Positions 1-64,000 of a DNA stretch of 64,000 bases are shown piece by piece. The stretch spans positions 6,498 through 70,497 of the forward strand of contig DATKNL010000012.1 in assembly GCA_035541435.1 (NCBI GenBank), written 5' to 3'. The translations under genes and the position numbers were made by a program. The notes beneath the pieces are model-generated. The model saw only the letters and a program-made list of their open reading frames with translations, was not told the origin of the DNA and did no database searches. The DNA comes from Minisyncoccota bacterium. Lineage in GTDB: Bacteria > Patescibacteriota > Minisyncoccia > UBA6257 > 2-01-FULL-56-20. The stretch's first letter is position 1. The number at the start of each line of letters is the position of its first letter.

Positions 1-1016
1 TACATCCAGGCATTCCCGAGGCGCCGCAATCCATAGCTGAACCCGCGGTAGATGCGCCGCGCAATGATGGTGAGCGGGAAGATCTGCCCGTCGTGGGTAT
101 GGCCGAAGAAGCCGGCGGCAAATCCCTTGGCTTCCGCGAGGTCGAGATGGATCGGCTCGTGCTTCATATAAAGAGCGGGCCTCGCCGGGTCGAGGCGCAT
201 GCCGTCGAGGATCTTCGCGAAATCCTCGCGGCGGCTCGCGGCGCGGTCGTCGAATCCGGCGAGCTGCAGGCCCTGCAGGTCGACGATCTCGTTGTCCAAA
301 ACGCGCACCCGTGCGCCGCGGATGGCCTTCATGAACGCATCGAAGTCCCCGTAATATTCATGGTTGCCCGTGATGAAGAAGGTCCCAAGATCCGGCGCAA
401 GGTCGCGAAGCGGCGCAAGCTGCGCCTCGGCGTCGCACTTCACGCCGTCGAAGAGGTCGCCGCCGATGAGCACGGCCGCCGGATGCTGGGCCGCGATGCG
501 CCGGGCGACCTTGCTCATGAATCCGCGCCCGCGCACGGCGCCGAGATGGATGTCGCTCACGAAGACCAGGACGCGGTCCTTCCAGTAATCGGGGACGTTC
601 GGCAGCGGAACCTCGATCTGCGTGATGCGCGCCTGGCCGCTGATCAGCGTGCCGTACAGGTGGATGGCGAACGCCGCGCCGAATGTGATAACGCCGAGGA
701 CGGCGGTCGAGATGGGAACCTGCGCAAGGACGGCTATCCAGTCAAGCGCCGCGAACGCCGCGCCGCCGATGAAGAGAAAGAAGATGAGTCCGAACCAATA
801 CGAAGCGGCCTTATAGAACCACTGCGCAAGCGGGTTCCTCGAAAACCGCGCGAGGACGGAGCTCGCGACGAACGAGAACGACCAGGCGACGAGGACCGCC
901 TTCGCCGTCCCGCTCGCGAACCCGAACGCCGCCGCAGCGGCCTCGAAGGTCGCGACGTGCACGAGCACGAGGAGCGCCTGCATGACGATAAGAATGATGA
1001 CGAATGCGAGCGGCAT
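1..1016 (-). CDS. Membrane-anchored metallophosphoesterase (calcineurin-like), C-terminus cut by the window edge
   Basis: The minus-strand frame from ATG at 1016 reads MPLAFVIILIVMQALLVLVHV... (TM helices). It then shows VSDIHLG, GGDLFDG, ITGNHEYYGD and GHTHDGQIF phosphoesterase motifs. It is absent from the ORF track because it runs off the window. It abuts the stop of the upstream MFS gene. Confidence 0.75.
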   Translation of the reverse strand, partial: MPLAFVIILIVMQALLVLVHVATFEAAAAAFGFASGTAKAVLVAWSFSFVASSVLARFSRNPLAQWFYKAASYWFGLIFFLFIGGAAFAALDWIAVLAQVPISTAVLGVITFGAAFAIHLYGTLISGQARITQIEVPLPNVPDYWKDRVLVFVSDIHLGAVRGRGFMSKVARRIAAQHPAAVLIGGDLFDGVKCDAEAQLAPLRDLAPDLGTFFITGNHEYYGDFDAFMKAIRGARVRVLDNEIVDLQGLQLAGFDDRAASRREDFAKILDGMRLDPARPALYMKHEPIHLDLAEAKGFAAGFFGHTHDGQIFPLTIIARRIYRGFSYGLRRLGNAWM

Positions 1017-1017
1017 G

Positions 1018-2532
1018 CTATTCGGCGATCACGACATGACCCTGGCCTGCCGACTCTTTGGGCACCTTGATGAGGAACGAGGCGAACGCGCCGATCATGA
1101 CGATCGCGGCGGCGACCTCGAAGACGAACGCATAGCCCGCGACCTGGGCCTTGAGGACCACGAGGCCGATGAACTGGTGCATGACGACCGGCAAGGTCGC
1201 GGGGTTCGTGGCGTGGAACCCGCTCTGCCGGGCGATCGCAAGGACCTTGGCGTTGATCGTATTCGTGAGGAGCGTGCTGAAGATGGCGACGCCGAAGGCG
1301 CCCGAGATGTTCCGCACGAGCGCGAGGATGGCCGACGCCTCGCCGATGTCCTCATGCGGCACGACCGCCGCGACGAGGTTGGTGCGCTGGGCCATGCCGA
1401 ACCCGAGCCCGAACGCCATGATCGACATCGGGATCGAAAGCTGCAGCGCCGTCGAGCGCGGGTCGATGCCGGCGAGCAGCAGCATCGCGAACCCCGCGAC
1501 GAACGTGCTTGCGAAGATGACGACCGACGGCTTCACGCGGCCGATCAGCCGGCCGCCGATGGGGGCCGCAACCATGAGGGCGATCGCGAGCGGAATGAAG
1601 AGGTAGCCGGTCTGCGTCGCATCATAGCCGAGGAACGTCTCGGCGAAGATCGGGATGAGGAAGATCGCGCCTATGAGCCCCATGAACACGATGAAGTTGT
1701 TGGCAAGCGTATTGACGAACGTTCCGATCTTGAAGAATTTGAGGTTGACGATCGGCTCGGGCTCGCGCTGCTCGATGATGATGAAGAGGGCGCCGAAGAG
1801 GACCGTGGCGGCATAGCACGCGACGCTCGCCCACGAAAGCCAGCCCCACGTCTCTCCCTGGTCGAGCACGAGCGTGAGCGACGAGAGCGCGACGCCGAGC
1901 GCCGCGGATCCCCACCAGTCGAACTTCACGGTGCGCTTCTCCCCCACCGACTCGCTGATGAAGGTGATCGCCAGGAAGAGGCCGATGAGGCCGAGCGGGA
2001 TGTTGATGAAAAAGACCGACCGCCAGTTGAAGCTGTCGATCAGCGGTCCGCCGATCAGCGGCCCGAAGACCGAGGCGGCCGCGAAGGCCGACGACCAGAT
2101 GCCGAGCGCCTGCGCGCGTTCCTTCATATCCCGGAACGTCACCGCGATGATCGCCATCGCGGTCGGATAGTCCGCCGAGACGGCGAATCCCTGGATCACG
2201 CGGAACACGATCATCGAGCCGAGGTTCCACGCCAGGGCGCAGAGGCCCGAGGCGATGATAAAGCCGATGAAGCCGATAAGATAGATGCGCTTGCGTCCGG
2301 CCGTGTCGCCAAGCTTGCCCCAGACGGGCACGAAGACGGCGTTCGCAAGGATGTAGGCGGTCGAGATCCAGGCGGCGTCGCTCACGGTGACGCCGAAATC
2401 GCTGATGATCTTCGGCAGCGCGAGGTTGACGACCGTCTGGTCGAGGCGGCCCAGAAAGGTGCCGAAAATGACGGTGCCGAGCACCCACCAGCGGAGCGTG
2501 CCGTTCTTTTCCGTGGAGACGTCGTCCGGCAT
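1018..2532 (-). CDS. MFS drug efflux transporter, DHA2 (EmrB/QacA) family, 14 TM
   Basis: 504 aa with MFS signature motifs (GRKRIYLIGF, multiple TM segments). Confidence 0.85.
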   Translation of the reverse strand: MPDDVSTEKNGTLRWWVLGTVIFGTFLGRLDQTVVNLALPKIISDFGVTVSDAAWISTAYILANAVFVPVWGKLGDTAGRKRIYLIGFIGFIIASGLCALAWNLGSMIVFRVIQGFAVSADYPTAMAIIAVTFRDMKERAQALGIWSSAFAAASVFGPLIGGPLIDSFNWRSVFFINIPLGLIGLFLAITFISESVGEKRTVKFDWWGSAALGVALSSLTLVLDQGETWGWLSWASVACYAATVLFGALFIIIEQREPEPIVNLKFFKIGTFVNTLANNFIVFMGLIGAIFLIPIFAETFLGYDATQTGYLFIPLAIALMVAAPIGGRLIGRVKPSVVIFASTFVAGFAMLLLAGIDPRSTALQLSIPMSIMAFGLGFGMAQRTNLVAAVVPHEDIGEASAILALVRNISGAFGVAIFSTLLTNTINAKVLAIARQSGFHATNPATLPVVMHQFIGLVVLKAQVAGYAFVFEVAAAIVMIGAFASFLIKVPKESAGQGHVVIAE

Positions 2533-2538
2533 GCGATG

Positions 2539-3189
2539 TTAATCCTTATGGATCCAGATGCGCGCGGACATGCCGTTCTTCAGCTCGGGATATTTCGCGG
2601 GATCGAAGCGGACATAGATGTCGAACTCGTTCGTCGGGCGCTGATCGGAGATGTTGAAGACGACGTCGCTCTGCCGCGAGGTCGGGCTCACCTCGTCGAC
2701 GACGCCCTGGTACTGCTTCGAGCCGAACGCGTCGACGGTGAACGTCGCGGCGTCGCCGACCTTCACGTCGGCAAGGCCCTTGTCCTCGTCGAGATGGCCG
2801 ACCACGCGGAGCTGGGTCGGGTCGATCATGGTCGCGACGACGGCCTGGCCGGTGAACGCGTTCTCGTATTCGCCGATGTTCTGATTGACCGAGACCACCT
2901 GGCCCGCGGACTTCGCCTTCACGATCTCGCTGCCCACCTGGGCGACGGGCTCGTCGATCGTCACGGAATCGCCCGCCTTCACGAATACGGATTGCAGCAC
3001 CCCGGAATTGACCGGCGAAAGGTTGACGAGGGGCGCCTGGATGACCGACTGGTCGATATAGACCGTCTGCGAGGAAACGTACCAATACAGCGTGCCGCCG
3101 ACGCCGCCGATGACGACGAGCGCGACAAGGACCGCGATCATGATCCTGCGCCGCCCGCTCCGCTGCACCTGGGGTTCGTGTTCAGCCAT
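2539..3189 (-). CDS. Short HlyD-family periplasmic adaptor (barrel-sandwich/beta-barrel only)
   Basis: N-terminal TM followed by a biotin-lipoyl-like domain (VKAGDSV...AQVGSEI) and a beta-barrel. It lies in an operon between an MFP and the MFS gene. Confidence 0.6.
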   Translation of the reverse strand: MAEHEPQVQRSGRRRIMIAVLVALVVIGGVGGTLYWYVSSQTVYIDQSVIQAPLVNLSPVNSGVLQSVFVKAGDSVTIDEPVAQVGSEIVKAKSAGQVVSVNQNIGEYENAFTGQAVVATMIDPTQLRVVGHLDEDKGLADVKVGDAATFTVDAFGSKQYQGVVDEVSPTSRQSDVVFNISDQRPTNEFDIYVRFDPAKYPELKNGMSARIWIHKD

Positions 3190-3193
3190 AGGG

Positions 3194-4684
3194 TTAGAAA
3201 TTGGTTAATGAGTCGCCCGCGTTCACGCCCGAGACGATTTCGGTCATCCCGTCGTCGCCGACGAGGCCGATGGTGACCGGCTGGCGCGACGTCTGGCCGC
3301 CCTTCTCGACAAGGACATAGTTCTGGTTGCCGTCCTGAATGACCAGGCGCGACGGGACCTCGACCACGTTCGCGTGCTGCCCGAGGATGATATGCGCGTT
3401 GCCGGTCAGGCCGTCCTTGATCTCGCTTGCGGGATTCGTGAAATCGAGATCGACCTCATAGGCCGGTGCGCCGTTCACCGACGTCTGGACGGACGCAACC
3501 GTTGCGACCGTCGCCGGGAATACGGTATCGGTTCCGAACGCATCGAGCGTGACGTTCGCCTGTTCGCCCGTCTTCACTTTGGCGACGTCCGCCTCTGAGA
3601 CGAAGGCCTTGAACTTTATGCCGTTAGCGCTGATGAGGGACACCATCGGCACGCCGGGCGTCACGACCTGGCCGATCTTGGCCGTCACGTTCTCAGCCGT
3701 CCCCGAAAACGGGGCGATGAGCTCGGCATGCTGCAAAGCCACCTGGGCGCTCGAGGCGCCCGCCTGGGCCTGCAGGAGCGCGGCCTTCTGGGCCTCGATG
3801 TCCTGCGACGTCGCACCCGCCTGCGCAAGCGTGAGCTGGTCGACGGCGGCGAGATAGGCCGACTGGGCGGCGGTCACGGCGGTGAGCGTCGTGTTCACCT
3901 CGGTGCGGGCGGTCACGATGTTCACCTTGAAGGCGGCGATCGTGGAGGCCGGCAGGCTCGAGACCTGGCCGGTATTCACGGCGAGGGCGACCTCGTTCAG
4001 GAAGGCCGCGATCTGACTCAGCGTCGAGACGGCGGTCGAGGCGAGCGACGCGGGATCGGAACTCGTCGCGTTCATGGCGGCATACCACGCGGCGAGCGAG
4101 ACGCCCACCTTCACGCGGTCGTTCTGGATGCTGTTCTGCATATTGGTATCGACAAGCTGGATCTGGAAGACGGGATTGCTCCGGTTGGGATTCGTGAACA
4201 TGCCGTCGGTCTGGTTGTGAATCGCGTCATCAGCGGCCGCATAGGCCGAACCGATCGCGGCGCCGAGCGACGCCTTCGTGTTCGTCACGGCCGTCTCGTT
4301 GATGGCGATCTGCTCGGGGCGCGTTCCGCTCTCGAGCGAATCGAGGCGGGCCTGAGCCGCCGCGACGCCGGCATTCGCCTGGTCGAGGGCGGCCTGAAGG
4401 GCCGACGTGTCGAGGCTCGCAAGCACCGTGCCGGCGGCGATCGCCTGGCCCTCGTGGACGTTGAGCGACGTGATCTGTCCCGCCGTCTGGAATGACAGCT
4501 GCGCGCTGTTCTCAGCGTCGACGGTTCCGGGTTCGTCGAGCGACTGGGTCACCGTCCCCGTCGACGCGGCGACCGTGCCGAACGACGGCGCCCGGTTCGA
4601 CGAGACGTACCAATAGGCCCCGCCCGAGGCGAGCACGATGAGGGCGATGAGGATGGGCGTCCGATAGGCTGTGATGAATTTCAT
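3194..4684 (-). CDS. HlyD/EmrA-like membrane fusion protein (long coiled-coil adaptor)
   Basis: 496 aa with an N-terminal TM, an Ala/Gln-rich coiled coil and a C-terminal beta-barrel (TVDAFGTDTVFPATV). Confidence 0.7.
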   Translation of the reverse strand: MKFITAYRTPILIALIVLASGGAYWYVSSNRAPSFGTVAASTGTVTQSLDEPGTVDAENSAQLSFQTAGQITSLNVHEGQAIAAGTVLASLDTSALQAALDQANAGVAAAQARLDSLESGTRPEQIAINETAVTNTKASLGAAIGSAYAAADDAIHNQTDGMFTNPNRSNPVFQIQLVDTNMQNSIQNDRVKVGVSLAAWYAAMNATSSDPASLASTAVSTLSQIAAFLNEVALAVNTGQVSSLPASTIAAFKVNIVTARTEVNTTLTAVTAAQSAYLAAVDQLTLAQAGATSQDIEAQKAALLQAQAGASSAQVALQHAELIAPFSGTAENVTAKIGQVVTPGVPMVSLISANGIKFKAFVSEADVAKVKTGEQANVTLDAFGTDTVFPATVATVASVQTSVNGAPAYEVDLDFTNPASEIKDGLTGNAHIILGQHANVVEVPSRLVIQDGNQNYVLVEKGGQTSRQPVTIGLVGDDGMTEIVSGVNAGDSLTNF

Positions 4685-5106
4685 GGTTCGATGTTTTTTG
4701 CCATTTTTTTCAGGATGGCGATCGCCTGGCGGCGTTCGCGCGCGTCGAGCACCGAAAAAAGCTTCGTGATCCGCCGAAGGTGCGCCTTCTTCCCCTGGGT
4801 GAGATAGCGGAGCCCCTGCGGGGTAAGCGTGAGCCGCACCGCGCGCCGGTCCCTGCGGTCGAACACGCGCGTGAGGAGCCCTTCGCGCACCAGCCCGTCG
4901 ACCAGCAGGGTCGCGGCCGGCGGGGTGATCCTAAAATATCCCGCGACGTCGCGCATGTGCGGACGGTCATGCTCCTTCACATAGCGCAGGGTCTCGAACT
5001 GCAGGAACGACGCCCCCTTGCCGTTTGCCACCCGCCGCATGCTCTCACGCATCGAACGACCTACGGCGAACAAGAGCGAGACGAGCTCTGAAATGTTCGC
5101 ATCCAT
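4681..5106 (-). CDS. MarR-family transcriptional regulator
   Basis: 141 aa winged-helix protein (LQFETLRYVKEH, RRAVRLTLTPQG). It heads the efflux operon. Confidence 0.8.
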   Translation of the reverse strand: MDANISELVSLLFAVGRSMRESMRRVANGKGASFLQFETLRYVKEHDRPHMRDVAGYFRITPPAATLLVDGLVREGLLTRVFDRRDRRAVRLTLTPQGLRYLTQGKKAHLRRITKLFSVLDARERRQAIAILKKMAKNIEP

Positions 5107-5129
5107 AATAGTTAGGCTACTTAACTATC

Positions 5130-7049
5130 TTACCGCACCCGGGCCTCGCGCACAAGTCCCGTGATCAGCAGGTCAAGGTCGATCGTGGCAACCCCGACCA
5201 CCTTGTCGGCGCCGCCATAATAGACATAAAGGATGTTCTTGATCACCACGCTACCGCACGGGAAGACCACGTTCGGCACCACGCCTTCGCGCTCATAGGC
5301 GGGCGTCGGCTCGAAGATCGGATCGTGGGCGCGATAGAGGATCTTGCCCGGATCCTTATAGTCGAGAAGCGCCGCGCGCACGTTATAGTGGCCGGTGCGC
5401 TTCGAGATGCCGTGATAGAGGCAGAGCCACCCGTAATCGGTCTCGATCGGGGGCGCCGTCGCGCCGATGCGGCGGGAATCCCAGGCCGTATCCCGGGGGC
5501 GCATGAGGATCTTGCCGCCCAGGAACTTCGTCGTGCCGTCGAACTCGAGATCGTCCACGGCGTCGATCCAGATGTCCCCGCCCAGGCGGTGCAGGAACCA
5601 GTACTTGCCCTGGATCTTCTTCGGGAAGAGCACGGTGTCCTTGTCGTCGAATCCCGGCGGCGAGATGAGGACGGGCTTCGACCAGATCCAGCGCCGGTTG
5701 ACGAAGTCGCGCACGCTGATCGACGTGAGCGCGACGCGCGGCGGGTCCTGGCCGTCATACGCCGTATAGCACATATAGATGCGGTCCCCTATTTTCGTGA
5801 TGCGCGGATCCTCGCACCCCGAATTGCCGCCCGGCACGAGCTTCGCCTCGAAGCCCTCGCGCGGGACGTAGATCGGATCCTTCAGCCGCTCGTCGATATG
5901 GAATCCGTCCTTTGAGACGGCATAGCCCACGACCGAGGTGTTGTCCTTCCCCATCGCGCGATACAGGATGTGCACCTTCTTGTCCTCATAGATCGCCGCA
6001 GGGTTGAAGACGGCGAAATTCTCCCACGGATGGTCGTCGATCGGCACGAGGATGGGGTTGCCCTTGTAGCGCACGAGCTGCCGCTCGGTCGTGAACGTGA
6101 GCTGGTCGAGCAGGTCGTCGAGCTGCAGCATCGCGAGGCACGAAACGGTGTCGGCCGCGCCATAATAAAGATAGACGTCGTTGCGCTTCACGAGCGCGCC
6201 GGACGGAAAGACGATGTGCGGGATGCGTCCGTAATTCTCATACTCCTCTTCGGGGATGATGAACGGGCGCTTCACCTCGCCCACGATCTTCTGCGGATCG
6301 TCGAGCCCGAGCAGCATCGCCTGGATGCCGAAGATCGGCGGCGGCGCGAAATAGTTATAGATATAGGAATAGAACACGAGCCAGCCCTTCTTCGTCTTGA
6401 TCGGCTGCGAGCCCACCTCGACCTGGTCCCGCTCCATGTTCTGCTCGACGCCGACCACATGATCCTGCCAGTGCTCGTACCATCCCTTCCAGAACGACGG
6501 CGACCAGAGATCCTCGATCGCGTCGCAGAGCACGAGGCAGATGCGCGCCGGCGGCTGATCGGTGTGGATCGTGAAGAGGGCGGCGATCTTGCCGTTCACC
6601 CGCTCCGGAAAGAGCGCCATCGCCTTGGCGTTGAACGGCGTCACGAGATGCCGCTCCTCGATCGTCTGAAAGTCCTTCGTGATCGCGACGGCAACCTTGA
6701 TGCCCTGGGCGTTGAACGCCTCGACCGCGGTATAAAAGATGTAATACTTGCCCTCGAATTCGGTGACGCGCGGGTCCTCGCAGCCGAACTTCTCCCAGGG
6801 ATACTGCGGCGCGATGAGGCGCTCGTGCTTTTCGAAATGGACCCCGTCGCCGCTCACGGCATGGCCGACCGACGAGATCTCAAGCTCCTCATTGTCGATC
6901 TTCTGCTTTGTGGCAACCGCCCGATACACCATATGGAACTTGCCGTTCCGCAGGGCGACCGAGGGATTGTGGGCGGCGATCGCCTCCCAGGGAACCGTCG
7001 GATTCGGAAGCAGGACCGGGTTATGGCTCGATCTTTTTATTAAAGGCAT
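5130..7049 (-). CDS. Tandem double GH130 glycoside phosphorylase (two complete GH130 domains fused)
   Basis: 639 aa. The GH130 hallmarks (HNPSV.., GCEDPR, YYGAAD/YYGGAD) occur twice, at ~1-320 and ~325-639. Confidence 0.75.
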   Translation of the reverse strand: MPLIKRSSHNPVLLPNPTVPWEAIAAHNPSVALRNGKFHMVYRAVATKQKIDNEELEISSVGHAVSGDGVHFEKHERLIAPQYPWEKFGCEDPRVTEFEGKYYIFYTAVEAFNAQGIKVAVAITKDFQTIEERHLVTPFNAKAMALFPERVNGKIAALFTIHTDQPPARICLVLCDAIEDLWSPSFWKGWYEHWQDHVVGVEQNMERDQVEVGSQPIKTKKGWLVFYSYIYNYFAPPPIFGIQAMLLGLDDPQKIVGEVKRPFIIPEEEYENYGRIPHIVFPSGALVKRNDVYLYYGAADTVSCLAMLQLDDLLDQLTFTTERQLVRYKGNPILVPIDDHPWENFAVFNPAAIYEDKKVHILYRAMGKDNTSVVGYAVSKDGFHIDERLKDPIYVPREGFEAKLVPGGNSGCEDPRITKIGDRIYMCYTAYDGQDPPRVALTSISVRDFVNRRWIWSKPVLISPPGFDDKDTVLFPKKIQGKYWFLHRLGGDIWIDAVDDLEFDGTTKFLGGKILMRPRDTAWDSRRIGATAPPIETDYGWLCLYHGISKRTGHYNVRAALLDYKDPGKILYRAHDPIFEPTPAYEREGVVPNVVFPCGSVVIKNILYVYYGGADKVVGVATIDLDLLITGLVREARVR

Positions 7050-7060
7050 AAGGAATGTTG

Positions 7061-8383
7061 TTAGGGTTTTCTGCGGCGAACGATGGGTTCGGCCGTAAGC
7101 TTCGGAACCGCGTGCTTGGTAAGGTCGTTCAGGAAGCGGTCAAGGTTCACCATGGCGACGCAGGTCACGCTGTCGCTGCCGCCGTAATAGACATAGAGCA
7201 TGCCGTCCTTCACCACGGCTCCGCACGAATAGACGATGCCTGCCTTGAACCCGTTGTTCTCATAATCGGCATCGGGTTCGAGGATCGGCTGCTGCGAACG
7301 GTACAGCACCTTCGTCGGATCGTTCTCGTCGAGCACCATCACGCCGAGCTTGTAGCGGCCCGGCTCGCGCGCGTCGATCGCATGATAGAAGAGCAGCCAT
7401 CCGATCCGCGTCCTGATGGGCGGAGGCCCCGCGCCGCGGACGATGCTGTCCCAGCGGCCGGACTTCGGGATCATCTTGCGCGTGCTCGTGATGTAGCGCT
7501 CCCCGGCCTCGAGCTCCTCGAGCGTGTCGAAATAATCGATCAGGATCTCGGGCGAGATGCTGTGCAGGATCGCGAACCTGCCGTTGATCTTCTCGGGGAA
7601 AAGCATCCAGTTCTTGTGGATCTCGCCGGGCGGCGAGATGAGCGCGGCCTTCTTCCACCGCCACTGCTTGCGCAGGAAGTCGTTCACGCTGATCGACGAG
7701 AGCGCCATGCGGATCGAACCCCATCCGTCGAACGCGGTGTAGGTGAGATAGATACGATCCTCGATCATCGTGAGGCGCGGGTCCTCGCAGCCGCCGTTCC
7801 AGCCGCCACCCGAAAGATAGGCGACGGGCGACGCCGTCCCCCGCTCCATCGTGTGCTTGTTCTCGGTGAGCGTCGGCGGGACATAGACCGGCTCGTCGAG
7901 GCGCTCGGTGATCGTGATGCCGTCCTCGCTCGACGCATAACCGAGCACCGAAACGTCGTCGCCGCCGATCGCGCGATATAAAAGATGGACGCGGTTGTCG
8001 GCAAACACCGCGCCCGGATTGAATGTCGCCTTCATCTCCCAGAAATTATGAGGGTGAGGCTGGAGGATGGGATTCTCTTCGTGCCGCTTAAGGGATTCGA
8101 TCGGAGGCGCCTCGAGCCGTTCGCGCCGTTCGCGGATCGCGCGCGCCTCGCGGATCGCGCGAAGCAGCGCCGCACGCCTCGCAGCGCGAGTCGCCGCAAC
8201 CGAATTGGGTCGCTTCGATTTCGGACGGGCTACGCGTCGTTTTGCGGAGACCTTCTTTGCAACCACTTTCCGCGGTCGGACGGTTCTCTTGCTTCGTTTG
8301 GTAAGCGGCATGACGGTTAAATGCCCCGGCGCAAGCCAGAGCTGGATCTCTCTTCCCCTTATTATAGGTTTTTCGGCAATCAT
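7061..8383 (-). CDS. GH130 glycoside phosphorylase with ~95-aa Lys/Arg-rich N-terminal extension
   Basis: GCEDPRLTMIEDRIYLTYTAFDG and YYGGSDSV motifs; the N-terminus reads KRSKRTVRPRKVVAKKVSAKRRVARPKSKR... The start is uncertain (ATG at 8383 or 8311). Confidence 0.7.
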   Translation of the reverse strand: MIAEKPIIRGREIQLWLAPGHLTVMPLTKRSKRTVRPRKVVAKKVSAKRRVARPKSKRPNSVAATRAARRAALLRAIREARAIRERRERLEAPPIESLKRHEENPILQPHPHNFWEMKATFNPGAVFADNRVHLLYRAIGGDDVSVLGYASSEDGITITERLDEPVYVPPTLTENKHTMERGTASPVAYLSGGGWNGGCEDPRLTMIEDRIYLTYTAFDGWGSIRMALSSISVNDFLRKQWRWKKAALISPPGEIHKNWMLFPEKINGRFAILHSISPEILIDYFDTLEELEAGERYITSTRKMIPKSGRWDSIVRGAGPPPIRTRIGWLLFYHAIDAREPGRYKLGVMVLDENDPTKVLYRSQQPILEPDADYENNGFKAGIVYSCGAVVKDGMLYVYYGGSDSVTCVAMVNLDRFLNDLTKHAVPKLTAEPIVRRRKP

Positions 8384-8431
8384 TTGCCGTCACATCTGTG
8401 GATAACCCTGCCGAAGCGCTATAATAAGGGC

Positions 8432-8983
8432 ATGAACAAAATCATCGACCGCTGGATACCCCTCGCATTTGTCATCATTTGCACGCTTGGGGTGACCTAT
8501 TTCGTGGTGCAGCAGTCCTATCGGCAGGCGGCCAACGATCCGCAGACGCAAATGGCGGCCGATGGTGCGGCCGCCCTCGCTGCGGGATCGCCGTGGACGA
8601 CGGTCGTCCCGACGGGAACCGTCGACATATCCCGGAGCCTTGCCCCGTACGTCGTCGTCTATGACGCCTCAGGAATGCCGATCGGCGGAAACGGATTTTT
8701 GAACGGCGCGCTCCCCCGCCTTCCGCAAGGCGTCTTCCCGGCGGCAACGGCGCTCGGCGGTGAGGACCGCTTCACATGGCAGCCCGAACCCGGCGTGCGG
8801 AGCGCCGTCGTGCTTGACGCGGTCTCGGGCGGATCAGGCGGCTTCGTCATGGCCGGTCGGTCGCTCCTTGAAGCCGAGCGGCGCGAAGACCGGCTCGGCC
8901 TGCAGATCGGCGCCGGCCTCTTCGTCTCGCTCGTGGGCAGCCTTATCGTCCTCCTCCTTGCGGAAAGCCGCCGCCGTTCGTAG
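8432..8983 (+). CDS. Hypothetical membrane-anchored protein
   Basis: ATG MNKIIDRWIPLAFVIICTLGV (TM), followed by a Gly/Ala-rich soluble region and a C-terminal TM. Confidence 0.5.
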   Translation: MNKIIDRWIPLAFVIICTLGVTYFVVQQSYRQAANDPQTQMAADGAAALAAGSPWTTVVPTGTVDISRSLAPYVVVYDASGMPIGGNGFLNGALPRLPQGVFPAATALGGEDRFTWQPEPGVRSAVVLDAVSGGSGGFVMAGRSLLEAERREDRLGLQIGAGLFVSLVGSLIVLLLAESRRRS

Positions 8984-9368
8984 GACGCACCTGGATCGAT
9001 TGCGCGGTCACGCTGCCATCACTGTTCTGCGATCCCGTCACGACCACCTGCTCGCCGTTCGTGAGCGCGCTCGATGAGACGAGCGTCGGCTTCTCAATCT
9101 GCGTCGAACTCGAATAGAACACCACTTCGGAATTGCCGTTCGGGAGCTGCACGGTGATGCTTTCCGCGTCCGCCGCGACGATCTGTCCCATAGCGAACCC
9201 GCCGCCCGCGGTTCCCGTTCCCCGTCCGAAGGCGCGCGTCGACGACGCGAACGCGCCGAATCCCGAGCGGCCGCCCGTGGCCGTCATGCTTTTGCCATAC
9301 ATCGTCACGCCGAAGAACGCGACACCGGCGCAGGCGACGGCGATGACCACAACCCAGATTTTCTTCAT
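8943..9368 (-). CDS. Small secreted protein, OB-like domain (paralog of 13298-13825)
   Basis: Signal peptide MKKIWVVVIAVACAGVAFFG. The C-terminal block ...GEQVVVTGSQNSDGSVTAQSIQVRP aligns with GERVVVIGQPGADGEIQARFIRVFP of the 13298 protein. Confidence 0.55.
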   Translation of the reverse strand: MKKIWVVVIAVACAGVAFFGVTMYGKSMTATGGRSGFGAFASSTRAFGRGTGTAGGGFAMGQIVAADAESITVQLPNGNSEVVFYSSSTQIEKPTLVSSSALTNGEQVVVTGSQNSDGSVTAQSIQVRPTNGGGFPQGGGR

Positions 9369-9426
9369 GTCAATGTTTTTTTAATGATTTTTTAACGACT
9401 TTTTTTCAACCGCCCGCCCGAGCGCG

Positions 9427-10674
9427 TCATTCATAGCGCAACGCCTCGATGGGATTGAGCGATGCGGCGCGGCGCGCGGGATAATAGCCGAAGATGATGC
9501 CGATCGCCGCCGACACCCCGAACGCGAGGATGACGTAGGGTACCGAAACGGTCGTCGCGATGCCGGCGAACGAGGAGATGGCGACCGAGGCGATCCATCC
9601 GAGCGCGACGCCCACGAGGCCGCCCGTGAACGTGAGCATCACGGACTCGCCGAGGAACTGCAGCGTGATGTCCCCCTTCTTCGCGCCGATCGCCTTGCGC
9701 AGGCCGATCTCGCGGGTGCGCTCGGTCACCGTCGTGAGCATCATGTTCATGATGCCGATCCCGCCCACGAGGAGCGATATCGCGGCGATGGACGCGAGGA
9801 GCAGGGTGAAGGTGTTCGTCACGCTCGAGGCGGTCGCCACGATGTCGGCCTGGTTGAGGACGGTGAAGTCCGCCTGGCTCCCGCTCGGGATGCCGTGGCG
9901 CTGCATCAGGAGGTCGGTCACGTCGTTCTGCACCTGGGCCATGTCCCCCTGCGACGCCGCCTGGATGTCGACTTCGCTCACATAGGAGGCATCGCCCAGG
10001 AAGTACCGCTGGGCGGTGAGGAGCGGCACGTAGATCACGTTGTCCTGGTTCGAAAAGCCGGTGCCGCCCTTCGAGACGGTGACCCCGATCACCGTGAAAT
10101 TGTCGCCGCCGATGCGGATGGTCTGGCCGATCGCCTGATCCGGCGTGGCCGTCGCGGTGCCGTCCGGGTCGAACAGGTTCTGCAGGACCGTCGGGCCGAT
10201 CACCGCGACCCGGTTCGCTTCGGCGTTGTCGGTGTCGGTGACGAAGGTTCCCGTGTCGACCTGCAGGTTCCTGATCTGCGGATAGCTCGGGGCCGTGCCG
10301 ATCACGCTCGTGTTGGTGTTCGCCCCGCGATAGACGACCTGTTCGCGCGAGGTGACGCTCGGCGCGACCGCCTCGACGTTCGCGACCTGCGAGGCGATGG
10401 CGCCCGCATCGTCGGGGGTGAGCGTGTGCGAGCTGCCGAGACCCGCGCTCACCGTGGTCCCGAACGAGCGCTGCGCGCCCGGCGTCACGATGATAAGGTT
10501 CGATCCGAGCGACTGGATGCTCGCCTGGATCGACGCCTGCGTCCCCTGCCCGATCGACACCATCGCGATCACGGACGCGATGCCGATCACGATGCCGAGC
10601 ATCGTGAGGCCGGACCGCACCTTGTTCACGGTCACCGCGCTGTAGGTCTCCTCGAGAAGGTCCTCGGTCCTCAT
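9427..10674 (-). CDS. ABC transporter permease, MacB/FtsX family
   Basis: 415 aa with an N-terminal TM, a large periplasmic domain and a C-terminal FtsX 3-TM bundle. Confidence 0.85.
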   Translation of the reverse strand: MRTEDLLEETYSAVTVNKVRSGLTMLGIVIGIASVIAMVSIGQGTQASIQASIQSLGSNLIIVTPGAQRSFGTTVSAGLGSSHTLTPDDAGAIASQVANVEAVAPSVTSREQVVYRGANTNTSVIGTAPSYPQIRNLQVDTGTFVTDTDNAEANRVAVIGPTVLQNLFDPDGTATATPDQAIGQTIRIGGDNFTVIGVTVSKGGTGFSNQDNVIYVPLLTAQRYFLGDASYVSEVDIQAASQGDMAQVQNDVTDLLMQRHGIPSGSQADFTVLNQADIVATASSVTNTFTLLLASIAAISLLVGGIGIMNMMLTTVTERTREIGLRKAIGAKKGDITLQFLGESVMLTFTGGLVGVALGWIASVAISSFAGIATTVSVPYVILAFGVSAAIGIIFGYYPARRAASLNPIEALRYE

Positions 10675-11396
10675 GCGTGATGATGGGCGCCGATCCGCCG
10701 CTTGTGGTTCGCTTCGATCTCGACGATCGATCCGTCGAGGATGTGCACGATGCGGTCGGCGTGCTCGGCGACGTAGCGCTCGTGCGTGATGAGGACGACC
10801 GTCTTGCCGTGCTCGCGGTTCAGGGACTGGAACGTCCCCAGCACGATCTCGCCGGTCTTCGAATCGAGGTTGCCCGTCGGCTCGTCCGCGAGGATGAGCG
10901 CCGGATCGTTCACGAGCGACCGCGCGATCGCGACGCGCTGCATCATGCCGCCCGACAGCTGGTTCGAATAGTGGTACCAGAACTCTTCCGGAAACGCCGC
11001 GCTGGCGAGCGCCTTCTTCGCGACCCGCTCGCGCTTCGCCTTGTCCATGCCCTCATAGACGAGCGGCAGCTCGACGTTCCGCACGACGGTCGTGCGCGGC
11101 AGCAGGTTGAACGCCTGGAACACGAACCCGATCTTCTCGCGGCGCACGTCGGCGAGCTCGTCCTCGGTGAGCGTCGAAACGTCCCGGCCGTCGAGCGCAT
11201 AGGTGCCGGACGTCGGCGTGTCGAGCGCCCCCAGGATGTGCATGAGGGTCGACTTGCCCGAGCCGGACGGCCCCATGATGGCGACGAACTCGCCCTGGTC
11301 CACGTCAAGCGTGACGCCCTTCAGCACGGGCGTGGCTACGCCGCCGTTCACATAAGTCTTCCTGATGTCGATGCATTGGATGATGGATTTCTTCAT
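10671..11396 (-). CDS. ABC transporter ATP-binding protein (MacB-type ATPase)
   Basis: Walker A GPSGSGKST, signature LSGGMMQRVAIARSL, Walker B ILADEPTGNLD. Confidence 0.9.
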   Translation of the reverse strand: MKKSIIQCIDIRKTYVNGGVATPVLKGVTLDVDQGEFVAIMGPSGSGKSTLMHILGALDTPTSGTYALDGRDVSTLTEDELADVRREKIGFVFQAFNLLPRTTVVRNVELPLVYEGMDKAKRERVAKKALASAAFPEEFWYHYSNQLSGGMMQRVAIARSLVNDPALILADEPTGNLDSKTGEIVLGTFQSLNREHGKTVVLITHERYVAEHADRIVHILDGSIVEIEANHKRRIGAHHHA

Positions 11397-11432
11397 TTAA
11401 ATGAAGTGCTGTTGCGCAACCGGCCCGTCGAG

Positions 11433-13283
11433 CTAGCGGCCCGTGGCCCCTGCCGCACCGCCGCGCGTCGCGCCTCCGCCGCCGCCGCCAAAGACGGCCC
11501 CGCCTCCGCCGCCCAGGGCGCGCAGCGCGTTCGTGCCGCCCGCGGCCGACGATCCCGACGATCCGGACCGCACGGTCTGCGCGACGATCTCATCGCCCAC
11601 GCTCACGCCCGAGGTGATCTCGGTCACGGTATTGTTCGTGATGCCGACCGTCACGGGCACGGACTTCGTCCCCTGCGGCAGCGGGATCGCCCCCGAAGCC
11701 GCCGAGGCGAGCGATCCCGACGCGACCGGCGTCGCGGGCTCGAGCACATAGCTCGCCCCGCCCTGGGTCACGACCGCCGCGTTCGGGACGGTGACCACGT
11801 CCTGACGGACCGCGGTCACGATGTTCGCCGTGACGCTCATGCCGGGCTTCACCGCCTGCGTGCTCGTCCCCGTGTTCGTAAAGCCGACCTGCACGTTGTA
11901 GTTCACGACGCCCTGGCTCACGGTCCCCACCGGGTCGATCTCGATCACCGTGCCCGCGACCGACAGGTCCGGCAGCGCGTCGAACGTGAGCGTGGCCTTG
12001 TCGCCGAGGCTCACCTTCGCGGCGTCGACTTCGTTGAGCGTCACCTGGGCGACCTCGCCGTCAGCCGCGATCGTGACCGCCGACGAGGCGGCCGGCGTTC
12101 CGACGATCGCCGTGATCGCCGACACGATTCCCGCGACGGGCGCCCGCACCGTATCGTTCGCAAGGTTCTGCTCGGCCGTCTGTTCCGCGATCTGGGCGTT
12201 CTGGATCGACAGCTGCTGCGACTGCACGTCAAGCGCATCCGGCCCGCCCTGCAGGGCGGCGAGCGCGTCCTGCTTCTCCTTGAGGGACAACGCGCCGTTC
12301 GTGAGCGAGGAATGATCCGACGCGATCGAGGTCTGGAGGTTCGACATGGTCGTCACGTCGCCCGTCACCGTCTGGATGTAGTTCGAAAAGGTGTTCTGAT
12401 AGGTGTTCACGAGGGGCGGCAGCGGCGTCGTGCTCGACGAGGCCGGGAAGTTGTTGATGATGTTCGTCACGAGCCCCTTGGCCTGCGCGACCGCGTCGCT
12501 CACGGCGTTCACCGTGTTCGCCGTCTCGGCGAAAAGCGCGTCGAGCTGGGCCGGCGTCGCCGTGCGCGAGAGCGCGTGATAGTCCGTCAGGTTCTGGCCG
12601 TAGGCCTGCGTCGCCGCCGCGAAGCTCGCCTGCAGGCCGTTGCGGTACGGCATGGCGCCCGCCTGAAGATAGAACGGCAGCAGGCTCACGAACGCATCGG
12701 GGTCGTTCTGGACCTTGCTCAGGTCCTTGCCGGTGATGAAGTTCTGCAGCCCGGTCATGACGGTCTGGACGTCGACGAAGACCGAGCCGAGCGAGTCGTA
12801 TCCCCTGGCATAGTCGCTCGCGAGCGTCGACGAGGCGAGGGCGAGCGACTGGTCCGCCTGGGTGACCGCGTCCTCGGTCTGCGCGAGCGTCGCCGTCGCG
12901 GGGGCCTCCTGCAGCTTCTCGAGCGAAAGCTCGGATGACCGAAGGTTGATCTCGGCCTGCGCGAGCGCCTTCTTCTCGTTCGTCGGATCGAGCTCGACCA
13001 GGGCCTGCCCGACCGCCACGTGCTCGCCGACCTTCACGTCGATCGCGGTGACGTTGCCGGAATTCTGGGCCTTCACGGGAATCGACGAGACCGCCTGGAC
13101 CTGCCCGCTCGCCGACACGGACGAGACGACGGTCCCCTGCGACGCGGCCTCAACGACATATTTCGTGACGGCGGTCGATCCGTGGGCCGACGCATACCAG
13201 TAATACCCGCCGCCGATGACGATCGCGGCTGCGATGACGGTGAGGACCTTATGGGCGCGGAGGATGGCGATGGCTTTCTTCAT
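11433..13283 (-). CDS. HlyD/MacA-like periplasmic adaptor with Gly-rich C-terminal tail
   Basis: The real start is MKKAIAILRAH at 13283; the track's N-terminal extension is Arg/Gly low-complexity. It has a coiled coil and beta-barrel, and ends GGGGAVFGGGGGGATRGGAAGATGR. Confidence 0.7.
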   Translation of the reverse strand: MKKAIAILRAHKVLTVIAAAIVIGGGYYWYASAHGSTAVTKYVVEAASQGTVVSSVSASGQVQAVSSIPVKAQNSGNVTAIDVKVGEHVAVGQALVELDPTNEKKALAQAEINLRSSELSLEKLQEAPATATLAQTEDAVTQADQSLALASSTLASDYARGYDSLGSVFVDVQTVMTGLQNFITGKDLSKVQNDPDAFVSLLPFYLQAGAMPYRNGLQASFAAATQAYGQNLTDYHALSRTATPAQLDALFAETANTVNAVSDAVAQAKGLVTNIINNFPASSSTTPLPPLVNTYQNTFSNYIQTVTGDVTTMSNLQTSIASDHSSLTNGALSLKEKQDALAALQGGPDALDVQSQQLSIQNAQIAEQTAEQNLANDTVRAPVAGIVSAITAIVGTPAASSAVTIAADGEVAQVTLNEVDAAKVSLGDKATLTFDALPDLSVAGTVIEIDPVGTVSQGVVNYNVQVGFTNTGTSTQAVKPGMSVTANIVTAVRQDVVTVPNAAVVTQGGASYVLEPATPVASGSLASAASGAIPLPQGTKSVPVTVGITNNTVTEITSGVSVGDEIVAQTVRSGSSGSSAAGGTNALRALGGGGGAVFGGGGGGATRGGAAGATGR

Positions 13284-13297
13284 GGGGATGATGTTTC

Positions 13298-13825
13298 TTA
13301 AAAGGTATGGATGATGATGACGTTCGACGCGTTCGACATCGGACCGAACTGCGTCCCGGGAGGCGACGAGGTCGCCGGGAAGACGCGGATGAAGCGGGCC
13401 TGGATCTCGCCGTCCGCGCCCGGCTGGCCGATCACGACGACCCGTTCGCCGACCTGCATCCCGTCCTCGCCCATCGTCCGGTCGTACATCCTGATGATCG
13501 TCGTCGAGGGGACCTCGACCCACTCCTCGTCGCTGTTCCCGTCCTCGACGACCAGGCTCGTCGTCGCGACGTCGACGACCGTGCCGATCACGCCGTGGGC
13601 CGACCCGGGCATGCCGCCCGCAAGCCACGGGGGCGTCCCGCCGAACACGCTGCGGTCATAGCTCGCCCCGCGGTCCGACGCGAACATCGCCTTGCGATAG
13701 CCGACATAGATGCCGAGCGCGAAGATGACGAACACGAGCGCGATGGTGCCCGTGATGGCGATGGCCGCGTTGACCTTGTTCGCGCGCGGCTCGCGGCGGG
13801 GATGGGTGGGTTCGCTCATGGTCAT
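13298..13825 (-). CDS. Membrane-anchored OB-like domain protein (paralog of 8943-9368)
   Basis: TM helix AAIAITGTIALVFVIFALGIYVGY plus a domain alignable to the secreted paralog. Confidence 0.5.
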   Translation of the reverse strand: MTMSEPTHPRREPRANKVNAAIAITGTIALVFVIFALGIYVGYRKAMFASDRGASYDRSVFGGTPPWLAGGMPGSAHGVIGTVVDVATTSLVVEDGNSDEEWVEVPSTTIIRMYDRTMGEDGMQVGERVVVIGQPGADGEIQARFIRVFPATSSPPGTQFGPMSNASNVIIIHTF

Positions 13826-14229
13826 CCGGCGCGCAGCATGCGCGCGTCATTCACGAAGCCCGACAGCGACCAGCCCGCGACGGCAAGGCCGCCGAGGGCG
13901 ATGCCCGCCGTGAAGGCCGGGAACGATTCGACAAGCGAGAGGACGGCGTCCTGCAGGTTGCCGGCGACGGCGCCGAAGTCCGAGAAGAAGAGCGAGCCGA
14001 ACTGCACGAATCCGGACTGGCCGATCTGGACGCCCGCGGCAACCAGCTCGGCGACGCCGACGGCCGCCGATGCCGCGAACAGCGCCGCGAATCCGACGAG
14101 CTTCGCGATGAGGATGCGCCGCTCGCGGGCCGCGATGGCCCGCAGCGTGCGGAACTTCAAATCCGCCGGCGGCTCCGGCGCTTCATGACCCTTGAACCAA
14201 TCGCGATAGTTCTCCGAATCCTTGCCCAT
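13822..14229 (-). CDS. Hypothetical membrane protein, putative anti-sigma factor
   Basis: It sits immediately downstream of the ECF sigma with a 4-nt overlap. It has two hydrophobic helices and no Zn-finger. Confidence 0.4.
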   Translation of the reverse strand: MGKDSENYRDWFKGHEAPEPPADLKFRTLRAIAARERRILIAKLVGFAALFAASAAVGVAELVAAGVQIGQSGFVQFGSLFFSDFGAVAGNLQDAVLSLVESFPAFTAGIALGGLAVAGWSLSGFVNDARMLRAG

Positions 14230-14290
14230 GGGTTTCTTCCTATACGAGAAAACGGGCCTTTTCGGTGCATGGGGATCCCGGCCGTCGGGA

Positions 14291-14911
14291 TCAAAAGCCA
14301 GCGGGAAGGTGCTTTTTGAGCTGCTGGAGGCCCCGCCGATGCTTGCTTTTCACCGTATCGATCGGCTCCCCGAGGATCTCGGCGATCTCGCGGAACTTGA
14401 ACCCCTCGGCATAACGGAGGGAAAGGACGATCCGGTACGGCGCGGACAGCCTGAGCAGGGCCTGGTCGAGGACCCGTGCGGTCGCCATCCGGTCGAACAT
14501 GGCGTCAGGCAGCTCCGGCGACTCGACATACGGCGCAAGCGCGGTATCGAGGTCGGCATCGGCGGCCTCAAGCTGCGAGAACAGGAGCGGTTTCTTCTTT
14601 TTGATGAAATCGAGCGACGCGTTGCGGGCGATCGTGAGGAGCCACGTCCTGAAGCTGCGGGCCTGGTCGAACGTCGCAAGGTGCTTCCATGCGCGGATGA
14701 ACGTCTCTTGCGTCACGTCGCTCGCGTCGTCGACGTTCGCAAGGTAGCGATAGGCGAAGCGGTAGACCGTCGGCATGTGGCGGTCGAGCAGGTCGGAAAA
14801 GCCCCGGTCGTTGCCGGCAAGGAACGACCGGACGAGCGCCGCGTCGTCCTCGAGGGACGGCGCGCCTGCGACGGGAAACGGCAGGGCCGGATTGTGGTCG
14901 AACGGCTTCAT
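14291..14911 (-). CDS. RNA polymerase ECF sigma factor (sigma-70 family regions 2 and 4)
   Basis: DVTQETFIRAWKHLATF (region 2) ... EGFKFREIAEILGEPIDTVKSKHRRGL (region 4). Confidence 0.85.
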   Translation of the reverse strand: MKPFDHNPALPFPVAGAPSLEDDAALVRSFLAGNDRGFSDLLDRHMPTVYRFAYRYLANVDDASDVTQETFIRAWKHLATFDQARSFRTWLLTIARNASLDFIKKKKPLLFSQLEAADADLDTALAPYVESPELPDAMFDRMATARVLDQALLRLSAPYRIVLSLRYAEGFKFREIAEILGEPIDTVKSKHRRGLQQLKKHLPAGF

Positions 14912-15348
14912 CGTTCGTAAAGGCCGACGAGGTCAGCCTGGGTTATCAGATGATTGTCGATCTGCATCTGGATTTCGCCAAGGGGTGCGGTCGCCGCAAG
15001 GTCGAGCATCTCGTTCAGGGCATACAGCTGAAAGTGATAATGATGGACGCCTCCCGGCGGGCACGGACCCATATAGCCGATGCGGCCGGCGCTGTTGCGG
15101 CCCTCGACGGAACCCGGAGGCACGCTCTCTTCCTTGATGAGCGTCGTCTCGGGATTGATGTTCCAGACGACCCAATGGGTGAAGCCGCCCTGCATGGGCG
15201 CGTCGGGATCGTGCACGATGAGGGCGAGGCTCCTCGCGCCCTGCGGAACGTTCTGAATCTGCAGCTCGGGGTTGATGCCGCCCCCGTCGCACGTGAACTT
15301 CTTGGGAATCATGGCGTCATCGTCGAACGAGGGACTCGTGATGATCAT
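14908..15348 (-). CDS. YbhB/YbcL (PEBP/RKIP) family protein
   Basis: HDPDAPMQGGFTHWVVWNI, PCPPGGVHHYHFQLYAL. Confidence 0.8.
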   Translation of the reverse strand: MIITSPSFDDDAMIPKKFTCDGGGINPELQIQNVPQGARSLALIVHDPDAPMQGGFTHWVVWNINPETTLIKEESVPPGSVEGRNSAGRIGYMGPCPPGGVHHYHFQLYALNEMLDLAATAPLGEIQMQIDNHLITQADLVGLYER

Positions 15349-15380
15349 ACCTTTTATTACAGCAGATCAGCCCTGACTTA

Positions 15381-15734
15381 TCAACGGCCGACAAATGCGC
15401 GATATTCCCTCGCGATCACGTCGGCGATCTCGCCGCGGGGCTTGCTCACGCCGGGATAGCGCCAGGCGCTGATCACCGTCCGCCGCTTCGGCGAATCCTG
15501 GACCATGACCCACAGCTCCTGGGTCCAGACCCCCGCCTTCGAGCCGCGTTTCGCGCTCACCTTCATCGATGCCGGCTGCATCATCGCGACCGTCGACGGG
15601 GCGACGCCCTCTTCGACGCGCTTCGGCGAATGCATGATGCGGCGAACCCGCGCCGGACTCAGGCGGTAATATTCCATCTTCGCCCTGGCGTGGCTCGTCC
15701 AATGAAGCGGTTTCGCGGCTCCGATCAGCGGCAT
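15381..15734 (-). CDS. Hypothetical protein
   Basis: 117-aa ORF with coding-like composition; no recognisable family. Confidence 0.35.
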   Translation of the reverse strand: MPLIGAAKPLHWTSHARAKMEYYRLSPARVRRIMHSPKRVEEGVAPSTVAMMQPASMKVSAKRGSKAGVWTQELWVMVQDSPKRRTVISAWRYPGVSKPRGEIADVIAREYRAFVGR

Positions 15735-15770
15735 GATGCCATTATAGCCGATCGACGATTAAAAACGGAT

Positions 15771-15798
15771 AAAAAAAACCGGACGCCTAAGCATCCGG
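15771..15798 (-). terminator. Intrinsic terminator after small TM gene
   Basis: Hairpin CCGGA-N10-TCCGG followed by T8 on the minus strand. Confidence 0.6.
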
Positions 15799-15815
15799 AA
15801 CAGCGGGACAACCTC

Positions 15816-16073
15816 CTAATTCTGCATCCCGACGACGAACATCTTCACTTTTGGTCCCATCTTCAGCACGGCGATCAGGACGATCAGCGCGCACGAAAGC
15901 GGGACGATGACGGCGGCGGCAAGCAACGGAGCGGGCAGGTTGTCGATCGGAAGGTGAAATCGCGCGAACACCATCATGAATGCGGCACCCGTGCCATAGA
16001 GCATGATGACGGCAGCAACGACGGCGACAAGAGCGACGACGACCCAGGCGAGAACGCCTGAAAGCATCCTCAT
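15816..16073 (-). CDS. Small hydrophobic membrane protein (85 aa)
   Basis: SD GAAGGAG 7 nt upstream, 2-3 TM helices, and a downstream terminator. Confidence 0.55.
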   Translation of the reverse strand: MRMLSGVLAWVVVALVAVVAAVIMLYGTGAAFMMVFARFHLPIDNLPAPLLAAAVIVPLSCALIVLIAVLKMGPKVKMFVVGMQN

Positions 16074-16121
16074 ACGTCATCTCCTTCTTCAAACGGGACT
16101 GCAGATACTATGCTGGAAAAA

Positions 16122-16805
16122 CTAGGAAAAGTCAATCGCCGCGCGGCGATACGTGCAGAAGTCGCACGTCGGAGCCGCATCGGGAACCGCCGCCGCGTCA
16201 TAGGTCTTCTTGGCGGCCTTGAGCGCCTGCTCGATCCACGAATCGTCGCCCTGCAGCGGCTCGATGAACATGTCGAACGAAAGCGCCGCGTGGCCCTTGC
16301 CGAAACCGCTCCCCTTGTTCACGCGCGCGAAGACGAAATAGCCGACCGGCGATACGTCGAAGCCGTTCCTGCGGAGCAGCCATTGATAGATCTCCATCTG
16401 GCGGCGGTACGAATCATAGATCTGGTGCTCCTTCGCGCCGGTCGCCTTATAGTCGACGACGTGGATGCTGCCGTCCGGATCGATCCAGAGGTCGTCGACG
16501 GCGCCATAGACGAGGAATCCCGTCGGCTCATGGTCGAACTGCACGCCCGTGAAGTTGTGCCGCCAGGTGTTCAGCTTTTCGTGCTGGAACGGCAGGGCAT
16601 CGATGTCATATTTTTCCATCACGGGATGACGCGTCCCCTTCGCGCGGTGCACGTCGAATTCCTCCTTCAAAAGATAGTCGACCGCGTTGTTCAGCGTGAA
16701 CGGCGGGCCGGACGGCCGCTTGATATGCTGCCGCAGGTCGAGCCAGAAGCAGCGCGGGCATTCCAAAAAAAGCTCGAGCTTGGAGCGCGACAGTTTGACG
16801 GCCAT
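16122..16805 (-). CDS. PD-(D/E)XK nuclease, Cas4/RecB-like with Cys cluster
   Basis: N-terminal SRSKLELFLECPRCFWL, DDLWID, VVDYK, QMEIYQWLL, and C-terminal CDFC (4 Cys, probable Fe-S). Confidence 0.7.
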   Translation of the reverse strand: MAVKLSRSKLELFLECPRCFWLDLRQHIKRPSGPPFTLNNAVDYLLKEEFDVHRAKGTRHPVMEKYDIDALPFQHEKLNTWRHNFTGVQFDHEPTGFLVYGAVDDLWIDPDGSIHVVDYKATGAKEHQIYDSYRRQMEIYQWLLRRNGFDVSPVGYFVFARVNKGSGFGKGHAALSFDMFIEPLQGDDSWIEQALKAAKKTYDAAAVPDAAPTCDFCTYRRAAIDFS

Positions 16806-16810
16806 GCGTC

Positions 16811-17782
16811 TCAGCGGCTGATGAGTTTCTTGAACTCCTCAACCATCGGCACCTGCTCGGGGTCGACGCCATAGAGCTTGCCGGTATAGAACGCCGTCCA
16901 GTCCGCGAGGTTCAGCACCGTGAAGATCTTATGGATCTCGTTCTTGCCCTGCATGAGCACGATCTCGGTCTTGAAGCCGCGGTCGCGGAACAGCTTCTCC
17001 ATCACGTTCATGCGCTTGATGATGCGCCGGTCGTCGCTCGCGTCCTTGAGAAAGACGAAATGGAACACGCGCGAGAGCGGCGGGGTCTTGCCCTTCGCAT
17101 CGAAGCCCGTCATCTCGTTGTGGTTGACCTCGGGAACGACGTTCCAGAACGCCGGGATCTTGCCGGTCTCGTTGAATTTGATCTTCCAGTTCTTCGCGAC
17201 GGCGAGGTTGCGCACCGAGGCATAGATCACGGGGACGCTGCCGTGCAGGCGCCTCGCGAGGTCGCGGCCGCGCAGCTCTTCGCGGGACGTCTGGAGCGAG
17301 TGCGCCAGGGTCTTCAGTTCCGCAAGCATCCCCTTCTCGCCCATGAGCGCGAGCATGCCGATCATGCTGAGGCCCGTCGCCATGCGGGGCTGCATGTGAA
17401 GGTCGGGCAGCTGCACATAGGGCACCTTGAGCGTCTGCGCGAGCTTGATCAGCTTGCCGCGCGAAGCCATCGCGACGAAATTGAGCTTTTTCTTCTTGGC
17501 GGCCTGCAGGGCGTCGATCGCCTCTTCGGTGTTGCCCGAATAGGAACTGATGATGATCAGCCGGTCCTTGAGGTCCTTGTCCGCGAGCGGCGGAAGCCCG
17601 TAGTTGTGCCAGATCACGAGATCGAGCGACGGGTGCCAATCAAGCAGAAGGTCGGCCGCGAGGTGCGATCCGCCCATCCCGCACACGGCGAACTTCGTGA
17701 ATTTCTTCAGCTTCTTCGCGTTTTCGACCACCGGCACGTACTCGAACTGGTCCGCATATTTTTTAATGTCTTCTGGTAGCAT
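16811..17782 (-). CDS. Bifunctional phosphoglucose/phosphomannose isomerase (SIS domain, archaeal-type PGI/PMI)
   Basis: SIS motifs CGMGGSHLAAD, ISSYSGNTEE; start taken at MLPEDIKKY (the ORF track extends to 17836). Confidence 0.7.
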   Translation of the reverse strand: MLPEDIKKYADQFEYVPVVENAKKLKKFTKFAVCGMGGSHLAADLLLDWHPSLDLVIWHNYGLPPLADKDLKDRLIIISSYSGNTEEAIDALQAAKKKKLNFVAMASRGKLIKLAQTLKVPYVQLPDLHMQPRMATGLSMIGMLALMGEKGMLAELKTLAHSLQTSREELRGRDLARRLHGSVPVIYASVRNLAVAKNWKIKFNETGKIPAFWNVVPEVNHNEMTGFDAKGKTPPLSRVFHFVFLKDASDDRRIIKRMNVMEKLFRDRGFKTEIVLMQGKNEIHKIFTVLNLADWTAFYTGKLYGVDPEQVPMVEEFKKLISR

Positions 17783-17892
17783 GCATTCATTATAAGGCAA
17801 CCGGGGGCAAAAGAAATGGGACCAATCCACAGGCATCTGGGCATCGACAAAACGGCGTCCTCCCTTTCGGCGCCCTGATTCGGATGAATGGA

Positions 17893-20424
17893 TTAGCCCT
17901 TCTTCTTGCCGGCAATCGAGCCCTTGTTCGCCTTGGCGTTCTGCCCTTCGATGGAATGTCCGCCGAACCGGTTGCGCAGCGCGGAAACCACCTTGCCGGT
18001 ATAGCTCGGGTTGTTCTTCGACTTAACGCGGAAGCGGAACGCGTCCTCGATCACGGGCAGCTTCATCTTGATCTTCTTCGCGCTCCTGATCGTCCATTCC
18101 CCTTCGCCCGTATAGGCGACCGAACCGGAAACCGCCTTGAGGTCGGTCCCATAGTCGTTGAACGCGCTCTCGAGCCATCCCACGAGCCGCGACTCGATCA
18201 CGCTGCCGTGATTGTAGACGTTCGCGATCTTCTTCAGATCAAGCTTGAAGGGCGATTTCTTCATGAGACCGAACCCTTCGGCGATCGCCTGCATCATGCC
18301 GTATTCGATGCCGTTATGGACCATCTTCACATAGTGGCCTGAGCCCGCCGCGCCGAAATGGGAGTAGCCGCCGGGAACGGACAGGTCCCTGAACAGCGGC
18401 TCGAGTTTCTCAAACAGCTTCCCGTCGCCGCCGATCATGAGCGAACCGCCGTTGCGCGCGCCGGACGGGCCGCCGGAGAAGCCGACATCCATGAAGCCGA
18501 TCCCCTTCTTCGCGAGGAGCTTCGCGCGACGCATCGTGTCCTCATAATAGGAATTCGCCCCGTCGATCACGACGTCCCCTTTGCGCAGGAACTTCACCAA
18601 GCCGTCGGACGGCTGCGTGCCGCGGCCGCCCTTCGAACCGAAGAGGAACTCGTCGATGCCCGGTCCCGCCGTGATCATCATCCAGATGACGCGCGGGGCT
18701 CCGAGCTTGTCCGCGAGGTCCTTCGCCCCGACGGCGCCCTCGAACCCTTCCTGCTGCATCGCCTCGACGGGAGCCGCCGAGCGGTTCGAAACCACGACGT
18801 GCCACCCCTTGTCGCGGAGCTGGCGGGCGACGTTGCCGCCCATCTTGCCGAGGCCATACACGCCGATTTCCTTCTTCACGCCTGCGTCAACGCGCGGACC
18901 GTCAACCAGCGCGGCGGCTTCGCGGGTGACCGTCGAATTGTCCGGAACATAATGTGCGAGCGGCACGAGGCCCTTCGCCCATCCCCGCTCGATCGGATCG
19001 ACGAAGCGCCACATGGCGGCGATCTCATCGCTCGAGATGAAGAGCGTCTGGTCGCCGTTCACGCAGTCAAGCAGCAGCTTCTCGTACTCCTCGGTATATT
19101 GCGACTCGTGGCCGCCGTTCCGCAGCTGGAATTCGAACGTTCGCTCCTCGACTTCCATGGCGAACCCGGGCTTCTTCGACCAGAACCTGATCGTGATGCC
19201 TTCGTTCGGATCCTGCCTGAAGATGATCGAATCGCGGTAATGCCGGCCGCCGGGCGGGCAGAGGCACGGCTGCGGATGGCTGAGCAGCACCTCGATCTCG
19301 GTGACTTCCTTGTGCTCGTTCGGATCGATGAGGCGCTTGCCGGCCTCCATGACGAACTTCACGCCCTCCCACCGCGGATGCGCGATCGAAAAACGCGCGC
19401 GGAAATAGGTTTCGGTCTCGGAATTCGGCATCACGCCCTTCACGGACTGATAGCCCTCGTATTGGCCGCGGAACGTCTGCTTGGCCACCTCGTCGGGCGT
19501 CATCGGCCTGAGGGCCTTGAGGATCTCGGTGCGGCGGGCGCGGACCTCGTCGGCGTTCAGGCTGCGCGGCTGCCCCATGGTGACGAGGGCGACCATCTGC
19601 AGCAGATGGTTCTGGCCCACGTCGCGCAGGGCGCCGAGCGGATCATAGAACGGGCCGCGGTCCTCGACGCCGACGTTCTCGAGTTCGCGCACATAGATCG
19701 TGTCGATCATCTCTTTGCCCCATGCATTCTCGAAGAGGTTGTTATAGAAGCGGAAAGCGAGGATGTTCTGGAAGGTCTCCTTCGCCAGATAATGGTCGAT
19801 GCGATAGATCTGGTCCTCTTTGAAGATCTTCGAGAGCTTGGCGTCGAGCGCCTTGGCGCTCTTTTCGTCGCGTCCGAACGGCTTCTCGATGATGATGCGC
19901 GTCCATCCCTGCCGGCCCTCGTTCACGGTCTTCTCGTCGACGGACCCGGCCGGAAAATGCTGAACGGGGACCGCACATTCCTCGTGAAGGCCCGCGCGCT
20001 TCATGTTGTCCATGATCTCGGCGTAGAACTGCGGAGGGACCGAGAGATAGAACAGCTTGTTCGCGCACATGCCGCGCTCGTTGTCGATGCGCTCGAGCTC
20101 GTTCTTGAGCGCCACATAGTCGCCATGATTCTCGAACATCACCTTGTGGTAGACCGCGAGGTTGAGGAACGCTTCGACGCTCTCGCGGCGCGCGTTCGGA
20201 ACCTTCACGCTCAAAATCGCCTCGATGTGGCGGCGGAGGTCCTCGTCATGCCAGTCGCGGCGAGAGATGCCGATCAGTTTGAAATTCTCAGGGAGGCGCT
20301 TCTCTTCGAAAAGATGAAAGAGGGCGGGAGCGATCTTCTTGGTCATCAGGTCCCCGGTCGCACCGAGAACGATGAAAACGGTCGGAACCGACGGTTTGCG
20401 GATGGTAATTTTTGGCGTAGGCAT
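17893..20424 (-). CDS. zwf: Fusion protein: glucose-6-phosphate dehydrogenase (N) + NAD(P)-binding 6-phosphogluconate dehydrogenase-like domain (C)
   Basis: N-terminal LGATGDL, RIDHYLAKE, and the Zwf C-domain. The C-terminal ~300 aa reads GVYGLGKMGGNVARQL...HNGIEYGMMQAIAEG (Gnd-like). Confidence 0.8.
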   Translation of the reverse strand: MPTPKITIRKPSVPTVFIVLGATGDLMTKKIAPALFHLFEEKRLPENFKLIGISRRDWHDEDLRRHIEAILSVKVPNARRESVEAFLNLAVYHKVMFENHGDYVALKNELERIDNERGMCANKLFYLSVPPQFYAEIMDNMKRAGLHEECAVPVQHFPAGSVDEKTVNEGRQGWTRIIIEKPFGRDEKSAKALDAKLSKIFKEDQIYRIDHYLAKETFQNILAFRFYNNLFENAWGKEMIDTIYVRELENVGVEDRGPFYDPLGALRDVGQNHLLQMVALVTMGQPRSLNADEVRARRTEILKALRPMTPDEVAKQTFRGQYEGYQSVKGVMPNSETETYFRARFSIAHPRWEGVKFVMEAGKRLIDPNEHKEVTEIEVLLSHPQPCLCPPGGRHYRDSIIFRQDPNEGITIRFWSKKPGFAMEVEERTFEFQLRNGGHESQYTEEYEKLLLDCVNGDQTLFISSDEIAAMWRFVDPIERGWAKGLVPLAHYVPDNSTVTREAAALVDGPRVDAGVKKEIGVYGLGKMGGNVARQLRDKGWHVVVSNRSAAPVEAMQQEGFEGAVGAKDLADKLGAPRVIWMMITAGPGIDEFLFGSKGGRGTQPSDGLVKFLRKGDVVIDGANSYYEDTMRRAKLLAKKGIGFMDVGFSGGPSGARNGGSLMIGGDGKLFEKLEPLFRDLSVPGGYSHFGAAGSGHYVKMVHNGIEYGMMQAIAEGFGLMKKSPFKLDLKKIANVYNHGSVIESRLVGWLESAFNDYGTDLKAVSGSVAYTGEGEWTIRSAKKIKMKLPVIEDAFRFRVKSKNNPSYTGKVVSALRNRFGGHSIEGQNAKANKGSIAGKKKG

Positions 20425-20450
20425 ATGCCTTCATCATACCACACGCCCGC

Positions 20451-21131
20451 TCAGTCATCGGCATCGTCGATCTTGTAGCCGTACCCATGAACCGTCTTCA
20501 GAAGCTTCTTCTTGTGCCCGTCGTCGATCTTCGCGCGCAAAAACCTGATATGGACATCGACGGTATTCGTGAACGGATCGACGTTCATGTCCCAGACGTG
20601 TTCGAGAATCATGGCACGGGTGAGCGTCGTCCCCTTGTGCCGCATGAGGTATTCGAGCAGCGCGAACTCTTTCTTGTTGAGCTTGATCTGCCGTCCGCCG
20701 CGCGCGACCTCGTGCCGCGCCGTGTCCATCACGAGATCGCCGACCTGGATCAGCGTGCCGATCAGCGTCTTCTCGCGGCGCAGCAGGGCGCGGACGCGGG
20801 CGGCGAGCTCGACGGACGAGAACGGCTTCGTGAGGTAATCGTCGGCGCCGAGGTTGAGCGCATCGACTTTCGTGGCGAGGTCGGCGACCACGGAAAGGAT
20901 GATGATCGGGAACGTGAGCCCCCGGTCGCGGGCGGCCTTGCAGACCTCGAGGCCGTTGCCGCCCTGCCCGAGGTTGATATCGATCACGCCGACGTCATAG
21001 GGGTTCGTCTTCGCCCAAAAGATCGCCTTGTCGGCAAATTCGGTGTGGTCGGCCGCAATCCGTTCGGATTTCAACGCCGAAAGGACGACCTCTGCCATCT
21101 TTATATCGTCTTCGACAACAAGAGCCCGCAT
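20451..21131 (-). CDS. Response regulator, OmpR/PhoB family
   Basis: Receiver domain (VVEDD, D56-like VIDINL, ATKVDAL) plus a winged-helix trans_reg_C. Confidence 0.85.
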   Translation of the reverse strand: MRALVVEDDIKMAEVVLSALKSERIAADHTEFADKAIFWAKTNPYDVGVIDINLGQGGNGLEVCKAARDRGLTFPIIILSVVADLATKVDALNLGADDYLTKPFSSVELAARVRALLRREKTLIGTLIQVGDLVMDTARHEVARGGRQIKLNKKEFALLEYLMRHKGTTLTRAMILEHVWDMNVDPFTNTVDVHIRFLRAKIDDGHKKKLLKTVHGYGYKIDDADD

Positions 21132-21167
21132 ATCCCCATAATAGCAGGCCGTGGATTAAAAATTTAT

Positions 21168-21200
21168 TAAAAAATCAGGCCCGAAAAGGCCTGATTTTTC
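21168..21200 (-). terminator. Intrinsic terminator after FKBP gene (bidirectional hairpin)
   Basis: ATCAGGCC-CGAAAA-GGCCTGAT flanked by A and T runs. Confidence 0.7.
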
Positions 21201-21201
21201 G

Positions 21202-21741
21202 CTATTTTCCGGTGCTCGATGAGACCGAGAGCAGCTTCACCGTGAAGTGCAGGGTCGAGTTCGGCGGGATCGTGCCGATGCCCTGGCTGCCATAGGCCAG
21301 TTCCGGCGGAATCGTGAGTTCGCGGGTGCCGCCGACCTTCATATTAAGGAGGCCGAGATCCCATCCCTGGATCACCTGGCCGGCCCCGAGCGTGAACGAA
21401 AGCGGCTGGTTGCCGTGAAGCGACGACGCGTCGAAGACGGTGCCGTCGTCGAGCTTGCCCGTATAAAGGACGTTCACGGTGTCCCCGGCCTGCGCGGCGG
21501 CTCCGGTGCCGACGACCGTATCGGTTATTTTGAGATTCTGCATGGCTTGTGTTTGGGTTTGTTGCGCTGCCGCTCCCTGGTCGACGAGAGCCGACTGACT
21601 CTCGGTCGAAATCCGATCGCTGTACCACGTTCCGAAGCCGATCAGGCCGGCGGCGACGGCTACGAAAACGACGACAAGAATGGTTCGTTTCATGCGATTC
21701 AGTCTATCATCAAAATTATTCCGACGCCAGAAAACCCGCAA
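21202..21741 (-). CDS. FKBP-type peptidyl-prolyl cis-trans isomerase, secreted/membrane-anchored
   Basis: [29 protein letters not shown]. Confidence 0.85.
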
Positions 21742-21754
21742 GCCCTTCCTTATA

Positions 21755-22084
21755 TCAGAGGATCTTGGAACCGGGCGGGACGTCCTTCCCGGGTCCGAGC
21801 AGGATCGGCGCGCCGTCCTCGCCGTGGGCGGCGAGCAGCATGCCGCGGCTCTCGAGTCCCATCATCTTCCGGGGCTCGAGGTTCGCGATGATCACCACGT
21901 TCTTCCCGACGAGGTCATCGGGACCGTAATGCTTTGCGATGCCCGAAAGGATCTGCCGGGCCCCTTCGTCGGGCATGCCGAGATCCACGCTCAGCTTCAG
22001 GAGCTTTTCGGATCCCTCAACCGGTTCGGCGGCGAGGATCCTGCCCACCCGAAGGTCGGCCTGCTGGAATTCGTCGAGGGTCAT
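21755..22084 (-). CDS. tRNA-binding domain protein (CsaA/Trbp111-like OB fold)
   Basis: [27 protein letters not shown]...[27 protein letters not shown]; start at MTLDEFQQ (22084). Confidence 0.75.
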
Positions 22085-22092
22085 ATGGGCTA

Positions 22093-23115
22093 TTATAGCC
22101 TCAGCCCGCGGACAACGCCATTCTTTCGCGTGCCGCCGCCTCCGCCTCCGCCACGCTCGCTGCTTGTCGAAGCGCCTTCGACGCTGCCGCCGTGCGCCGG
22201 CATGATCATGATGGTCGTGCTTGCCGATGCCGATACGGTCCCGCTCGCTTCGGCCGCACTCCCGCTGCCCCCGCAACGGCTTTCGAAGCGGTCCAGAAGC
22301 TCTGGATTCCGAATGAGTTCCGCGCGGGCTTCGGACGAATCCTTGAAGAGGGCGAACATCGTCCGGCATACCGTCGAGGACGGTTCTCCGTTCGGCACGT
22401 GGAATGACGGCGTCGCCACGGCCGTTCCAGTGGGGGCGGCCTGCCCCTCATAGGACGGCATGGTCGATGTCGCCGTCACCGCGGCATTCTGGCGGCCATG
22501 GTTGCCATGCGGCCGTCCACCCTCATTCGAAGACGAGGCATTCGTTGACGAACCGACGGTTCCCGGCAGGACGGGCGCGCTCATGGTCGCCGCGCCGTTA
22601 ACGCCGGCCGCGCCCGAAGCCCCTGACGGGCCGCTTCCTTCATGATCGCCCCGCGAAACCGGGGCCACGGCGGCAAGGGAGCTGCTCACGGCGTCATCAA
22701 AATCGACGGCGAGGCCGCTGATCAGGCTGCTTGTCGGCTTGCGCGTGGAAAGGTCGGCGATCTCGTTCGCGCGCCGCGCGGCGAGGGTTGCTTCGAACTG
22801 AGCCTGCCCGTTCGTCGGCGTAAGGGCGAGACGCACGCCTTCGCTCCATCGCTTCAAGGGGTACAGCGGGCTGTCGGCCGACACATTGGCCGCATCGGCA
22901 TACGCCGCGACGCTCACCATGAAGATGGCGCCCGCAAGGACGGCCGTCGCGGCCCTCATCCATCCGGGAAGCCCGTGCGCCGCCGCCCGTTCGGGACGGG
23001 TGCCGAACCGCGCGTCGAAGGCGGCCAGGAACCGCTCCTTGCCCCGCCGGACGAAGGCCTCATCGGGCCGCGCCGTTCCAGATCTGAATTTTTTTAAAAA
23101 ATGTCTGTCAGTCAT
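22093..23115 (-). CDS. Putative anti-sigma factor / DUF5667-like membrane protein with Ser/Gly-rich C-terminus
   Basis: It overlaps the upstream sigma gene by 8 nt and has a single TM (AATAVLAGAIFMVSVAAYA). Confidence 0.45.
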   Translation of the reverse strand: MTDRHFLKKFRSGTARPDEAFVRRGKERFLAAFDARFGTRPERAAAHGLPGWMRAATAVLAGAIFMVSVAAYADAANVSADSPLYPLKRWSEGVRLALTPTNGQAQFEATLAARRANEIADLSTRKPTSSLISGLAVDFDDAVSSSLAAVAPVSRGDHEGSGPSGASGAAGVNGAATMSAPVLPGTVGSSTNASSSNEGGRPHGNHGRQNAAVTATSTMPSYEGQAAPTGTAVATPSFHVPNGEPSSTVCRTMFALFKDSSEARAELIRNPELLDRFESRCGGSGSAAEASGTVSASASTTIMIMPAHGGSVEGASTSSERGGGGGGGTRKNGVVRGLRL

Positions 23116-23662
23116 CGAATTCTCGCTTTATCTTTTCCTTTACGCGAAGTACGGCGACGCGGAGCGATCCTTCCGAACGTGCGAGCATGACGGCGATGTC
23201 CTTATAGGGCATCTCGGCCAGGTAGCGCAATTCGAAGAGCTGCTGCTCCTCGTCGGTCAGGGTCTTCAGGAAGACCTTGACCTTCTCATATTGCAGCTTG
23301 GCGTCAAAATCCGGGAACTCGGCGGTCGCCATCGAGGCGACGGTGTCCTCTTCGAAGCTCGAGAACGGCGTCTCTTTCTTCTCGCGGTAGTGGTCGATGA
23401 GCGCGTGGCGCACCATCTGCCAGAACCACACGGTGAAGCGGCCGCGCTTCTCGTCGAAGCTCGCGATCTTCTCGACGAGCTTCACGAAGATGTCCTGAGA
23501 AAGGTCCTCCGCGATCTCGCGCTTGCCGGTCCTCGCGAAGAGGAATCCGAAGACTTTGGGAAGGAGGTCGTCATAGAGCTCCGAAGCGGCTCGGCGGTCC
23601 CCTTTCTTCATCTTGAGCGCGAGGCCGGTCAGCCGGTCCCCTTTCAGCATGTTGAGTTCCAT
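23108..23662 (-). CDS. RNA polymerase sigma factor, sigma-70/ECF-like
   Basis: LSQDIFVKLVEKIASFD...RYLAEMPYKDIAVMLARSEGSLRVAVLR. Confidence 0.75.
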   Translation of the reverse strand: MELNMLKGDRLTGLALKMKKGDRRAASELYDDLLPKVFGFLFARTGKREIAEDLSQDIFVKLVEKIASFDEKRGRFTVWFWQMVRHALIDHYREKKETPFSSFEEDTVASMATAEFPDFDAKLQYEKVKVFLKTLTDEEQQLFELRYLAEMPYKDIAVMLARSEGSLRVAVLRVKEKIKREFDD

Positions 23663-23932
23663 TGGGAGATACGTTCAGTCCTGGTTTTTGTTACGACGGT
23701 ATCCGTGGCCCCTCCGGTCCGATGTTCATATAACGCAGTTTCACCGTCCGAGGTTTCATAACCAAGTATAAAAAATCCAGCAAAATCCAGGGTTGTAGCG
23801 CCTCCCCGAAAAACGAAAAGGCTGGATCGATTGCAGGCCCCGAAAAACCGAGGGCGCGAAATTCAGCCTTGGATTCCATCCACACGTTTTCCAGAAATGC
23901 GGCGCCGATGCGGATTTTTTCGCGCGTCTCCA

Positions 23933-26626
<2,694 letters not shown>

Positions 26627-26715
26627 AGGCCCTCATTATACGTCGTTTAAGCCGGTTAGGAAAGGGTCGATCGGGCCGCTGGCGCGACGCCGCGCGGGCG
26701 CGCGACGGACCCGCA

Positions 26716-26745
26716 CAAAAAATCCGGCACCAGAGACGGTGCCGG
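26716..26745 (-). terminator. Intrinsic terminator (perfect 9-bp stem) upstream of secA
   Basis: TCCGGCACC-GTCTCT-GGTGCCGGA followed by TTTTTT on the minus strand. Confidence 0.65.
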
Positions 26746-26778
26746 ACTTCCTAGCCGAACAATCGGACTATTTGCGGC

Positions 26779-26850
26779 GGCTCTTCTTCGCTTTCTTCTT
26801 CGAGCTCTTCTTCGCCGCTTTCTTTTTCTTTGCAGGCATGGTAGCTAGTT
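26779..26850 (-). CDS. Candidate 23-aa lysine-rich micro-protein MPAKKKKAAKKSSKKKAKKSRRK
   Basis: ATG ORF ending 30 nt before the terminator above. It is not in the ORF track (<60 aa) and has no clear SD. Confidence 0.3.
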
Positions 26851-26999
26851 TTTTATTTTGATTAGGTTGCCGACCACCCTAATGCGTTTTCCGAATCAGG
26901 CACACGGCCTCTCCACTCGGAAATTGTCTTACCTTCAGTATATACAAACGGATATTCGCGCCGCTGTGGATAAGTGGCACGGCGCGTCCGCGCGGGAAA

Positions 27000-27335
27000 T
27001 TATTTTCGCGGCGCCCGGCGCGATTCCTCGCGCTTCGTCTTGTACTTTTTGATCTCGAGGCGCAGCATGTCCTTCGCCTGATCGATCGCGGTGCGCACGT
27101 CCTCGGCGTACGCCTCGGCGCGGAGGATCCTGCGCGGCAGCTTGAGGTCCGCCGCGACGAGGAAGACGTCGCCCTTCCGGTGGCGCTTCGTGGTCCGCAC
27201 GATCTCGAGCGAGATCTCGGCCGTGTCGTTCTCGTCGAACGGCTTGATGAACTTCGCGAGCGCCGAGAGCTTCGTGTCGATATAGGTGCCGAGCGACGGG
27301 GTGAAATCGACCGCCTTCCTCACGTGGATGTGCAT
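27000..27335 (-). CDS. hpf: Ribosome hibernation promoting factor / RaiA (short form)
   Basis: MHIHVRKAVDFTPSLGTYIDTKLSALAKF... Confidence 0.85.
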   Translation of the reverse strand: MHIHVRKAVDFTPSLGTYIDTKLSALAKFIKPFDENDTAEISLEIVRTTKRHRKGDVFLVAADLKLPRRILRAEAYAEDVRTAIDQAKDMLRLEIKKYKTKREESRRAPRK

Positions 27336-27342
27336 GATGGTG

Positions 27343-28314
27343 TTAGATGGTTTGGACCTCTTCCTCTAATTGTACCTTAAACCGCCGCCGGACCTCGGCC
27401 TTCGCGAGGTCGATGAGCGCCCGCACGTCGGCCGCCGACGCGTCCATGACGTTCACGATGAAATTCGGATGCTTCGGCGAGATCATCGCGCCGCCGCAGC
27501 TCACGCCGCGCAGTCCCGACTCGCCGACGAGCTTCGCCGCCGAGAGCACGGGAAGCGGATCGGTCTTCACAGTGAAATCCGAACCTTTGAATCGTACGCG
27601 CGCGTGCGCGACCGCGTTAGCGTACGCGCGGCTCCCCTTCGCGTGCACGCGCTCGAGCGGAACGTTCTTGAACGTGCTGCCGATGTTCGGGTAGTCGAGC
27701 GGATGGTTCCTCTCGCGGTACACGATCCGCTCGCTCATGCCGTCCATGATCGCCCTGCGGTCGCCCTTCGCGAGCCGCAGCGTGACGTCGAGCACGATCT
27801 CGCGGCCGTCCTTCTTTTTGAAAACGCTGTCGCGGTAGGCGAACCGGCACGCGGCGCGCGACCGCGTGACGACCTTCATCGTCCTCGTGTCGAGGCTCCG
27901 CACCGAGACGACCGAATCCTTGATCTCGCCGCCGAAGCATCCGGCGTTGCCGCGGATCGCGCCGCCCACCGTTCCCGGAAGGCCGCCCGCCCACTCGAGG
28001 CCGGCGAGCGACTTCTTCATCGCGAACCGCAGGAGGTCGGCCATCGGGACGCCGGCGCCGACGCGGACGGTCGTCCCCTTGGCGGTGAGCGTCATGAGTT
28101 CGGGCTTCACGACCAGGCCGTCGAACCCCCGGTCGCCGATCAAAAGGTTCGTCCCGCCGCCCAGCACGAAAACCTTCATCTTCTGCGCTTTCGCGGCCTT
28201 GATGGCGGCCTTAAGGTCCCGCTCGCTCCTGGCACGAAAAAAGGCCTTTGCAGGCCCGCCGATCCGGTAGTGGCTATAACGGGCCAATATGACGTTGGAT
28301 TGAAACCGGGGCAT
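27343..28314 (-). CDS. murB: UDP-N-acetylenolpyruvoylglucosamine reductase
   Basis: FAD-binding ARYSHYRIGGPAKAF, VLGGGTNLL, and the C-terminal MurB domain. Confidence 0.9.
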   Translation of the reverse strand: MPRFQSNVILARYSHYRIGGPAKAFFRARSERDLKAAIKAAKAQKMKVFVLGGGTNLLIGDRGFDGLVVKPELMTLTAKGTTVRVGAGVPMADLLRFAMKKSLAGLEWAGGLPGTVGGAIRGNAGCFGGEIKDSVVSVRSLDTRTMKVVTRSRAACRFAYRDSVFKKKDGREIVLDVTLRLAKGDRRAIMDGMSERIVYRERNHPLDYPNIGSTFKNVPLERVHAKGSRAYANAVAHARVRFKGSDFTVKTDPLPVLSAAKLVGESGLRGVSCGGAMISPKHPNFIVNVMDASAADVRALIDLAKAEVRRRFKVQLEEEVQTI

Positions 28315-28539
28315 ATATAAAGAGGGGCAGGCAGAGAAAAGCCGCTCCGCCCAAAACGCGACCGTGCACGGGTAATGTGCTGGGCGGAGCGGCTATGGTG
28401 ACCTCCAGTTCTATTTGATGTTGAACGAGTGCTCTCTAGCTGCTCCGCTTATGAGTATACCAGATGGCGGGACGGAACGGGTTCACAGCCGGCCAGTCGG
28501 GCCAGCGGCAGCCCCGGCCGCCCGGTCGGACTTGCGCAA

Positions 28540-28658
28540 TTCGAAAAACCCTGGTATAATGGGTTACGAATGAGTGTGATGCGTTTTGATTACTAATTGA
28601 AGCGCGTCCCATGCAGTTCTATTTGGCAAAAAGACCCCGCAAGGGGCCTTTTTGTTTT
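28540..28658 (+). ncRNA. Candidate small RNA: extended -10 promoter (TGGTATAAT at 28552-28560) to intrinsic terminator (28633-28658)
   Basis: Perfect TGnTATAAT with TTGCGC 17 bp upstream. About 92 nt downstream is GACCCCGCAAGGGGCC plus TTTTTGTTTT. There is no ORF >8 codons, and it sits in an intergenic spacer. Confidence 0.35.
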
Positions 28659-28678
28659 CTACGACCGATCGTCCCGCC

Positions 28679-29431
28679 TTATCGCAACGCGTAGGTGATC
28701 GTCACGTCGTCAGTCACGTCCTGCGAACCAGGCTGGATCGTCGGCACGGACGATTCCGCCACCGCGCCGCCAAATCCCGAAGCGGCATAGTATGGTCGCG
28801 GTGGCGGCGTTCCGCCGCTCTCGACGACATTCACCGGATCGCCGAGCGTCACGCCGGCCTCGCTCGCCATCTCCATCGCCTTGGCTTTCGCCTTCGCGAA
28901 CGCGTCGGCGCGCGCGGGCGCGAGCATCGCGTTCGGATCGTTGAACGTGAAGTTGACGCCGCCGATCTGGTTCACGCCGAGCGGCGCGAGGCCGCCGAGG
29001 ATCGGGGCGACCTTCGTGAGGTCGTGCACCTTGATCGTCACCGTCTGCGTGAGCGTGTAGCCCGTGATGGACTGCCGCCCGGTGTTCGTGTCGTATTTGT
29101 AGTTCGGCTGCAGGTCATAGGCCGTCGTGGCCGTGTCGCTTGCGGCGATCCCCTGCGACGAGACGAACTTGAGCACCGCGTTCATCTTGTCGATGTTGTT
29201 CGCGCTGAGCGCCTGCGGATCGTTCCCCTGCGTGAGGACCGAGAACGAGATCTCCGCGAGGTCGGGCGTCGCCGTCGTCTTTCCCTCGGCGGTCACCGTG
29301 ATCGTCCGCGAGGGCGGATAGGACGCCTTGAAGGATCCGATTGCGGGCAAAGCGAAGAACACCAGTCCGACGATCACGACCACCATGAGCACGTTGAGGA
29401 GGGCCCAGAAATAGAATTTTTGTCGTTCCAT
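28679..29431 (-). CDS. SIMPL-domain (DUF541) periplasmic protein
   Basis: N-terminal TM followed by the SIMPL fold motifs (TITVTAEG...AEISFSV). Confidence 0.8.
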   Translation of the reverse strand: MERQKFYFWALLNVLMVVVIVGLVFFALPAIGSFKASYPPSRTITVTAEGKTTATPDLAEISFSVLTQGNDPQALSANNIDKMNAVLKFVSSQGIAASDTATTAYDLQPNYKYDTNTGRQSITGYTLTQTVTIKVHDLTKVAPILGGLAPLGVNQIGGVNFTFNDPNAMLAPARADAFAKAKAKAMEMASEAGVTLGDPVNVVESGGTPPPRPYYAASGFGGAVAESSVPTIQPGSQDVTDDVTITYALR

Positions 29432-29446
29432 AGGTTTTTGAGGTAA

Positions 29447-30217
29447 TTAGTTATTCGATACTTTCTTCAGCATCTTCCTGAACTCTGCGGCCTTTAGACT
29501 CGCACCACCCACCAGAGCTCCGTCGATCTCCCTTAATTTTACATAATCGGCGATGTTTTTGCCGTTCACCGATCCCCCATAGAGCACGTTCGGCTTCGGA
29601 ACGCCATGAGCCTTTAACAATTTCTTAATCATGAGCGCCATCTCCGCGGCGTCGCTCGGCGTGTCGGAGCGTCCGGTCCCGATCGCCCAGATCGGCTCAT
29701 AGGCGACGATCACGGCATTGCCGCGCAGGAGGTCCTTCGGGACGTTTTGTAAATCTTTCTTTAACTGATTTTTAATATATCGCTCGGCGGCCATCGTCCC
29801 CTTGCGCCGCACGGCGAGCGGCTCGCCCACGCAGAGGATCACCTCGACGCCGTCCCGCAGCGCGAGCCTGATCTTCTTGTTGATCATCGCGTCGGTCTCG
29901 TGCATCCATCCGCGCCGTTCGGAATGGCCAACGATCACGTGATGCACGCCGAGGGATTCGAGCATGCGGGGCCCGATCTCGCTCGTATAGGGACCGCGTT
30001 CCTCCCAGAAGACATCCTGCGCGCCGACCGAAAGGCCACGTTTCGACTTGAGGCGCTTATAGATTTTCGCGATGCCCTCGAGATAGATGAACGGCGGGCA
30101 GATCTCGACCGCGACGCCGTTTTCGCGCCTCATCGAGGCGACTTCCTTGAAGAGCTTGAGGGCATGGGCTTCGGTCTTGGGGTTTTCCTTCCAGTTCGCC
30201 GCGAGGAATTTGCGCAT
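29447..30217 (-). CDS. tpiA: Triosephosphate isomerase
   Basis: ANWKEN, VGAQDV, IVGHSERR, YEPIWAIGTG. Confidence 0.9.
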   Translation of the reverse strand: MRKFLAANWKENPKTEAHALKLFKEVASMRRENGVAVEICPPFIYLEGIAKIYKRLKSKRGLSVGAQDVFWEERGPYTSEIGPRMLESLGVHHVIVGHSERRGWMHETDAMINKKIRLALRDGVEVILCVGEPLAVRRKGTMAAERYIKNQLKKDLQNVPKDLLRGNAVIVAYEPIWAIGTGRSDTPSDAAEMALMIKKLLKAHGVPKPNVLYGGSVNGKNIADYVKLREIDGALVGGASLKAAEFRKMLKKVSNN

Positions 30218-30303
30218 ATGGGAATTCTACCATGGAGCTGCCGGGCAAAAGAAAAGCCGCTCATAGCGGGCTCGTCCGCTGCTCAGCCTCTTGGCTCACT
30301 CAA

Positions 30304-30777
30304 TCAACGCATCCACGTGCGCCAAATGGGAGCAACGATGGATCCCAAGGCGAAGAGCGAAACCCCGATGACGAGGAGCAGTAGCGCCGCATAAAGCGTC
30401 TTTTTATAATACTTAAAATTTCTTAACGCTTTTATAATTGATTTCACCAATAAAAACTTTGGCTTATCTGGCTGCGGAGGTATTTCCCGCTCCGATAATC
30501 CAATGCTCGAAACCACTGCGGGAGATATTGCGTCCTCTCCTTTTTCATTGCGTGTATTTGACTCGATCCGCGTTAGAAGTTTGGCTATTTGATCTAATCG
30601 TTCGTTGGTCACCTCAAGAGATTCGACAATTTCTGTTATCTTCCAATACCAGGTAATAAATTCCCTGCAAATGAGAAAAACGATTATTGCTATCACAATA
30701 AAAACAAGCAAGGAAGACAACCCGACAGAAGACAATCCCAATATGTTTATCACGGGGTCGGGAACCTGGGGATCCAT
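30304..30777 (-). CDS. Island cassette gene 1: hypothetical 2-TM membrane protein (157 aa)
   Basis: Low-GC ORF preceded by motif box R1 plus a promoter and followed by a terminator at ~30236-30262. Confidence 0.5.
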   Translation of the reverse strand: MDPQVPDPVINILGLSSVGLSSLLVFIVIAIIVFLICREFITWYWKITEIVESLEVTNERLDQIAKLLTRIESNTRNEKGEDAISPAVVSSIGLSEREIPPQPDKPKFLLVKSIIKALRNFKYYKKTLYAALLLLVIGVSLFALGSIVAPIWRTWMR

Positions 30778-30819
30778 AAGATAACTATATCAAAGGCAGG
30801 GTCGGCTTCCTGATCAACC

Positions 30820-30844
30820 GTACTGCGCTGGACGAGCTCAGAGC
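30820..30844 (-). repeat. Cassette box R1 (divergent copy of the att-like motif)
   Basis: gtactgcgctggacgagctcagagc, compared with the consensus agtacgcggcgttggacgagtttagaac. Confidence 0.5.
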
Positions 30845-30856
30845 TCCGTTAGCGCC

Positions 30857-30893
30857 AAAATAAAACATGGCTGCTCCTTTCGGAACAGCCATC
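30857..30893 (-). terminator. Terminator of cassette gene 2
   Basis: ATGGCTG...CAGCCAT stem plus GTTTTATTTTGG on the minus strand. Confidence 0.55.
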
Positions 30894-30980
30894 GATCTGA
30901 AAACTATCTCGGGATCCCGTAGCCCACAAAAGGCAGCGGCCACGAACGGCCTCTTCGCGTCCTCTCCTCCCGTTGATCGG

Positions 30981-31211
30981 TTAGCTTATGACGACGAACT
31001 CGGATGGGTCATAGGAACCTTCCGTGCCATCGTCATGCAGGATGTCATAGCAAAGTCCGTGACAATCATGATGTCTCAGCACCTTCCCGGACATATCCGG
31101 CTTCTTGCTCGCCCATCCTTTCTCGGTCCATTCGTCTCGCATTGCGAGGTTCGGTTGGGTGGTTCTCACTCGCGTGCCCGGATCGATCGGCGGCCATTTT
31201 TCCCGAGTCAT
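30981..31211 (-). CDS. Island cassette gene 2: hypothetical soluble protein (76 aa from ATG 31211; track shows TTG-extended form)
   Basis: GAGGAGGAG SD 7 nt upstream of ATG MTREKWPPID. Confidence 0.5.
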   Translation of the reverse strand: MTREKWPPIDPGTRVRTTQPNLAMRDEWTEKGWASKKPDMSGKVLRHHDCHGLCYDILHDDGTEGSYDPSEFVVIS

Positions 31212-31249
31212 ATTCAACTCCTCCTCTCGTTTCATTGACAACTGACTAT

Positions 31250-31306
31250 GTTATAAATTAATGCATAATTTCTGTCAATTCACGCGGCGCTGGACGAGTT
31301 TAGAAC
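31250..31306 (-). promoter_or_regulatory. Cassette 2 promoter: box R2 (31281-31306) + TTGACA (31278-31273) -17- TATAAC (31255-31250)
   Basis: The minus-strand read is GTTCTAAACTCGTCCAGCGCCGCGTGAATTGACAGAAATTATGCATTAATTTATAAC. Confidence 0.55.
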
Positions 31307-31330
31307 CGATATATTGGCGATGGACGGCGG

Positions 31331-31362
31331 AACAAGAAAGCCGCTCTCGCTGAGAGCGGCTT
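31331..31362 (-). terminator. Terminator of cassette gene 3
   Basis: AGCCGCTCTC-GCTG-AGAGCGGCT, a 10-bp perfect stem. Confidence 0.6.
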
Positions 31363-31377
31363 GGTCCTGACTGATGG

Positions 31378-31893
31378 CTATCGGCTGAGGCCGGCCTGCT
31401 GAGTGACTTCGACGATGGCACCCCTGCCCGATTTTACGAAACGCACATCGCCAGGATCGTCATCGAAAAGGTTCCCGCACGACGCACACCCGGTTCCGAC
31501 GGCCCTCGATGGCATTCTGAGGAACTCCTCCGAAACCGGAACCAGGATGCATCGGGCAAACCCATTCCCGGTCTCTTCGCCATCATACGTGCCAACCCAC
31601 GTCCCATCCGCCTGCTTCGTGAACGCATAGCGAACAACGTCGGGTCGACCATCGTACTTCTTGTTGAATGTCAAAGCGGTTTCGGTCAGGTGGACATCAT
31701 CGACGATCGATTCGCCTAAAGGATCAACGAGCCGCCCGACGAGGATGCCTTCCCCGCAATTGTCGGGGCCTATGACGCCCGAGAACAAGGACCGCACCAA
31801 ACCGTGCAAAAACACTGCGTGAAGGTCCCCGCCGAGAGCGCTGAGACCAAGACTCGGCCGTTCCTGAAAGAAGAATCCCTGGATCAGATACAT
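31378..31893 (-). CDS. Island cassette gene 3: hypothetical protein (172 aa from ATG 31893)
   Basis: AGGAGG 6 nt upstream of ATG MYLIQGFFF. The track ORF extends to 32049, but that part overlaps the promoter and box. Confidence 0.5.
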   Translation of the reverse strand: MYLIQGFFFQERPSLGLSALGGDLHAVFLHGLVRSLFSGVIGPDNCGEGILVGRLVDPLGESIVDDVHLTETALTFNKKYDGRPDVVRYAFTKQADGTWVGTYDGEETGNGFARCILVPVSEEFLRMPSRAVGTGCASCGNLFDDDPGDVRFVKSGRGAIVEVTQQAGLSR

Positions 31894-31921
31894 CTGTCGC
31901 CTCCTACGGTACGCTGCCTGG

Positions 31922-32014
31922 ATCATAGCTGCCGAGCGATTGTCTGTCAAAGCTGCTCGAGCTCGACGAGATGCGATCAGCGAAATAGCGCGCGGCGCTG
32001 GACGAGCTTGGAAC
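31922..32014 (-). promoter_or_regulatory. Cassette 3 promoter: box R3 (31988-32014), TTGACA (31950-31945) -17- TATGAT (31927-31922)
   Basis: Read directly from the sequence: consensus hexamers with 17-bp spacing. Confidence 0.55.
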
Positions 32015-32015
32015 T

Positions 32016-32052
32016 TTGGGAGCGGTGGAAAAATGGAGAAGGCGACCATTTC
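32016..32052 (-). terminator. Terminator of cassette gene 4
   Basis: AAGGCGA-N10-TCGCCTT followed by CTCCATTTTTCC on the minus strand. Confidence 0.5.
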
Positions 32053-32083
32053 TGATCGCCTTACATGTTGCGCTCACCGGTCG

Positions 32084-32779
32084 TCAGAATCCCGCGGGGT
32101 TCTTTACGAGCGCGATGATGTCTTTCAGCGCGTAGTAGTTGGGATTGATGAAATAGCCAGCCGCATCGGTAAGCCCGCGATAAAGATTCATCATTCCGAA
32201 CACGACTGCGACCAGGGGGACGACGACAGTGAAGAATCCTCGCCATCCCTTGTGGGTAGGCAATGGGGGCAAATCAGGGTCAATACTTTTGAAGTTCGGC
32301 TTCTTGGGATCGTTGTCGTCGGGCGACGGCTGCCACCATTTGAGCAACAAGCGACGATAGAGCCATACAAGGAATAGGAACCCGATCGGATTGATGAGTC
32401 CTGTCACGCCTTTCACATATTGCTGCATGACGAGGACTCGCCAAAGCTGAGGAGCTACCTGTTCGATTTTCCCGGCCAAGTAGATCACGGTTTCTTTCGC
32501 CATGTCGAGGCCTTTGTCGAGGGCGTCACCGACCGTCTTGTGTTCGCCGGGTTTCGTGTCTTGAGCCTGGTCGTTTGCGGCTTTCTGAAGAACCTCGAGC
32601 GCTTGTTGGAGCTCTTTCCTTTGCTGTGGATCCTTCAGCCGATCCATGATGCTCGGTCCAGAAGCTTGTTGGGCAGGCGGTGCTGGTGCCTGCGAAGAGT
32701 TCTGCGCAAACGCAGAAACAAAAAGCGTCATCAGCGCCACCAATACCAAAACCTGCGTCGGCTTGCGTGTCATAACCAC
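32084..32779 (-). CDS. Island cassette gene 4: secreted/membrane protein (signal peptide + C-terminal TM, 231 aa)
   Basis: MVMTRKPTQVLVLVALMTLFVSAFAQ signal, Gln/Ala-rich helical region, and two C-terminal hydrophobic segments. Confidence 0.5.
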   Translation of the reverse strand: MVMTRKPTQVLVLVALMTLFVSAFAQNSSQAPAPPAQQASGPSIMDRLKDPQQRKELQQALEVLQKAANDQAQDTKPGEHKTVGDALDKGLDMAKETVIYLAGKIEQVAPQLWRVLVMQQYVKGVTGLINPIGFLFLVWLYRRLLLKWWQPSPDDNDPKKPNFKSIDPDLPPLPTHKGWRGFFTVVVPLVAVVFGMMNLYRGLTDAAGYFINPNYYALKDIIALVKNPAGF

Positions 32780-32809
32780 CTCGTCTTTCGATTTCGAACA
32801 ACTGGCAAT

Positions 32810-32865
32810 GTTATAACATTGCCATTGTAAAATGTCTAGTACGCGGCGTTGGACGAGTTTAGAAC
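32810..32865 (-). promoter_or_regulatory. Cassette 4 promoter: box R4 (32838-32865), TAGACA -17- TATAAC (32815-32810)
   Basis: The minus-strand read is GTTCTAAACTCGTCCAACGCCGCGTACTAGACATTTTACAATGGCAATGTTATAAC. Confidence 0.5.
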
Positions 32866-32873
32866 ATTATTAG

Positions 32874-32901
32874 CGAAAAAAAGTGACCCTTTTGGGATCA
32901 C
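32874..32901 (-). terminator. Terminator of cassette gene 5
   Basis: GTGATCCC-AAAA-GGGTCAC followed by TTTTTTT on the minus strand. Confidence 0.6.
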
Positions 32902-32926
32902 GTTATAGGCACCGACTAAGTTTTTA

Positions 32927-33190
32927 CTAAAGCTCTAAAGAATCGGGAATGTCCTTAAGTATCTCATTGAGAGCTTCGATTTTTTTACGCAACATTGGCT
33001 CAACTTTTTCAATTGTTCTTGGATTTGCATCCGGCCCAAAATTGGTTTCGAGAGCTAGAACAAGAGATTGAGCTTCCCCGACGTCTGCTCCTAATCGAGC
33101 GATAAGCCTGAGATTGTCACGCAATGCGTACAACTTCTCGGGGGTTATTTCTGATTCAACCTGCGGAGATTTGTTTTCGATGCTTTCCAT
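32927..33190 (-). CDS. Island cassette gene 5: small acidic helical protein (87 aa)
   Basis: ORF between a terminator and promoter R5. Confidence 0.45.
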   Translation of the reverse strand: MESIENKSPQVESEITPEKLYALRDNLRLIARLGADVGEAQSLVLALETNFGPDANPRTIEKVEPMLRKKIEALNEILKDIPDSLEL

Positions 33191-33267
33191 GCAAGTCCTT
33201 TTTGTTATGCTCTAAGTGAATCATGCGACCAGACACAATGTCAATCGGCTTTCGATCGGCTGAATAT

Positions 33268-33329
33268 GTTATTACATAATATATTATGTATGTCAACTTT
33301 CAGTACGCGGCGTTGGACGAATTTAGAAC
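33268..33329 (-). promoter_or_regulatory. Cassette 5 promoter: box R5 (33303-33329), TTGACA (33296-33291) -17- AATAAC (33273-33268)
   Basis: It shares TTGACATACATAA with the cassette 6 promoter region. Confidence 0.5.
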
Positions 33330-33331
33330 TG

Positions 33332-33375
33332 CATTGTCGTTAGAAAAATAGAAGAGGCGAATCCTCGTGAGAGAA
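33332..33375 (-). terminator. Terminator of cassette gene 6
   Basis: GAGGCG...CGCCTC hairpin followed by TATTTTTCT on the minus strand. Confidence 0.45.
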
Positions 33376-33409
33376 TCCGCCTCTTGTTGGCTAGTGGGCC
33401 CGGATGAAC

Positions 33410-33730
33410 TTAGGCGTCTGAGGTCGCCTTGCCAGACCTTATGGTTCTCGCCTGTTGAAGGAGAATGAGATGATCTTCGTTCACCTGACCGAGATGGTTG
33501 GCGAGAGCCACGATACCGTTTTCGGCATGTTCTCCCGACAAAGCGATGCCGCCCAGAGTCAGGATTATTAGTTCCAGGACGGGTTCGAACTTGGCCCGAA
33601 AACCCATCTGGACCAAGGGATCCATGGTGGCGATCGCCGTTCTGATTCTCGCGGGAGGCTCCCAAGATATTTTCCCCGCCGATCCCGCGTCAACGATTAT
33701 CGCTCGAGCAGAAGTTGCGTCTTTTTTCAT
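33410..33730 (-). CDS. Island cassette gene 6: hypothetical protein (106 aa)
   Basis: ORF whose upstream region carries TTGACAT fused to the tRNA-Glu 3'-end duplicate. Confidence 0.45.
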   Translation of the reverse strand: MKKDATSARAIIVDAGSAGKISWEPPARIRTAIATMDPLVQMGFRAKFEPVLELIILTLGGIALSGEHAENGIVALANHLGQVNEDHLILLQQARTIRSGKATSDA

Positions 33731-33806
33731 TTACCTTCCTCCGGGCTGAAATCTATTAGTCAAAAACGATCTGAAAGGATATTGTCATATCTATTTATGT
33801 ATGTCA

Positions 33807-33826
33807 AGTACCGCTAACCGGATTTT
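33807..33826 (-). repeat. Direct repeat R6: 20-bp duplicate of the tRNA-Glu 3' end (att-like)
   Basis: agtaccgctaaccggatttt here, versus agtaccgctaaccggatttg at 33993-34012 (19/20 identical). Confidence 0.7.
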
Positions 33827-33929
33827 CACTGCTCGGCAGCTTCGCTGCCTGCGCTTTGAGAACCCTCGGTTCTCAAGACTCTCCGACACGGGAGGGGCAG
33901 ACTGCCCCTCCCGACCCCTCCCCTCGTTC

Positions 33930-33952
33930 AAATCCGGGTCGGTGATAGCGGT
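33930..33952 (+). repeat. Inverted partial copy of tRNA-Glu 3' end
   Basis: aaatccgggtcggtgatagcggt, versus the reverse complement of the repeat aaaatccggttagcggtact. Confidence 0.45.
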
Positions 33953-33994
33953 TGCAAAAGGGATCCATCACAAGATGGATCCCTTTTGCAATAG

Positions 33995-34069
33995 TACCGC
34001 TAACCGGATTTGAACCGGTGTTTTCGCCGTGAGAGGGCGACGTCCTAGACCGGGCTAGACGATAGCGGC
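33995..34069 (-). tRNA. tRNA-Glu (anticodon CUC)
   Basis: Manual fold: acceptor GCCGCTA/TAGCGGT, D stem GTCT/GGAC, anticodon stem TCGCC/GGCGA with loop CTCTCAC, T arm ACCGG-TTCAAAT-CCGGT. It is close to E. coli tRNA-Glu. CCA is not encoded. Confidence 0.8.
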
Positions 34070-34087
34070 TCCGATCGCACCCGAAGA

Positions 34088-35437
34088 TTATAAGCCGATG
34101 TTTCGGTTCGGCGCAACCGACGAAGACGGCGGCCGGCTCGCGACGGCCGGGCCGTGCGCGCGGATCTCGCGGACCACGTCGTGAAGCCCGATCGCGTGCG
34201 ATCCTTTAACGAGCACGACGTCCCCTTTCTTCAGCAGGTCGCGCACGGGCTTCGCCGCCTGCTCGGCGGTGTCGAAGCTCATCACGCGCTCGCGGCGCAT
34301 GCGCGCGGCGACGGCGGCCTCGGCGAGAAACTTCGCGCGCGTGCCGACGGTCACGAGGATGTCGGCCTTCTCGGCGGCGAGGCGTCCCATGCGCTCGTGG
34401 GTCTCCATCGTGTACTTGCCGATCTCGAGCATGTCGCCGAGGACCGCGACGCGGCGCTTCGCCGGCAGGTCGCCCAGCGCCTCGAGCGCCGACTGCATCG
34501 CGATCGGGCTCGCGTTATAGGAATCGTCGATGATCCACGACTGCTTGTCGCCCGCGAGGACCTGCATGCGGGACGCGGGCGGGCGGTATCGCGTGAGCGC
34601 CTCGGAGATCGCGACGAGGTTCATGCCGAACACCACGCCGACCGCCGCGGCCGCCGCCGCGGAATAGGCGTGCGCGCGTCCGAAGACGCCCGGGATGCGC
34701 ACCGGCACGACGCCGCCCCCATATTCGAGCTTGAACGAGATGCCGACCGGCTGGCCTTCGGCGTCGATCTTGTTCTCGAAGCGCGACGCGCGCATCTCGG
34801 TACCCCGCGAGAATCCGAAGGTCATGACGTGCGCCCGCGTGCGGGACTGCAGCGCGCGCACGAGCTCGTCATCGCCGTTCAGGACCGCGTAGCCTTCGGA
34901 CGTAAGGTATTCGATGAGCCGCCCCTTCTCGCGCGCGACCTCGGGCGGGCCCGGATAGAACTCGACGTGTACGGGCACGTCGCCCACCGCCGTGATCACG
35001 CTCACGTTCGGGCGCGCGATCTGCAGCAGGTACTTGATGTCGCCGGGGCGGTCCGCGCCGTATTCGAGCACGAGGATCTCGGGATAGCCGCCGGACTTCA
35101 CGAGGATGCGCCACGCGGAACCGACGATGACCCTGATCCAGAACGCCGCCTTCGCGAGGCGCGCGGTGCCGGGCGGCTGCGCGCGGCTGATCAGCCTGAG
35201 CTGCTTCGGGCTCCAGTCGCCGAGGATCGCGAGCGGCAGGCCGAGGTCATTGTTGAGGTTGCCCTCCGAAACGCGCACGCGCCGTCCACCTTCGAGGACG
35301 GCCTTGATCGCGTATTTCGTCGAGGTCTTGCCGGCGCTCCCGGTCACGCCGACGATCCCCGGACGGTAACGCCACAGGGTGAGGCGCGCGAGCCGCCGCA
35401 GCACGAACCGCAGGGACCGGATGAGGGCGCGCTTCAT
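34088..35437 (-). CDS. murF: UDP-N-acetylmuramoyl-tripeptide--D-alanyl-D-alanine ligase
   Basis: GVTGSAGKTSTKYAIKAVL P-loop; Mur ligase middle and C-terminal domains. Confidence 0.85.
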   Translation of the reverse strand: MKRALIRSLRFVLRRLARLTLWRYRPGIVGVTGSAGKTSTKYAIKAVLEGGRRVRVSEGNLNNDLGLPLAILGDWSPKQLRLISRAQPPGTARLAKAAFWIRVIVGSAWRILVKSGGYPEILVLEYGADRPGDIKYLLQIARPNVSVITAVGDVPVHVEFYPGPPEVAREKGRLIEYLTSEGYAVLNGDDELVRALQSRTRAHVMTFGFSRGTEMRASRFENKIDAEGQPVGISFKLEYGGGVVPVRIPGVFGRAHAYSAAAAAAVGVVFGMNLVAISEALTRYRPPASRMQVLAGDKQSWIIDDSYNASPIAMQSALEALGDLPAKRRVAVLGDMLEIGKYTMETHERMGRLAAEKADILVTVGTRAKFLAEAAVAARMRRERVMSFDTAEQAAKPVRDLLKKGDVVLVKGSHAIGLHDVVREIRAHGPAVASRPPSSSVAPNRNIGL

Positions 35438-37080
35438 GGCTGGGCGTCGGTCCCGATGCGGTCGGGCGGGATGCTGTAATAGTTGATGATGTACTGCGAG
35501 AGTTCCTTGAAGGCCGGGACGACGCTCTGCGCCGCGAGCGCGGTCGCGGGCAGCGTGTTCAGGCGGATGAACGCGATGAAGCGCGGGTGCGACGCCGGGC
35601 CGAAGCCGATATAGGAGTCGATGAGGTTATTCGTATAGCCGCCGTGCACGAGGTCGGGAATGAACGCGCTCCCCGTCTTCCCGGCGAGCGCGTAGCCCGC
35701 GATGTTCGCGATCTGCGCCTTGTCGACGGCCGAGACCATCATCTGCGTCACGAGCGCGGCGGTCGAGGTCGCGATGACGCGGCGGATCGGCTGCGGCGCG
35801 AGCGCGGCGTTCACATAGGGACGCATGAGCGTGCCGCCGTTCGCGATCGCCCCGATGGCGCTCACGAGCTCGATCGGCGTCACGGCGATGCCCTGCCCGT
35901 AGGCCGCGGTGTCGAACGCGATCTGCGGCGCCTTCGGCGAGAGCTCGCTCAGGTTGCCGGCGACCTCGCCCGGCATGTCGATGCCCGTCTTCCCGTCGAG
36001 GCCGAACTTCTTGAGGTACGCCTCGAACGTCGAATTGCCCGTCTGGTTCTCGGCGAAGATCGCGCCCGTGTTGATCGAGTGCTCGATCACGTTCGTCATC
36101 GTCGTGCCGGCGCCGTACGGACCGTGCGTCGTGTAGTCATAGTTCGTGATCGTGGCGGGTCCGATCTTCAGGAACCCCTTGTCGGTATAGGTCGTGTTCG
36201 GCGTGATCTTCCCGGCGTCGATGCCGGCCGCCATCGTGATCACCTTGAGGATCGATCCCGGTTCGTAGACCGCCTGCACGTTCGTGTTCAGAAAGTTCGC
36301 GATCGGCGAGTCGCCGTAGCTGTTCGGATCGAAGCCCGGGTCGCCGCCCATCGCGAGGATCCTTCCCGTCTGCGGATCGGCGACAATCACGCTGCCGCCC
36401 GTCGCATGGTTCTGCTCGACGAGGTCGCCGAGCACCTTCTCGGCCTCGATCTGGATGTTCGGGTCGATCGTGAGCTGCAGGTCGGCGCCGACGGCCTGCG
36501 CGGACGGCCCGCTCGTCGACACTCCTTCGAGCATCCCGTTATAGAAGCTCTCAAGGCCGTAGTGCCCGCTCTCGCCGGTGTTCGACGCGTTCGGGCCGAC
36601 ATAGCCGAGGACCTGCGATGCCACGGTACCGAGCGGATAATAGCGGTCGTTCTCGACGTCGGCATAGACGCCCTTCACGTCGGCATCCTCGATGCCGTTC
36701 GCGACCGACGGGTCGGCCTTGCGCACCAGAAGCTCATAATCGTCATGCGGTTTCGAGAACAGCTTCTGCAGGGTCGAGGCCGGCATGTCGAGGATCGGTG
36801 CGACCGTGTGCGCCGCCTCGGCCGGATCGTCGATGGCGGACGGGACCGCATAGACGATCGGGAACTGCTTCTCGATCGCGGCCGGCAGCTCGTTGCCGTT
36901 CAGGTCCGTGAAATAGATCGCGCCGCGGGTGCCGTTCGTGCCGACGGCCGCGGCGACCTCGGACGCGGCCTTCGCGTAGTAATAGTTCCCTTTTACGAGC
37001 TGGATCTCATAAAGATGGAAGAGGAGCGCGCCATAGGCGACGGCGATCAGGGCGATGATTAGCGAGAAACGATAGGCCAT
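35434..37080 (-). CDS. ftsI: Peptidoglycan D,D-transpeptidase (class B PBP, FtsI-like)
   Basis: N-terminal TM, PBP dimerisation domain, and a transpeptidase domain with SxxK/SxN/KTG-type motifs (GSILKVI, KTGSA). Confidence 0.8.
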   Translation of the reverse strand: MAYRFSLIIALIAVAYGALLFHLYEIQLVKGNYYYAKAASEVAAAVGTNGTRGAIYFTDLNGNELPAAIEKQFPIVYAVPSAIDDPAEAAHTVAPILDMPASTLQKLFSKPHDDYELLVRKADPSVANGIEDADVKGVYADVENDRYYPLGTVASQVLGYVGPNASNTGESGHYGLESFYNGMLEGVSTSGPSAQAVGADLQLTIDPNIQIEAEKVLGDLVEQNHATGGSVIVADPQTGRILAMGGDPGFDPNSYGDSPIANFLNTNVQAVYEPGSILKVITMAAGIDAGKITPNTTYTDKGFLKIGPATITNYDYTTHGPYGAGTTMTNVIEHSINTGAIFAENQTGNSTFEAYLKKFGLDGKTGIDMPGEVAGNLSELSPKAPQIAFDTAAYGQGIAVTPIELVSAIGAIANGGTLMRPYVNAALAPQPIRRVIATSTAALVTQMMVSAVDKAQIANIAGYALAGKTGSAFIPDLVHGGYTNNLIDSYIGFGPASHPRFIAFIRLNTLPATALAAQSVVPAFKELSQYIINYYSIPPDRIGTDAQP

Positions 37081-37373
37081 TGGGTGGTGACCGTCCGGTA
37101 CTGGGGGTTGTTTTCCTGAACAAGGCCGTCCTGCGACGCGATCGCGGCCGCCTGGCTCGCGCTCAGCGTGGCGATGAGGGCGTTGCTCGACGCGGTGTTC
37201 TCGGCGCCGATGTCGTCGAGCTTCGCCTTCATGGCCGCGATGTTGTGCGTCATGTTCACCGTCTGATTATAAGCCACGACAAGCCAAAAGGTTCCCACAA
37301 GGACGGCAACCGTGAGCAGCACGAGGATGCCGTTGATCAAACTCTTTGGCTTGTTGGGTTGAATGAAGGTCAT
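37059..37373 (-). CDS. ftsL: FtsL-like small bitopic division protein
   Basis: 104 aa with a single TM and coiled coil, in the dcw position between rsmH and ftsI. Confidence 0.55.
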   Translation of the reverse strand: MTFIQPNKPKSLINGILVLLTVAVLVGTFWLVVAYNQTVNMTHNIAAMKAKLDDIGAENTASSNALIATLSASQAAAIASQDGLVQENNPQYRTVTTQWPIVSR

Positions 37374-38257
37374 GGGTTCATGCGCAGCGCCCGGAGCTTG
37401 GCCGACCGGCTGCGCGGATTGCGGACGACTTCCTCGCGCGATGCCGCAACGGGCTTCTTCGCGAGCAGGCTCGCCTCGCCTGCCGTCGCCATCCTCTGAA
37501 ACGCCCGCTTCACGATGCGGTCCTCGAGCGAATGGAACGTGATGATCGCGATCCGTCCGCCCGCCGCCATGATGTCGCGCGCCACGGCGAGGATCCGTTC
37601 GAGGTTGGCCAGTTCGCCGTTCGCATAGATGCGCAATGCCTGGAAGGTGCGGGTTGCCGGATCAATCCTGCCCCGCTCGTAGTTTCTCGGCAGGGCGTTC
37701 CGCACGACGTCGGCCAGCTGCCCGCTCGTCGTGATCGGCGTCTGCCGGCCCGCGAGCTTGATCGCCTTCGCGATCGCGCGCGAGCGGCGTTCGCCGCCGT
37801 ACTGATAGATGATATCGGCAAGCGACGACTCGCTCTCCTCGCGGATCACGTGCGCGACCGGCTTCGCGGCCGGATCGTACGTCATGATGAGCGGCTCGTC
37901 GCGCGACGATTCCGAAAAGCTGAAGCCGCGGCCCGAGGCCTCGAGCTGGTCCGACGAGAATCCGAGGTCGAGGAGCAGCCCGTCGGCTTTCGGACATTCC
38001 TCCTGCGCGAGGATCGCGGGCAGGTCGGCGTAGTTGCCGCAGACATACCGCTCGCGGTCGCCGTACTGTTTGTTGTCGATCCTCTTCCGGATCATCGTCT
38101 CGTCCCAGTCGACGCCGAGGAACATCCCCTGCGGCATGATCCGTTCAAGGACCGCCGCCGCATGCCCTCCGCCGTCCACCGTGCCGTCGATGACGAACTC
38201 CCCCGGATGCGGGTCGAGCGCCTCGATGACTTCCTCTAAAAGAACTGCTTCGTGCAT
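37370..38257 (-). CDS. rsmH: 16S rRNA (cytosine1402-N4)-methyltransferase RsmH/MraW
   Basis: HEAVLLEEVIEAL...FVIDGTVDGGGH...LLDLGFSSDQL. Confidence 0.9.
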   Translation of the reverse strand: MHEAVLLEEVIEALDPHPGEFVIDGTVDGGGHAAAVLERIMPQGMFLGVDWDETMIRKRIDNKQYGDRERYVCGNYADLPAILAQEECPKADGLLLDLGFSSDQLEASGRGFSFSESSRDEPLIMTYDPAAKPVAHVIREESESSLADIIYQYGGERRSRAIAKAIKLAGRQTPITTSGQLADVVRNALPRNYERGRIDPATRTFQALRIYANGELANLERILAVARDIMAAGGRIAIITFHSLEDRIVKRAFQRMATAGEASLLAKKPVAASREEVVRNPRSRSAKLRALRMNP

Positions 38258-38688
38258 CAGATCCCAAGTTCACCCAGCTGTTCCGCGATCGCTTCGGAGG
38301 AGCTTTCGGTCTTCGCCTTGTAGCTCTTCCACGCGGCCTCGTCCCAGATCTCGATGCGGTTGAAGAGTCCCGCGACGGTCACCTGCTTCTTGAGGCCGGC
38401 ATATTTGCGCAGATAGTCGGGAATTAGGATCCTTCCCTGGCTGTCGAGGGCGACGTCGGTCGCGCCCGCGAGCATCAGCCGCACGAATGCCCGTGAATTC
38501 GCCTGGGCGAGCGGAAGGGCGATAAGCTTCTTGGCAAGCTCCTCCCACTCGGCGTTCGCGAACATGAACAGGCAGTTGTCGATTCCGCGCGTGATGATGG
38601 CGCCGGCCGCAACTTTTTCGCGGAATTTTGCCGGAACCGCCATCCGACCTTTGGTGTCCAGATTGTGTTGGTATTCGCCGAGTAGCAT
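38257..38688 (-). CDS. mraZ: Transcriptional regulator MraZ
   Basis: MLLGEYQHNLDTKGRMAVPAKFRE plus a second DxxGR repeat. Start is at 38688; the track's 38733 is an extension. Confidence 0.85.
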   Translation of the reverse strand: MLLGEYQHNLDTKGRMAVPAKFREKVAAGAIITRGIDNCLFMFANAEWEELAKKLIALPLAQANSRAFVRLMLAGATDVALDSQGRILIPDYLRKYAGLKKQVTVAGLFNRIEIWDEAAWKSYKAKTESSSEAIAEQLGELGI

Positions 38689-38715
38689 GTTAGTTCTGCA
38701 CAGAAAGGGGCCTTT

Positions 38716-38744
38716 ATCCCCAGAATTATCCACAACTCCCCACT
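38716..38744 (-). promoter_or_regulatory. Putative MraZ operator: three direct GTGGNNA repeats at 10-bp spacing
   Basis: The minus-strand read is GTGGGGAGTTGTGGATAATTCTGGGGA, just upstream of mraZ. Confidence 0.45.
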
Positions 38745-38906
38745 TCTCTACTACTATATACCACTACGCTCGCCCGTCAAAATACGTTACGGCGCCGCCA
38801 ATTTTTGAACGAAAAAGGCCGTTTTTCGGCCGTTTTTTTAAACTCCCCTCTATTGATATGCACAGCATATGCAATTCAAGCATTCCCCACCGCCCCAAAA
38901 GCCGAA

Positions 38907-39668
38907 ATGCTAGCATTGATGCATCCCCGCATGAGCAGAAAGCTGATCAAATTCTTTCTCATCCTCCTCGCGATCCAGACGCTGATCGCCCTCGTTCTTT
39001 TCCTCTTCTTAACCCCGTACGGCACAGCCGCGCACGGCATCATCGGCATGGGCCTCGGCCTCATCCTGTTCTGGAACGTCATCGGCGGCTACATCCAGTG
39101 GAAGATCCGCGACCGCGTGAAGGCCGCGTGGCAGGCGGTGCGCCTCGACTGGCGGCTCAAGTTCGGCATCCTCGCCACCATCATGGCACTCCTCGAGGAA
39201 ATGGTGACCGTCACGATGACGAACCTCTCCTTCCTCTTCGGCACGACGCCCGCCGTCGCGCATATCACCGTCTCGACGAACTATCTCGACGTCGTCCTCA
39301 CGAACAGCGTGGTCCTCTTCGTGCCGATGTTCTTCATCTGGGCGCTCATCCTCTCGCGCTATGACTTCAGCCCGAACGCCGTCCTGCTCCTCTGGGGCAC
39401 GACGGGAACCCTCATGGAGGCGGGCTATGGCGGCGCGAACCAGGTCATCGGCATCGGAATGTGGATGTTCGTCTATGGCCTCATGATCTACCTTCCCGCC
39501 TATTCGATGCCGTCCGCCGCCGAACGCGGCGCGCTCAGGCAGCCGCGCTGGTGGCATTACGTGCTGTCCGTCTTCGTTCCGCCCATCGTCGGCATCGTGC
39601 CGGGCGGCCTCCTCGGAACGTTTTTCAAATTCATCAGGCCGCCGCATTACCTGCCGGGGGTGAAATAA
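38907..39668 (+). CDS. Polytopic membrane protein of unknown function
   Basis: About 7 TM helices. The start is uncertain (ATG at 38907/38919/38931); the track ORF begins at a TTG at 38805. Confidence 0.5.
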   Translation: MLALMHPRMSRKLIKFFLILLAIQTLIALVLFLFLTPYGTAAHGIIGMGLGLILFWNVIGGYIQWKIRDRVKAAWQAVRLDWRLKFGILATIMALLEEMVTVTMTNLSFLFGTTPAVAHITVSTNYLDVVLTNSVVLFVPMFFIWALILSRYDFSPNAVLLLWGTTGTLMEAGYGGANQVIGIGMWMFVYGLMIYLPAYSMPSAAERGALRQPRWWHYVLSVFVPPIVGIVPGGLLGTFFKFIRPPHYLPGVK

Positions 39669-39815
39669 CGTGGAGGCTTGAACTTCTCGAGTTCGAAGTC
39701 CGCGCTCAACGATTCAAAAAACAATCGTGCTTTTATATTGCGAGGTCCGAGTTTGGATGTGTATAAACTCCTTTTTTTCGACAACGAGTCCGCCATCCTG
39801 TTCCGATATTATCGG

Positions 39816-42569
39816 TTAATTTATATAAGCCTCGTAGAGCACAAACAAAAACTCCAATCGTTCCGCCTCGGAAGCAAACCCCCGCGGCGCGCCATATGCG
39901 GCATCGACCGCTTTGTCGAGACGTTCATGGGCTTCGAGAAGCTGGGACGGCATGACATTGGGATCATAAAGATCAGCCAGCGTTCCCCTGCATTCCTTCC
40001 GCACGTCAAGAAGATTATTTGACGCATCTTCTATGGCATGACGATGTTCCGTGCTAATGCTTTGAGGCCACGGGTAATTATTATAGACCAGTTCATTTGA
40101 ATAACGATATCGAGATTCTAGCCGACCACACACCGCCCTCATCCATGTCATATGCATGAGAGATTGCAAAACTCCGAAGTGATACGGCGTAACATTTGGA
40201 ACGACAATACACGTATCCCCCACGATATATTCTGGCCCAAATAACGAAAGTGGAACGTATTTCCTTCGCTCCGAGCTCACCCTCGGAATGAGAACATATT
40301 CCGTGTCCGGCTGACGGTCTTCTCCGAAAAGGTATGGTTTTCTCGCAAGCCGGCGGGTCGCCTCGCGCTTAGACTGGTCACGATACGTCCGCACCGATTC
40401 GACGCGTTGCATGACGTGCGGCATGGCACGCAACTCCTGCGGGGTGGCGTTTTTTAACCAAAGACAATACCGCGTAGATCCGTTAAGGTATTCCTTGGCG
40501 GACAGCAGTGGTCGAATGAACCTTTCAGCGGCTGGCTCTTCGATTAAAAGACTTTCCTTCTCGGCGTTGTCGTCAAAGAGCAAAAATCCACCATCGTTCG
40601 GCATGCTACCGAATCGCGCTTCGGGGACTTCAGCGATCGGCTTCCTGCGCGGCAATACGACGAGATTGTCGGCATCGACTAAATATGGGTTAATATTCTG
40701 TGCCTGAACAAGATGAGGACTGCCACCGGGATCATCGTAGTCCCATAGTTTCGGCTTCTCCGACCGTTCAAGAGAGAAGCCGATAATGACACAGTGAACA
40801 CCGGCCCGTCCCGGAGCTTCATTCGACCAGCGAAAGGTGCGATGTGCGAAGTTGATGTTGATGCCCTTCCCCAACAACAGCGGCCACAAAATGGCAGCTT
40901 GCTCCCCTTGCGTAATGGAGTTTGTGGAGACAAAAGCAGAACTGATCTTTGTTCCTTGAATGAAGTCGGCCGCTTTGGCATACCACGCCGTTACATAATC
41001 CAGTTCCCCCGCACCGCGGAGATCGCCGAAGATGTTTTGCATTTCGGTTTTCTGCTCGGGGCTTTGATCTTGCTTCGCGATGAACGGAGGGTTCCCAAGG
41101 ATATAGGTGAACGAAGCGCCTTCCGGTGCGAGACGGCTCCAGTCCGTATTCAAGGCATCGCCATGAAAAATGAACGGCTGTTCCTTCAGCGGGAGTTTAG
41201 CAAAATATTCCCCGAACAGATTTCCGAGAATGACGTTCATCTGATGATCGATGAGCCAGAGCGATAGACGAGCGATCTCCGCAGGAAAGGCGAGAATCTC
41301 TATTCCGGAAAGATGTTCAAGTGTCAATTTGGAGATGCTCGAAACATCGATCTTCAAGTTAAGGGGCGTCTGTCCCGATTTGAGTTCTTCTCTATAGAGC
41401 CTTTTAATGATCTCCAATTCAATGAGGCGCAATTCGCGGTACGCAACGACGAGAAAGTTTCCGCATCCGCAGGCAGGATCGAGAAGACGCATTGAGACGA
41501 TCCTGTTCCACAACGCGTTGAGCTTCGATTGATTCTCCCCCGCTTTCTCCAACTCATCTCTTACGTCATCCAAAAACAGTCCATCGATAACTTTCAAAAT
41601 GTTTTTCTCCGACGTATAGTGCGCTCCAAAATCGTGTCTGATATCCTCGTCCTCCACGTCCATGACGAATTGAAACATTGAACCGAAAATCGCGGGCGAG
41701 ACCGAACCCCAGTCGAAACGCGCGGCATTGAGGATTTCCTGCCGCATTTCCTTATTGAAGAACGGAAGCGAGAGCGGGTCTTTGAAGAGCGTCCCATTCA
41801 CATAGGGAAAATCCTTCAGGTCGTCAGACAACGCCTGTTGCCGACGATCCTCCGGCGTGTTCAATACCTGGAAAATAGCCTGCAGATGCCCTCCCAAATC
41901 CTCGCCGTTCTCCTTAGTAAGATAAGCGACGTAATCATGAAAGATGTCGCGTTTCGGGAAAATGCCCGCATCGTCGGCGAAGTAAAGAAAGACGAGGCGA
42001 ACCATGAGTCGCGCGAGCTGTTCTTTTGGATAGTTCCCTTGATAAAGAGCTCGGTAGAGCTGGACCACCACGCGCACCGCTTTTTTGTTGACGGGGTTTT
42101 CCTCCTCGTAATGACGCACTTCATATCCGGCGATGAAGCCGAAGAGGCGGATGTGCGCCGGAAGCTCGGTGAGGCGGAACGTGTGTTCTTCCGCTTTCCC
42201 GTTCTTCCCTTCGAGGTCGTATAATCGCAGATGCTCGAAGTCGGTAACAACAATAAAGCGAGGGCGATTTTCCTCGGCAAGGCTCAAAAAATAATCATTT
42301 GCCTGTAATGTGGCGCTATCGAGACTCTCCCCGCGGGATTTGTGTTCCACCAGAAGCACGCCCGGCCAAAAGAGGTCTATGAAGCCAGTGTTGCCGTTGA
42401 TCTTTTGAATCGCCCGTTGGAATCCTGCGACGGAACGCCGCCTGACTCCGAAGATATCAAAAAAGTCGGTCCAAAAATCTGCATAATCTTGGATCTCGCC
42501 GGTAGATTCCTTGTACTCCTTCGCAAAAGCAGTTGCCCGAGATCGAATCTCGTTCCAACTCAAGGTCAT
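39816..42569 (-). CDS. Type IIL (MmeI-like) restriction-modification enzyme: endonuclease + gamma-class N6-adenine methyltransferase + TRD in one chain
   Basis: 917 aa from MTLSWNEIRSRATAFAKEYK (MmeI-type N-terminus), LDPACGCGNFLV (SAM motif I), GNPPF (motif IV). The track's N-terminal extension is a read-through of tRNA-Val. GC is ~50% against ~65% background. Confidence 0.8.
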   Translation of the reverse strand: MTLSWNEIRSRATAFAKEYKESTGEIQDYADFWTDFFDIFGVRRRSVAGFQRAIQKINGNTGFIDLFWPGVLLVEHKSRGESLDSATLQANDYFLSLAEENRPRFIVVTDFEHLRLYDLEGKNGKAEEHTFRLTELPAHIRLFGFIAGYEVRHYEEENPVNKKAVRVVVQLYRALYQGNYPKEQLARLMVRLVFLYFADDAGIFPKRDIFHDYVAYLTKENGEDLGGHLQAIFQVLNTPEDRRQQALSDDLKDFPYVNGTLFKDPLSLPFFNKEMRQEILNAARFDWGSVSPAIFGSMFQFVMDVEDEDIRHDFGAHYTSEKNILKVIDGLFLDDVRDELEKAGENQSKLNALWNRIVSMRLLDPACGCGNFLVVAYRELRLIELEIIKRLYREELKSGQTPLNLKIDVSSISKLTLEHLSGIEILAFPAEIARLSLWLIDHQMNVILGNLFGEYFAKLPLKEQPFIFHGDALNTDWSRLAPEGASFTYILGNPPFIAKQDQSPEQKTEMQNIFGDLRGAGELDYVTAWYAKAADFIQGTKISSAFVSTNSITQGEQAAILWPLLLGKGININFAHRTFRWSNEAPGRAGVHCVIIGFSLERSEKPKLWDYDDPGGSPHLVQAQNINPYLVDADNLVVLPRRKPIAEVPEARFGSMPNDGGFLLFDDNAEKESLLIEEPAAERFIRPLLSAKEYLNGSTRYCLWLKNATPQELRAMPHVMQRVESVRTYRDQSKREATRRLARKPYLFGEDRQPDTEYVLIPRVSSERRKYVPLSLFGPEYIVGDTCIVVPNVTPYHFGVLQSLMHMTWMRAVCGRLESRYRYSNELVYNNYPWPQSISTEHRHAIEDASNNLLDVRKECRGTLADLYDPNVMPSQLLEAHERLDKAVDAAYGAPRGFASEAERLEFLFVLYEAYIN

Positions 42570-42613
42570 ATCGTCAATGCTACCTCCGGACTGTGGAAAT
42601 TGCCATCTACGTG

Positions 42614-42686
42614 TGGGCGTTGCAGGGATCGGACCTGCGACCTCTCCGATGTGAACGGAGCGCTCTAACCACTGAGCTAAACGCCC
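42614..42686 (-). tRNA. tRNA-Val (anticodon CAC)
   Basis: GGGCGTT-TA-GCTCAGTGGTTAGAGC-G-CTCCG-TTCACAT-CGGAG-AGGTC-GCAGGTCCGATCCCTGC-AACGCCC-A. Confidence 0.8.
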
Positions 42687-42853
42687 TTCCGAACGATTGT
42701 AGCGAAAAAAGCCGCGAAGCGCAAAAAAATCCCGGCATAGGATGGTTTGAGGGGAACCTCGGAGGCACGCAGGTGCCGAGAGCTTAGGTGCGCGGCCAGC
42801 GGGCCGTGACACCGTCCCCGAAAACCATCCTTGCACGGGATTTTTGCTTTGCG

Positions 42854-43225
42854 CTACTGAATCTCCACCTGCGCGCCAGCCTCTTCGAGCTTCTTCTTGA
42901 TCTCGTCGGCTTCCTCCTTCTTCACGTTCTCCTTCACGGTCTTCGGAGCGCCGTCCACGAGGTCCTTCGCTTCCTTGAGGCCCAGGGTCGTCACTTCGCG
43001 GACAACCTTGATGACGTTCAGCTTGCTCGCACCGGCCGACTTGAGGACCACGTTGAAGCTGGTCTTCTCTTCGGCGGCTGCGGCGGCTCCCCCACCGACC
43101 GCGACGGGCGCGGCGGCCGAGATGCCGAATTTCTCTTCAAGCTTGTGCACGAGGTCGGCGAGCTCGACGACGGTGAGCGTCTCGACTTCGGCGATGATGT
43201 TTTCCAACTTGGATGCGTTTGCCAT
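42854..43225 (-). CDS. rplL: 50S ribosomal protein L7/L12
   Basis: [34 protein letters not shown]...[13 protein letters not shown]. Confidence 0.95.
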
Positions 43226-43258
43226 TGTAGTGGTATATCGTTTGCGACCTTTCGATAA

Positions 43259-43780
43259 TTATTTCGCTGCCTTCGACTTCTGATCGAGCAGATACATGAA
43301 TGACTTGAGCGGGGCGGACAGCATGCCGAGCAGCTGTGCGAGGAGCACTTCGCGCGGCGGGAGCTGACCGATCGCAAGCACCTGTGCGGCGTCCATCGGG
43401 ACGTTGCCCACGACGTCATAGCCGCCAAGGAGCTTCTTCACCCACATCTGCTTGTCGCCGCCCTCGGGAACCTCGAGCGACTTGAAGAAGCGGTAGGCCG
43501 GCCCGGCGACCGTATCGCTCGTCCCCTCGCTGAAGATGGTTCCGACCGAGACCTTGAACTGCTTGAGGTCCGTATCGATCCCGCGCTCCTTGAGCAGCAG
43601 GCCGAGCAGGCGCTTCTTGATCACAAGGAACTTCGCGCCGCTCTTTTTCAGCTCGATGCGCAGCTTGCGGACGTCCTCGGCGGTGATCTTCGTGAAATCG
43701 GCGAAAATGAGCGCCTGGCTATTGTCAAGCAACGTTTTAGCTTTTTTTAATTCTTCTGCCTTCTGGGCTTTGGTCTTCAT
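43259..43780 (-). CDS. rplJ: 50S ribosomal protein L10
   Basis: MKTKAQKAEELKKAKTLLDNSQALIFADFTKITAEDVRKLR... Confidence 0.9.
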   Translation of the reverse strand: MKTKAQKAEELKKAKTLLDNSQALIFADFTKITAEDVRKLRIELKKSGAKFLVIKKRLLGLLLKERGIDTDLKQFKVSVGTIFSEGTSDTVAGPAYRFFKSLEVPEGGDKQMWVKKLLGGYDVVGNVPMDAAQVLAIGQLPPREVLLAQLLGMLSAPLKSFMYLLDQKSKAAK

Positions 43781-43949
43781 TAGGTTAAATAAAAAACGGC
43801 CTTTGCTTCAAAGCCGCTCCGCGAAGTCCAGCCTCGTTCCCCAAGGGAAAACCGCTGGTCACTCCTCTCGGCCGGGATTTATGGGCCTTTGGCGGCCCGA
43901 CCCATGCGTCATTGAAGATGACATCAGTATAGCGATGCGCCGAAAAATG

Positions 43950-44858
43950 TCAACCGAGGGCGAACCGCACGTAGATGCCCGACGGGACCACCCGGTCGCC
44001 GGACGATTCCCCGATGCCGAGCTCGCCGAATTCGCCGTGCGGCCTGAACGTCCCGCAGTCCCATCCTTCGACGGCCTGCATGAGCGATCGGGGCGAATAG
44101 CCGGCCGCGTAGCCGTTCACGAGCAAGAACGAGCCGCGCTCCTGTCTGGAAATCTTCTGCAGCGCATCGATCAGGGCCGGAAGATGCTCCTCGATCCTCC
44201 AGACCTCCCCTTTCGCGCCGCGCCCGAAGGCCGGCGGGTCGAGGATGATGCCGTCATAGCGCGCTCCGCGGCGCGCCTCGCGCAGCACGAACCGCAGCGC
44301 GTCGTCGAGGATGTAGCGGATGCCGCCTTCGGGAATGCCTGAGAGGGCCGCGTTGTCCTTCGCCCAGGCGTTGCTCTGCTTCGATGCGTCGACATGCGTC
44401 ACGAACGCGCCCGCGCGGGCTGCGGCGATGCTCGCGATCCCCGTGTAGCCGAACAGGTTGAGCACCTGCGGACGTTCGCCCGCCGGCGCCGCCTTCGCAA
44501 GCGCCCCGACGCGGTCGCCGATCCATTCCCAATTCGCCGCCTGCTCGGGGAAGACGCCCACATGCTTGAACGACGTGAGCCTGACGGTGAAGCGGACGTC
44601 GCGCCAGACGATCTGCCACGCCTCGGGAACGCCCTTCCCACGCCACGATCCCTTGCCGCCCTCGAACCGGAACTCGGCCGCGGCGCGCTTCCATGCGTCG
44701 GGTTTAAGCGGATGCCACAAGGCCTGCGTCTCTGGACGGATCACCGTGTGCTTACCGTACCGCTCAAGCCTGCGGTTCGCTCCGGAATCGATGAGCTCAT
44801 AGTCGTCCCACGGCGCGGCCGTGAGATCCTTTTCTTCAAGATGCATCGGCGCGCTCAT
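43950..44858 (-). CDS. Class I SAM-dependent RNA methyltransferase (RlmI/RlmK-like catalytic domain)
   Basis: VLNLFGYTGIASIAAARAG...ILDPPAFG. The ATG at 44858 overlaps the rlmB-like stop (ATGA coupling). Confidence 0.65.
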   Translation of the reverse strand: MSAPMHLEEKDLTAAPWDDYELIDSGANRRLERYGKHTVIRPETQALWHPLKPDAWKRAAAEFRFEGGKGSWRGKGVPEAWQIVWRDVRFTVRLTSFKHVGVFPEQAANWEWIGDRVGALAKAAPAGERPQVLNLFGYTGIASIAAARAGAFVTHVDASKQSNAWAKDNAALSGIPEGGIRYILDDALRFVLREARRGARYDGIILDPPAFGRGAKGEVWRIEEHLPALIDALQKISRQERGSFLLVNGYAAGYSPRSLMQAVEGWDCGTFRPHGEFGELGIGESSGDRVVPSGIYVRFALG

Positions 44859-45667
44859 TGGATTGCGGACGGGTGCTTCAGGCTCCACGCATAGAGGACG
44901 ACGGCAGCCGATACCGACGCGTTGAGGGACTCGGTCCGTTCGTGCATCGGGATGCGCAGCCCGACGTCGCAGCGCTCGAATGTCTTCTCGCGGATGCCCG
45001 CCCCTTCGTTGCCAACGATGAAGAGCGCCGGCGCGTCGAACGGCTCGTCGGCCACGCTCCGCTCGCCGTCCATCGCGAGCCCATAGGTGCGGAACGCCTC
45101 CTTCTTCAGAAGATCGACGGTGTAGTTGACGTTGCCGATCTGGACGAGCGGCACGCGGAAGGCCATGCCCGCCGACGCCTTCACGACCGCGCCGGTGATC
45201 GGCGCCTGGTTGTGCGAGGGCATGAGCACGCCCGCCGCGCCGAAGGCGGCGGCCGAGCGGATGATCGCGCCCACGTTGTGCGGATCGGTGAGCTCGTCGA
45301 GCAGCACGAGCATCGTGTTCTCGCTCACGGCCTTCGCCTGCAGTCCCTCGAAGAAGGTCCTGAAGTCGGTGACGAGCGCGCCGGGGTCGACGACCGCGAT
45401 CACGCCCTGATGCGCCGTCTCGTCGCCCACCATGCGGTCCGCCTCGCGTCCCTTCATCATCTCGACCGTCACGCCGCGCTTCTCCACGAGTGCGAGCAGC
45501 TGCTCGTCGTCGACCGCGGGCGACAGGAAGACCTTGCGCACGGCGTGCGGCGCGTGCGACAAGGCTTCGGCGAGCGCGTGCCTGCCATAGACATAGACCT
45601 TGTCGCGGCCGGCCCGATCAGGCCGCCGATGGCCGCCCCGGCCTCGGCCGTTCCGTTCGTTTCTCAT
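44855..45667 (-). CDS. SpoU/TrmH-family RNA 2'-O-methyltransferase (RlmB-like)
   Basis: Substrate-binding domain plus the SPOUT knot motifs (LDELTDPHNVGAIIRSAAAFG, LFIVGNEGAGI). Confidence 0.8.
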   Translation of the reverse strand: MRNERNGRGRGGHRRPDRAGRDKVYVYGRHALAEALSHAPHAVRKVFLSPAVDDEQLLALVEKRGVTVEMMKGREADRMVGDETAHQGVIAVVDPGALVTDFRTFFEGLQAKAVSENTMLVLLDELTDPHNVGAIIRSAAAFGAAGVLMPSHNQAPITGAVVKASAGMAFRVPLVQIGNVNYTVDLLKKEAFRTYGLAMDGERSVADEPFDAPALFIVGNEGAGIREKTFERCDVGLRIPMHERTESLNASVSAAVVLYAWSLKHPSAIQ

Positions 45668-45735
45668 GGATTCACTCTACGTGATATCGTTCTTTGTTTG
45701 CAACCTTCCGCCGTGAAGCGCGCGGGCCGCGGCGC

Positions 45736-47277
45736 CTAATACTTCCCTCCCGCGGCGCGGTACTGGTCTTTCGCCCACTCATAATATTGCTGCAGTTCGG
45801 CAAGCGATCCCTCGCTCGGATTCGTCACCGCCTTCGTCACCGCCTTCCAGACCTCCCAGCTCTTGATGCCCGGACCGACGTCGAGCGACGACTTCGCGAG
45901 GTCGGCTTCGTCGAACAGCCCGAACTTCTGGCTCATGCCGAGCTGCCATTCGAAATTGTTGACGAGCGACCAGAGGAGCATCCCCTTCACCGGCACGCCG
46001 GCCTTCTTCGCTTCGAGGATGTAGCGCACGGTCTCGAGGATCCAGTACGGCCGGCGCAGGTCGGCGGCGTCCGAGAAGCCGAACTCGGTGACGAAGATCT
46101 GCTTCGTCGGATACTGCTCGTGCATGTCCTTCAGCATCTCATAGATGCCCGGCGGATAGACGTCGCCGAACGTCGGCTGGTCGCCGTAATCGCGCGCGCG
46201 GCGCTCATGCGGCAGGAGCGGCAGCGTCATGCGGAAGTAATACTGCAGGCCGAGGAAGTCCGAGTGGCTGCCGTCGCGCTCGAACCGCGACGTCACGTAC
46301 CGGTCGCCCTTGTGCGCGGCATAGATGCCGAGGAAGCGGTCGAAATAGTTCCAGTTGTAGCCGACGCCCACCTGCGGCTCGTCCTGCTGCCGCCGCAGGC
46401 CGTGCTTCACCTCGCCATAGGCGATGTCGTGCGCCTCGACCATATGTCCCAAAACTTTTTTCAGATCGAAATAGCGGCCGGCGGGGTTCGCTGCGGTCTT
46501 GTAAGGAAGGAATGCGCCCCACAGGTATCCGTTCTGCAGCGTCGTCATCGGCTCGTTGATCGACATGAAATAGTTAGCGAGGCCCTCCGATAAAAAGCGG
46601 TCCTGCGAGCGGCGGTCGAGCTGCGCGTTCGCGAGGACGCCGCGGACCTTGTCATCGTTTGCCAGGAACCGCACGACGTTGTCGACATAGAAGCGGAAGT
46701 GCCGCGAGACATCGGGGTGCTCCCATCCTCCCGCGGTGATGTCGCCCTGCGCGTCGGTCTCGACGAGATACTTCGGCATGGTGAAGTGATGGAGCGTGAG
46801 GAACGGCGTGCCGCCGCGCGCCTTCACGAGCGCGAGCGCCTCGACGTACTTCGCCATCATCGCCTCGTCGAAGACGCCCTCGGCGGGACAGAGGCGCGCG
46901 AAGTCGAGCGAGAGGCGGTACATGTTCTCGCCCACTGCGCGCGACCGCGCGACGTATTCGCTCTTTTTGTCGAAGAAGCGGGGCAGGTCGCGCAGGTCCG
47001 CATCGGGGATGCCGGTGCGGCCGCCTTCCTGCTTGCGCACGATCTCATATTCCCAATCCGAAAAAACCTTCGGCTTGCCGTGTTCATCCTCGATGAGCGG
47101 CTCGGCCTGGAAGTCGGATGTCGAGCTGCCGATATAGTCGATCGTCCGGTCGCCGGACTTCGACCGGAGCGTGCGAAGGACCCAGTCCGCCGTGAATTCG
47201 TGCGGCTGCTCAGGCGCCTCGCGCCGGTTCCCCTCGGGACCTTCGGCGCCCGAAAACCGCTCGGGGGTAAACCTCAT
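45736..47277 (-). CDS. Glycoside hydrolase family 1 (beta-glucosidase-like)
   Basis: YRLSLDFARL, INEP (acid/base), VTEFG (nucleophile) motifs. Confidence 0.7.
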   Translation of the reverse strand: MRFTPERFSGAEGPEGNRREAPEQPHEFTADWVLRTLRSKSGDRTIDYIGSSTSDFQAEPLIEDEHGKPKVFSDWEYEIVRKQEGGRTGIPDADLRDLPRFFDKKSEYVARSRAVGENMYRLSLDFARLCPAEGVFDEAMMAKYVEALALVKARGGTPFLTLHHFTMPKYLVETDAQGDITAGGWEHPDVSRHFRFYVDNVVRFLANDDKVRGVLANAQLDRRSQDRFLSEGLANYFMSINEPMTTLQNGYLWGAFLPYKTAANPAGRYFDLKKVLGHMVEAHDIAYGEVKHGLRRQQDEPQVGVGYNWNYFDRFLGIYAAHKGDRYVTSRFERDGSHSDFLGLQYYFRMTLPLLPHERRARDYGDQPTFGDVYPPGIYEMLKDMHEQYPTKQIFVTEFGFSDAADLRRPYWILETVRYILEAKKAGVPVKGMLLWSLVNNFEWQLGMSQKFGLFDEADLAKSSLDVGPGIKSWEVWKAVTKAVTNPSEGSLAELQQYYEWAKDQYRAAGGKY

Positions 47278-47315
47278 CCCTTCATTATATAGTGGGTTCC
47301 GGCCGGGGCGGCCGG

Positions 47316-48284
<969 letters not shown>

Positions 48285-48292
48285 GCCGTTCG

Positions 48293-48910
48293 TCAGGGGC
48301 GGCGGATCACCTTGAAGGCGATGTTCCGTCCCTGGTTCTGCATGAGGGCGAGGTTGATCCATGCCATCGCGAACTCCTCGAGGAGGGCGACCTTGTCGTC
48401 GCCGCCGAAGTCATAGACGTTCTCGAAGCCGATCTCCTTGGCGAGCGTCGTCGCGACCATCTTCCCCTTTTCGCTCGCGCCCGCGACGAACATGTCGATC
48501 CTCGTCTCGCCGAAGCGCGGGTTCATCATGTTCTCGGCCCCGGTCGAGTTGAAGCATTTCACGACGTCGGGCGACTTCGTGATGTCCTTGAGCGCCGCGA
48601 AGCCGTCGGGGTATCCCTCGGGCTTCTTCATGACGGCGTTCGTCGTGTCGATGATCACCTTGCCCGAGACGTCGCCCAGGCTGCGCGCCGCGTCGGGCAC
48701 GGCATCGGCCGGAACGGCGATGATCACGACGGTCGATTCGGCGACGGCCTCGGCGACCGGATGCGCCGTGATCACCGTCCCGTCCACCGTGTCGGTGTTC
48801 TTGAAATTGTTCGTGTCGCGCACGCCGAAGAAGATGCGGTGGCCGGCGCGCTTCAAGCCGTGCGCGAGCGCGCTCCCGACGTTGCCCGTCCCGATGATGG
48901 CGATGTTCAT
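48293..48910 (-). CDS. NADPH-dependent F420 reductase-like / NAD(P)-binding oxidoreductase
   Basis: MNIAIIGTGNVGSALAHGL Rossmann motif. Confidence 0.65.
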   Translation of the reverse strand: MNIAIIGTGNVGSALAHGLKRAGHRIFFGVRDTNNFKNTDTVDGTVITAHPVAEAVAESTVVIIAVPADAVPDAARSLGDVSGKVIIDTTNAVMKKPEGYPDGFAALKDITKSPDVVKCFNSTGAENMMNPRFGETRIDMFVAGASEKGKMVATTLAKEIGFENVYDFGGDDKVALLEEFAMAWINLALMQNQGRNIAFKVIRRP

Positions 48911-48926
48911 GGTTGTTTTTTTGGGA

Positions 48927-49361
48927 TTATTCCGTCGAGGGCGGTGCGGCCGTGCAGCCCGCGAAGGTCGTCGTGCCGTGCTCGGTCATGGTCGCCGTGT
49001 CGCCCACGTTCCAGAAGACGACCGACTCGTCGGCGTTCGCATAGCGTGCGCCGTCGGCCGAGACGGCCTGCGGCAGCGTCATCGTCCGGCCGTCGCTCAG
49101 CTCGAGCTTCACGCTGCCGCCCGGAATCGGGGGCTTCGAGGGATCCGTGGACGGCGTGCTCGAGCCGTCATAGAAGGCGGCTGCGATCGTCTTTCCCCCG
49201 GCGCAGGTGAACACGGCCGTTGCGGCCGGCTGCATGCCCGTGCTCGAGGCGGCCTCTTCAACGGTCGGAGCTTTGGTTTCGGGCGGCTTCGGCAGCGCGA
49301 TGACGCCGACGACGATCACGGCGATGACCGCGAGGACGAGGATGACGTTCCTGGTTTTCAT
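48927..49361 (-). CDS. MliC-like lipoprotein (lysozyme-inhibitor fold) with signal peptide
   Basis: MKTRNVILVLAVIAVIVVG, then Cys pair (FTCAGG ... FAGC). Start at 49361. Confidence 0.45.
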   Translation of the reverse strand: MKTRNVILVLAVIAVIVVGVIALPKPPETKAPTVEEAASSTGMQPAATAVFTCAGGKTIAAAFYDGSSTPSTDPSKPPIPGGSVKLELSDGRTMTLPQAVSADGARYANADESVVFWNVGDTATMTEHGTTTFAGCTAAPPSTE

Positions 49362-49513
49362 GGGTTCATTATACACCGGGCGGGCGGGCATGCTGCAAGG
49401 CTCTGCAAACCGAGGCGCTTGCCGAAAACCGTATTTAAAAATAAAGCCTCCGGCGCTGCGAAAAGATTCGCGCCGAAGGCTCAAGGAAGAAGGAAACAAA
49501 AGGTTCAAGGTTT

Positions 49514-50185
49514 CTAGGAGCGAGGCTCGTCGAACTTCCGGCAGGCGCCGACACCCACGTCGTCGTTGCGGCTGTCGTCCCAGAGGCCGTTGACAACGAC
49601 ACCCTCGGCATCGCAGCAGCCAACGACGACACGGAAGCCGCCCGAATCGAAGTCGCTCGTGCGCGCGCAGCGGTTCGGATTGACGTACTTGCCTGTCTTC
49701 TTGAAGATCAGCAGGTCTTTCGCCGTTTCCACAACCGCCGATGGCACTTCGTACTCCTTGGGAAGCATCGCCGTTTGTTCGTCGAACATCTCGTTCTCGG
49801 AGCCGGGGACGATGTCTTTCAGGAGCAGATACCAGCGCAGGCCGAGCTTCACCTTGTTAGCGAACTTCTCTTTGCTGTACCAGGCATCGGGAGCATAGCT
49901 GTAGAAGCACGGCTCCGTCGCCTGCGGATTAAGCCGTTGGAGTTCCATCATGGTGATGGTATCCACGCCCACGAATGCGAAATGCGTCTCGCGGATCATC
50001 TTGCCCGGATTGAATGGGCAAGGCGAGTTGAGCGTCGCATCGCTCCACGGGAAGCTGCCGAGTGAGGAAATCTCTTCCGGCGTGAGCGCGATGCGATAGT
50101 GCGCGGTCCAGTCCGCGACCGCAAAGCAGTCGAGGTCGGGCAGTTCATGAGAAGTTTCACGGAACTTGTCGATGACGACATCCAT
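49514..50185 (-). CDS. Hypothetical protein (lower-GC, Cys-containing)
   Basis: 223-aa ORF with an AT-rich promoter region upstream. Confidence 0.4.
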   Translation of the reverse strand: MDVVIDKFRETSHELPDLDCFAVADWTAHYRIALTPEEISSLGSFPWSDATLNSPCPFNPGKMIRETHFAFVGVDTITMMELQRLNPQATEPCFYSYAPDAWYSKEKFANKVKLGLRWYLLLKDIVPGSENEMFDEQTAMLPKEYEVPSAVVETAKDLLIFKKTGKYVNPNRCARTSDFDSGGFRVVVGCCDAEGVVVNGLWDDSRNDDVGVGACRKFDEPRS

Positions 50186-50353
50186 ACCACATCTCCTTTT
50201 CTAAAATCCTATTTTCAGGTTCTAAGAATATTTTAGCATATCACCATATTTTTGTCAATTTTGTCTTAGCTGTAACATCATGCGTTTTTAGATCGTGTGC
50301 TTGCGGACTAAAATGAGACCCCGACAAGCGTCAGGGTCTTTGCGAGAACGGCG

Positions 50354-51022
50354 TTATCGCGTCTCGACAATTTCGGTGCGCGGAGGGTCGCGCAGGATGC
50401 GAAGGTAGCAATACGAATAGCTGCCTTTGAAGTACAGGTGGATGCAGATTTGGTCGGCGACCCATTTCGGCTCAAGCATTGCGCTCGTGTCCTTCGAGAG
50501 CCCTTCCCAGAACGGCGTCTTCATTCCGGCAGGCGCCGCAACCAGGGTCCGCTCGATCCGCTTGTCGAGCGACAAGGAGTTGGCGAACATGCCGAGGGCG
50601 GCCTTCACTCCCGTATAGACGGGCTCCAGCTCACGGGGCGTCCATTGAGATGTCGATGTAATTGCGACGAACCGCCGGAGCGTCCCCTGGCTCTTGAGAA
50701 TGCGCTGCATGAGCATGGCTGCTCCCAAGAAGCCGACATTCACCATGTCGAGGATCTGTTTATCGGTAAGATCGCTGATGCGACCCTCCTGGTAAAATCC
50801 GGGATTGTAGACGACCGTATCGAACGGAGCATGATCCGTCACGAGATGATCCATTGGGATCGGGAACCCCTGACCTGATCCGAGCGGAAGCGCGGCGAAC
50901 GTCAGGCCCTTCACCTTGGGATCCTTGCGTCCGGTGATGACAACGTTATCGTAACGACTCTTCAACAGGTCGGCGATTTCGAGACCCAATCCCGAAGTAC
51001 CGCCCACAATCAAGGCCGTCAT
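50354..51022 (-). CDS. SDR-family NAD(P)-dependent oxidoreductase
   Basis: MTALIVGGTSGLGLEIA..., YTGVKAAL. Confidence 0.8.
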   Translation of the reverse strand: MTALIVGGTSGLGLEIADLLKSRYDNVVITGRKDPKVKGLTFAALPLGSGQGFPIPMDHLVTDHAPFDTVVYNPGFYQEGRISDLTDKQILDMVNVGFLGAAMLMQRILKSQGTLRRFVAITSTSQWTPRELEPVYTGVKAALGMFANSLSLDKRIERTLVAAPAGMKTPFWEGLSKDTSAMLEPKWVADQICIHLYFKGSYSYCYLRILRDPPRTEIVETR

Positions 51023-51128
51023 AGCTGCCTCCTTCTTTGCTTTTATTGCCGCTATAAAGCTTGGGGTAGCATAATCCTGTTCCGGGATGCGGTCAATTAA
51101 GAGAGGGCCGGCGAAACCGCCATCCCCC

Positions 51129-51548
51129 TCATGGATGAAACATATCGGCCCGCAATTCTTTGAAATACATGTCCACGTCCTCCAAGGTCAGAATCTCGTC
51201 CTTTGTATACCATTTGTAATCATCGTTCTCGCTGACATCAAGACGAACTTCACCCGATGAAACGCCAACGTACGTCAAGCGAACGACATGTCGTTTCGGA
51301 TTCCTCAGAATGTCCTGCGCGGCGACCAATCGCGGTTCGCCGATAAGTTCCAATCCCGTCTCTTCTCTGACCTCGCGCCTCAGGTTTTCGAGCAGCGGCG
51401 TACCCGGATTGATCCGCCCGCCGACGATATCCCACCCTCCCTGAATCTCGGGATATTTTTCAAGTGATCGCCTGAGCAACAAGAACTTGCCGCTGTCATT
51501 GCTTAAAAGGATTTTGACTCCGACCTGCAAGACGAGGTCGTTTTCCAT
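51129..51548 (-). CDS. NUDIX hydrolase
   Basis: Nudix box GGRINPGTPLLENLRREVREETGL. Confidence 0.85.
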   Translation of the reverse strand: MENDLVLQVGVKILLSNDSGKFLLLRRSLEKYPEIQGGWDIVGGRINPGTPLLENLRREVREETGLELIGEPRLVAAQDILRNPKRHVVRLTYVGVSSGEVRLDVSENDDYKWYTKDEILTLEDVDMYFKELRADMFHP

Positions 51549-51646
51549 GAAGGGTGAATCTGAAATGGACGGTGTCTATTTTGTTGTTGCGGGAGCTGGA
51601 GGAATCGGACCTCCGACCACAATTTTGGAGATTGTTGTTATACCAC

Positions 51647-52345
51647 TTAACTAAGCTCCCATCTTTTATTCAGCACAGAAAGCGCCGTCATTGCGAAGGA
51701 AAGCAAGCGCCGAGCAACCGCGTTATCGTGATAATAGACGGTGACGCAGCCTTGATATCCTTCCCTCGTCCGCTTGCCGGTATTCGCCTTACGATACGGC
51801 TTCAAAAACTGCCTTTTACTAATATTCGTTATTTCCGACCAAAAATCAAGCTGTTGCATCGGCTCGTGGTAGGCATGAAGATGCATGCAAACCCTGAATT
51901 TTCTTTCATCAAGAGAAAACGAATTCCTGAATAGCGCCAGGAACAGCGAAACCAATGCGGGATCAGAATTCGTGAAACGAACACCGTTATTCCGGTCCTT
52001 GGCTCCCTCGCACCAATAGAGCATACAACAGAGAAGTCTTGCGTATTCGGGCTTTAAGCGAATCCTTTCGAGATCCACCATGGCATCGCGATCATAAGAG
52101 CGAATCGACGCTAAAACCTTATTTTTCTTTTGATCTCTTGCGGCAAGCTGGCCAATTTGGATTCGCTCAAGAAGGCGCTTTCGGGCCTTGGCATCAAGTT
52201 CGACATCTCTTACCCACCGGGACAGCGTCGATTTCGCAATGTGAATTTCGCTGAGTATTTCGTTCAGCGAATATCCATCCCGTCTCAGCTGGACGGCCCG
52301 GTCCCTGATATCAAAAGGATGTGCCATGAGGTCATCATGGCACAT
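51647..52345 (-). CDS. HTH-domain protein with LAGLIDADG-like homing-endonuclease-like core (tentative)
   Basis: N-terminal YSLNEILSEIHIAKSTLSRWV HTH; central LLCCMLYWCEGAKD resembles a LAGLIDADG motif; ~48% GC. Confidence 0.35.
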   Translation of the reverse strand: MCHDDLMAHPFDIRDRAVQLRRDGYSLNEILSEIHIAKSTLSRWVRDVELDAKARKRLLERIQIGQLAARDQKKNKVLASIRSYDRDAMVDLERIRLKPEYARLLCCMLYWCEGAKDRNNGVRFTNSDPALVSLFLALFRNSFSLDERKFRVCMHLHAYHEPMQQLDFWSEITNISKRQFLKPYRKANTGKRTREGYQGCVTVYYHDNAVARRLLSFAMTALSVLNKRWELS

Positions 52346-52378
52346 CGCAGGTTAAAACTATATTAAAGAATCCTTGAC

Positions 52379-52558
52379 TTATTTCCCCGTGATCCTTGCC
52401 TCTTTATGGAGCGTCTTCTTGCTGCACCAGGGGCAGAACTTCTGCAGCTCGATCTTGCGCTCGACCTGCTTCTTGTTCTTGTTCGTATAGTAATTCCGCC
52501 GCTTGCAGACGGAGCAGCGCAGCGTGATCAGGCGGTCGGCGGTCTTAACTTTTGCCAT
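52379..52558 (-). CDS. rpmG: 50S ribosomal protein L33
   Basis: MAKVKTADRLITLRCSVCKRRNYYTNKNKK...CPWCSKKTLHKE. Confidence 0.85.
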   Translation of the reverse strand: MAKVKTADRLITLRCSVCKRRNYYTNKNKKQVERKIELQKFCPWCSKKTLHKEARITGK

Positions 52559-52628
52559 GGGGGTTATCGTAGCACGCTCGCGGACGGAAATCAACTCTTC
52601 TGAAGGGGCTCGGCGGCCAAGGATTGCC

Positions 52629-53369
52629 TCAGGCCGGGTGACAGATCAGGATGTCTTCCCGTCCGGCCCGCAGCTCGAACGAATAGTCCGGACAGATCTT
52701 CGTTATGAGCGCCGGGAGTTCCATTTTGTCGTTCGGCTTATGATAGGCGGACATGACCATGATCGGCTTCCATTTCTTGATTGTCTCGCTTGCGCCCTCA
52801 AGGATGTTCGCCTCGTATCCTTCGGCGTCTATCTTAAGGAAGTCGACGCGGGTGTTCAGGTTGTCGATTTTCTGCAGATGCACCGGCGTGCCGCTCGTGT
52901 CGATGTGGTTGCTGAGGCAATCCCCCGTCTCTTTTATGAACGCATCCTGCTCCTTGTCACTCAAGCCGTTGTTCACGACGGTCACGTTGGGATAGCCCCT
53001 GACGTTTTCCGCGAGCGCGGCGAAGGTCGAGGGGGTGGGCTCGAAGGCGATGACGGTCGCGCCCGGGCGCTTGGCGGCCACGAGCGACGCGAATATGCCC
53101 ATGTTCGCGCCGGCATCAAGGACGACATCCTTGTCACCGATCATCTCGATGCGATACTGGTTCGAGATGATGATCTCGTCGACGGTCCCCAGGAATCCGT
53201 TGACCTGGTCCGCGAGGACCCTGAAAGGCCTGCCGAAAAGGGTCGTGACGAATTCCCCCTTCGGACGAAGGGATGACGGGAGCACGAAAAGGACCATGAC
53301 CCTGAGGGGAATCTTGCCGCTCAAAAAGCAGGAAATCGCCGTGAGGCGGATGCGGATCGGATAGCTCAT
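52629..53369 (-). CDS. FkbM-family methyltransferase
   Basis: DAGANMGIFASLVAAKRPGATVIAFEPTPSTF. Confidence 0.75.
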   Translation of the reverse strand: MSYPIRIRLTAISCFLSGKIPLRVMVLFVLPSSLRPKGEFVTTLFGRPFRVLADQVNGFLGTVDEIIISNQYRIEMIGDKDVVLDAGANMGIFASLVAAKRPGATVIAFEPTPSTFAALAENVRGYPNVTVVNNGLSDKEQDAFIKETGDCLSNHIDTSGTPVHLQKIDNLNTRVDFLKIDAEGYEANILEGASETIKKWKPIMVMSAYHKPNDKMELPALITKICPDYSFELRAGREDILICHPA

Positions 53370-53418
53370 CGTTCATTCATTGTACCTGTTTCGCGGCACG
53401 CGTCATCCACATATCGTG

Positions 53419-53491
53419 AGCCGATGGCCGGATTTGAACCGGCGACCTACTCCTTACCATGGAGTTGCTCTACCAGCTGAGCTACATCGGC
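53419..53491 (-). tRNA. tRNA-Thr (anticodon GGU)
   Basis: GCCGATG-TA-GCTCAGCTGGTAGAGC-A-ACTCC-ATGGTAA-GGAGT-AGGTC-GCCGGTTCAAATCCGGC-CATCGGC-T. Confidence 0.8.
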
Positions 53492-53501
53492 ACTCGTCCC
53501 A

Positions 53502-54449
53502 CTATACCCTCTCCTTATTCAAAATGCTAGCGAAATACGCGATCGTCTTCCTCAGCCCCTCCTCGAGCGAAACCTTCGGCTCCCACCCGAGTTTTTCCTT
53601 CGCAAGGCTGATGTCGGGTTTTCGCTGGCGCGGATCGTCGGTCGGCAGCGGACGCTGTTCGATCGCGCTTTTCGAGCCGGTCAGCGCGATGACCTTCTGT
53701 GCGAACTCCCTCACCGTGAATTCCCCGGGGTTGCCGATGTTCACGGGACCGACGAACCCCGTCGATTCCATCATGGCGGTCATGCCATCCAGCAGGTCCG
53801 AGACGTATTGGAAGCTGCGCGTCTGGCTGCCGTCGCCGTATATGGTGATCGGCTCCCCCTTCAGGGCCTGGATGATGAAATTGGACACGACGCGGCCGTC
53901 GTCGGGCGACATGTAGGGGCCATAGGTGTTGAAGATGCGGACGATGCGGACGTCGACGCCGTGCATGCGGTGATATTCCATGAACACGGTCTCGGCGGCG
54001 CGCTTGCCCTCGTCATAGCACGCGCGCGGCCCGAGCATGGTCACGTTGCCGCGATAGGACTCTTTCTGCGGATGCTCCAGCGGATCGCCGTATACTTCGG
54101 ACGTCGACGCCTGAAGCACGCGGGCGCCGCACCGCCGGGCGAAGTCGAGCACGTTCACGGACCCCTCGACGTTCGTGCGCATCGTCTTCACCGGATCCTT
54201 CTGGTACCACGGCGGCGACGCCGGGCAGGCAAGATTATAGATGCGGTCGAACTTCTCGCCGAGGTCGAACCGCTCCGTCACGTCGTGCTCGACGGCGTGA
54301 AAGCGCGGATCGCCGGCAAAGCGCTCGACGTTCGCGCGCGGGCCCGAAAAGAAATTGTCGAGGGCCCAGACCTCGTGGCCGGCGGCGAGCAGCCGCTCGG
54401 CAAGATTGGTCCCGATGAATCCCGCGCCGCCGGTGATGAGGATTTTCAT
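53502..54449 (-). CDS. UDP-glucuronate decarboxylase (UXS, short-chain dehydratase/epimerase family)
   Basis: [16 protein letters not shown], YxxxK, and UXS-like length and motifs. Confidence 0.8.
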
Positions 54450-54459
54450 GGTTTTTGTG

Positions 54460-54531
54460 AGCCGGAGAGAGGAGTCGAACCTCCAACCTTCGCTTTACAA
54501 AAGCGCTGCTCTGCCATTGAGCTACTCCGGC
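54460..54531 (-). tRNA. tRNA-Thr (anticodon UGU)
   Basis: GCCGGAG-TA-GCTCAATGGCAGAGC-A-GCGCT-TTTGTAA-AGCGA-AGGTT-GGAGGTTCGACTCCTC-TCTCCGGC-T. Confidence 0.8.
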
Positions 54532-54678
54532 CTTTGACCTCCCTATAGTATAGGACGGGCGCGGCCCTGTAAAACGCCGCGGCCGTGTCAAATACCCTTT
54601 AAGATTTCTTTAATCAGAGGTAGAATGCTAGGGAATCAATGTTCTGCATCCTGGCTTGCCGGGGCTAACACGCGAACA

Positions 54679-57600
54679 ATGTCCACCAAATTCACCCATC
54701 TTCATACGCATTCCCATTATTCCCTCCTCGACGGCCTTTCGAAGGTCGACGAGCTCGTCAAGCGCACGAAGGAGCTCGGCATGGACTCGATCGCCCTCAC
54801 CGACCACGGCGTCCTCTATGGCGCCGTCGAATTCTATAAGTCGGCGCGGAAGAACGGGGTGAAGCCCATCCTCGGCGTCGAGACCTATGTCGCCCCGCGC
54901 GACCGTTTTTCAAAAGAAGCCAACGAACGCTATTACCATCTCATCCTCCTCTGCGAGAACCTGACCGGGTGGAAGAACCTCATCACGCTGGTCTCGAAGG
55001 CCCACCTCGAGGGATTCTATTACCGCCCGCGCGTCGACAAGGACCTGCTCCGCGAGCATCACGAGGGGCTGATCGCCCTTTCGGCGTGTCTCGGCGGCGA
55101 GATCGGGAGCTGCCTCATGGCTGACCGCTACGAGGAAGCCAAGAAGACCGCGCTCGCCTATGAGGAGCTCTTCGGCAAAGGGAACTATTTTCTTGAAATC
55201 CAGAAGCATCCGCACGTTCCCGATTCGGAGAAGATCGAACCCTTGCTCGTGAAGCTTTCGAACGAGACCGGCATCCCGCTCGTCGCCACCCAGGACAGCC
55301 ATTACCTGCGCTCGGAGGACCGCGACTATCACGACGTGCTCCTCGCCGTGCAGACCGGCAACAAACTGTCGGACGACGACCGCATGACGATGAAGGAGGA
55401 CGACTTCTCGGTCCTGTCGCCCGAGGCGATGGCCGAGAAGTTCAAGGCGATTCCCGGCGGCATCGAAGCCGTCGAGCGGAGCGCCGAGATCGCGGCGCGA
55501 TGCAACGTCGAACTCGAACTCGGCAAGACGCTGCTCCCCGACTTCCCGAAGCCGCCCGGCACGACCGCGAACGCCTATCTGCGCACGCTCGTCGAGGAGC
55601 GCCTGCCGAAGAAGTTCCCGCCCGCCAGCCAGACCAAGGAGATGCGCGACCGGCTCGAATACGAGCTCGGCGTCATCGAGAAAACGGGCTTCGCGGACTA
55701 CTTTCTCATCGTGCAGGACCTCATCTATTGGGCCAAGTCGCACGGCATCGCCGTGGGGCCGGGCCGCGGCTCGGCCGCCGGCAGCCTGGTCTCGTACGTG
55801 CTCGACATCACGGACATCGACCCGCTGAAGTACGACCTGCTCTTCGAGCGGTTCCTCAATCCCGAACGCATCCAGATGCCCGATATCGATATCGACTTCG
55901 CCGACTCGCGCCGCGACGAGGTGCTTGCCTATGCGAGCGAGAAATACGGCGAAGACCACGTCGCGCGCATCATCACCTTCGGGACCATGGCGGCTCGCGC
56001 GGCGATCCGCGACGCGGGGCGCGCGATGGGCTACTCGTACGCGTTCTGCGACCAGATCGCGAAGCTCATCCCCTTCAACCCGACCCAGGGCATGAAGGAG
56101 GGCTGGCTCGACGAATGCCTTGCCAAGGTCCAGGAACTCCGCACCCTCTACGAATCGAATCCCGAAGCGAAGCGACTCATCGACACCGCGCGCCATCTCG
56201 AAGGCGTCGCCCGGCACGCGTCGGTGCACGCCTGCGGCACGGTGATCGCGAAGGAGCCGCTCATGGACCGCGTGCCGCTCCAGTTCGCCCCGCAGGAAAA
56301 GAACATCGTGATCACGCAGCTCGAGATGCACGCGATCGAGGACCTCGGCCTCCTCAAGATCGACTTCCTCGGCCTCAAGAACCTGACGATCATCGAAGAG
56401 ACGATCCGCATCGTTCGGGAGCTGCGCGGCGAGAGCCTGGACATCTCGAAGATCCCCCTCGACGACCGGAAGACCTTCGAGCTGCTGAAGCGCGGCGACA
56501 CGACCGGCGTCTTCCAGTTCGAATCGAGCGGCATGCGACGCTATATGAAAGAGATCGCCCCGAGCGGCATCGAAGACCTGATCGCGCTCGTCGCCCTCTA
56601 CCGCCCCGGACCGATGGAGCTGATCCCCTCGTTCATCAAGCGCAAGCACGGCAAGGAGAAGATCACCTACCTGCATCCGAAGCTCGAGCCGATCCTCAAG
56701 AACACCTATGGCGTGGGCGTCTATCAGGAGCAGATGATGCAGATCGCCCGCAGCCTCGCGGGCTACACGCTCCCCGAAGCGGACACGCTCCGCAAGGCGA
56801 TCGGCAAGAAGATCAAGTCGCTCCTCGACGAACAGGGCGAGAAGCTCGTCGGCGGCATGATCAAGAACGGCATCCCGCCGAAGATCGCGAAGGAGATCTG
56901 GGAGCTCTTCCCGCCGTTCGCCCGCTACGGCTTCAACAAGTCGCACGCGGCCTGCTATGCCATGATCGGCTATCAGACCGCGTACCTGCGCGCGAACTAT
57001 CCCGAGGAGTTCACCGCGGCGCTCCTCAACGCGGAAATGAGCGACATCGAGCGCATCTCGTTCCTCATCCAGGAGGCGAAGACGTCCGGCCTCGAGATCC
57101 TGCCGCCGGACGTGAACCGCAGCTCGGTGAACTTCGCCCCCGAAGGCGAGAAGATCCGCTTCGGCCTCCTTGCCATCAAGAACGTCGGCTCCGAGATCAC
57201 CCGCGCCATCATCGAGGAGCGCTCGCGCGGCGGCCCGTTCAGGAGCTTCGAGGACTTCCTCGGCCGCATCCAGCACAAGGACCTCAACAAGAAGTCGCTC
57301 GAGAGCCTGACGAAGAGCGGCGCCTTCGACTCGCTCGGCATCGAGCGGCGGCAGGCGCTTGAGAACATGGACGAGATCCTGAAGTTCGCGAACGCGATGC
57401 GACGCGGCGGCTCTGGCGGCGCCTCAAGCTCGCTCTTCGGCGACGCGACACCCAAGGTGAGCCTGAAGCTGAAGCCGGCCGCCCCCGCAACCCCGGGCGA
57501 ACGGCTCGCCTGGGAGAAGGAGCTCATCGGCTTCTTCATCTCCGACCATCCGATCAACGCCCATACGGCCGCGATCAAGCACTATCAGGCCCGCCCGATC

Positions 57601-57918
57601 GCCGACCTCGCGACCGTGAACGACGAGAAGAAGATGGTGCGCACCGCGGGCCTCGTTTCGAAGATCCACAAGATCTTCACGAAGAGCGGCCAGCCGATGA
57701 TGTTCGTGACGATCGAGGATGCGGCGCAGCACCCGCTCGAGATCGTCGTCTTCAACAGCGTCCTCGAGAAGACGGCGCCGATGTGGGCCGAGAACGCCGT
57801 CGTGATCGTCGAAGGCCGCGTCTCGCGGCGCGACGGCGAGCTCAAGATGATCTGCGAGAAGGCAAAACGTCTGACGGAAGAGCCGCATCAGGCCGGACCG
57901 GCCGTCGCCGAGGCTTGA
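54679..57918 (+). CDS. dnaE: DNA polymerase III alpha subunit
   Basis: PHP domain start MSTKFTHLHTHSHYSLLDG, polymerase core (GPGRGSAAGSLVSYVLDITDIDP), and C-terminal OB. Start at 54679. Confidence 0.95.
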   Translation: MSTKFTHLHTHSHYSLLDGLSKVDELVKRTKELGMDSIALTDHGVLYGAVEFYKSARKNGVKPILGVETYVAPRDRFSKEANERYYHLILLCENLTGWKNLITLVSKAHLEGFYYRPRVDKDLLREHHEGLIALSACLGGEIGSCLMADRYEEAKKTALAYEELFGKGNYFLEIQKHPHVPDSEKIEPLLVKLSNETGIPLVATQDSHYLRSEDRDYHDVLLAVQTGNKLSDDDRMTMKEDDFSVLSPEAMAEKFKAIPGGIEAVERSAEIAARCNVELELGKTLLPDFPKPPGTTANAYLRTLVEERLPKKFPPASQTKEMRDRLEYELGVIEKTGFADYFLIVQDLIYWAKSHGIAVGPGRGSAAGSLVSYVLDITDIDPLKYDLLFERFLNPERIQMPDIDIDFADSRRDEVLAYASEKYGEDHVARIITFGTMAARAAIRDAGRAMGYSYAFCDQIAKLIPFNPTQGMKEGWLDECLAKVQELRTLYESNPEAKRLIDTARHLEGVARHASVHACGTVIAKEPLMDRVPLQFAPQEKNIVITQLEMHAIEDLGLLKIDFLGLKNLTIIEETIRIVRELRGESLDISKIPLDDRKTFELLKRGDTTGVFQFESSGMRRYMKEIAPSGIEDLIALVALYRPGPMELIPSFIKRKHGKEKITYLHPKLEPILKNTYGVGVYQEQMMQIARSLAGYTLPEADTLRKAIGKKIKSLLDEQGEKLVGGMIKNGIPPKIAKEIWELFPPFARYGFNKSHAACYAMIGYQTAYLRANYPEEFTAALLNAEMSDIERISFLIQEAKTSGLEILPPDVNRSSVNFAPEGEKIRFGLLAIKNVGSEITRAIIEERSRGGPFRSFEDFLGRIQHKDLNKKSLESLTKSGAFDSLGIERRQALENMDEILKFANAMRRGGSGGASSSLFGDATPKVSLKLKPAAPATPGERLAWEKELIGFFISDHPINAHTAAIKHYQARPIADLATVNDEKKMVRTAGLVSKIHKIFTKSGQPMMFVTIEDAAQHPLEIVVFNSVLEKTAPMWAENAVVIVEGRVSRRDGELKMICEKAKRLTEEPHQAGPAVAEA

Positions 57919-57978
57919 TGGCCGCCGGGGCGGATGGTATAAGAAGGGCAGCACGAGCCAATCGAAAAGGAGCGCACG

Positions 57979-58313
57979 TGGCCATCAAAGATCATATCAC
58001 CGAGAACGCGGTGAACAGCGAGGCGGAATTCCAGATCAAGATGTTCGAACAGTCCCTCAGGGACCGCGCCTGGGAAAACAGCCGTAATAGAATCCCGAAA
58101 CGGCCAGGAGCGGTATTTCTTCGGGCCGTTGCAAAAACCGCATCTGAGATCGGGACCAACAGCGAATCCCGAAAGAAGATCCTCTCGAAGTTCTATGAGG
58201 TCCTCGTCGGCCTGATGCTCGAAGGCAGCGAGCGGTACCGCGACATGATAGCCGCCGTCGCACCGAGCACGGTCCTCAAGCCAACGGAAACCCGTCAGGC
58301 GAGCGACGCCTAG
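57979..58313 (+). CDS. Hypothetical protein (GTG start with AAAGGAG SD)
   Basis: aaaggagcgcacGTG gives VAIKDHITENAV..., a 111-aa ORF ending 20 nt before a terminator. Confidence 0.4.
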
Positions 58314-58332
58314 CGCCGCCCGGAAATCAGCC

Positions 58333-58360
58333 AAACCGCCAAATCATCGGCGGTTTTTTT
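58333..58360. terminator. Bidirectional intrinsic terminator between hypothetical gene and lysS
   Basis: AAACCGCC-AAATCATC-GGCGGTTTTTTT. Confidence 0.65.
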
Positions 58361-58387
58361 ATTCTTTTAGGAACGCGCTGCGGAACC

Positions 58388-59836
58388 CTACTGCTTCGGC
58401 CGCATGAGCGGAAAGAAGACCGTCTCGCGCACGGGCTTGTCCATGAGGACGGCGAACGTGCGCTCGGACATGCCGAACCCCGCCGTGGGCGGCATGCCAT
58501 ATTCGAGCGCCCTCAGGAAATCCTCGTCGAGGCGCATCGCCTCCTTGTCCCCTTTCTCGCGCAGCCTCATCTGGTCCTCGAACCGCCGGCGCTGGTCGAT
58601 GGGATCGTTGAGCTCGGAATAGCCGTTGCCAAGCTCGCTGCCGCACGCGACGATCTGGAACCGCTCGGCGATCTCGGGGTTCTCGGGGGACGATTTCGAA
58701 AGCGGCGAGACGGCGATGGGGTGGCCCACGAGGAAGCACGGCTCGATGAGCTTGGGACGGACCGTCTTCTTATAGATGAGGTCGATGAGCCGGCCCTTCT
58801 GGGCGCCGTCCTCGGGCTTGAGGCCCAGCGAAACCGCCTTCTCGTGAAGGTCGCCGCGGGACGCGGCAATCGGGTCGAGGCCGTTCTCATGCTTGAACGC
58901 CTGCACGTAGTCCACCTCCTTCCACGGCTTGCCCCAGTCGATGTGATGGCCGAAGGAGCTCGTCTGCAGGCTGCCCGCGGTCTTCTCGATGACGAACTTG
59001 AACATCCGCTCCATGAGCTTCATCATGTCGCCGCAGTTGTGATAGGCCCAATAGCACTCCATGAACGTGAAGTCCTGCAGGTGCTCGCGGTCGATGCCCT
59101 CGTTCCTGAAGACGCGGCCGATCTCGAACACCTTCTCGAAGCCGCCGGTCACGAGCTTCTTGAGCTGCAGCTCGAGCGAGATGCGCAGGAAGAAGTCGGT
59201 GTCGAGCGCGTTGTGGTGCGTGACGAAGGGCTCGGCCTCGGCGCCGCCCGCAAGCGGCTCGAGCACGCTCGTCTCAACCTCGAGGAACCCCTCCTCTTCG
59301 AGGAACTCGCGCACGCTCGTCCAGAAGATCGCCTTCTTCACGAACAGGTCCTTCACTTCGGGATGCATGATGAGGTCGAGGTAGCGCTCGCGAAGGCGCG
59401 TCTCGACGTCCTCGAGGCCCTCCCACCTGTCGGGCAGCGGCGAAAGGGACTTCGACGCCATCTCCACCTCGTGCGCCGCGATGCTCCGCTCGCCCCGCTG
59501 GGTCATGAAGAGCGGTCCGGTCACCGAGACGAAGTCCCCGAGGTCGATCACGCCGCGCCAGAAGTCGATGTCCTTGAGCTCCTCGCCGCGGAATACGGCC
59601 TGGATCTTCCCGGCCCCGTCCTCGAGGTCGGCGAACATGATCTTGCCCTGGTCGCGCAGGGCGCGGACGCGGCCGACGAGGGAGACGGGCTCCCCCTTCT
59701 TCTCGAACTCCTCGAACCGCTCAAGGGCGGCTCCGATCGAAAAGCTGCGCTTCGCCCGGGCGGGATAAGGATTGATGCCGGCTTCGCGGATGCGTTCGAG
59801 CTTCTTGCGGCGTTCGGCGATGATGTCTTCGAGCAT
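58388..59836 (-). CDS. lysS: Lysyl-tRNA synthetase (class II)
   Basis: N-terminal OB anticodon-binding domain plus class II catalytic core motifs (FRNEGIDREHLQDFTFMECYWAY, GGAGF-type motif 3). Confidence 0.9.
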   Translation of the reverse strand: MLEDIIAERRKKLERIREAGINPYPARAKRSFSIGAALERFEEFEKKGEPVSLVGRVRALRDQGKIMFADLEDGAGKIQAVFRGEELKDIDFWRGVIDLGDFVSVTGPLFMTQRGERSIAAHEVEMASKSLSPLPDRWEGLEDVETRLRERYLDLIMHPEVKDLFVKKAIFWTSVREFLEEEGFLEVETSVLEPLAGGAEAEPFVTHHNALDTDFFLRISLELQLKKLVTGGFEKVFEIGRVFRNEGIDREHLQDFTFMECYWAYHNCGDMMKLMERMFKFVIEKTAGSLQTSSFGHHIDWGKPWKEVDYVQAFKHENGLDPIAASRGDLHEKAVSLGLKPEDGAQKGRLIDLIYKKTVRPKLIEPCFLVGHPIAVSPLSKSSPENPEIAERFQIVACGSELGNGYSELNDPIDQRRRFEDQMRLREKGDKEAMRLDEDFLRALEYGMPPTAGFGMSERTFAVLMDKPVRETVFFPLMRPKQ

Positions 59837-59839
59837 GGG

Positions 59840-60592
59840 TCAGGAATAATCGACGGGAATGCTGCCGTACTTCGTTTTCGTTATGATGACATGATCAAGC
59901 AGTCCGATGCCGAGAATCCTTCCGGCCTCGACGATCTGCTGGGTGACGGCGATGTCCGCCTCGCTGGCCTTCGCGACGCCGGACGGATGGTTGTGGGCCA
60001 AGATCACCGCCGATGCCGCATATTCGAGCGCCGGTCGGAAAACTTCGCGCGGATGAATGACGTTCGACGTGAGGCTCCCGATCGAAATTATTTCGTCGTG
60101 GATGAGGCGATAATGATTGTCGAGATACAAGCCGCGAAGGTGTTCCTTCGAGAGGTCGCGCATATCCTTGAGGTATTCATAGACCTGACTCGCGGTCCGA
60201 AGCACCACCGGCTTTCCGCTTGCAGGGTTCCTGAAAAAACGTCGCCCAAGCTCGAAACAAGCGACCAGCTGGCATGATTTGACGAGCGGTATCCCGAGGA
60301 GCTCCTTGACCTTCATGGGGTCCTTCTGATGGATGATCGCGCTATCGCCATATTCCTTAAGGAGGCGGCGCGACATCGTCAAAATCTCTTCTTTTTTCGT
60401 GCCGACGTTCAAAAGCACCGCAAGGAGCTCGGCAATTGAAAGCGCCTGCGGTCCGAACTTGATCAGCTTCTCCCGGGGTTTTTCATCGACCGGCAGGTCG
60501 CGCAGCCTCAGGGCGTAGCGGCGATCCTCGTCGAGCACAAGATCCCCGGATTGCTGTGCGTAGACTTGGTTTGCGAGATAGGTTGTTTCCAT
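59840..60592 (-). CDS. radC: RadC-family JAB/MPN domain protein
   Basis: HhH N-terminus, JAMM motif HNHPSG, ILAHNHPSGVAKASEAD. Confidence 0.85.
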   Translation of the reverse strand: METTYLANQVYAQQSGDLVLDEDRRYALRLRDLPVDEKPREKLIKFGPQALSIAELLAVLLNVGTKKEEILTMSRRLLKEYGDSAIIHQKDPMKVKELLGIPLVKSCQLVACFELGRRFFRNPASGKPVVLRTASQVYEYLKDMRDLSKEHLRGLYLDNHYRLIHDEIISIGSLTSNVIHPREVFRPALEYAASAVILAHNHPSGVAKASEADIAVTQQIVEAGRILGIGLLDHVIITKTKYGSIPVDYS

Positions 60593-60594
60593 GA

Positions 60595-62739
60595 CTATAG
60601 TATAGCAGAAGCCGGCTCAGATGCGGTTTGAACCAGCGGCAACCGCACGGTGAATACGCTTCCCTCTCCCCGTCGGCTTGACGCTGCGATCGTCCCACCG
60701 TGCCACTCGATGATTTCGCGGCAGATGTTGAGGCCGAGGCCGGTCCCTTTCGTCTCGGTTCCCGGTATCCGGTAAAATCGCTCGAAGATATGGGCTAGAT
60801 CCTCGGGAGCGATACCGATACCCGAATCCTCGACTTGAAAAACCGCATCGCCTCCGGATTGACGGAGCCGAAACACGATGCGTCCCCCGCGATCGGTGAA
60901 CTTGAGGGCGTTGCTCAGCAGATTAAGAACGACTTCTTTCAATTTCTTGCGGTCCCCTTGGATCGGAACGGGTTGCTCGTCGGCATCGAGTTCGAAGCTC
61001 ATATCTTTCGTTTCCGCAAGAACCATGCAATCCTCATGGACTTCCTTAACAAGGATTCCGAGGTCGAACGGCTCCTCGTTGAACCTGTTCTTCGAGAAAT
61101 TAAGCTGGGCGACCTGAAGGAATTCCGAGACCAGATGTGCCATCCCCTCGAGCGTCGATTTTATGACCTTAAGCGGGGCCCGGTCTTCTGGCGTAGCTGC
61201 GCGTTGGGCCGCGATCTCGATATTTCCTTGCATGATGGCTATCGGCGTCTGCAGCTCGTGGGAGATATCGGTGACGAACCGTTCCTGGGTCCGGTACATC
61301 AGCCGTATTTCCTTAATGCGATCCGCCACAAGATCCTCGAGCTCCTCGTTGTGGCGCTTGATGGTCTCATAGAGCAAGGCGTTCTCAAGCGCCATGCCGC
61401 CCTGATATTCCATAACCGAAAGCAAAGACTTGTCATCGGACCGAAAGATGTCGTCGGAACGCTTTTCGCCGAGAAGCAGGACACCGATCACCCGGCCATT
61501 GGCTCGAAGCGGAACGATGCCCGCAAAGCCCGCGCTCGATATTCGCCATCGAAGACTTCGTTCGTTATCACCCGAGAACCGGCCAACATCCTGAACGTAG
61601 AAGTGCGGGCAGCCGAAATCTTTCCATGTCTCGAAAATGTCGCGCGCTTCTTCCTGCGCGATGCCGCCATCCGGATCGGACTGAAAGATCCTGCTCCGGT
61701 TTTCAAGAAAGACCAGCGTCGTCTTCGGCTTCACCGTTGCCGCGAGAAATTCCTGAATCTCGTTCATGAGATGACTCAATTCTATGGTCGAGCCAAGGAT
61801 CACGTTCAACCGGTCGATGGCTGCAGGATAATCGTAATGGGCGCGAAAGAAGACCTTGTCCGTCACCCGCTCGAAAAAATCCTTTACATAAGGGAACGAG
61901 AGCCCTCCGACAATGGCCGCGAGGATGTCGACAATTTCGTCGTTGCTCCAGAACTTTTCGACGAGAAATTCGATGCCGAAAAACATGATCGCCAGGCTCA
62001 CTATCGCGGCGGCATATGTCGCACTCCTCTTGACGACGACGCGGATGTCCATGAACTGATGCTGGACGATCGCATATGCCGTAAAGCCCATGAAAGCCAC
62101 CGATGAAAGCGGGCCGACAAAGTTTGCCGCATACCATCCGAATGCCGGAAGCAGGACATCGCAGACCACCGCGCCTGAAAGGAATATGCCCGTCCCCCAC
62201 AGGAAATAGCGGAGCCGGACCTTCTGGACGCCGGAGCTCTCGCGGAACGCCGACGCGAGGCGGCTCAGATCCAATCCGACATAGGTCGTCAGCACGATGG
62301 CGAATATCGGGAAGGCCGGACCGTTCAAAGGCTTCAAAAATCCATGACCATCAAGGAGGAATCCGCGGATGAACCACGCCGCGGGCACGGCAGCAATCAC
62401 GGCGAGGGGAACCCAGGCCACCATCGGAAATCGATTGCTCCTGGTCGGAAAGACGTAAGAAAGCGCCGTGAGGCCCGCAACAGCCAGAATTCCCGACAGA
62501 AGGACCCAGCGTATCCAAAAGCCGTCGCCCCCGTCCAGCATGAATCCCAACCCTGCGATCCATCCGGCAATCCCCAGCGACATCAGGAAAAGCGATCGAC
62601 TTGCAGCATCACGCCTTTTCTTCACGAGGACGAAAAGGCCGATGGCGGCATTCAGGAAAGTTGCAGCGGCGTAGGTCCCGATCAGCAGGCGCATATTCGT
62701 CGTGAGGTCATTATGTCTCAAGAAGAAACGGGGCGGCAA
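60595..62739 (-). CDS. Sensor histidine kinase with multi-TM N-terminal sensor, GAF-like region, HisKA and HATPase_c
   Basis: 6-7 TM helices, H-box ISHELQTPIAIM, then N/G1/G2 boxes (LLSNALKFT, DSGIGI, GTGLGLNI). Confidence 0.8.
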   Translation of the reverse strand: MPPRFFLRHNDLTTNMRLLIGTYAAATFLNAAIGLFVLVKKRRDAASRSLFLMSLGIAGWIAGLGFMLDGGDGFWIRWVLLSGILAVAGLTALSYVFPTRSNRFPMVAWVPLAVIAAVPAAWFIRGFLLDGHGFLKPLNGPAFPIFAIVLTTYVGLDLSRLASAFRESSGVQKVRLRYFLWGTGIFLSGAVVCDVLLPAFGWYAANFVGPLSSVAFMGFTAYAIVQHQFMDIRVVVKRSATYAAAIVSLAIMFFGIEFLVEKFWSNDEIVDILAAIVGGLSFPYVKDFFERVTDKVFFRAHYDYPAAIDRLNVILGSTIELSHLMNEIQEFLAATVKPKTTLVFLENRSRIFQSDPDGGIAQEEARDIFETWKDFGCPHFYVQDVGRFSGDNERSLRWRISSAGFAGIVPLRANGRVIGVLLLGEKRSDDIFRSDDKSLLSVMEYQGGMALENALLYETIKRHNEELEDLVADRIKEIRLMYRTQERFVTDISHELQTPIAIMQGNIEIAAQRAATPEDRAPLKVIKSTLEGMAHLVSEFLQVAQLNFSKNRFNEEPFDLGILVKEVHEDCMVLAETKDMSFELDADEQPVPIQGDRKKLKEVVLNLLSNALKFTDRGGRIVFRLRQSGGDAVFQVEDSGIGIAPEDLAHIFERFYRIPGTETKGTGLGLNICREIIEWHGGTIAASSRRGEGSVFTVRLPLVQTASEPASAIL

Positions 62740-62760
62740 GTCCCCGAAGGAACGTGCCGC

Positions 62761-63342
62761 TCACCCATCGAATCGGTATCTGGAATCACAGCAACGAACA
62801 TGATCCCCGAGGATAGCCATGGCATTTCGGATATGCAATGCAACGATAACCGGTTTTGGTTCGTCGTAATAGCGGATGACTGGTTCGGGCAGGGAATCCC
62901 ATCGGAGAGACCCTGAAACCCTCTCAAGCAGAATGCCATTCCTTCGAAACCAACGCACAACGCAAGGCTTTGTTTCGCTTATCGCCCATTCGTATCCGGA
63001 ACTTTTCGCAAAGCGCACCGCCTCATACATGAGCGCTAAGGCGGCGCCCTTCACGCACCCGACCCACCTGCCGATCTGGACCGCGCGAATGCCGTCACGA
63101 GGACCGAATCGACCAGATATGTCGTAATGGTCATGAACGGGCAGTCGGCCCGCCGATGGACGTTCGATGGCTATGGCTCCGACAAGCCTGCCCGATTGCT
63201 TGGCAACAATGACTCGTTGCGGCAACGGATAGGCCCGGCACCCATATGCAGCGAGCATCCCATTATCGACGAGACGGCTTACTGCTTCCCGTTCGTCGTT
63301 CTTCATGAGGGAAAGGGTGAATTCCATGACGATCACCACCAT
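62761..63342 (-). CDS. GNAT-family acetyltransferase-like protein
   Basis: IGRWVGCVKGAALALMYEAVRFAKSSGYEWAISET.. (acetyl-CoA binding-like fold); tentative. Confidence 0.4.
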   Translation of the reverse strand: MVVIVMEFTLSLMKNDEREAVSRLVDNGMLAAYGCRAYPLPQRVIVAKQSGRLVGAIAIERPSAGRLPVHDHYDISGRFGPRDGIRAVQIGRWVGCVKGAALALMYEAVRFAKSSGYEWAISETKPCVVRWFRRNGILLERVSGSLRWDSLPEPVIRYYDEPKPVIVALHIRNAMAILGDHVRCCDSRYRFDG

Positions 63343-64000
63343 CGCCTTGTCACAACCGAAGCCCGCATGAGAGCCGCATCGAGAAAAAGATACCCGGGCA
63401 TGTCAGGCATGGGAACGATGACCCTCGCGACCGAAGAATCCTTCAGCAGATGGAGAAGCACCCTGTCGGCAGCGAACCCGCATGCGAGCGGCGGATTCGT
63501 GGCGATGATGGCGCCGCACCCTTCGCGCAGCAAACGCTCTTTTAGCGCTTTTTTCCCAACGGGGCCGTCGAGGCCTTCGGAATAATCGCTCCACGAAGGA
63601 AACAGCCTGAGGACCGCATCCATGACACGAGCTCGGGCACGGGCATGACTCGGATCCGAAGCAGCCAAAGTAAGCCCGGACTCCAGGCACCAGCCATCTT
63701 CCTCGTTTAGGCCGAGGACATCTTCAATTGACATGCCGTCCGGCTGGAAGAGGAACAAATGACTCCCAAATCCAACCGTATTGCACATAAAAACAGGAAC
63801 GCCTGCGGCACGGGCCGCTCGATGCAAGGCCAAACGAGCCCCGATGCTCCAAAATTCGATTTCATCGCAGACAACATCGCAGCCAGCAACGAAATCAGCC
63901 GCCGTTCGTGCCGTGATGCCGCGCGGATACACCTCTATAATGGTATCGTCGGTTATCGCCCGCAGCATTTTTGCCGTTTCAAAGGCCTTCACATGCCCGA
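63333..64000 (-). CDS. ThiF/MoeB/HesA (E1-like adenylyltransferase) family protein, N-terminus beyond window
   Basis: CDVVCDEIEFWSIGARLALHRAARAAGVPVFMCNTVGFGSHLF is the ThiF-family central region; the nucleotide-binding GxGxxG part would lie past 64000. Confidence 0.5.
   Translation of the reverse strand, partial: GHVKAFETAKMLRAITDDTIIEVYPRGITARTAADFVAGCDVVCDEIEFWSIGARLALHRAARAAGVPVFMCNTVGFGSHLFLFQPDGMSIEDVLGLNEEDGWCLESGLTLAASDPSHARARARVMDAVLRLFPSWSDYSEGLDGPVGKKALKERLLREGCGAIIATNPPLACGFAADRVLLHLLKDSSVARVIVPMPDMPGYLFLDAALMRASVVTRRWW

Follow-up and report, generated by a model that had tools for sequence, protein, structure and literature searches.

A tRNA-Glu-anchored islet of six small transcription units with reiterated box-promoter modules in an uncultured Candidatus Paceibacterota bacterium

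PeSLs of T4-type phages are cassettes of a sigma70 promoter and a stem-loop that flank ORFans, mediate their shuffling and form mini-circles (PMC2839356, PMC4122927). Integrase-less elements that are mobilised in cis or in trans, such as CIMEs, have been described (PMC5704250), and in cluster A mycobacteriophages asymmetric repressor sites, the stoperators, are spread across the phage genome (PMC9283540). The islet reported here lies in a 64,000-nucleotide stretch of DNA (the window) from an uncultured member of Candidatus Paceibacterota (CPR) and comprises six same-strand monocistronic units, five directly oriented copies of a short box and a duplicate of the tRNA-Glu 3' end. The likeness of its modules to the PeSL cassettes and hyperplastic regions of T4-type phages is architectural only, because the terminators are not homologous. 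Read as an operator, the box is comparable to the asymmetric, one-orientation stoperators; it shows neither an attC-like hairpin or fold nor dif-like features, and, in contrast to dif modules, its copies all point the same way. For a variable patch of genes, such a construction is unusual, though not unprecedented.

Position and origin of the islet

The islet (approximately 30245-33993, 3.75 kb) fills precisely the interval from tRNA-Glu(CTC) to the tpiA promoter; all its features, documented in one strain, are read on the minus strand, i.e. the gene strand. The 76-nt tRNA-Glu (34069..33994; ARAGORN; 60.4 bits with the Rfam tRNA model) represents the anchor and attB-like site, and tpiA (29447..30234) with its conserved TGGTAGAAT -10 region is the chromosomal flank on the right, at which the sequence becomes homologous to the relatives again (in the alignment, at the tpiA -10). 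The earlier note had proposed an insertion at the tRNA-Glu site and a comparison of the tpiA to tRNA-Glu interval in related genomes, and this comparison bears the proposal out: In L132 and L138 (MurF 72-75% identical), murF-tRNA-Glu is followed after 34-57 bp by tpiA-SIMPL-MurB-HPF-SecA with no islet, and the site of L139 is nearly empty (274 extra bp only). Since these three syntenic relatives have next to nothing between tRNA-Glu and tpiA, the 3.75-kb block is an insertion. A different island of >10 kb occupies the same tRNA-Glu in L128, and the tRNA-Glu type directly after murF is also present in L130 and L138; the closest relative found shared 77% MurF identity. Three independent contigs (ENA, Logan, JGI) were 100% identical over the stretches covered and gave no direct evidence for exchange or movement of single cassettes.

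The GC content of the islet is 51.1% overall (ORFs, 43% to 58%), whereas most flanking 1-kb bins have 59-69%, and the GC3 values of its ORFs (0.40-0.67) fall below those of murF (0.91) and tpiA (0.77). By both measures the islet DNA looks foreign and mixed in origin; GC3 is unlike between adjacent ORFs (0.40 vs 0.64), without a gradient by age across the array. The low-GC segment described earlier was confirmed with corrected size and GC content (formerly ~3.6 kb and ~45-50%), and the heterogeneous composition of its ORFs speaks for the earlier interpretation.

Transcription units and their cargo

Six small same-strand ORFs of 76-231 aa between tpiA and tRNA-Glu were confirmed. Unit 6 (33352..33807) contains g6 (33730..33410, 106 aa) behind the candidate promoter TTGACA-17-CAATAT with a TG in extended -10 position (33807..33779), and ends at a putative terminator (33385..33352). 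It is followed by unit 5 (32883..33296), in which TTGACA-17-AATAAC (33296..33268) precedes g5 (33190..32927, 87 aa, GC3 0.40) and a terminator at 32901..32883, and by unit 4 (32039..32838) with TAGACA-17-TATAAC (32838..32810) inside a perfect 22-bp palindrome (32803-32824), g4 (32773/32779..32084, 229/231 aa) and a terminator at 32062..32039. Unit 3 (31338..31950) combines TTGACA-17-TATGAT (31950..31922), g3 (31893..31378, 171 aa) and a terminator at 31362..31338; the corresponding elements of unit 2 (30867..31278) are TTGACA-17-TATAAC (31278..31250), g2 (31211..30981, 76 aa) and 30892..30867. Unit 1 (30257..30817), whose g1 (30777..30304, 157 aa) had been missed by the original gene caller, has a weak promoter (TTGATC-17-TTTGAT, 30817..30789), almost no leader and a terminator at 30269..30257. 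Shine-Dalgarno sequences were read in unit 6 (GGAGGAAGG), unit 3 (AGGAGG) and unit 2 (GAGGAGGAG). The units are accordingly laid out as predicted autonomous entities, each with promoter, Shine-Dalgarno sequence, ORF and intrinsic terminator. Of the earlier claim that every gene owns a near-consensus promoter with 17-bp spacing and a terminator, the spacing and the terminators (a terminator-like hairpin with T-run after each ORF, 6/6) hold, whereas "near-consensus" calls for a correction: -10 elements of TATAAC type lack the usual final T, and the promoter of unit 1 is weak.

A strict consensus scan flagged only the unit 3 promoter and a different, 16-bp-spaced match at unit 5; it missed most promoters because of these TATAAC-type elements. 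A -10 without the final T is found in units 5, 4 and 2, exactly those in which an intact box adjoins the promoter; their promoters, each fused to its box, are homologous (-35, 17 nt, (A/T)ATAAC, AT..(C/T)CAG). Beyond the box, homology runs on in patches into the promoters: those of units 5 and 6 have TTGACATACATAA in common (19/29 overall), those of units 5 and 2 match at 21/29 positions, and those of units 4 and 2 share TATAACAT.G.CAGTTGT. Each junction module is arranged in the order upstream terminator, 12-20 unrelated nt, 28-bp box and promoter. Because the box is fused to homologous promoters in units 5, 4 and 2, the repeat points to a regulatory module of about 75 bp, i.e. a putative regulated promoter, rather than to a recombination scar or bare att site.

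None of the six ORFs is related to another, and searches of Pfam, NCBIfam and PADLOC gave no matches. The earlier statement that they belong to no recognisable families was nearly right, the exceptions being g4 (phrog_1486, 1e-10), g1 (phrog_28494, 1e-6) and g3, a member of a large uncharacterised family (447 clusters). Structure prediction, as suggested at the time, yielded an AF2 model of g3 as an 8-stranded beta protein (pLDDT 86), for which fold comparison gave weak matches only, to beta-barrel folds. The AF2 single-sequence model of g6 was all-helical and of low confidence (pLDDT 56), and the sole match to g6 in the database searched was g6 itself. To judge by sequence, two hydrophobic stretches suggest that g1 encodes a membrane protein, and the hydrophobic N-terminus of g4, with further such stretches in its C-terminal part, suggests a signal peptide and a transmembrane protein. 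Since the g4 family is conserved (9 sequences, 58 invariant columns in the alignment) and g3 combines its 447-cluster family with an AF2 model of pLDDT 86, the islet ORFs are judged to be real. The cargo is best explained as accessory: g1 and g4 transmembrane-like, g3 a probable small beta-barrel protein, and g2, g5 and g6 without family matches. In other CPR genomes, g3 and g4 have homologues that stand as single genes in unrelated settings and lack the box; promoter-like sites were present upstream of the inspected homologues, and a terminator hairpin after the g3 homologue.

The boxes and the tRNA-Glu 3' end

The direct-repeat search revealed four 28-bp boxes, b5 (GTTCTAAATTCGTCCAACGCCGCGTACT, 33302..33329), b4 (GTTCTAAACTCGTCCAACGCCGCGTACT, the reference copy, 32838..32865), b3 (GTTCCAAGCTCGTCCAGCGCCGCGCGCT, 31987..32014) and b2 (GTTCTAAACTCGTCCAGCGCCGCGTGAA, 31279..31306), that are pairwise 22-27/28 identical, and a degenerate fifth copy with a 2-nt deletion, b1 (GAGCTCTGAGCTCGTCCAGCGCAGTACG, about 30817..30846; repeat, 62% over 45 nt), all in one orientation. 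The box is asymmetric with sharp boundaries, and its conservation greatly exceeds that of its flanks and the adjoining promoter: Over the 14 nt on their 5' side, the copies resemble each other about as much as unrelated sequences do, and 0 chance matches to the 24-nt box pattern are expected in the window. Identity to b5, the copy nearest the tRNA, is 27/28 for b4, 22/28 for b3 and 23/28 for b2, so that the divergence with distance from the tRNA proposed earlier is followed roughly. The box-to-(-35) spacing amounts to -1, 0, +1, +5 and +36 nt; a position immediately before five promoters, as formerly described, therefore applies to 4/5 boxes directly 5' of a -35 and fails for b3, which lies 36 nt away. 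Unit 6 has no box.

At this sixth position, 33807-33826, the earlier note had seen a near-exact duplicate of the tRNA-Glu 3' end, and an exact att-type direct repeat of 19 nt (AAATCCGGTTAGCGGTACT, 19/19) was indeed found at 33825..33807, 186 bp downstream. It extends from the T-loop to 2 nt past the discriminator (chance expectation, zero matches), and the unit 6 -35 begins with its last T. The 167-bp spacer between the two repeats (33826..33992; repeat search, alignment, RNA fold) is rich in hairpins: It contains a perfect hairpin with an 18-bp stem (33952-33991) and, by alignment, an imperfect copy, in inverted orientation, of the 3' part of the tRNA (33926-33951), and the RNA fold of 33800-34069 reached z = -8.5. 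The direct repeat together with this inverted partial copy shows that an integrase has used the tRNA-Glu as attB on at least one occasion; the spacer is interpreted as a putative gene-less, CIME-like relic of an integrated element whose att sites were retained. In the best reading, the arrival of the islet at the tRNA site is a matter separate from the box modules, the tRNA end bearing a separate integrase footprint.

Local alignment of the boxes with the tRNA-Glu 3' end, which had likewise been suggested, gave no significant similarity (z < 1.4 vs shuffles), and the boxes were rejected as decayed copies of that end; the tRNAs of all fetched loci did not match the box either. The architecture said to be shared by box and duplicate is confined to GCG(G)TACT at the junction (5-7 nt). 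The pentamer GTACT occurs three times on the islet gene strand (background 2.3e-4 per position), each time just 5' of a -35, at the tRNA-duplicate/unit 6, box/unit 5 and box/unit 4 junctions. A search for the box in IMG/VR, JGI metagenomes and the relatives' loci retrieved only two 100%-identical contigs of the same strain from other samples; such apparent endemism fits a box reiterated locally rather than one imported along with every gene.

Explanations for the box array

The best reading of the islet is a block acquired horizontally, in which reiterated terminator/box/promoter modules link moron-like genes in a PeSL-like manner; as a whole, this reading is held tentatively, at somewhat less than an even chance. 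Box and promoter would form one cis-regulatory cassette, in which the box binds a protein and so serves a promoter whose -10 is defective, and cassette plus terminator would insulate and drive each ORF. The one-orientation repeats would supply short homology for addition, loss, duplication and conversion of units, possibly by Campbell-type insertion of a one-module circle, unequal crossing-over or gene conversion; the PeSL promoter/terminator cassettes operate in this way in the hyperplastic regions of T4-type phages. However, the identical runs are short (the longest, b4 vs b5, 19 nt), and a run of this length is marginal for homologous recombination, given the requirements of RecA. Nor does this reading predict the GTACT at the junctions; the variable spacing (-1 to +36 nt) is awkward for an activator site of fixed geometry, and a box much better conserved and more sharply bounded than its promoter is not expected from simple homology-driven spread but is typical of a protein recognition site, e.g. 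an att site. No regulator was identified, and the three identical contigs lack direct evidence of exchange.

Possible, if rather doubtful, is an integrase-in-trans cassette array, a refined form of the earlier note's idea, in which small circles, each with one asymmetric site across the box/-35 junction, inserted serially at the tRNA-Glu 3' terminus (GCGGTAC|T) by a recombinase encoded elsewhere; the newest unit would lie next to the tRNA, and older units would keep the box at their 3' end. With the box as 3' end, five boxes equal the five units g6-g2, and the tRNA-duplicate/unit 6 junction (GCGGTACT|TGACA) is built like box/unit 4 (GCGTACT|AGACA) and box/unit 5, GTACT being found nowhere else on the islet gene strand. 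The orientation, sharp bounds and conservation of the boxes, the decay of the most distal one, the differing composition of the ORFs, the attB use of the tRNA, the other island in L128 and the precedent of CIMEs argue in the same direction. Against repeated insertion at a tRNA attB, as the earlier note had it, stands that the boxes resemble the tRNA over 5-7 nt only, match no fetched tRNA and occur in no other genome, virus or metagenome contig searched, while homologues of g3 and g4 do without them: insertion and the att-type repeat hold, serial tRNA-like boxes do not. Moreover, independent import leaves homologous promoters on unrelated ORFs unexplained, g1 has no 3' box, a GC3 age gradient is missing, and, in keeping with the earlier note, neither an integrase, transposase or other recombinase (islet and other window ORFs scanned or annotated) nor a hairpin or attC-like fold of the box was detected.

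Unlikely is an islet that arrived as a single block, the gene-poor remnant of a prophage, ICE or plasmid accessory region whose promoters have an operator in common, without cassette dynamics and with the box purely a transcription-factor operator or activator site. Consistent with such a site, for which stoperators offer a precedent, 4/5 boxes directly precede a -35 and the boxes keep a single orientation with respect to transcription, and the -10 elements lacking the final T beside intact boxes suggest factor dependence; palindromes overlie the unit 4 -10, g1 and g4 have PHROG matches, and integrated elements typically show a tRNA direct repeat. On the other hand, none of the genes was recognised as a regulator (the g6 model being of low confidence, and g2, g5 and g6 without family hits), unit 6 lacks a box, the spacing varies up to +36 nt, the islet has no phage or plasmid matches in DNA or protein, and GC3 values of 0.40 vs 0.64 in adjacent ORFs argue against a single donor.

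Very improbable, finally, are ordinary vertically inherited intergenic repeats or a diverged tandem duplication of one ancestral gene without special function: The repeats are local to this site and neighbouring boxes are most alike (b5/b4, 27/28), yet conservation is far higher in the box than in its flanks, and the reading is largely refuted by the empty sites of three syntenic relatives and by six mutually unrelated ORFs of unlike composition.

Position and composition of the islet

The islet lies within the gene order mraZ-rsmH-ftsL-ftsI-murF, tRNA-Glu, islet, tpiA-SIMPL-murB-hpf-secA and is, as judged from sequence comparison, an insertion beside the tRNA-Glu(CTC) gene (34069..33994, minus strand; identified with ARAGORN). 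Syntenic loci were reached via MurF homologues of 72-77% identity in other Paceibacterota-like genomes (closest relative found: 77% MurF identity). The insertion at tRNA-Glu claimed in the earlier note was borne out by these loci: in L132 and L138, tpiA and the same downstream genes begin 34-57 bp after tRNA-Glu, and L139 has only 274 extra, hairpin-rich bp at this site (L139:11409-11682). At this tRNA-Glu, the locus L128 has another island, which exceeds 10 kb (L128:11400-21275; HigB, M78 peptidase, Beta_protein, a P4 cII-like gene and Mutator transposase), and L130 is rearranged. Vertical inheritance of the islet is largely excluded, because the sites of relatives are empty. When the tpiA upstream regions are aligned, homology to the relatives resumes at the conserved TGGTAGAAT −10; therefore, the islet comprises about 30245-33993.

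The GC content of the islet is 51.1% (43-58% in its ORFs), that of the 1-kb flanking bins mostly 59-69%. The GC3 values of the ORFs, numbered from g6 at the tRNA side to g1 at the tpiA side (g1 0.475, g2 0.62, g3 0.67, g4 0.64, g5 0.40, g6 0.59), are sharply unlike those of the host genes murF (0.91) and tpiA (0.77) and unequal between neighbours, which argues for more than one donor. A single strain supplies all of the evidence: the three contigs, each from its own data set, are 100% identical over the stretches covered, and an exact MurF and TpiA lookup for strain variants returned only the 83-kb metagenomic source contig (ENA ERZ27256510 k141_2357112) and one identical short contig. An identical MurF protein is assigned to Candidatus Paceibacterota, a lineage of the CPR/Patescibacteria.

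The six ORFs (76-231 aa) are located 3' of tRNA-Glu on the same strand, and one terminator-like hairpin with T-run follows each of them (minus strand; u6, the unit of g6, 33385..33352; u5, 32901..32883; u4, 32062..32039; u3, 31362..31338; u2, 30892..30867; u1, 30269..30257). Promoter-like sites, all with 17-bp spacing, were located in each unit (−35/−10: u6, TTGACA/CAATAT; u5, TTGACA/AATAAC; u4, TAGACA/TATAAC; u3, TTGACA/TATGAT; u2, TTGACA/TATAAC; u1, TTGATC/TTTGAT); two of the six were also picked up by pattern or consensus scans, and strong Shine-Dalgarno sequences became visible on aligning the upstream regions. The islet is thus read as six predicted independent transcription units, in agreement with the original description of six small same-strand genes that are each transcribed on their own. 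The description of the promoters as near-consensus needs correction in that the −10 hexamers of u5, u4 and u2 lack the usual final T and that u1 has a weak promoter and an almost leaderless predicted mRNA. A perfect 22-bp palindrome TGGCAATGTTATAACATTGCCA (32803-32824) has its centre at the −10 of the g4 promoter, and weaker dyads overlap the −10 of u5 and of u6; these are possible candidate operators.

Pfam, NCBIfam, PADLOC and PDB-sequence searches gave no match for the cargo ORFs. The absence of recognisable families noted earlier holds for Pfam and NCBIfam; it does not extend to g4 and g1, which have PHROG matches (1e-10, "moron/membrane protein", and 1e-6, respectively), or to g3 (31378-31893), a member of a large uncharacterised family (447 clusters at 50% identity, members mostly about 110-180 aa). 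The g4 family is conserved (9 members, 46-67% identity); judged by its sequence, g4 would possess a signal-peptide-like N-terminus and C-terminal hydrophobic segments, and g1 two hydrophobic, transmembrane-like stretches. For g3 an 8-stranded beta protein was predicted with confidence (pLDDT 86), and the fold search revealed just weak matches to beta-barrel folds and no informative structural neighbour. The sole match of g6 in 5.8 billion sequences is g6 itself, and its structural model is of low confidence. The homologues that g3 and g4 have in other CPR genomes stand alone in unrelated contexts; those inspected have promoter-like sites upstream, a terminator hairpin follows the g3 homologue, and no box is present beside them. 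In a further CPR-like genome (L141), a g3 homologue likewise stands alone, its neighbours being encoded on the opposite strand. The islet matched no known phage or plasmid, and the window contains no phage structural, replication or integration genes.

The box-promoter module

Between the units, five direct copies of the box occur in one orientation (b5 to b1, each 5' of the unit of the same number). A 24-nt version of the box gave four matches with at most one mismatch versus zero expected; the fifth copy, by g1, is degenerate. Five conserved boxes of ~26 bp before promoters had been described: the copies are there, their size is 28 nt, and the one by g1 is not well conserved. In an anchored comparison, b2-b5 are identical at 22-27 of 28 positions, and of the 14 nt immediately 5' to them only 4-6 agree, about as in unrelated sequence; on the 3' side, similarity runs on patchwise through the promoter, with TTGACATACATAA common to u5 and u6, 21/29 matches between u5 and u2, and TATAACAT.G.CAG common to u4, u2 and u5. 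Given the conserved box and the promoter similarity, the repeated entity is therefore a ~75-bp module of box plus promoter, which sits just after the preceding terminator and is present in three intact and further partial copies; from box to box the units measure 0.46-0.85 kb and hold one gene each.

An intact adjacent box is found in u5, u4 and u2, i.e. exactly the units with an (A/T)ATAAC −10 (promoters at 31250-31278, 32810-32838 and 33268-33296), and the units without one (u6, u3 and u1) keep the final T; in u3 the box is 36 nt away from an unrelated promoter with TATGAT. Most likely, the box is a candidate protein-binding site for a promoter with a weak −10.

The box is absent from the other 60 kb of the window and was not found in the loci of the relatives or in IMG/VR, where both the box and the tRNA 3' end gave what look like fortuitous matches in coding sequence; in the JGI metagenomes the one contig that carries it, 1 kb long, is 100% identical to the window. 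The 20-mer used for GTDB genomes is too degenerate to bear on the absence of the box, and its at least 119 single matches are chance matches, apparently inside coding sequence (translating as A-L-D-E-L/F-G-A).

Several identities of the box were rejected. In local alignments, each box resembled the tRNA-Glu 3' end no better than shuffled controls did (z < 1.4), so that its derivation from this end, as implied in the earlier note, fails. The T-loop-like start GTTCNAANC might suggest another tRNA 3' end, but no match exceeded 7 nt (44 tRNAs, fetched loci), and nothing but tRNA reached the Rfam threshold in 29000-35000. By inspection, the AAC-N13-CGTA spacing is too short for an ECF-sigma promoter inside the box; a DNA uptake sequence, REP element or CRISPR is contradicted by the confinement of the box to the islet and by copies 460-850 bp apart with genes between them. 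When the five gene-strand junctions were folded as ssDNA, the box remained unpaired in four of the centroid structures, and pairing with bases located 5' of the terminator occurred in none, hence there is no attC-like structure; inverted repeats involving the boxes were not found either, which upholds the stated lack of an integron attC. In dif-like dyad scoring of the box, real dif sites themselves score no better than shuffles. The reported lack of integrase and transposase was likewise confirmed, since neither these nor any other recombinase was detected in the six ORFs or, elsewhere in the window, in the ORFs covered by scans or annotation (Pfam, NCBIfam, PHROG).

The tRNA-proximal end

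An exact copy of the last 19 nt of tRNA-Glu, counted to 2 nt beyond the discriminator, lies at 33825..33807 (zero expected by chance; z = 9.5 versus shuffled controls), in confirmation of the duplicate first seen at 33807-33826. The two repeats bound just the proximal 167 bp of the islet; no tRNA-3'-end repeat that could represent a distal attR exists at the tpiA end. This 167-bp stretch comprises four hairpins and, inverted and imperfectly copied, the tRNA T-loop-to-acceptor segment with its 3' flank; the inverted copy (33926-33969) generates a palindrome at 33926-34016 with ~46-nt arms around a perfect 18-bp hairpin, and the 270-nt region 33800-34069 has a folding z of −8.5 versus shuffles. 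By analogy, the stretch would look like a decayed integrated element with attL and attR kept, i.e. a CIME (PMC5704250). The two 19-nt repeats and the CIME-like stretch together indicate that tRNA-Glu has been used as attB; of the proposed repeated insertion at a tRNA attB this part stands, and the view of the boxes as tRNA-derived att sites does not.

The pentamer GTACT, whose frequency across the window is 2.3e-4 per position, is present at three sites on the islet gene strand, each of them directly 5' of a −35: at the junction of the tRNA duplicate with u6, of the box with u5, and of the box with u4. The tRNA duplicate and two of the boxes thus indeed have an architecture in common, a point in favor of the earlier note.

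Independently of the islet, two very different tRNA-Glu(CTC) types with deviating acceptor stems and T-arms share the slot just after murF: a 73-nt type (L128:11324-11396, L132:11345-11417, L139:11336-11408) and a 76-nt type (window 33994-34069, L130:11336-11411, L138:11344-11419), whose spread shows no obvious fit with MurF similarity. An inverted T-loop fragment is present 50-120 nt 3' of tRNA-Glu in both L128 and L139.

Comparison with known systems and interpretation

By analogy, the closest described counterpart of the islet junction modules is the PeSL cassette of T4-type phages, the promoter-early stem-loop regulatory cassette (Arbiol et al. 2010, PMC2839356; Comeau et al. 2014, PMC4122927), which was proposed to insulate and drive genes and to serve as a recombination point. 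Like the islet modules, PeSLs are composite repeats of terminator and strong sigma70-like promoter between ORFans or accessory genes of a hypervariable segment, all oriented with transcription, and the ORFs form separate transcription units; the islet region, too, is variable among the relatives (empty sites, the different island in L128). In contrast, the PeSLs reside in T4-type phage genomes and the islet in a CPR chromosome by a tRNA (murF, tpiA, secA, ribosomal genes); the PeSL conserves an AT-rich upstream region and the stem-loop, whereas the islet conserves a GC-rich 28-bp box 5' of the −35 and its terminators are not homologous; and exchange and mini-circles are documented for PeSLs. 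The islet has just five copies, in one strain.

The best-supported reading, which we favor tentatively, is that the islet consists of horizontally acquired moron-like genes joined by repeated terminator/box/promoter modules. These modules would insulate and drive each gene and, as direct repeats, may serve as substrates on which units are gained, lost or converted; from the sequence, we infer that recombination among the units may have taken place. Phage morons (PMC3594210) are likewise genes that occur singly, each with a promoter and a terminator to itself, and differ in GC content from their surroundings; they are embedded in a (pro)phage, whereas the islet units lie outside any recognisable prophage, six in tandem and joined by a shared box.

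An array of cassettes inserted by an integrase acting in trans, as envisaged in the earlier note, is doubtful: it accounts for the sharp box edges, the single box orientation and the GTACT junction, but depends on a recombinase, on mobility and on additional copies of the box, and none of these were found; moreover, it leaves the shared promoters unexplained. The observation of the note is confirmed and its interpretation partly supported. Like the islet units, dif modules (PMC13141974) are small accessory-gene modules without own recombinase and with 28-bp sites, and are moved by a recombinase supplied in trans. However, pdif sites consist of an XerC arm, a 6-bp spacer and an XerD arm with an inner ATAA-N6-TTAT and alternate in orientation (PMC13141974), whereas the boxes, read by eye, lack ATAA-N6-TTAT and are direct in five of five cases; moreover, dif modules are found on plasmids and the islet is chromosomal and tRNA-adjacent. 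Integrons resemble the islet in that their single-gene units are arrayed in one orientation, each with a short repeated site, and carry a cargo mixed in composition and of unknown function, but they possess adjacent intI, attI and Pc, whereas neither intI nor attI is present at the islet. As a rule, integron cassettes carry no promoter and depend on Pc for expression, whereas every islet unit has a promoter-like site and a terminator. The RYYYAAC/GTTRRRY cores of attC are missing from the box, whose start GTTCTAA does not fit GTTRRRY; attC sites vary in sequence, whereas the islet boxes are nearly identical.

It is improbable that the box is purely regulatory and the islet the remnant of a single event; if the box were only a shared operator, the locus would be an ordinary small genomic islet. 

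Parallels exist with tRNA-integrated islands, tandem accretion and CIMEs (PMC5704250): insertion exactly at the tRNA 3' end with an exact 19-bp repeat, deviant GC, an empty site in relatives and another island at the same tRNA. An integrase was not found in the window. Such elements are, however, bounded by tRNA 3'-end repeats, whereas the islet repeat bounds just 167 bp and the boxes are not tRNA att sequence. Typical islands and IMEs are also far larger than single-gene units of 0.46-0.85 kb.

Also unlikely is the proposal of a CPR cassette system, not described before, that recombines at the box/−35 junction. Self-expressing mini-circles, each made up of promoter, one ORF, terminator and the asymmetric 28-bp site, would then be inserted successively at the tRNA-Glu 3' terminus by a recombinase encoded elsewhere; such a system would amount to an integron that lacks an integrase gene and whose cassettes bring their own promoters.

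The genomes of CPR/Patescibacteria are tiny, and to our knowledge it is poorly understood how these organisms acquire accessory genes. The islet, tRNA-adjacent and with PeSL-like junction modules, shows a compact architecture that would wire foreign single genes for expression via a repeated box-promoter module. Should the module be recombinogenic or mobile, the "mobile regulatory cassette" idea of PeSLs, so far tied to T4-type phages, would extend to bacterial chromosomes; should it be site-specific, it would define a new cassette system.

A second low-GC insert of ~3.7 kb (38907-42612) is located directly 3' of tRNA-Val(CAC) (42613-42686), ahead of mraZ; it contains an MmeI-family restriction-modification gene (39816..42569, minus strand) and a 253-aa ORF without Pfam match (38907..39668, plus strand), and neither a tRNA-Val 3' repeat of at least 11 nt nor an integrase was found in it. 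In L128, L132, L138 and L139, tRNA-Val is followed by about 200 bp and then mraZ. Thus, one genome harbors two integrase-less ~3.7-kb insertions directly 3' of tRNAs. The motif TCCAAC, a form of the canonical MmeI recognition sequence (TCCRAC), occurs inside b4 (32850-32855) and b5 (33314-33319); its presence there, with an MmeI-family enzyme encoded 6 kb away, is probably a coincidence.

Follow-up and report, generated by a model that had tools for sequence, protein, structure and literature searches.

CIMEs are cis-mobilizable derivatives of ICEs and IMEs in streptococci, which lack an integrase and are flanked by att sites; they are decayed elements of kilobase size and are located at protein-gene or tRNA sites. 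Integrons as a rule recombine at folded sites. For elements with a crossover in the T-loop of a tRNA gene, the expected layout is a direct repeat that begins in this loop and reaches slightly past the tRNA end, as Williams is said to have set out in 2002. Patescibacteria have tiny genomes, and to our knowledge little is known about the way in which they gain genes. Tycheposons, the tRNA-linked elements of Prochlorococcus, have been described together with partial tRNAs that are the remnants of older integrations (10.1101/2020.12.28.424599).

In this work, the DNA behind a tRNA-Glu gene was analyzed in a stretch of 64,000 nucleotides, hereafter called the window, which belongs to a patescibacterial genome of high GC content (about 65%) and corresponds to the ENA contig ERZ27256510 k141_2357112. 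Judged from sequence comparison, the 166 bp that lie there between two copies of the tRNA 3' end are apparently a whole copy of a small, protein-less and folded insertion behind tRNA genes in distantly related Patescibacteria, and the unit is best filed as an att-bounded, non-autonomous integrative element. Like CIMEs, it is bounded by att-type repeats, has no recombinase of its own and would need to be moved in trans; unlike CIMEs, it is a conserved structure of 166 bp, and we know of no partner element for it.

Repeats at the tRNA-Glu locus and empty sites in relatives

The tRNA-Glu(CTC) gene, the insertion target, was located on the minus strand at 33994-34069 by ARAGORN and Rfam (RF00005, 60.4 bits), with its 3' edge at 33994/5. 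The 19-mer AGTACCGCTAACCGGATTT, which reads AAATCCGGTTAGCGGTACT on the tRNA (minus) strand, has two exact sites, 33807-33825 and 33993-34011; no third site was detected at up to three mismatches, and 0.00 were expected in shuffled sequences. The initial annotation had named two near-identical 20-mers here, one of them the tRNA 3' end, and both statements were borne out: the 20-mers mismatch only at the last base and enclose 166 bp (33827-33992). The copy at 33993-34011 (DR1, minus strand) runs from T-loop position 57 to the discriminator (73) and two trailer bases, CT, and completes the functional tRNA. The second copy (DR2, 33807-33825, minus strand) repeats positions 57-73 and CT exactly and was read as the displaced original 3' end, an attR-like site. 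The tRNA-Glu gene is intact, that is, restored, despite the insertion in its 3' part.

An inverted partial copy had also been recorded, at 33930-33952. It is real and its position was slightly off: it consists of GTTCAAATCCGG at 33926-33937 (12 nt, exact) and TAGCGGT at 33947-33953, which are split by nine extra bases (GTCGGTGA or TCGGTGA, depending on gap placement). The description of the segment as free of ORFs was nearly right, since one mechanical ORF of 70 aa (33801-34013, plus strand) overlaps the tRNA and has no support. A small ORF in the body was rejected because the reading frames differ between the copies described below.

Relatives, which carry the labels Paceibacterota or Patescibacteria, were obtained by a genome scan with MurF, and in each the region around the Mur-ligase gene that adjoins the locus was compared. 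One relative is represented by four contigs (L034-L037, 75% protein identity), in which the tRNA-Glu is identical to that of the window in all 76 bases and the start codon of tpiA is found 28 nt past it, with no hairpin in L034 and L036; three more loci (L032, L038 and L052) are also empty after tRNA-Glu. The tRNA and tpiA of the window are separated by about 3.75 kb of low-GC DNA (30247-33992). Since tpiA lies 28 nt after an identical tRNA-Glu in the relatives, approximately 30247-33992 has been inserted, and a native trailer is excluded for the segment. The same 166-bp trailer in relatives without an adjacent island, which would have made it merely the native trailer and terminator of the tRNA, was looked for and was present in none of the empty loci (L034-L037, L032, L038, L052), and this identity was ruled out.

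Other DNA was in place after tRNA-Glu in L001, L030, L040 and L042, and the presence of different DNA at the same spot indicated that tRNA-Glu is an insertion hot spot in the clade. At other tRNA-Glu loci of the clade (L030), the islands are larger and include tRNA fragments that are inverted or partial. Among close strains there was no pair of filled and empty sites, and L027, L028 and L047-L049 were identical to their references. Several tRNA genes of the window precede DNA that is missing from relatives. Among the insertions behind tRNA genes of the window, only the 166-bp unit recurs in distant genomes.

Homologous copies and their fold

Copies were found by seeking the 3' end of each relative's own tRNA-Glu. 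L003 and L008 both showed an inverted T-loop fragment and then, about 185 nt downstream, a direct copy of the 3' end. The three tRNA-Glu trailers (window, L003 and L008) were alignable over their full length, and a covariance model was built from them. It scored 149.5 bits for the copy after tRNA-Glu in L003 (12318-12472), 134 bits for that in L008 (11402-11543), 120.8 bits for the window copy (33951-33804) and 83.9 bits for a copy located directly after tRNA-Thr(GGT) in L003 (2552-2706). The search of other tRNA loci proposed in the initial annotation was successful: L008 has the unit behind tRNA-Glu, and L003 has it behind both tRNA-Glu and tRNA-Thr(GGT). E-values of the homologues ranged from 1e-23 to 1e-44 and are rough, as the models were home-made. 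Two models, run also with the filters off, detected no copies beyond these four, either elsewhere in the window or at the other loci examined (about 40 to more than 50), and the family so far comprises four distinct copies in three genomes.

The unit is about 166-170 bp in size, and the order of its parts is constant in all copies. In the orientation of the tRNA, this order is DR1, a terminator-like hairpin (P0), a motif complementary to the T-arm (anti-T motif), a G-rich junction, the hairpins P1 to P3, the right end and DR2; both L003 copies contain one extra hairpin (four vs three). In the window, where all parts were read on the minus strand, P0 (33952-33991) is a perfect 18-bp hairpin directly 3' of the tRNA, with an A-tract before and a T-tract after it in the shape of a bidirectional terminator. 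A hairpin occupies this position in all four copies, its sequence is not conserved, and it is missing from the empty site of L034. The anti-T motif (33926-33953) forms the 5' strand of a closing helix. Its part CCGGATTTGAAC (33937..33926) is the reverse complement of tRNA positions 53-64; in the window copy only, there is further complementarity between ACCGCTA (33953..33947) and the 3' strand of the acceptor. A G-rich junction, GAGGGGWGGG (33914-33925), is conserved in the alignments between the closing helix and P1. P1 (33889-33913; CGGGAGGGGCAG / CTGCCCCTCCCG) is conserved with compensatory changes, and P2 (33856-33876; TTGAGAACC GAG GGTTCTCAA) shows double compensatory changes at three consecutive positions, from G-C/A-U/G-C to A-U/G-C/A-U. 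The stem of P3 (33835-33849; GGCAGC GAA GCTGCC) has a different sequence in each copy, and all copies but one have an NAA loop. The right end, GCAGTGA, is conserved in the alignments and, with the 3' strand of the closing helix (GTGAAAATCCGG), occupies 33818-33832 and runs into DR2; in L008 it reads GACGTAA. The closing helix is formed by pairing of the anti-T motif with the right end and the start of DR2, tandem G.A included.

The three hairpins listed in the initial annotation were all present, at 33856-64/33868-76 (9 bp), 33889-900/33902-13 (12 bp) and 33952-69/33974-91. The last, nearest to the tRNA, had been given a 14-bp stem and is a perfect 18-bp one, and a fourth hairpin at 33835-40/33844-49 had been missed. 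When the segment was folded as had been suggested, the minus strand of 33800-33995 gave -103.2 kcal/mol, with z = -7.7 against shuffled sequences.

Parts of each copy match the tRNA beside which it lies. The anti-T motif is CCGGATTTGAAC in the window, where the local T-loop is TTCAAAT, GGATTCGAAC in L003 after tRNA-Glu (TTCGAAT), GGAGAATCGAAC in L008 (TTCGATT) and GGGAGTCGAAC in L003 after tRNA-Thr (TTCGACT). It matches the local T-loop in all four copies, the variable positions 57 and 59 included, and the match extends into the T-stem (12/13) in the window and L008 only. DR2 repeats the local tRNA and the first 2-5 nt behind it, and position 57 is the left boundary of the flanking repeat in each copy. 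Identity of DR2 to its own tRNA was 19/19 in the window, 21/22 in L003 after tRNA-Glu and 17/19 in L003 after tRNA-Thr, and DR2 was decayed in L008. The spacing between DR1 and DR2 was measured as 186 nt in the window and 190 nt in L003 after tRNA-Glu, and was estimated as about 191 nt for the tRNA-Thr copy and about 183 nt for L008.

Standard pairs made up 97.2% of the cells in the model alignment. Changes on both sides were found at 9 of 28 pairs, compared with 2.6 ± 1.3 in column shuffles (0 of 500 as high), and controls with slid partners gave 0-2 double-change pairs. These comparisons suggested that the fold is under selection, for which the evidence is good but not overwhelming, as it comes from four sequences only. 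With regard to the strand, L003 has a GUAA (GNRA) tetraloop on the tRNA strand, and this strand has three G.U pairs vs no A.C pairs; the minimum free energy is 5-6 kcal/mol lower there, with z-scores that are no better. No convincing promoter of the body was found on either strand by reading of the sequence and by a consensus scan. The A/T-flanked hairpin resembles a bidirectional terminator, as would be apt if the opposite strand gave rise to a convergent transcript.

Database searches were conducted with the unit and its parts. In Rfam 15 only the tRNA passed, the next best matches having E-values of at least 0.011 and scores far below their gathering thresholds. A second tRNA, a tRNA pseudogene and a tmRNA were rejected, since ARAGORN and Rfam find the real tRNA alone and only the T-arm/acceptor 3' fragments are tRNA-like; comparison by hand with the hammerhead, the tmRNA 5' end, SRP and T-box gave nothing consistent. 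A phage attP was also rejected: the one match of the 19-mer in viral contigs falls within the ORF of a structural gene, which has no accompanying tRNA or integrase, and was taken as chance. Core patterns had 0 matches in viral contigs, the nine 16-mer matches found there were coding sequence with at most 12 bits in the model, and BLAST of the unit against phages and plasmids returned no match.

In three copies, a -35/-10 pair with a 17-nt spacer directly follows DR2, and a small ORF comes after it. In the window, the sigma-70-like promoter of the next gene, read from the sequence (33779-33807, minus strand), consists of TTGACA (33807..33802), the 17-nt spacer and CAATAT (33784..33779); its first base is also the final base of DR2, and the consensus scan did not list it. 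The corresponding pairs are TTGACG-17-TATAAT in L008 and TTGTAG-17-GATAAT in L003 after tRNA-Glu. The ORFs behind DR2 (106, 114 and 121 aa) showed no homology among each other and fell into no family, and for the proteins of the window cassettes Pfam, PHROG and NCBIfam gave essentially nothing. The neighbours of the unit in the window are an unrelated 106-aa ORF and the tRNA. After the tRNA-Thr copy of L003 there is no cargo gene, the next feature being the terminator of a convergent gene, and this solo copy indicated that the unit exists without cargo. From DR2 to tpiA, the window contains a low-GC block (about 50%; 30247-33806, minus strand) that is missing from relatives and is composed of six small promoter-ORF-terminator units split by a 24-28-nt repeat, D1; a metagenome scan for D1 returned only the same organism. 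Pfam domains of integrases, transposases, reverse transcriptases and TnpB-like proteins were found neither in the 64-kb window nor beside the L003 and L008 copies.

Origin of the unit and rival explanations

Our preferred reading, which we hold tentatively and with somewhat less than even confidence, is that the unit is a miniature integrative element of the non-autonomous type, with recombination in the T-loop and with an enzyme supplied from another place in the genome or beyond it. Site-specific recombination at the 56/57 boundary of the T-loop would bring the element into tRNA-Glu(CTC). The element would carry its own tRNA 57-73 block and a few trailer bases, so that this block would complete the tRNA as DR1 (33993-34011) and the terminator hairpin of the element would come next. 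The original 3' end would be displaced and now form DR2 (33807-33825), with the downstream DNA retaining its former upstream context. The body would be a junction of the closing helix and three hairpins (four in L003), in which the motif complementary to the T-loop and T-stem would pair with the conserved GUGA and the start of DR2; folded as DNA or as a transcript, it may be recognised by a recombinase encoded elsewhere. Excision would be predicted to leave the chromosome junction ...CCGGTTAGCGGTACT|TGACATACATAA... and to yield the circle junction ...GAGCAGTGA|AAATCCGGTTAGCGGTACT|ATTGCAAAAGGG.... Several observations speak against a mobile element. No domain of a recombinase type was found in the window or beside the L003 and L008 copies, the distinct copies number only four, close strains gave no pair of filled and empty sites, and no relative was found in viral contigs, phages or plasmids. 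The left-end hairpin is conserved as a structure only, which is odd for the substrate of a recombinase, and the T-loop sequence at the right junction is GTGA in place of the GTTC of the tRNA, which would be a heterology if the crossover overlap were the whole 7-nt T-loop. We know of no partner enzyme for the element.

The age of the copies bears on the alternatives. The bodies are 52-68% identical between genomes, so the copies in different genomes are old; for murF DNA the identity is 64-70% and for the tRNA itself 75-83%, and as the body has diverged about as much as murF DNA, long vertical descent is as compatible with the data as mobility. It is possible, if unlikely, that the unit is a vertically inherited, tRNA-linked gene of a structured ncRNA, co-transcribed with the tRNA or convergent to it, whose tail mimics the 3' strand of the acceptor and T-arm and pairs with the 5' motif, and which was lost in many lineages by deletion between the 19-nt repeats and copied once to tRNA-Thr. 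A structured ncRNA had been among the initial proposals, and the part of it that stands is a structured element with compensatory changes, here in P1-P3 and the closing helix. The parallel between the divergence of the copies and that of their hosts favours such a gene, together with the GNRA loop of L003 and the few G.U and absent A.C pairs on the tRNA strand. In addition, the local tRNA is still matched by the anti-T motif and, in copies with an intact repeat, by DR2, despite a body divergence of 30-50%, which suggests constraint and does not fit a neutral, decaying scar; the retained match fits either a functional need for it or a still-cycling element with both tRNA-end copies under selection. 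However, the repeat runs 2-5 nt past the mature tRNA end, which fits duplication at the DNA level over mimicry of a tRNA. A strong terminator-shaped hairpin stands between the tRNA promoter and the body, the same strand leaves no space for a separate promoter of the body, no convincing one was seen on the other, and no Rfam family matches. The tRNA-Thr copy with its Thr-type tail needs a mobility step anyway. In favour of the mobile element, the two copies of L003 share 93% identity over the first half (compared with 51-76% between genomes) and 64% over the second, which suggests exchange or copying inside one genome.

The initial annotation had first considered the scar or minimal backbone of the most recent integration. 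Its nearest formulation is a decayed remnant of a larger tRNA-integrated element, in which an att arm and the displaced tRNA end persisted after deletion of integrase and cargo, left independently or inherited in several lineages. The unit would then be equivalent to the partial tRNAs that are scattered through tRNA-linked islands. We consider this improbable, although the direct repeat of the tRNA 3' end, the position beside a foreign block of 3.6 kb and the tRNA fragments in the larger islands of other tRNA-Glu loci of the clade (L030) agree with it, and the partial tRNAs of tycheposons have been described as leftovers of earlier integrations (10.1101/2020.12.28.424599). Three distant genomes and two tRNAs share 166-170 bp in which the parts come in one order, and random deletions would not leave such a unit behind. 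Since this unit, its order and compensatory hairpin changes recur in L003 and L008 (Glu) and in L003 (Thr), a random scar is not supported. Moreover, att arms are protein-binding DNA and would not be expected to keep hairpins through compensatory changes, and a full-length relative or larger carrier with this arm was found in no examined locus, viral contig, phage or plasmid. A hairpin-rich native trailer of low complexity that resembles a tRNA end merely by chance is hardly credible: T-arms are alike among tRNAs, and tRNA-Thr accordingly shows short matches too, GTTCAAATCCGG among them, but the 19/19 identity with 0.00 expected, the empty sites and the low (if rough) E-values of the homologues contradict it.

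A separate reading concerns the anti-T motif. It is conceivable, though very improbable, that its 10-12 nt act as a guide which chooses the T-arm target by base pairing, and that the 19-22-nt repeat is made at insertion as a long target duplication. Such a guide would account in one step for an inverted motif and a direct copy that both match the local tRNA, be it Glu or Thr. If true, the unit would be a protein-less, nucleic-acid-guided mobile element with its enzyme elsewhere, in hosts with very small genomes. If the unit is instead a minimal recombination substrate, it would be a landing pad for small promoter-gene-terminator units and would point to a recombinase yet to be discovered; an RNA whose sequence is bound to that of the neighbouring tRNA would represent a new class of tRNA-linked RNA. 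For either reading, the covariance model and the defined anatomy now make the unit searchable.

Comparison with described elements

A MITE-like insert had been suggested initially, and the suggestion holds in part. Like MITEs, the unit is small, non-coding, non-autonomous and foldable, and relatives differ in whether they have it. A classical MITE it is not, as its ends (the variable left hairpin and the right GCAGTGA) are not terminal inverted repeats, the only inverted pair in the unit being the internal anti-T motif with the DR2 side. The short target duplication of MITEs (2-10 bp) is also lacking; instead, insertion is strictly site-specific, with a specific duplication of 19-22 bp of the tRNA end (the flanking repeats of 19 and 22 nt end at differing distances past the tRNA).

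The structured body of about 130-170 nt with a target-complementary segment of 10-12 nt is reminiscent of the EBS/IBS pairing of group II introns, the bridge RNA of IS110 and the omega RNAs of TnpB/IscB, and the flank-derived sequence after the body is like that of TnpB right-end RNAs. Unlike in these systems, no gene for a reverse transcriptase, a DEDD recombinase or TnpB/IscB is adjacent or in the window, Rfam gives no match, and the unit has a long direct repeat, which is not a feature of them.

As in integron arrays, the unit heads an array of small, unrelated gene units on the same strand that are split by a conserved repeat. Unlike in integrons, each unit has its own promoter and terminator, and D1 is a simple site of 24-28 nt, not a long imperfect palindrome. 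An integron was rejected, as there is no IntI and both D1 and the 166-bp unit are without GTTRRRY/RYYYAAC pairs (R''/R' boxes).

In layout, the unit resembles P4-type islands and tycheposons, which likewise insert into a tRNA gene near its 3' end, restore the tRNA and have a partial tRNA at the far end, and which also share a recurrent hot spot with older material pushed away from the tRNA. Unlike these elements, the unit of 166 bp carries no gene, and so also not the integrase that defines tRNA-targeting elements of the tyrosine-integrase type, and it recurs at the same size in distant genomes with a compensated multi-hairpin fold and an inverted T-loop motif.

DNA behind the tRNA genes

The window contains five tRNA genes, four of which, including tRNA-Glu and tRNA-Val, preceded DNA that was absent at the same place in relatives. 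Directly 3' of tRNA-Val (42613-42686), a low-GC block (about 50%) was located at 38689-42612, which carried a minus-strand gene for a 917-aa MmeI-family restriction-modification protein (39816-42569) and a 253-aa unknown ORF; in the relatives L032 and L034, mraZ was found within about 200 nt after tRNA-Val. A second copy of the tRNA-Val end was not found for this block. An epimerase gene (53502-54449) was positioned between tRNA-Thr(TGT) and tRNA-Thr(GGT), two genes which were only 38-78 nt apart in the relatives L034 and L003. Additionally, a Methyltransf_21 gene (52629-53369) was situated between tRNA-Thr(GGT) and rpmG, which were adjacent in the relative L040.

tRNA-derived pieces at related loci

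The inserts after tRNA-Glu in two relatives, L030 and L040, differed from that of the window, yet retained tRNA-derived pieces. The L030 insert contained, at 9397-9500, an inverted T-arm, GGGGAATCGAAC, and a nearly complete inverted copy of the tRNA 3' end (TTCGATTTCCCCCTGGAACTAC), and downstream of these pieces lay an island with HigB, an M78 peptidase, a P4 cII-like gene and an IS256-type transposase. The L040 insert (about 200 nt, 11409-11610) opened with a long hairpin, after which came GGAATCGAAC, and contained neither the conserved body, the folded core of the 166-bp element next to the window's tRNA-Glu, nor DR2, the distal copy of the tRNA-Glu 3' end flanking that element. In L003, an uncalled tRNA-like 3' fragment was detected at 2365-2442 between the two tRNA-Thr genes, in which GGTTCCGGGTTTAAATCCCGGGGATGGCTCC corresponded to a T-arm and an acceptor strand; this fragment may represent either a degenerated tRNA or a further att remnant.

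The DR2 version of the repeat was also matched exactly over 20 nt (AAAATCCGGTTAGCGGTACT) at 4464-4483 of a phage-like contig without a tRNA (L029, IMG/VR UViG_3300031227_001856), where the match sat within a 263-aa ORF. Considering the size of the collection, this match was probably due to chance.

As for the 166-bp element itself, its junction and the 5' arm of hairpin P1 (window 33902-33925) read GGGGAGGGGTCGGGAGGGG on the tRNA strand, the minus strand, which is G-rich here. The four G-runs fit a G-quadruplex motif, and the single CCCCTCCC arm could pair with either of two G-rich stretches. The G-run motif was only partial in the other three copies of the element.

Array between DR2 and tpiA

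The foreign region 30247-33806 consisted of six small units arrayed on the minus strand. In each unit, a promoter-like TTGACA-17-TAnnAn was followed by an ORF and then a terminator; the ORFs, of 106, 87, 187/231, 171, 84/86 and 157 aa, belonged to no family. The units were set apart by a conserved 24-28-nt repeat, GTTCTAAACTCGTCCAGCGCCGCG(TACT), termed D1 (30817-30861, 31279-31323, 31987-32031, 32838-32882 and 33302-33346), which directly abutted the -35 of the next unit. Ahead of the first unit, DR2 stood where this repeat would be, and the two had the GTACT end in common, as well as the TGACATACATAA after it. When the metagenome collection was scanned with the array repeat as an exact pattern, matches came from the same organism only. 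Although neither IntI nor attC boxes were present, the block was similar in layout to an integron cassette array.

What the first reader, a model, noticed from the sequence alone, without database searches (positions are those of the whole stretch)
39669..42686. Low-GC MmeI-family Type IIL restriction-modification enzyme inserted 3' of tRNA-Val
A single 917-aa protein carries an MmeI-like N-terminus (MTLSWNEIR), a gamma-class m6A methyltransferase (LDPACGCGNFLV, NPPF) and a C-terminal target-recognition domain. GC is ~50% against ~65% for the flanks. The gene begins 45 nt after tRNA-Val with a GGAGGT SD, and the six-frame ORF reads through the tRNA. The 3' flank (39669-39815) is AT-rich. No direct repeat of the tRNA-Val end is visible in the 39669-39815 flank. 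Single-chain R-M-S enzymes of this family have reprogrammable specificity, so the target motif cannot be inferred without data.
Basis: partly seen in the sequence, partly recalled or inferred. Interest (0 to 1): 0.6.

Follow-up and report, generated by a model that had tools for sequence, protein, structure and literature searches.

The report
MmeI-type restriction-modification gene beside tRNA-Val
This is an intact, horizontally acquired single-protein restriction-modification gene of the well-known MmeI family. It sits in a recurrent insertion slot just after a tRNA-Val gene in a small-genome (Paceibacterota) bacterium, and is an ordinary defence gene whose DNA target can be partly predicted as CAG(A/G)AC.

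Summary
A 917-aa ORF (39816-42569, minus strand) starts 44 nt after tRNA-Val(CAC). It carries all five MmeI Pfam domains and aligns end to end with the crystallised MmeI (5HR4; 879 bits, 46% identity). The nuclease triad D65/E75/K77, the DPACGCGNFL motif and NPPF are all intact.

Its GC3 is 0.58, against 0.74-0.91 for neighbouring genes. Four syntenic relatives have rplJ-rplL-tRNA-Val-mraZ. Three of them leave only about 160-210 bp between tRNA-Val and mraZ. The fourth carries different cargo, including an IS1595 transposase, at the same spot. So the gene is a recent, integrase-free insertion into a hot spot. I found no att repeat.

The published MmeI recognition code reproduces AAGGAG for CstMI here, and it reads this enzyme as 5'-CAG(R or G)AC-3', with m6A on the penultimate A.

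Close homologues (up to 77% identical) differ at the position-6 residue pair (K/D instead of E/R), which predicts CAGRAG-type sites.

The protein is already deposited as "DNA methyltransferase" from a Candidatus Paceibacterota MAG. It is a new member of a known kind, of low interest.

The parts
39816..42569 (-). Gene for a 917-aa MmeI-family Type IIL (IIG) restriction-modification enzyme: ATG at 42569, TAA at 39816-39818
   Evidence: Translation. Pfam MmeI_N, MmeI_hel, MmeI_Mtase, MmeI_TRD and MmeI_C, all full length. PDB 5HR4 MmeI at 879 bits. PADLOC REase_MTase_IIG at 1110 bits. GC3 is 0.58.
42042..42569 (-). N-terminal PD-ExK endonuclease domain (aa 1-176), with catalytic D65, E75 and K77 in FIDLFWPGVLLVEHK
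   Evidence: MmeI_N covers aa 11-176. D65/E75/K77 align with MmeI D70/E80/K82 and are invariant in 120/120 homologues. PMC2731913 defines these residues as catalytic.
41784..42023 (-). Helical spacer domain (aa 183-262)
   Evidence: Pfam MmeI_hel, E = 1.8e-22.
40743..41552 (-). Gamma-class N6-adenine DNA methyltransferase domain (aa 340-609), with motif I LDPACGCGNFL (aa 363-373) and motif IV NPPF (aa 493-496)
   Evidence: Pfam MmeI_Mtase, E = 2.2e-91. Motifs read directly and invariant in homologues.
40062..40673 (-). Target recognition domain (aa 633-836). Specificity residues are F653/M656, R735/G749/E750, R763/D785, T786/R822 and E818/R820.
   Evidence: Pfam MmeI_TRD, E = 1.4e-73. Residues mapped to MmeI Y642/K645, A723/F737/Y738, E751/N773, A774/R810 and E806/R808. 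Code taken from PMC2731914 and PMC4833311.
39825..40049 (-). MmeI C-terminal domain (aa 841-915)
   Evidence: Pfam MmeI_C, E = 8.9e-23.
42570..42613 (-). Leader of 43-44 nt between the tRNA-Val 3' end and the ATG. It contains the GGAGGT Shine-Dalgarno (42587-42582). The scan found no promoter-like or terminator-like site in it.
   Evidence: Sequence and promoter/terminator scan. Homology with the relatives ends about 5 nt after the tRNA.
42614..42686 (-). tRNA-Val(CAC), conserved in all four relatives. A TACAAT -10-like box lies just upstream at 42696-42701.
   Evidence: ARAGORN, Rfam 67.8 bits, alignments.
39669..39815 (.). AT-rich spacer of 147 bp (GC 0.456) between the two convergent genes. 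Only weak hairpins; no tRNA fragment or att repeat.
   Evidence: fold z-score -1.1; no Rfam hit.
38907..39668 (+). Convergent 253-aa multi-pass membrane-protein gene of unknown function. It lies inside the indel relative to the relatives but has host-like codon composition (GC3 0.88). The overlapping minus-strand 212-aa ORF is spurious.
   Evidence: GC by codon position and the ENA gene call. No Pfam, PADLOC or PHROG hit. Homologues of 44-54% identity elsewhere are not next to tRNA-Val.
38817..38831 (-). Conserved hairpin terminator, GGCCGAAAAACGGCC followed by a T-run. In relatives with an empty site it lies within about 80 nt of tRNA-Val. Here it lies beyond the whole insert, just upstream of the mraZ promoter (38780-38753).
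   Evidence: Scan and five-genome alignment showing compensatory stem changes.

Best explanation
The gene encodes an intact single-chain MmeI-family (Type IIL) restriction-modification enzyme, a stand-alone anti-phage defence gene.

By homology, one polypeptide binds an asymmetric 6-bp site through its C-terminal TRD. It uses AdoMet to methylate the penultimate adenine of one strand only, which is enough to protect host DNA. When molecules bound at unmodified sites interact, the N-terminal PD-ExK domain cuts both strands about 20/18 nt downstream. All of this is inferred from MmeI biochemistry, not shown here.

Reading the published recognition code gives a predicted site of 5'-CAG(R or G)AC-3'. 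Position 1 is C, from R735 and E750. Position 2 is A, from F653/M656. Position 3 is G, from R763/D785. Position 4 is R or G, from T786/R822. Position 5 is the methylated A. Position 6 is C, from E818/R820.

The gene was acquired horizontally from a genome of about 45-55% GC, probably another Patescibacterium. It landed between tRNA-Val and that tRNA's terminator, in an integrase-free slot that relatives use for other cargo. It has no recognisable promoter of its own, so it is probably transcribed by read-through from the tRNA-Val promoter; this step is inference.
For: Family identity:
- Five full-length MmeI Pfam domains.
- 879-bit, 46%-identical end-to-end alignment to MmeI 5HR4.
- PADLOC REase_MTase_IIG at 1110 bits.

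Intactness:
- D65/E75/K77 equal MmeI D70/E80/K82, and E25 is conserved. The triad is invariant in 120/120 homologues.
- DPACGCGNFL and NPPF are present.
- No frameshift; 917 aa against 919 aa for MmeI.

Stand-alone status:
- The neighbours are rplJ/rplL, tRNA-Val, a membrane protein and mraZ-rsmH-ftsI-murE. There is no second DNA methyltransferase and no BREX or DISARM partner.

Specificity code:
- Rules come from PMC2731914 and PMC4833311.
- The same columns in CstMI (pTP10) read A/G/Q, F/M, K/D, L/R, K/D. That decodes to AAGGAG, its published site.
- The position-6 pairs E/R (55) and K/D (63) covary in 118 of 120 homologues, and the three position-1 classes described by Callahan et al. are all seen.

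Horizontal acquisition:
- GC3 is 0.58, against 0.74-0.91 in neighbours.
- The nearest homologues sit in loci of 46-49% GC.
- L002, L047 and L049 have tRNA-Val followed by 161-207 bp and then mraZ, with no such gene. L048 has Exo_endo_phos, an IS1595 transposase and a tRNA-Asp at the same point.
- Homologues occur in unrelated housekeeping contexts: 37 nt after a tmRNA gene, after prfB, next to argS and after atpD.
- Homologues are also on 294 plasmid records.
Against: - No activity, methylome or expression data exist, so endonuclease activity is inferred from conserved residues only.
- Predicted CAGRAC sites are not avoided in the window: 74 observed against 49.6 +/- 6.5 expected. That is neutral for a self-methylating system, but it gives no positive support.
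- MmeI E51 is Q51 here. Two of the 20 newly characterised family enzymes also have Gln at this position (PMC2731913).
- The position-1 rule (R/K plus E gives C) is a published correlation. Engineering at that position failed in MmeI, and I could not check it against a natural 'C-first' enzyme sequence.
- The T/R pair at position 4 gives R in SdeAI but G in DrdIV and MaqI.
- Only four relatives were found, none above 74% RsmH identity. The polarity of the indel (gain here or loss elsewhere) therefore rests on composition plus parsimony.
- The SD-to-ATG spacing of 12 nt is rather long.
Confidence: 0.85

Rival explanations
1. The protein now works only as a solitary one-strand m6A methyltransferase, epigenetic or anti-restriction. 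Its nuclease is silent or is regulated off in vivo.
For: Public records name it only 'DNA methyltransferase'. MmeI E51 is Q51 here. Predicted sites are not depleted in the window.
Against: The catalytic D/E/K and E25 are intact and under evident constraint, invariant in 120/120 homologues. The whole N-terminal domain matches the MmeI_N profile at E = 1.4e-37. Gln at the E51 position occurs in two of the 20 newly characterised family enzymes (PMC2731913). The 'DNA methyltransferase' name is an automatic label that is also applied to CstMI, a proven endonuclease.
Confidence: 0.08
2. The gene is ancestral at this locus and was lost from the relatives. Its low GC would reflect constraint or expression level rather than foreign origin.
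For: Only four relatives are available, all distant at 70-73% RsmH identity. The neighbouring ribosomal protein genes are also somewhat lower in GC, 0.58-0.61.
Against: rplJ and rplL still have GC3 of 0.82-0.84, against 0.58 for this gene. Three relatives have a compact tRNA-Val-terminator-mraZ junction with no remnant, and a fourth has unrelated cargo. The closest homologues (59-77% identical) sit in quite different loci.
Confidence: 0.04
3. It is a component of a larger multi-gene defence system (BREX PglX-like or DISARM DrmMI-like), or the remnant of a tRNA-targeting integrative island whose integrase has been lost.
For: Weak partial hits to PglX and DrmMI models. It lies directly 3' of a tRNA, the classic island position.
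Against: The PglX scores are 19 bits against cut-offs of 500-900. The DrmMI hit covers only the C-terminal half, while the Type IIG model covers residues 2-916 at 1110 bits. There are no partner genes, no integrase and no att-like direct repeat in 38700-42760. There is no flank homology with five homologue loci beyond the ORF.
Confidence: 0.03

Closest known systems
MmeI (Methylophilus methylotrophus; TCCRAC 20/18; PDB 5HR4)
   Same: Same five-domain architecture and nearly the same length (917 against 919 aa). It is 46% identical over 893 aligned columns. It has the same PD-ExK triad, the same DPACGCGNFL and NPPF motifs and the same TRD fold family. The position-6 pair E/R and the position-4 Arg are identical.
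   Different: The recognition residues differ for positions 1, 2 and 3: R/G/E against A/F/Y, F/M against Y/K, and R/D against E/N. At position 4 it has T where MmeI has A774. The predicted site is therefore CAG(R/G)AC rather than TCCRAC. MmeI E51 is Q here.
SdeAI (Sulfurimonas denitrificans; CAGRAG 21/19)
   Same: A characterised family member whose site differs from the predicted one only at position 6. It also uses Thr plus Arg at the position-4 residues (PMC2731914; PMC2731913 Table 1). The commonest signature among the 120 nearest homologues, RGE-FM-RD-TR-KD (19 proteins, including the 77% and 72% identical ones), decodes to this CAGRAG type.
   Different: This enzyme has E818/R820 (giving C) instead of K/D (giving G) at position 6. 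I could not obtain the SdeAI sequence, so the comparison rests on the published statements.
CstMI (Corynebacterium striatum plasmid pTP10; AAGGAG 20/18)
   Same: It has the same F/M pair for A at position 2 and a basic/Asp pair for G at position 3. It is about 38% identical and is also a solitary gene annotated as 'DNA methyltransferase'.
   Different: It reads A/G/Q at position 1 (A), L/R at position 4 (G only) and K/D at position 6 (G). It is plasmid-borne in an actinobacterium.

Membership tests
MmeI family (Type IIL / IIG single-chain R-M-S enzymes) | Significant similarity to MmeI over the entire length (criterion of PMC2731913: E < 1e-20 and full-length similarity) | tested here: met
   phmmer against PDB 5HR4 gives E = 2.4e-263, query 1-913 against MmeI 1-900. 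Identity is 46%. All five MmeI Pfam domains are in order.
MmeI family (Type IIL / IIG single-chain R-M-S enzymes) | N-terminal PD-ExK endonuclease residues aligned with MmeI D70, E80 and K82 | tested here: met
   D65, E75 and K77, invariant in 120/120 homologues.
MmeI family (Type IIL / IIG single-chain R-M-S enzymes) | Central gamma-class N6-adenine methyltransferase (AdoMet motif I, catalytic NPPF) followed directly by the TRD | tested here: met
   LDPACGCGNFL at aa 363-373 and NPPF at aa 493-496. MmeI_Mtase covers aa 340-609 and MmeI_TRD aa 633-836.
MmeI family (Type IIL / IIG single-chain R-M-S enzymes) | Stand-alone system with no separate companion methyltransferase or specificity subunit | tested here: met
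   The flanking genes are rplJ/rplL, tRNA-Val, a membrane protein and mraZ-rsmH. The nearby SpoU and Methyltrans_SAM genes are RNA-methyltransferase families.
MmeI family (Type IIL / IIG single-chain R-M-S enzymes) | Methylates only the penultimate adenine of one strand; cleaves about 20/18 nt downstream; needs AdoMet and interacting sites | not testable with these tools
   Known for MmeI and its relatives (PMC2582602; PMC2731913). It needs a methylome or enzymology for this protein.
BREX PglX / DISARM DrmMI methyltransferases | Score above the family cut-off, and partner genes (PglZ/BrxC..., or DrmA/B/C) in the neighbourhood | tested here: not met
   NCBIfam PglX scores are 19 bits against cut-offs of 500-900. 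The PADLOC DrmMI hits are partial, at most 108.6 bits against 1110.6 for the Type IIG model. There are no partner genes within +/-10 kb.
tRNA-targeting integrative genomic island | Site-specific integrase, plus a direct repeat of the tRNA 3' end at the distal boundary | tested here: not met
   No integrase or recombinase among the called genes. No att-like repeat in 38700-42760 with 8-nt seeds.

The most novel reading that the evidence does not exclude
In this Paceibacterota lineage, the few bases between tRNA-Val and its terminator act as a recurrent, integrase-free cargo slot. Different genomes hold different cargo there: an MmeI-type R-M gene plus a membrane-protein gene here, and a nuclease/phosphatase-family gene plus IS1595 in L048. 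Promoter-less defence genes dropped there would be expressed by read-through from the stable-RNA promoter. The closest homologue lies 37 nt after a tmRNA gene, which hints that the same trick is used elsewhere. In addition, the E/R against K/D difference between 77%-identical enzymes would be a natural one-step specificity switch (CAGRAC against CAGRAG) of the kind so far shown mainly by engineering.
Probability: 0.25. Interest if true: 0.4.

Novelty: new member of a known kind. Interest (0 to 1): 0.2.

Why it matters
There are three modest points.

1. It adds a well-supported, intact Type IIL enzyme to a candidate-phyla-radiation genome. R-M systems are thought to be the main anti-phage defence in that group.

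2. It gives a concrete, falsifiable site prediction, CAG(R/G)AC with m6A at position 5. Any long-read methylome of this population would test it. Together with the K/D-bearing near relatives, it is a natural test of the MmeI recognition code at position 6.

3. It documents an integrase-free insertion hot spot between a tRNA gene and its terminator.

None of this changes what is known about the family.

Tried and rejected
- **att-type repeats.** I searched 38700-42760 for direct and inverted repeats with 8-nt seeds and found only chance-level matches. An Rfam scan of the whole window and a fold of the 3' spacer (z = -1.1) showed no hidden RNA or tRNA fragment.
- **Strain-level presence/absence.** I looked for other strains by exact-protein look-up of RplL and MraZ. 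RplL was not on record. One MraZ query was off by a codon, and the corrected one returned only the source contig. So no strain-level polymorphism could be tested.
- **Membrane-protein homologues.** The metagenome scan with the 253-aa membrane protein gave 29 loci. None had a tRNA-Val nearby, so they were useless as empty sites.
- **Flank homology.** I aligned 80 nt upstream and 160 nt downstream of the gene against five homologue loci. There is no shared flank beyond a GAGGTA ribosome-binding site, so no transposon-like unit can be defined.
- **Motif avoidance.** CAGRAC is not depleted, which is uninformative for a self-methylating system.
- **Checking the code on other enzymes.** I tried to get the SdeAI and PspPRI sequences or the published family alignment. 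No supplements are held, and the guessed plasmid accessions NC_009516 and NC_009517 are not in the collection. I validated the code on CstMI instead.
- **Literature search.** Searching for CAGRAC, CAGGAC or GTYCTG as a methylation motif returned only irrelevant hits.
- **The minus-strand 212-aa ORF (39009-39647).** I rejected it as a gene. Its GC is highest at codon position 1 (0.91), the mirror image of the real plus-strand gene.
- **Structure prediction.** I judged it unnecessary given the 46% full-length identity to a solved structure.
Full report
**1. Observation**

The six-frame ORF list shows one long minus-strand ORF, 39816..42836 (1006 aa from a GTG). It overlaps tRNA-Val(CAC) at 42613-42686 (ARAGORN; Rfam gives 42614-42686 at 67.8 bits).

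The biologically sensible start is the ATG at 42569. It follows GGAGGT (42587-42582) by 12 nt and lies 43-44 nt after the tRNA 3' end. Translation from there gives a 917-aa protein beginning MTLSWNEIR. It contains LLDPACGCGNFLVV and GNPPFIAK and stops at TAA 39816-39818.

The gene is 0.51 GC, against 0.615 for the rest of the window. The 147-bp 3' spacer is 0.456 GC. No repeat joins the tRNA end to the distal flank.

One refinement concerns '~65% GC flanks'. That figure describes the wider neighbourhood (0.63-0.69), whereas the immediate neighbours are 0.58-0.61. Third-codon-position GC separates the gene more cleanly: 0.58 for this gene against 0.74-0.91 for twelve neighbouring genes.

**2. 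What the protein is**

Pfam finds all five MmeI-specific domains in order and at essentially full profile length:

| Domain | Residues | E-value |
|---|---|---|
| MmeI_N | 11-176 | 1.4e-37 |
| MmeI_hel | 183-262 | 1.8e-22 |
| MmeI_Mtase | 340-609 | 2.2e-91 |
| MmeI_TRD | 633-836 | 1.4e-73 |
| MmeI_C | 841-915 | 8.9e-23 |

Other evidence agrees:
- The only PDB match is MmeI itself (5HR4). It scores 879 bits, with query 1-913 against MmeI 1-900, and is 46% identical over 893 columns.
- PADLOC's Type IIG model covers residues 2-916 at 1110 bits.
- The catalytic residues that PMC2731913 uses to define the family (MmeI D70, E80, K82) correspond to D65, E75 and K77. They are invariant in all 120 nearest homologues.
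- MmeI E25 is conserved. MmeI E51 is Gln here, a substitution the same paper reports in two of its 20 newly characterised enzymes.

BREX PglX and DISARM DrmMI models give only weak, partial hits: 19 bits against cut-offs of 500-900 and partial coverage. No partner genes are present. The protein is an intact member of the MmeI family.

**3. Predicted mechanism and target**

What the family does is established for MmeI and about 20 relatives. One polypeptide methylates only the penultimate adenine of the top strand of an asymmetric site, and this alone protects the host. The enzyme needs AdoMet and Mg2+ for cleavage. It cuts both strands about 20/18 nt downstream when molecules bound at two sites interact (PMC2582602; PMC2731913). 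For this protein these steps are inferred, not shown.

- Morgan and Luyten (PMC2731914) assigned MmeI E751/N773 to position 3, A774/R810 to position 4 and E806/R808 to position 6. They switched each position by mutagenesis.
- Callahan et al. (PMC4833311) confirmed this in the crystal structure. They added Y642/K645 for position 2 (K645M changes C to A) and A723/F737/Y738 for position 1 (Arg or Lys at 723 with Glu at 738 correlates with C).

The mapping onto this enzyme is:

| Site position | Residues here | Predicted base |
|---|---|---|
| 1 | R735/G749/E750 | C |
| 2 | F653/M656 | A |
| 3 | R763/D785 | G |
| 4 | T786/R822 | R or G (the same pair gives R in SdeAI but G in DrdIV and MaqI) |
| 5 | (the target base) | methylated A |
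| 6 | E818/R820 | C |

The predicted site is 5'-CAG(R/G)AC-3'.

As a control I fetched CstMI from plasmid pTP10 (published site AAGGAG). The same columns read A/G/Q, F/M, K/D, L/R, K/D, which decodes exactly to A-A-G-G-A-G.

Across the 120 nearest homologues the position-6 pair is either E/R (55) or K/D (63), with only two exceptions. Eleven of the 120 aligned sequences, counting this one, carry its full signature. The commonest signature (19 proteins, including the 77%- and 72%-identical ones) differs only by K/D at position 6, which decodes to the SdeAI-type site CAGRAG.

The weakest link is position 1. The rule there is a correlation, and engineering at that position failed in MmeI.

CAGRAC occurs 74 times in the window, against 49.6 +/- 6.5 expected. 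There is no avoidance, which is uninformative for a self-methylating system.

**4. Genomic setting and origin**

The source is an 83-kb ENA metagenome contig. The identical protein is in NCBI as 'MAG TPA: DNA methyltransferase [Candidatus Paceibacterota bacterium]'.

On the minus strand the gene order is: rplJ, rplL, tRNA-Val, the MmeI-like gene, a convergent plus-strand 253-aa membrane-protein gene, mraZ, rsmH, ftsL-like, ftsI, murE, tRNA-Glu.

Four relatives with 70-73% identical RsmH keep the synteny rplJ-rplL-tRNA-Val-mraZ-rsmH-...-murE-tRNA-Glu:
- In L002, L047 and L049, tRNA-Val is followed within 161-207 bp by mraZ. The interval holds only a short linker, a hairpin terminator and the mraZ promoter and leader.
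- In the window that conserved block (CTGTGCATA..., the hairpin at 38817-38831, the promoter at 38780-38753) lies 3.7 kb away from the tRNA.
- Homology on the tRNA side ends about 5 nt after the tRNA.
- The window therefore carries an insertion of about 38907-42610, placed between the tRNA and its terminator.
- L048 carries different cargo at exactly this point: an Exo_endo_phos gene whose ATG abuts the tRNA end, an IS1595 transposase, a tRNA-Asp and two small ORFs.

The site is thus a hot spot.

Within the window's insert, only the R-M gene is compositionally foreign (GC3 0.58). The membrane-protein gene has host-like GC3 (0.88), and its homologues elsewhere are not tRNA-linked. The two genes probably arrived at different times.

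There is no integrase, no att repeat and no flank homology with other homologue loci. The insertion mechanism is therefore unknown.

The nearest homologues (59-77% identical) sit singly among housekeeping genes in loci of 46-49% GC. They lie 37 nt after a tmRNA gene, after prfB, next to argS, and after atpD. The family is also on 294 plasmid records and a few phages. This is consistent with frequent lateral transfer of the bare gene from a lower-GC donor.

The scan found no promoter-like or terminator-like site between the tRNA and the ATG. Read-through from the tRNA-Val promoter (a TACAAT box at 42696-42701, conserved in L002) is the simplest route to expression, but that is inference.

**5. 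Rival explanations**

- **A methyltransferase-only role.** This is not excluded, but the conserved nuclease residues make it unlikely.
- **Vertical inheritance with loss in the relatives.** This is contradicted by GC3, by the clean empty sites and by the scattered contexts of homologues.
- **Part of BREX or DISARM, or of an integrase-type island.** This fails the defining features tested.

**6. Verdict**

It is an intact, recently acquired MmeI-family Type IIL restriction-modification gene in a tRNA-adjacent hot spot of a Paceibacterota genome.

It is a new, uncharacterised member of a thoroughly characterised family, and the protein is already deposited. This analysis adds three things: a testable site prediction (CAG(R/G)AC), comparative proof of the insertion, and the recognition that the slot is used repeatedly. 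Interest is low (0.2).

Noticed in passing
window 30218-33993 (minus strand), next to tRNA-Glu(CTC) at 33994-34069: A second low-GC island lies directly 3' of a tRNA. It holds five small ORFs (33410-33730, 32927-33190, 32084-32647, 31378-31893, 30981-31235) with GC3 of 0.40-0.67, against 0.8-0.9 for the host. None has a Pfam hit, and one hits PHROG membrane-protein family phrog_1486. In relative L049, tRNA-Glu is followed directly by tpiA, so this too looks like an insertion.
   Followed up: partly
window about 38690-38875 (minus strand); L002 9360-9520; also L047, L048 and L049: The tRNA-Val/mraZ intergenic block is conserved in five genomes. It holds a hairpin terminator whose stem sequence varies but stays paired (compensatory changes). 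Then come a TTGAC-N16/17-TATAGT promoter and three GTGGGGA / GTGGA / CTGGGGA repeats spaced by 10 bp in the mraZ leader, which look like an MraZ operator.
   Followed up: partly
L048 3655-6585 (ENA ERZ25039540 contig_32526): A relative carries unrelated cargo at the same tRNA-Val 3' site: an Exo_endo_phos gene whose ATG abuts the tRNA end, an IS1595-family transposase, a tRNA-Asp and two small ORFs. The same locus also has TraG/VirD4-like genes downstream of murE.
   Followed up: partly
L038 773-1179, and likewise L039 and L040: The closest homologue of the R-M protein (P0002, 77% identical) starts 37 nt after a tmRNA gene downstream of smpB. That arrangement mirrors the tRNA-Val placement in the window. 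The two leaders share only a GAGGTA ribosome-binding site about 12 nt before the ATG.
   Followed up: partly
whole window; relatives L002, L047-L049: The host core genes are unusually GC-rich for a Paceibacterota/CPR genome: 63-69% GC, with GC3 of 0.8-0.9. The loci from its nearest relatives in the databases (RsmH no more than 74% identical) are about 50-53% GC, and no closer relative or second sample of this organism was found.
   Followed up: no
window 38907-39668 (+) against 39009-39647 (-): A 212-aa ORF on the minus strand overlaps the real 253-aa membrane-protein gene on the plus strand. Codon-position GC (0.91 at position 1 for the minus-strand ORF, 0.88 at position 3 for the plus-strand gene) shows that the minus-strand ORF is a shadow ORF typical of high-GC DNA.
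   Followed up: yes
L050 1498-4763 (Deinococcus radiophilus plasmid pRadio4): A plasmid-borne MmeI-family homologue (44% identical) is followed by a TIR-domain protein gene that overlaps its 3' end by 4 nt. This may be a two-gene defence pairing. Its recognition signature (A/R/D, F/M, G/N, K/S, E/R) differs from that of the window enzyme.
   Followed up: no
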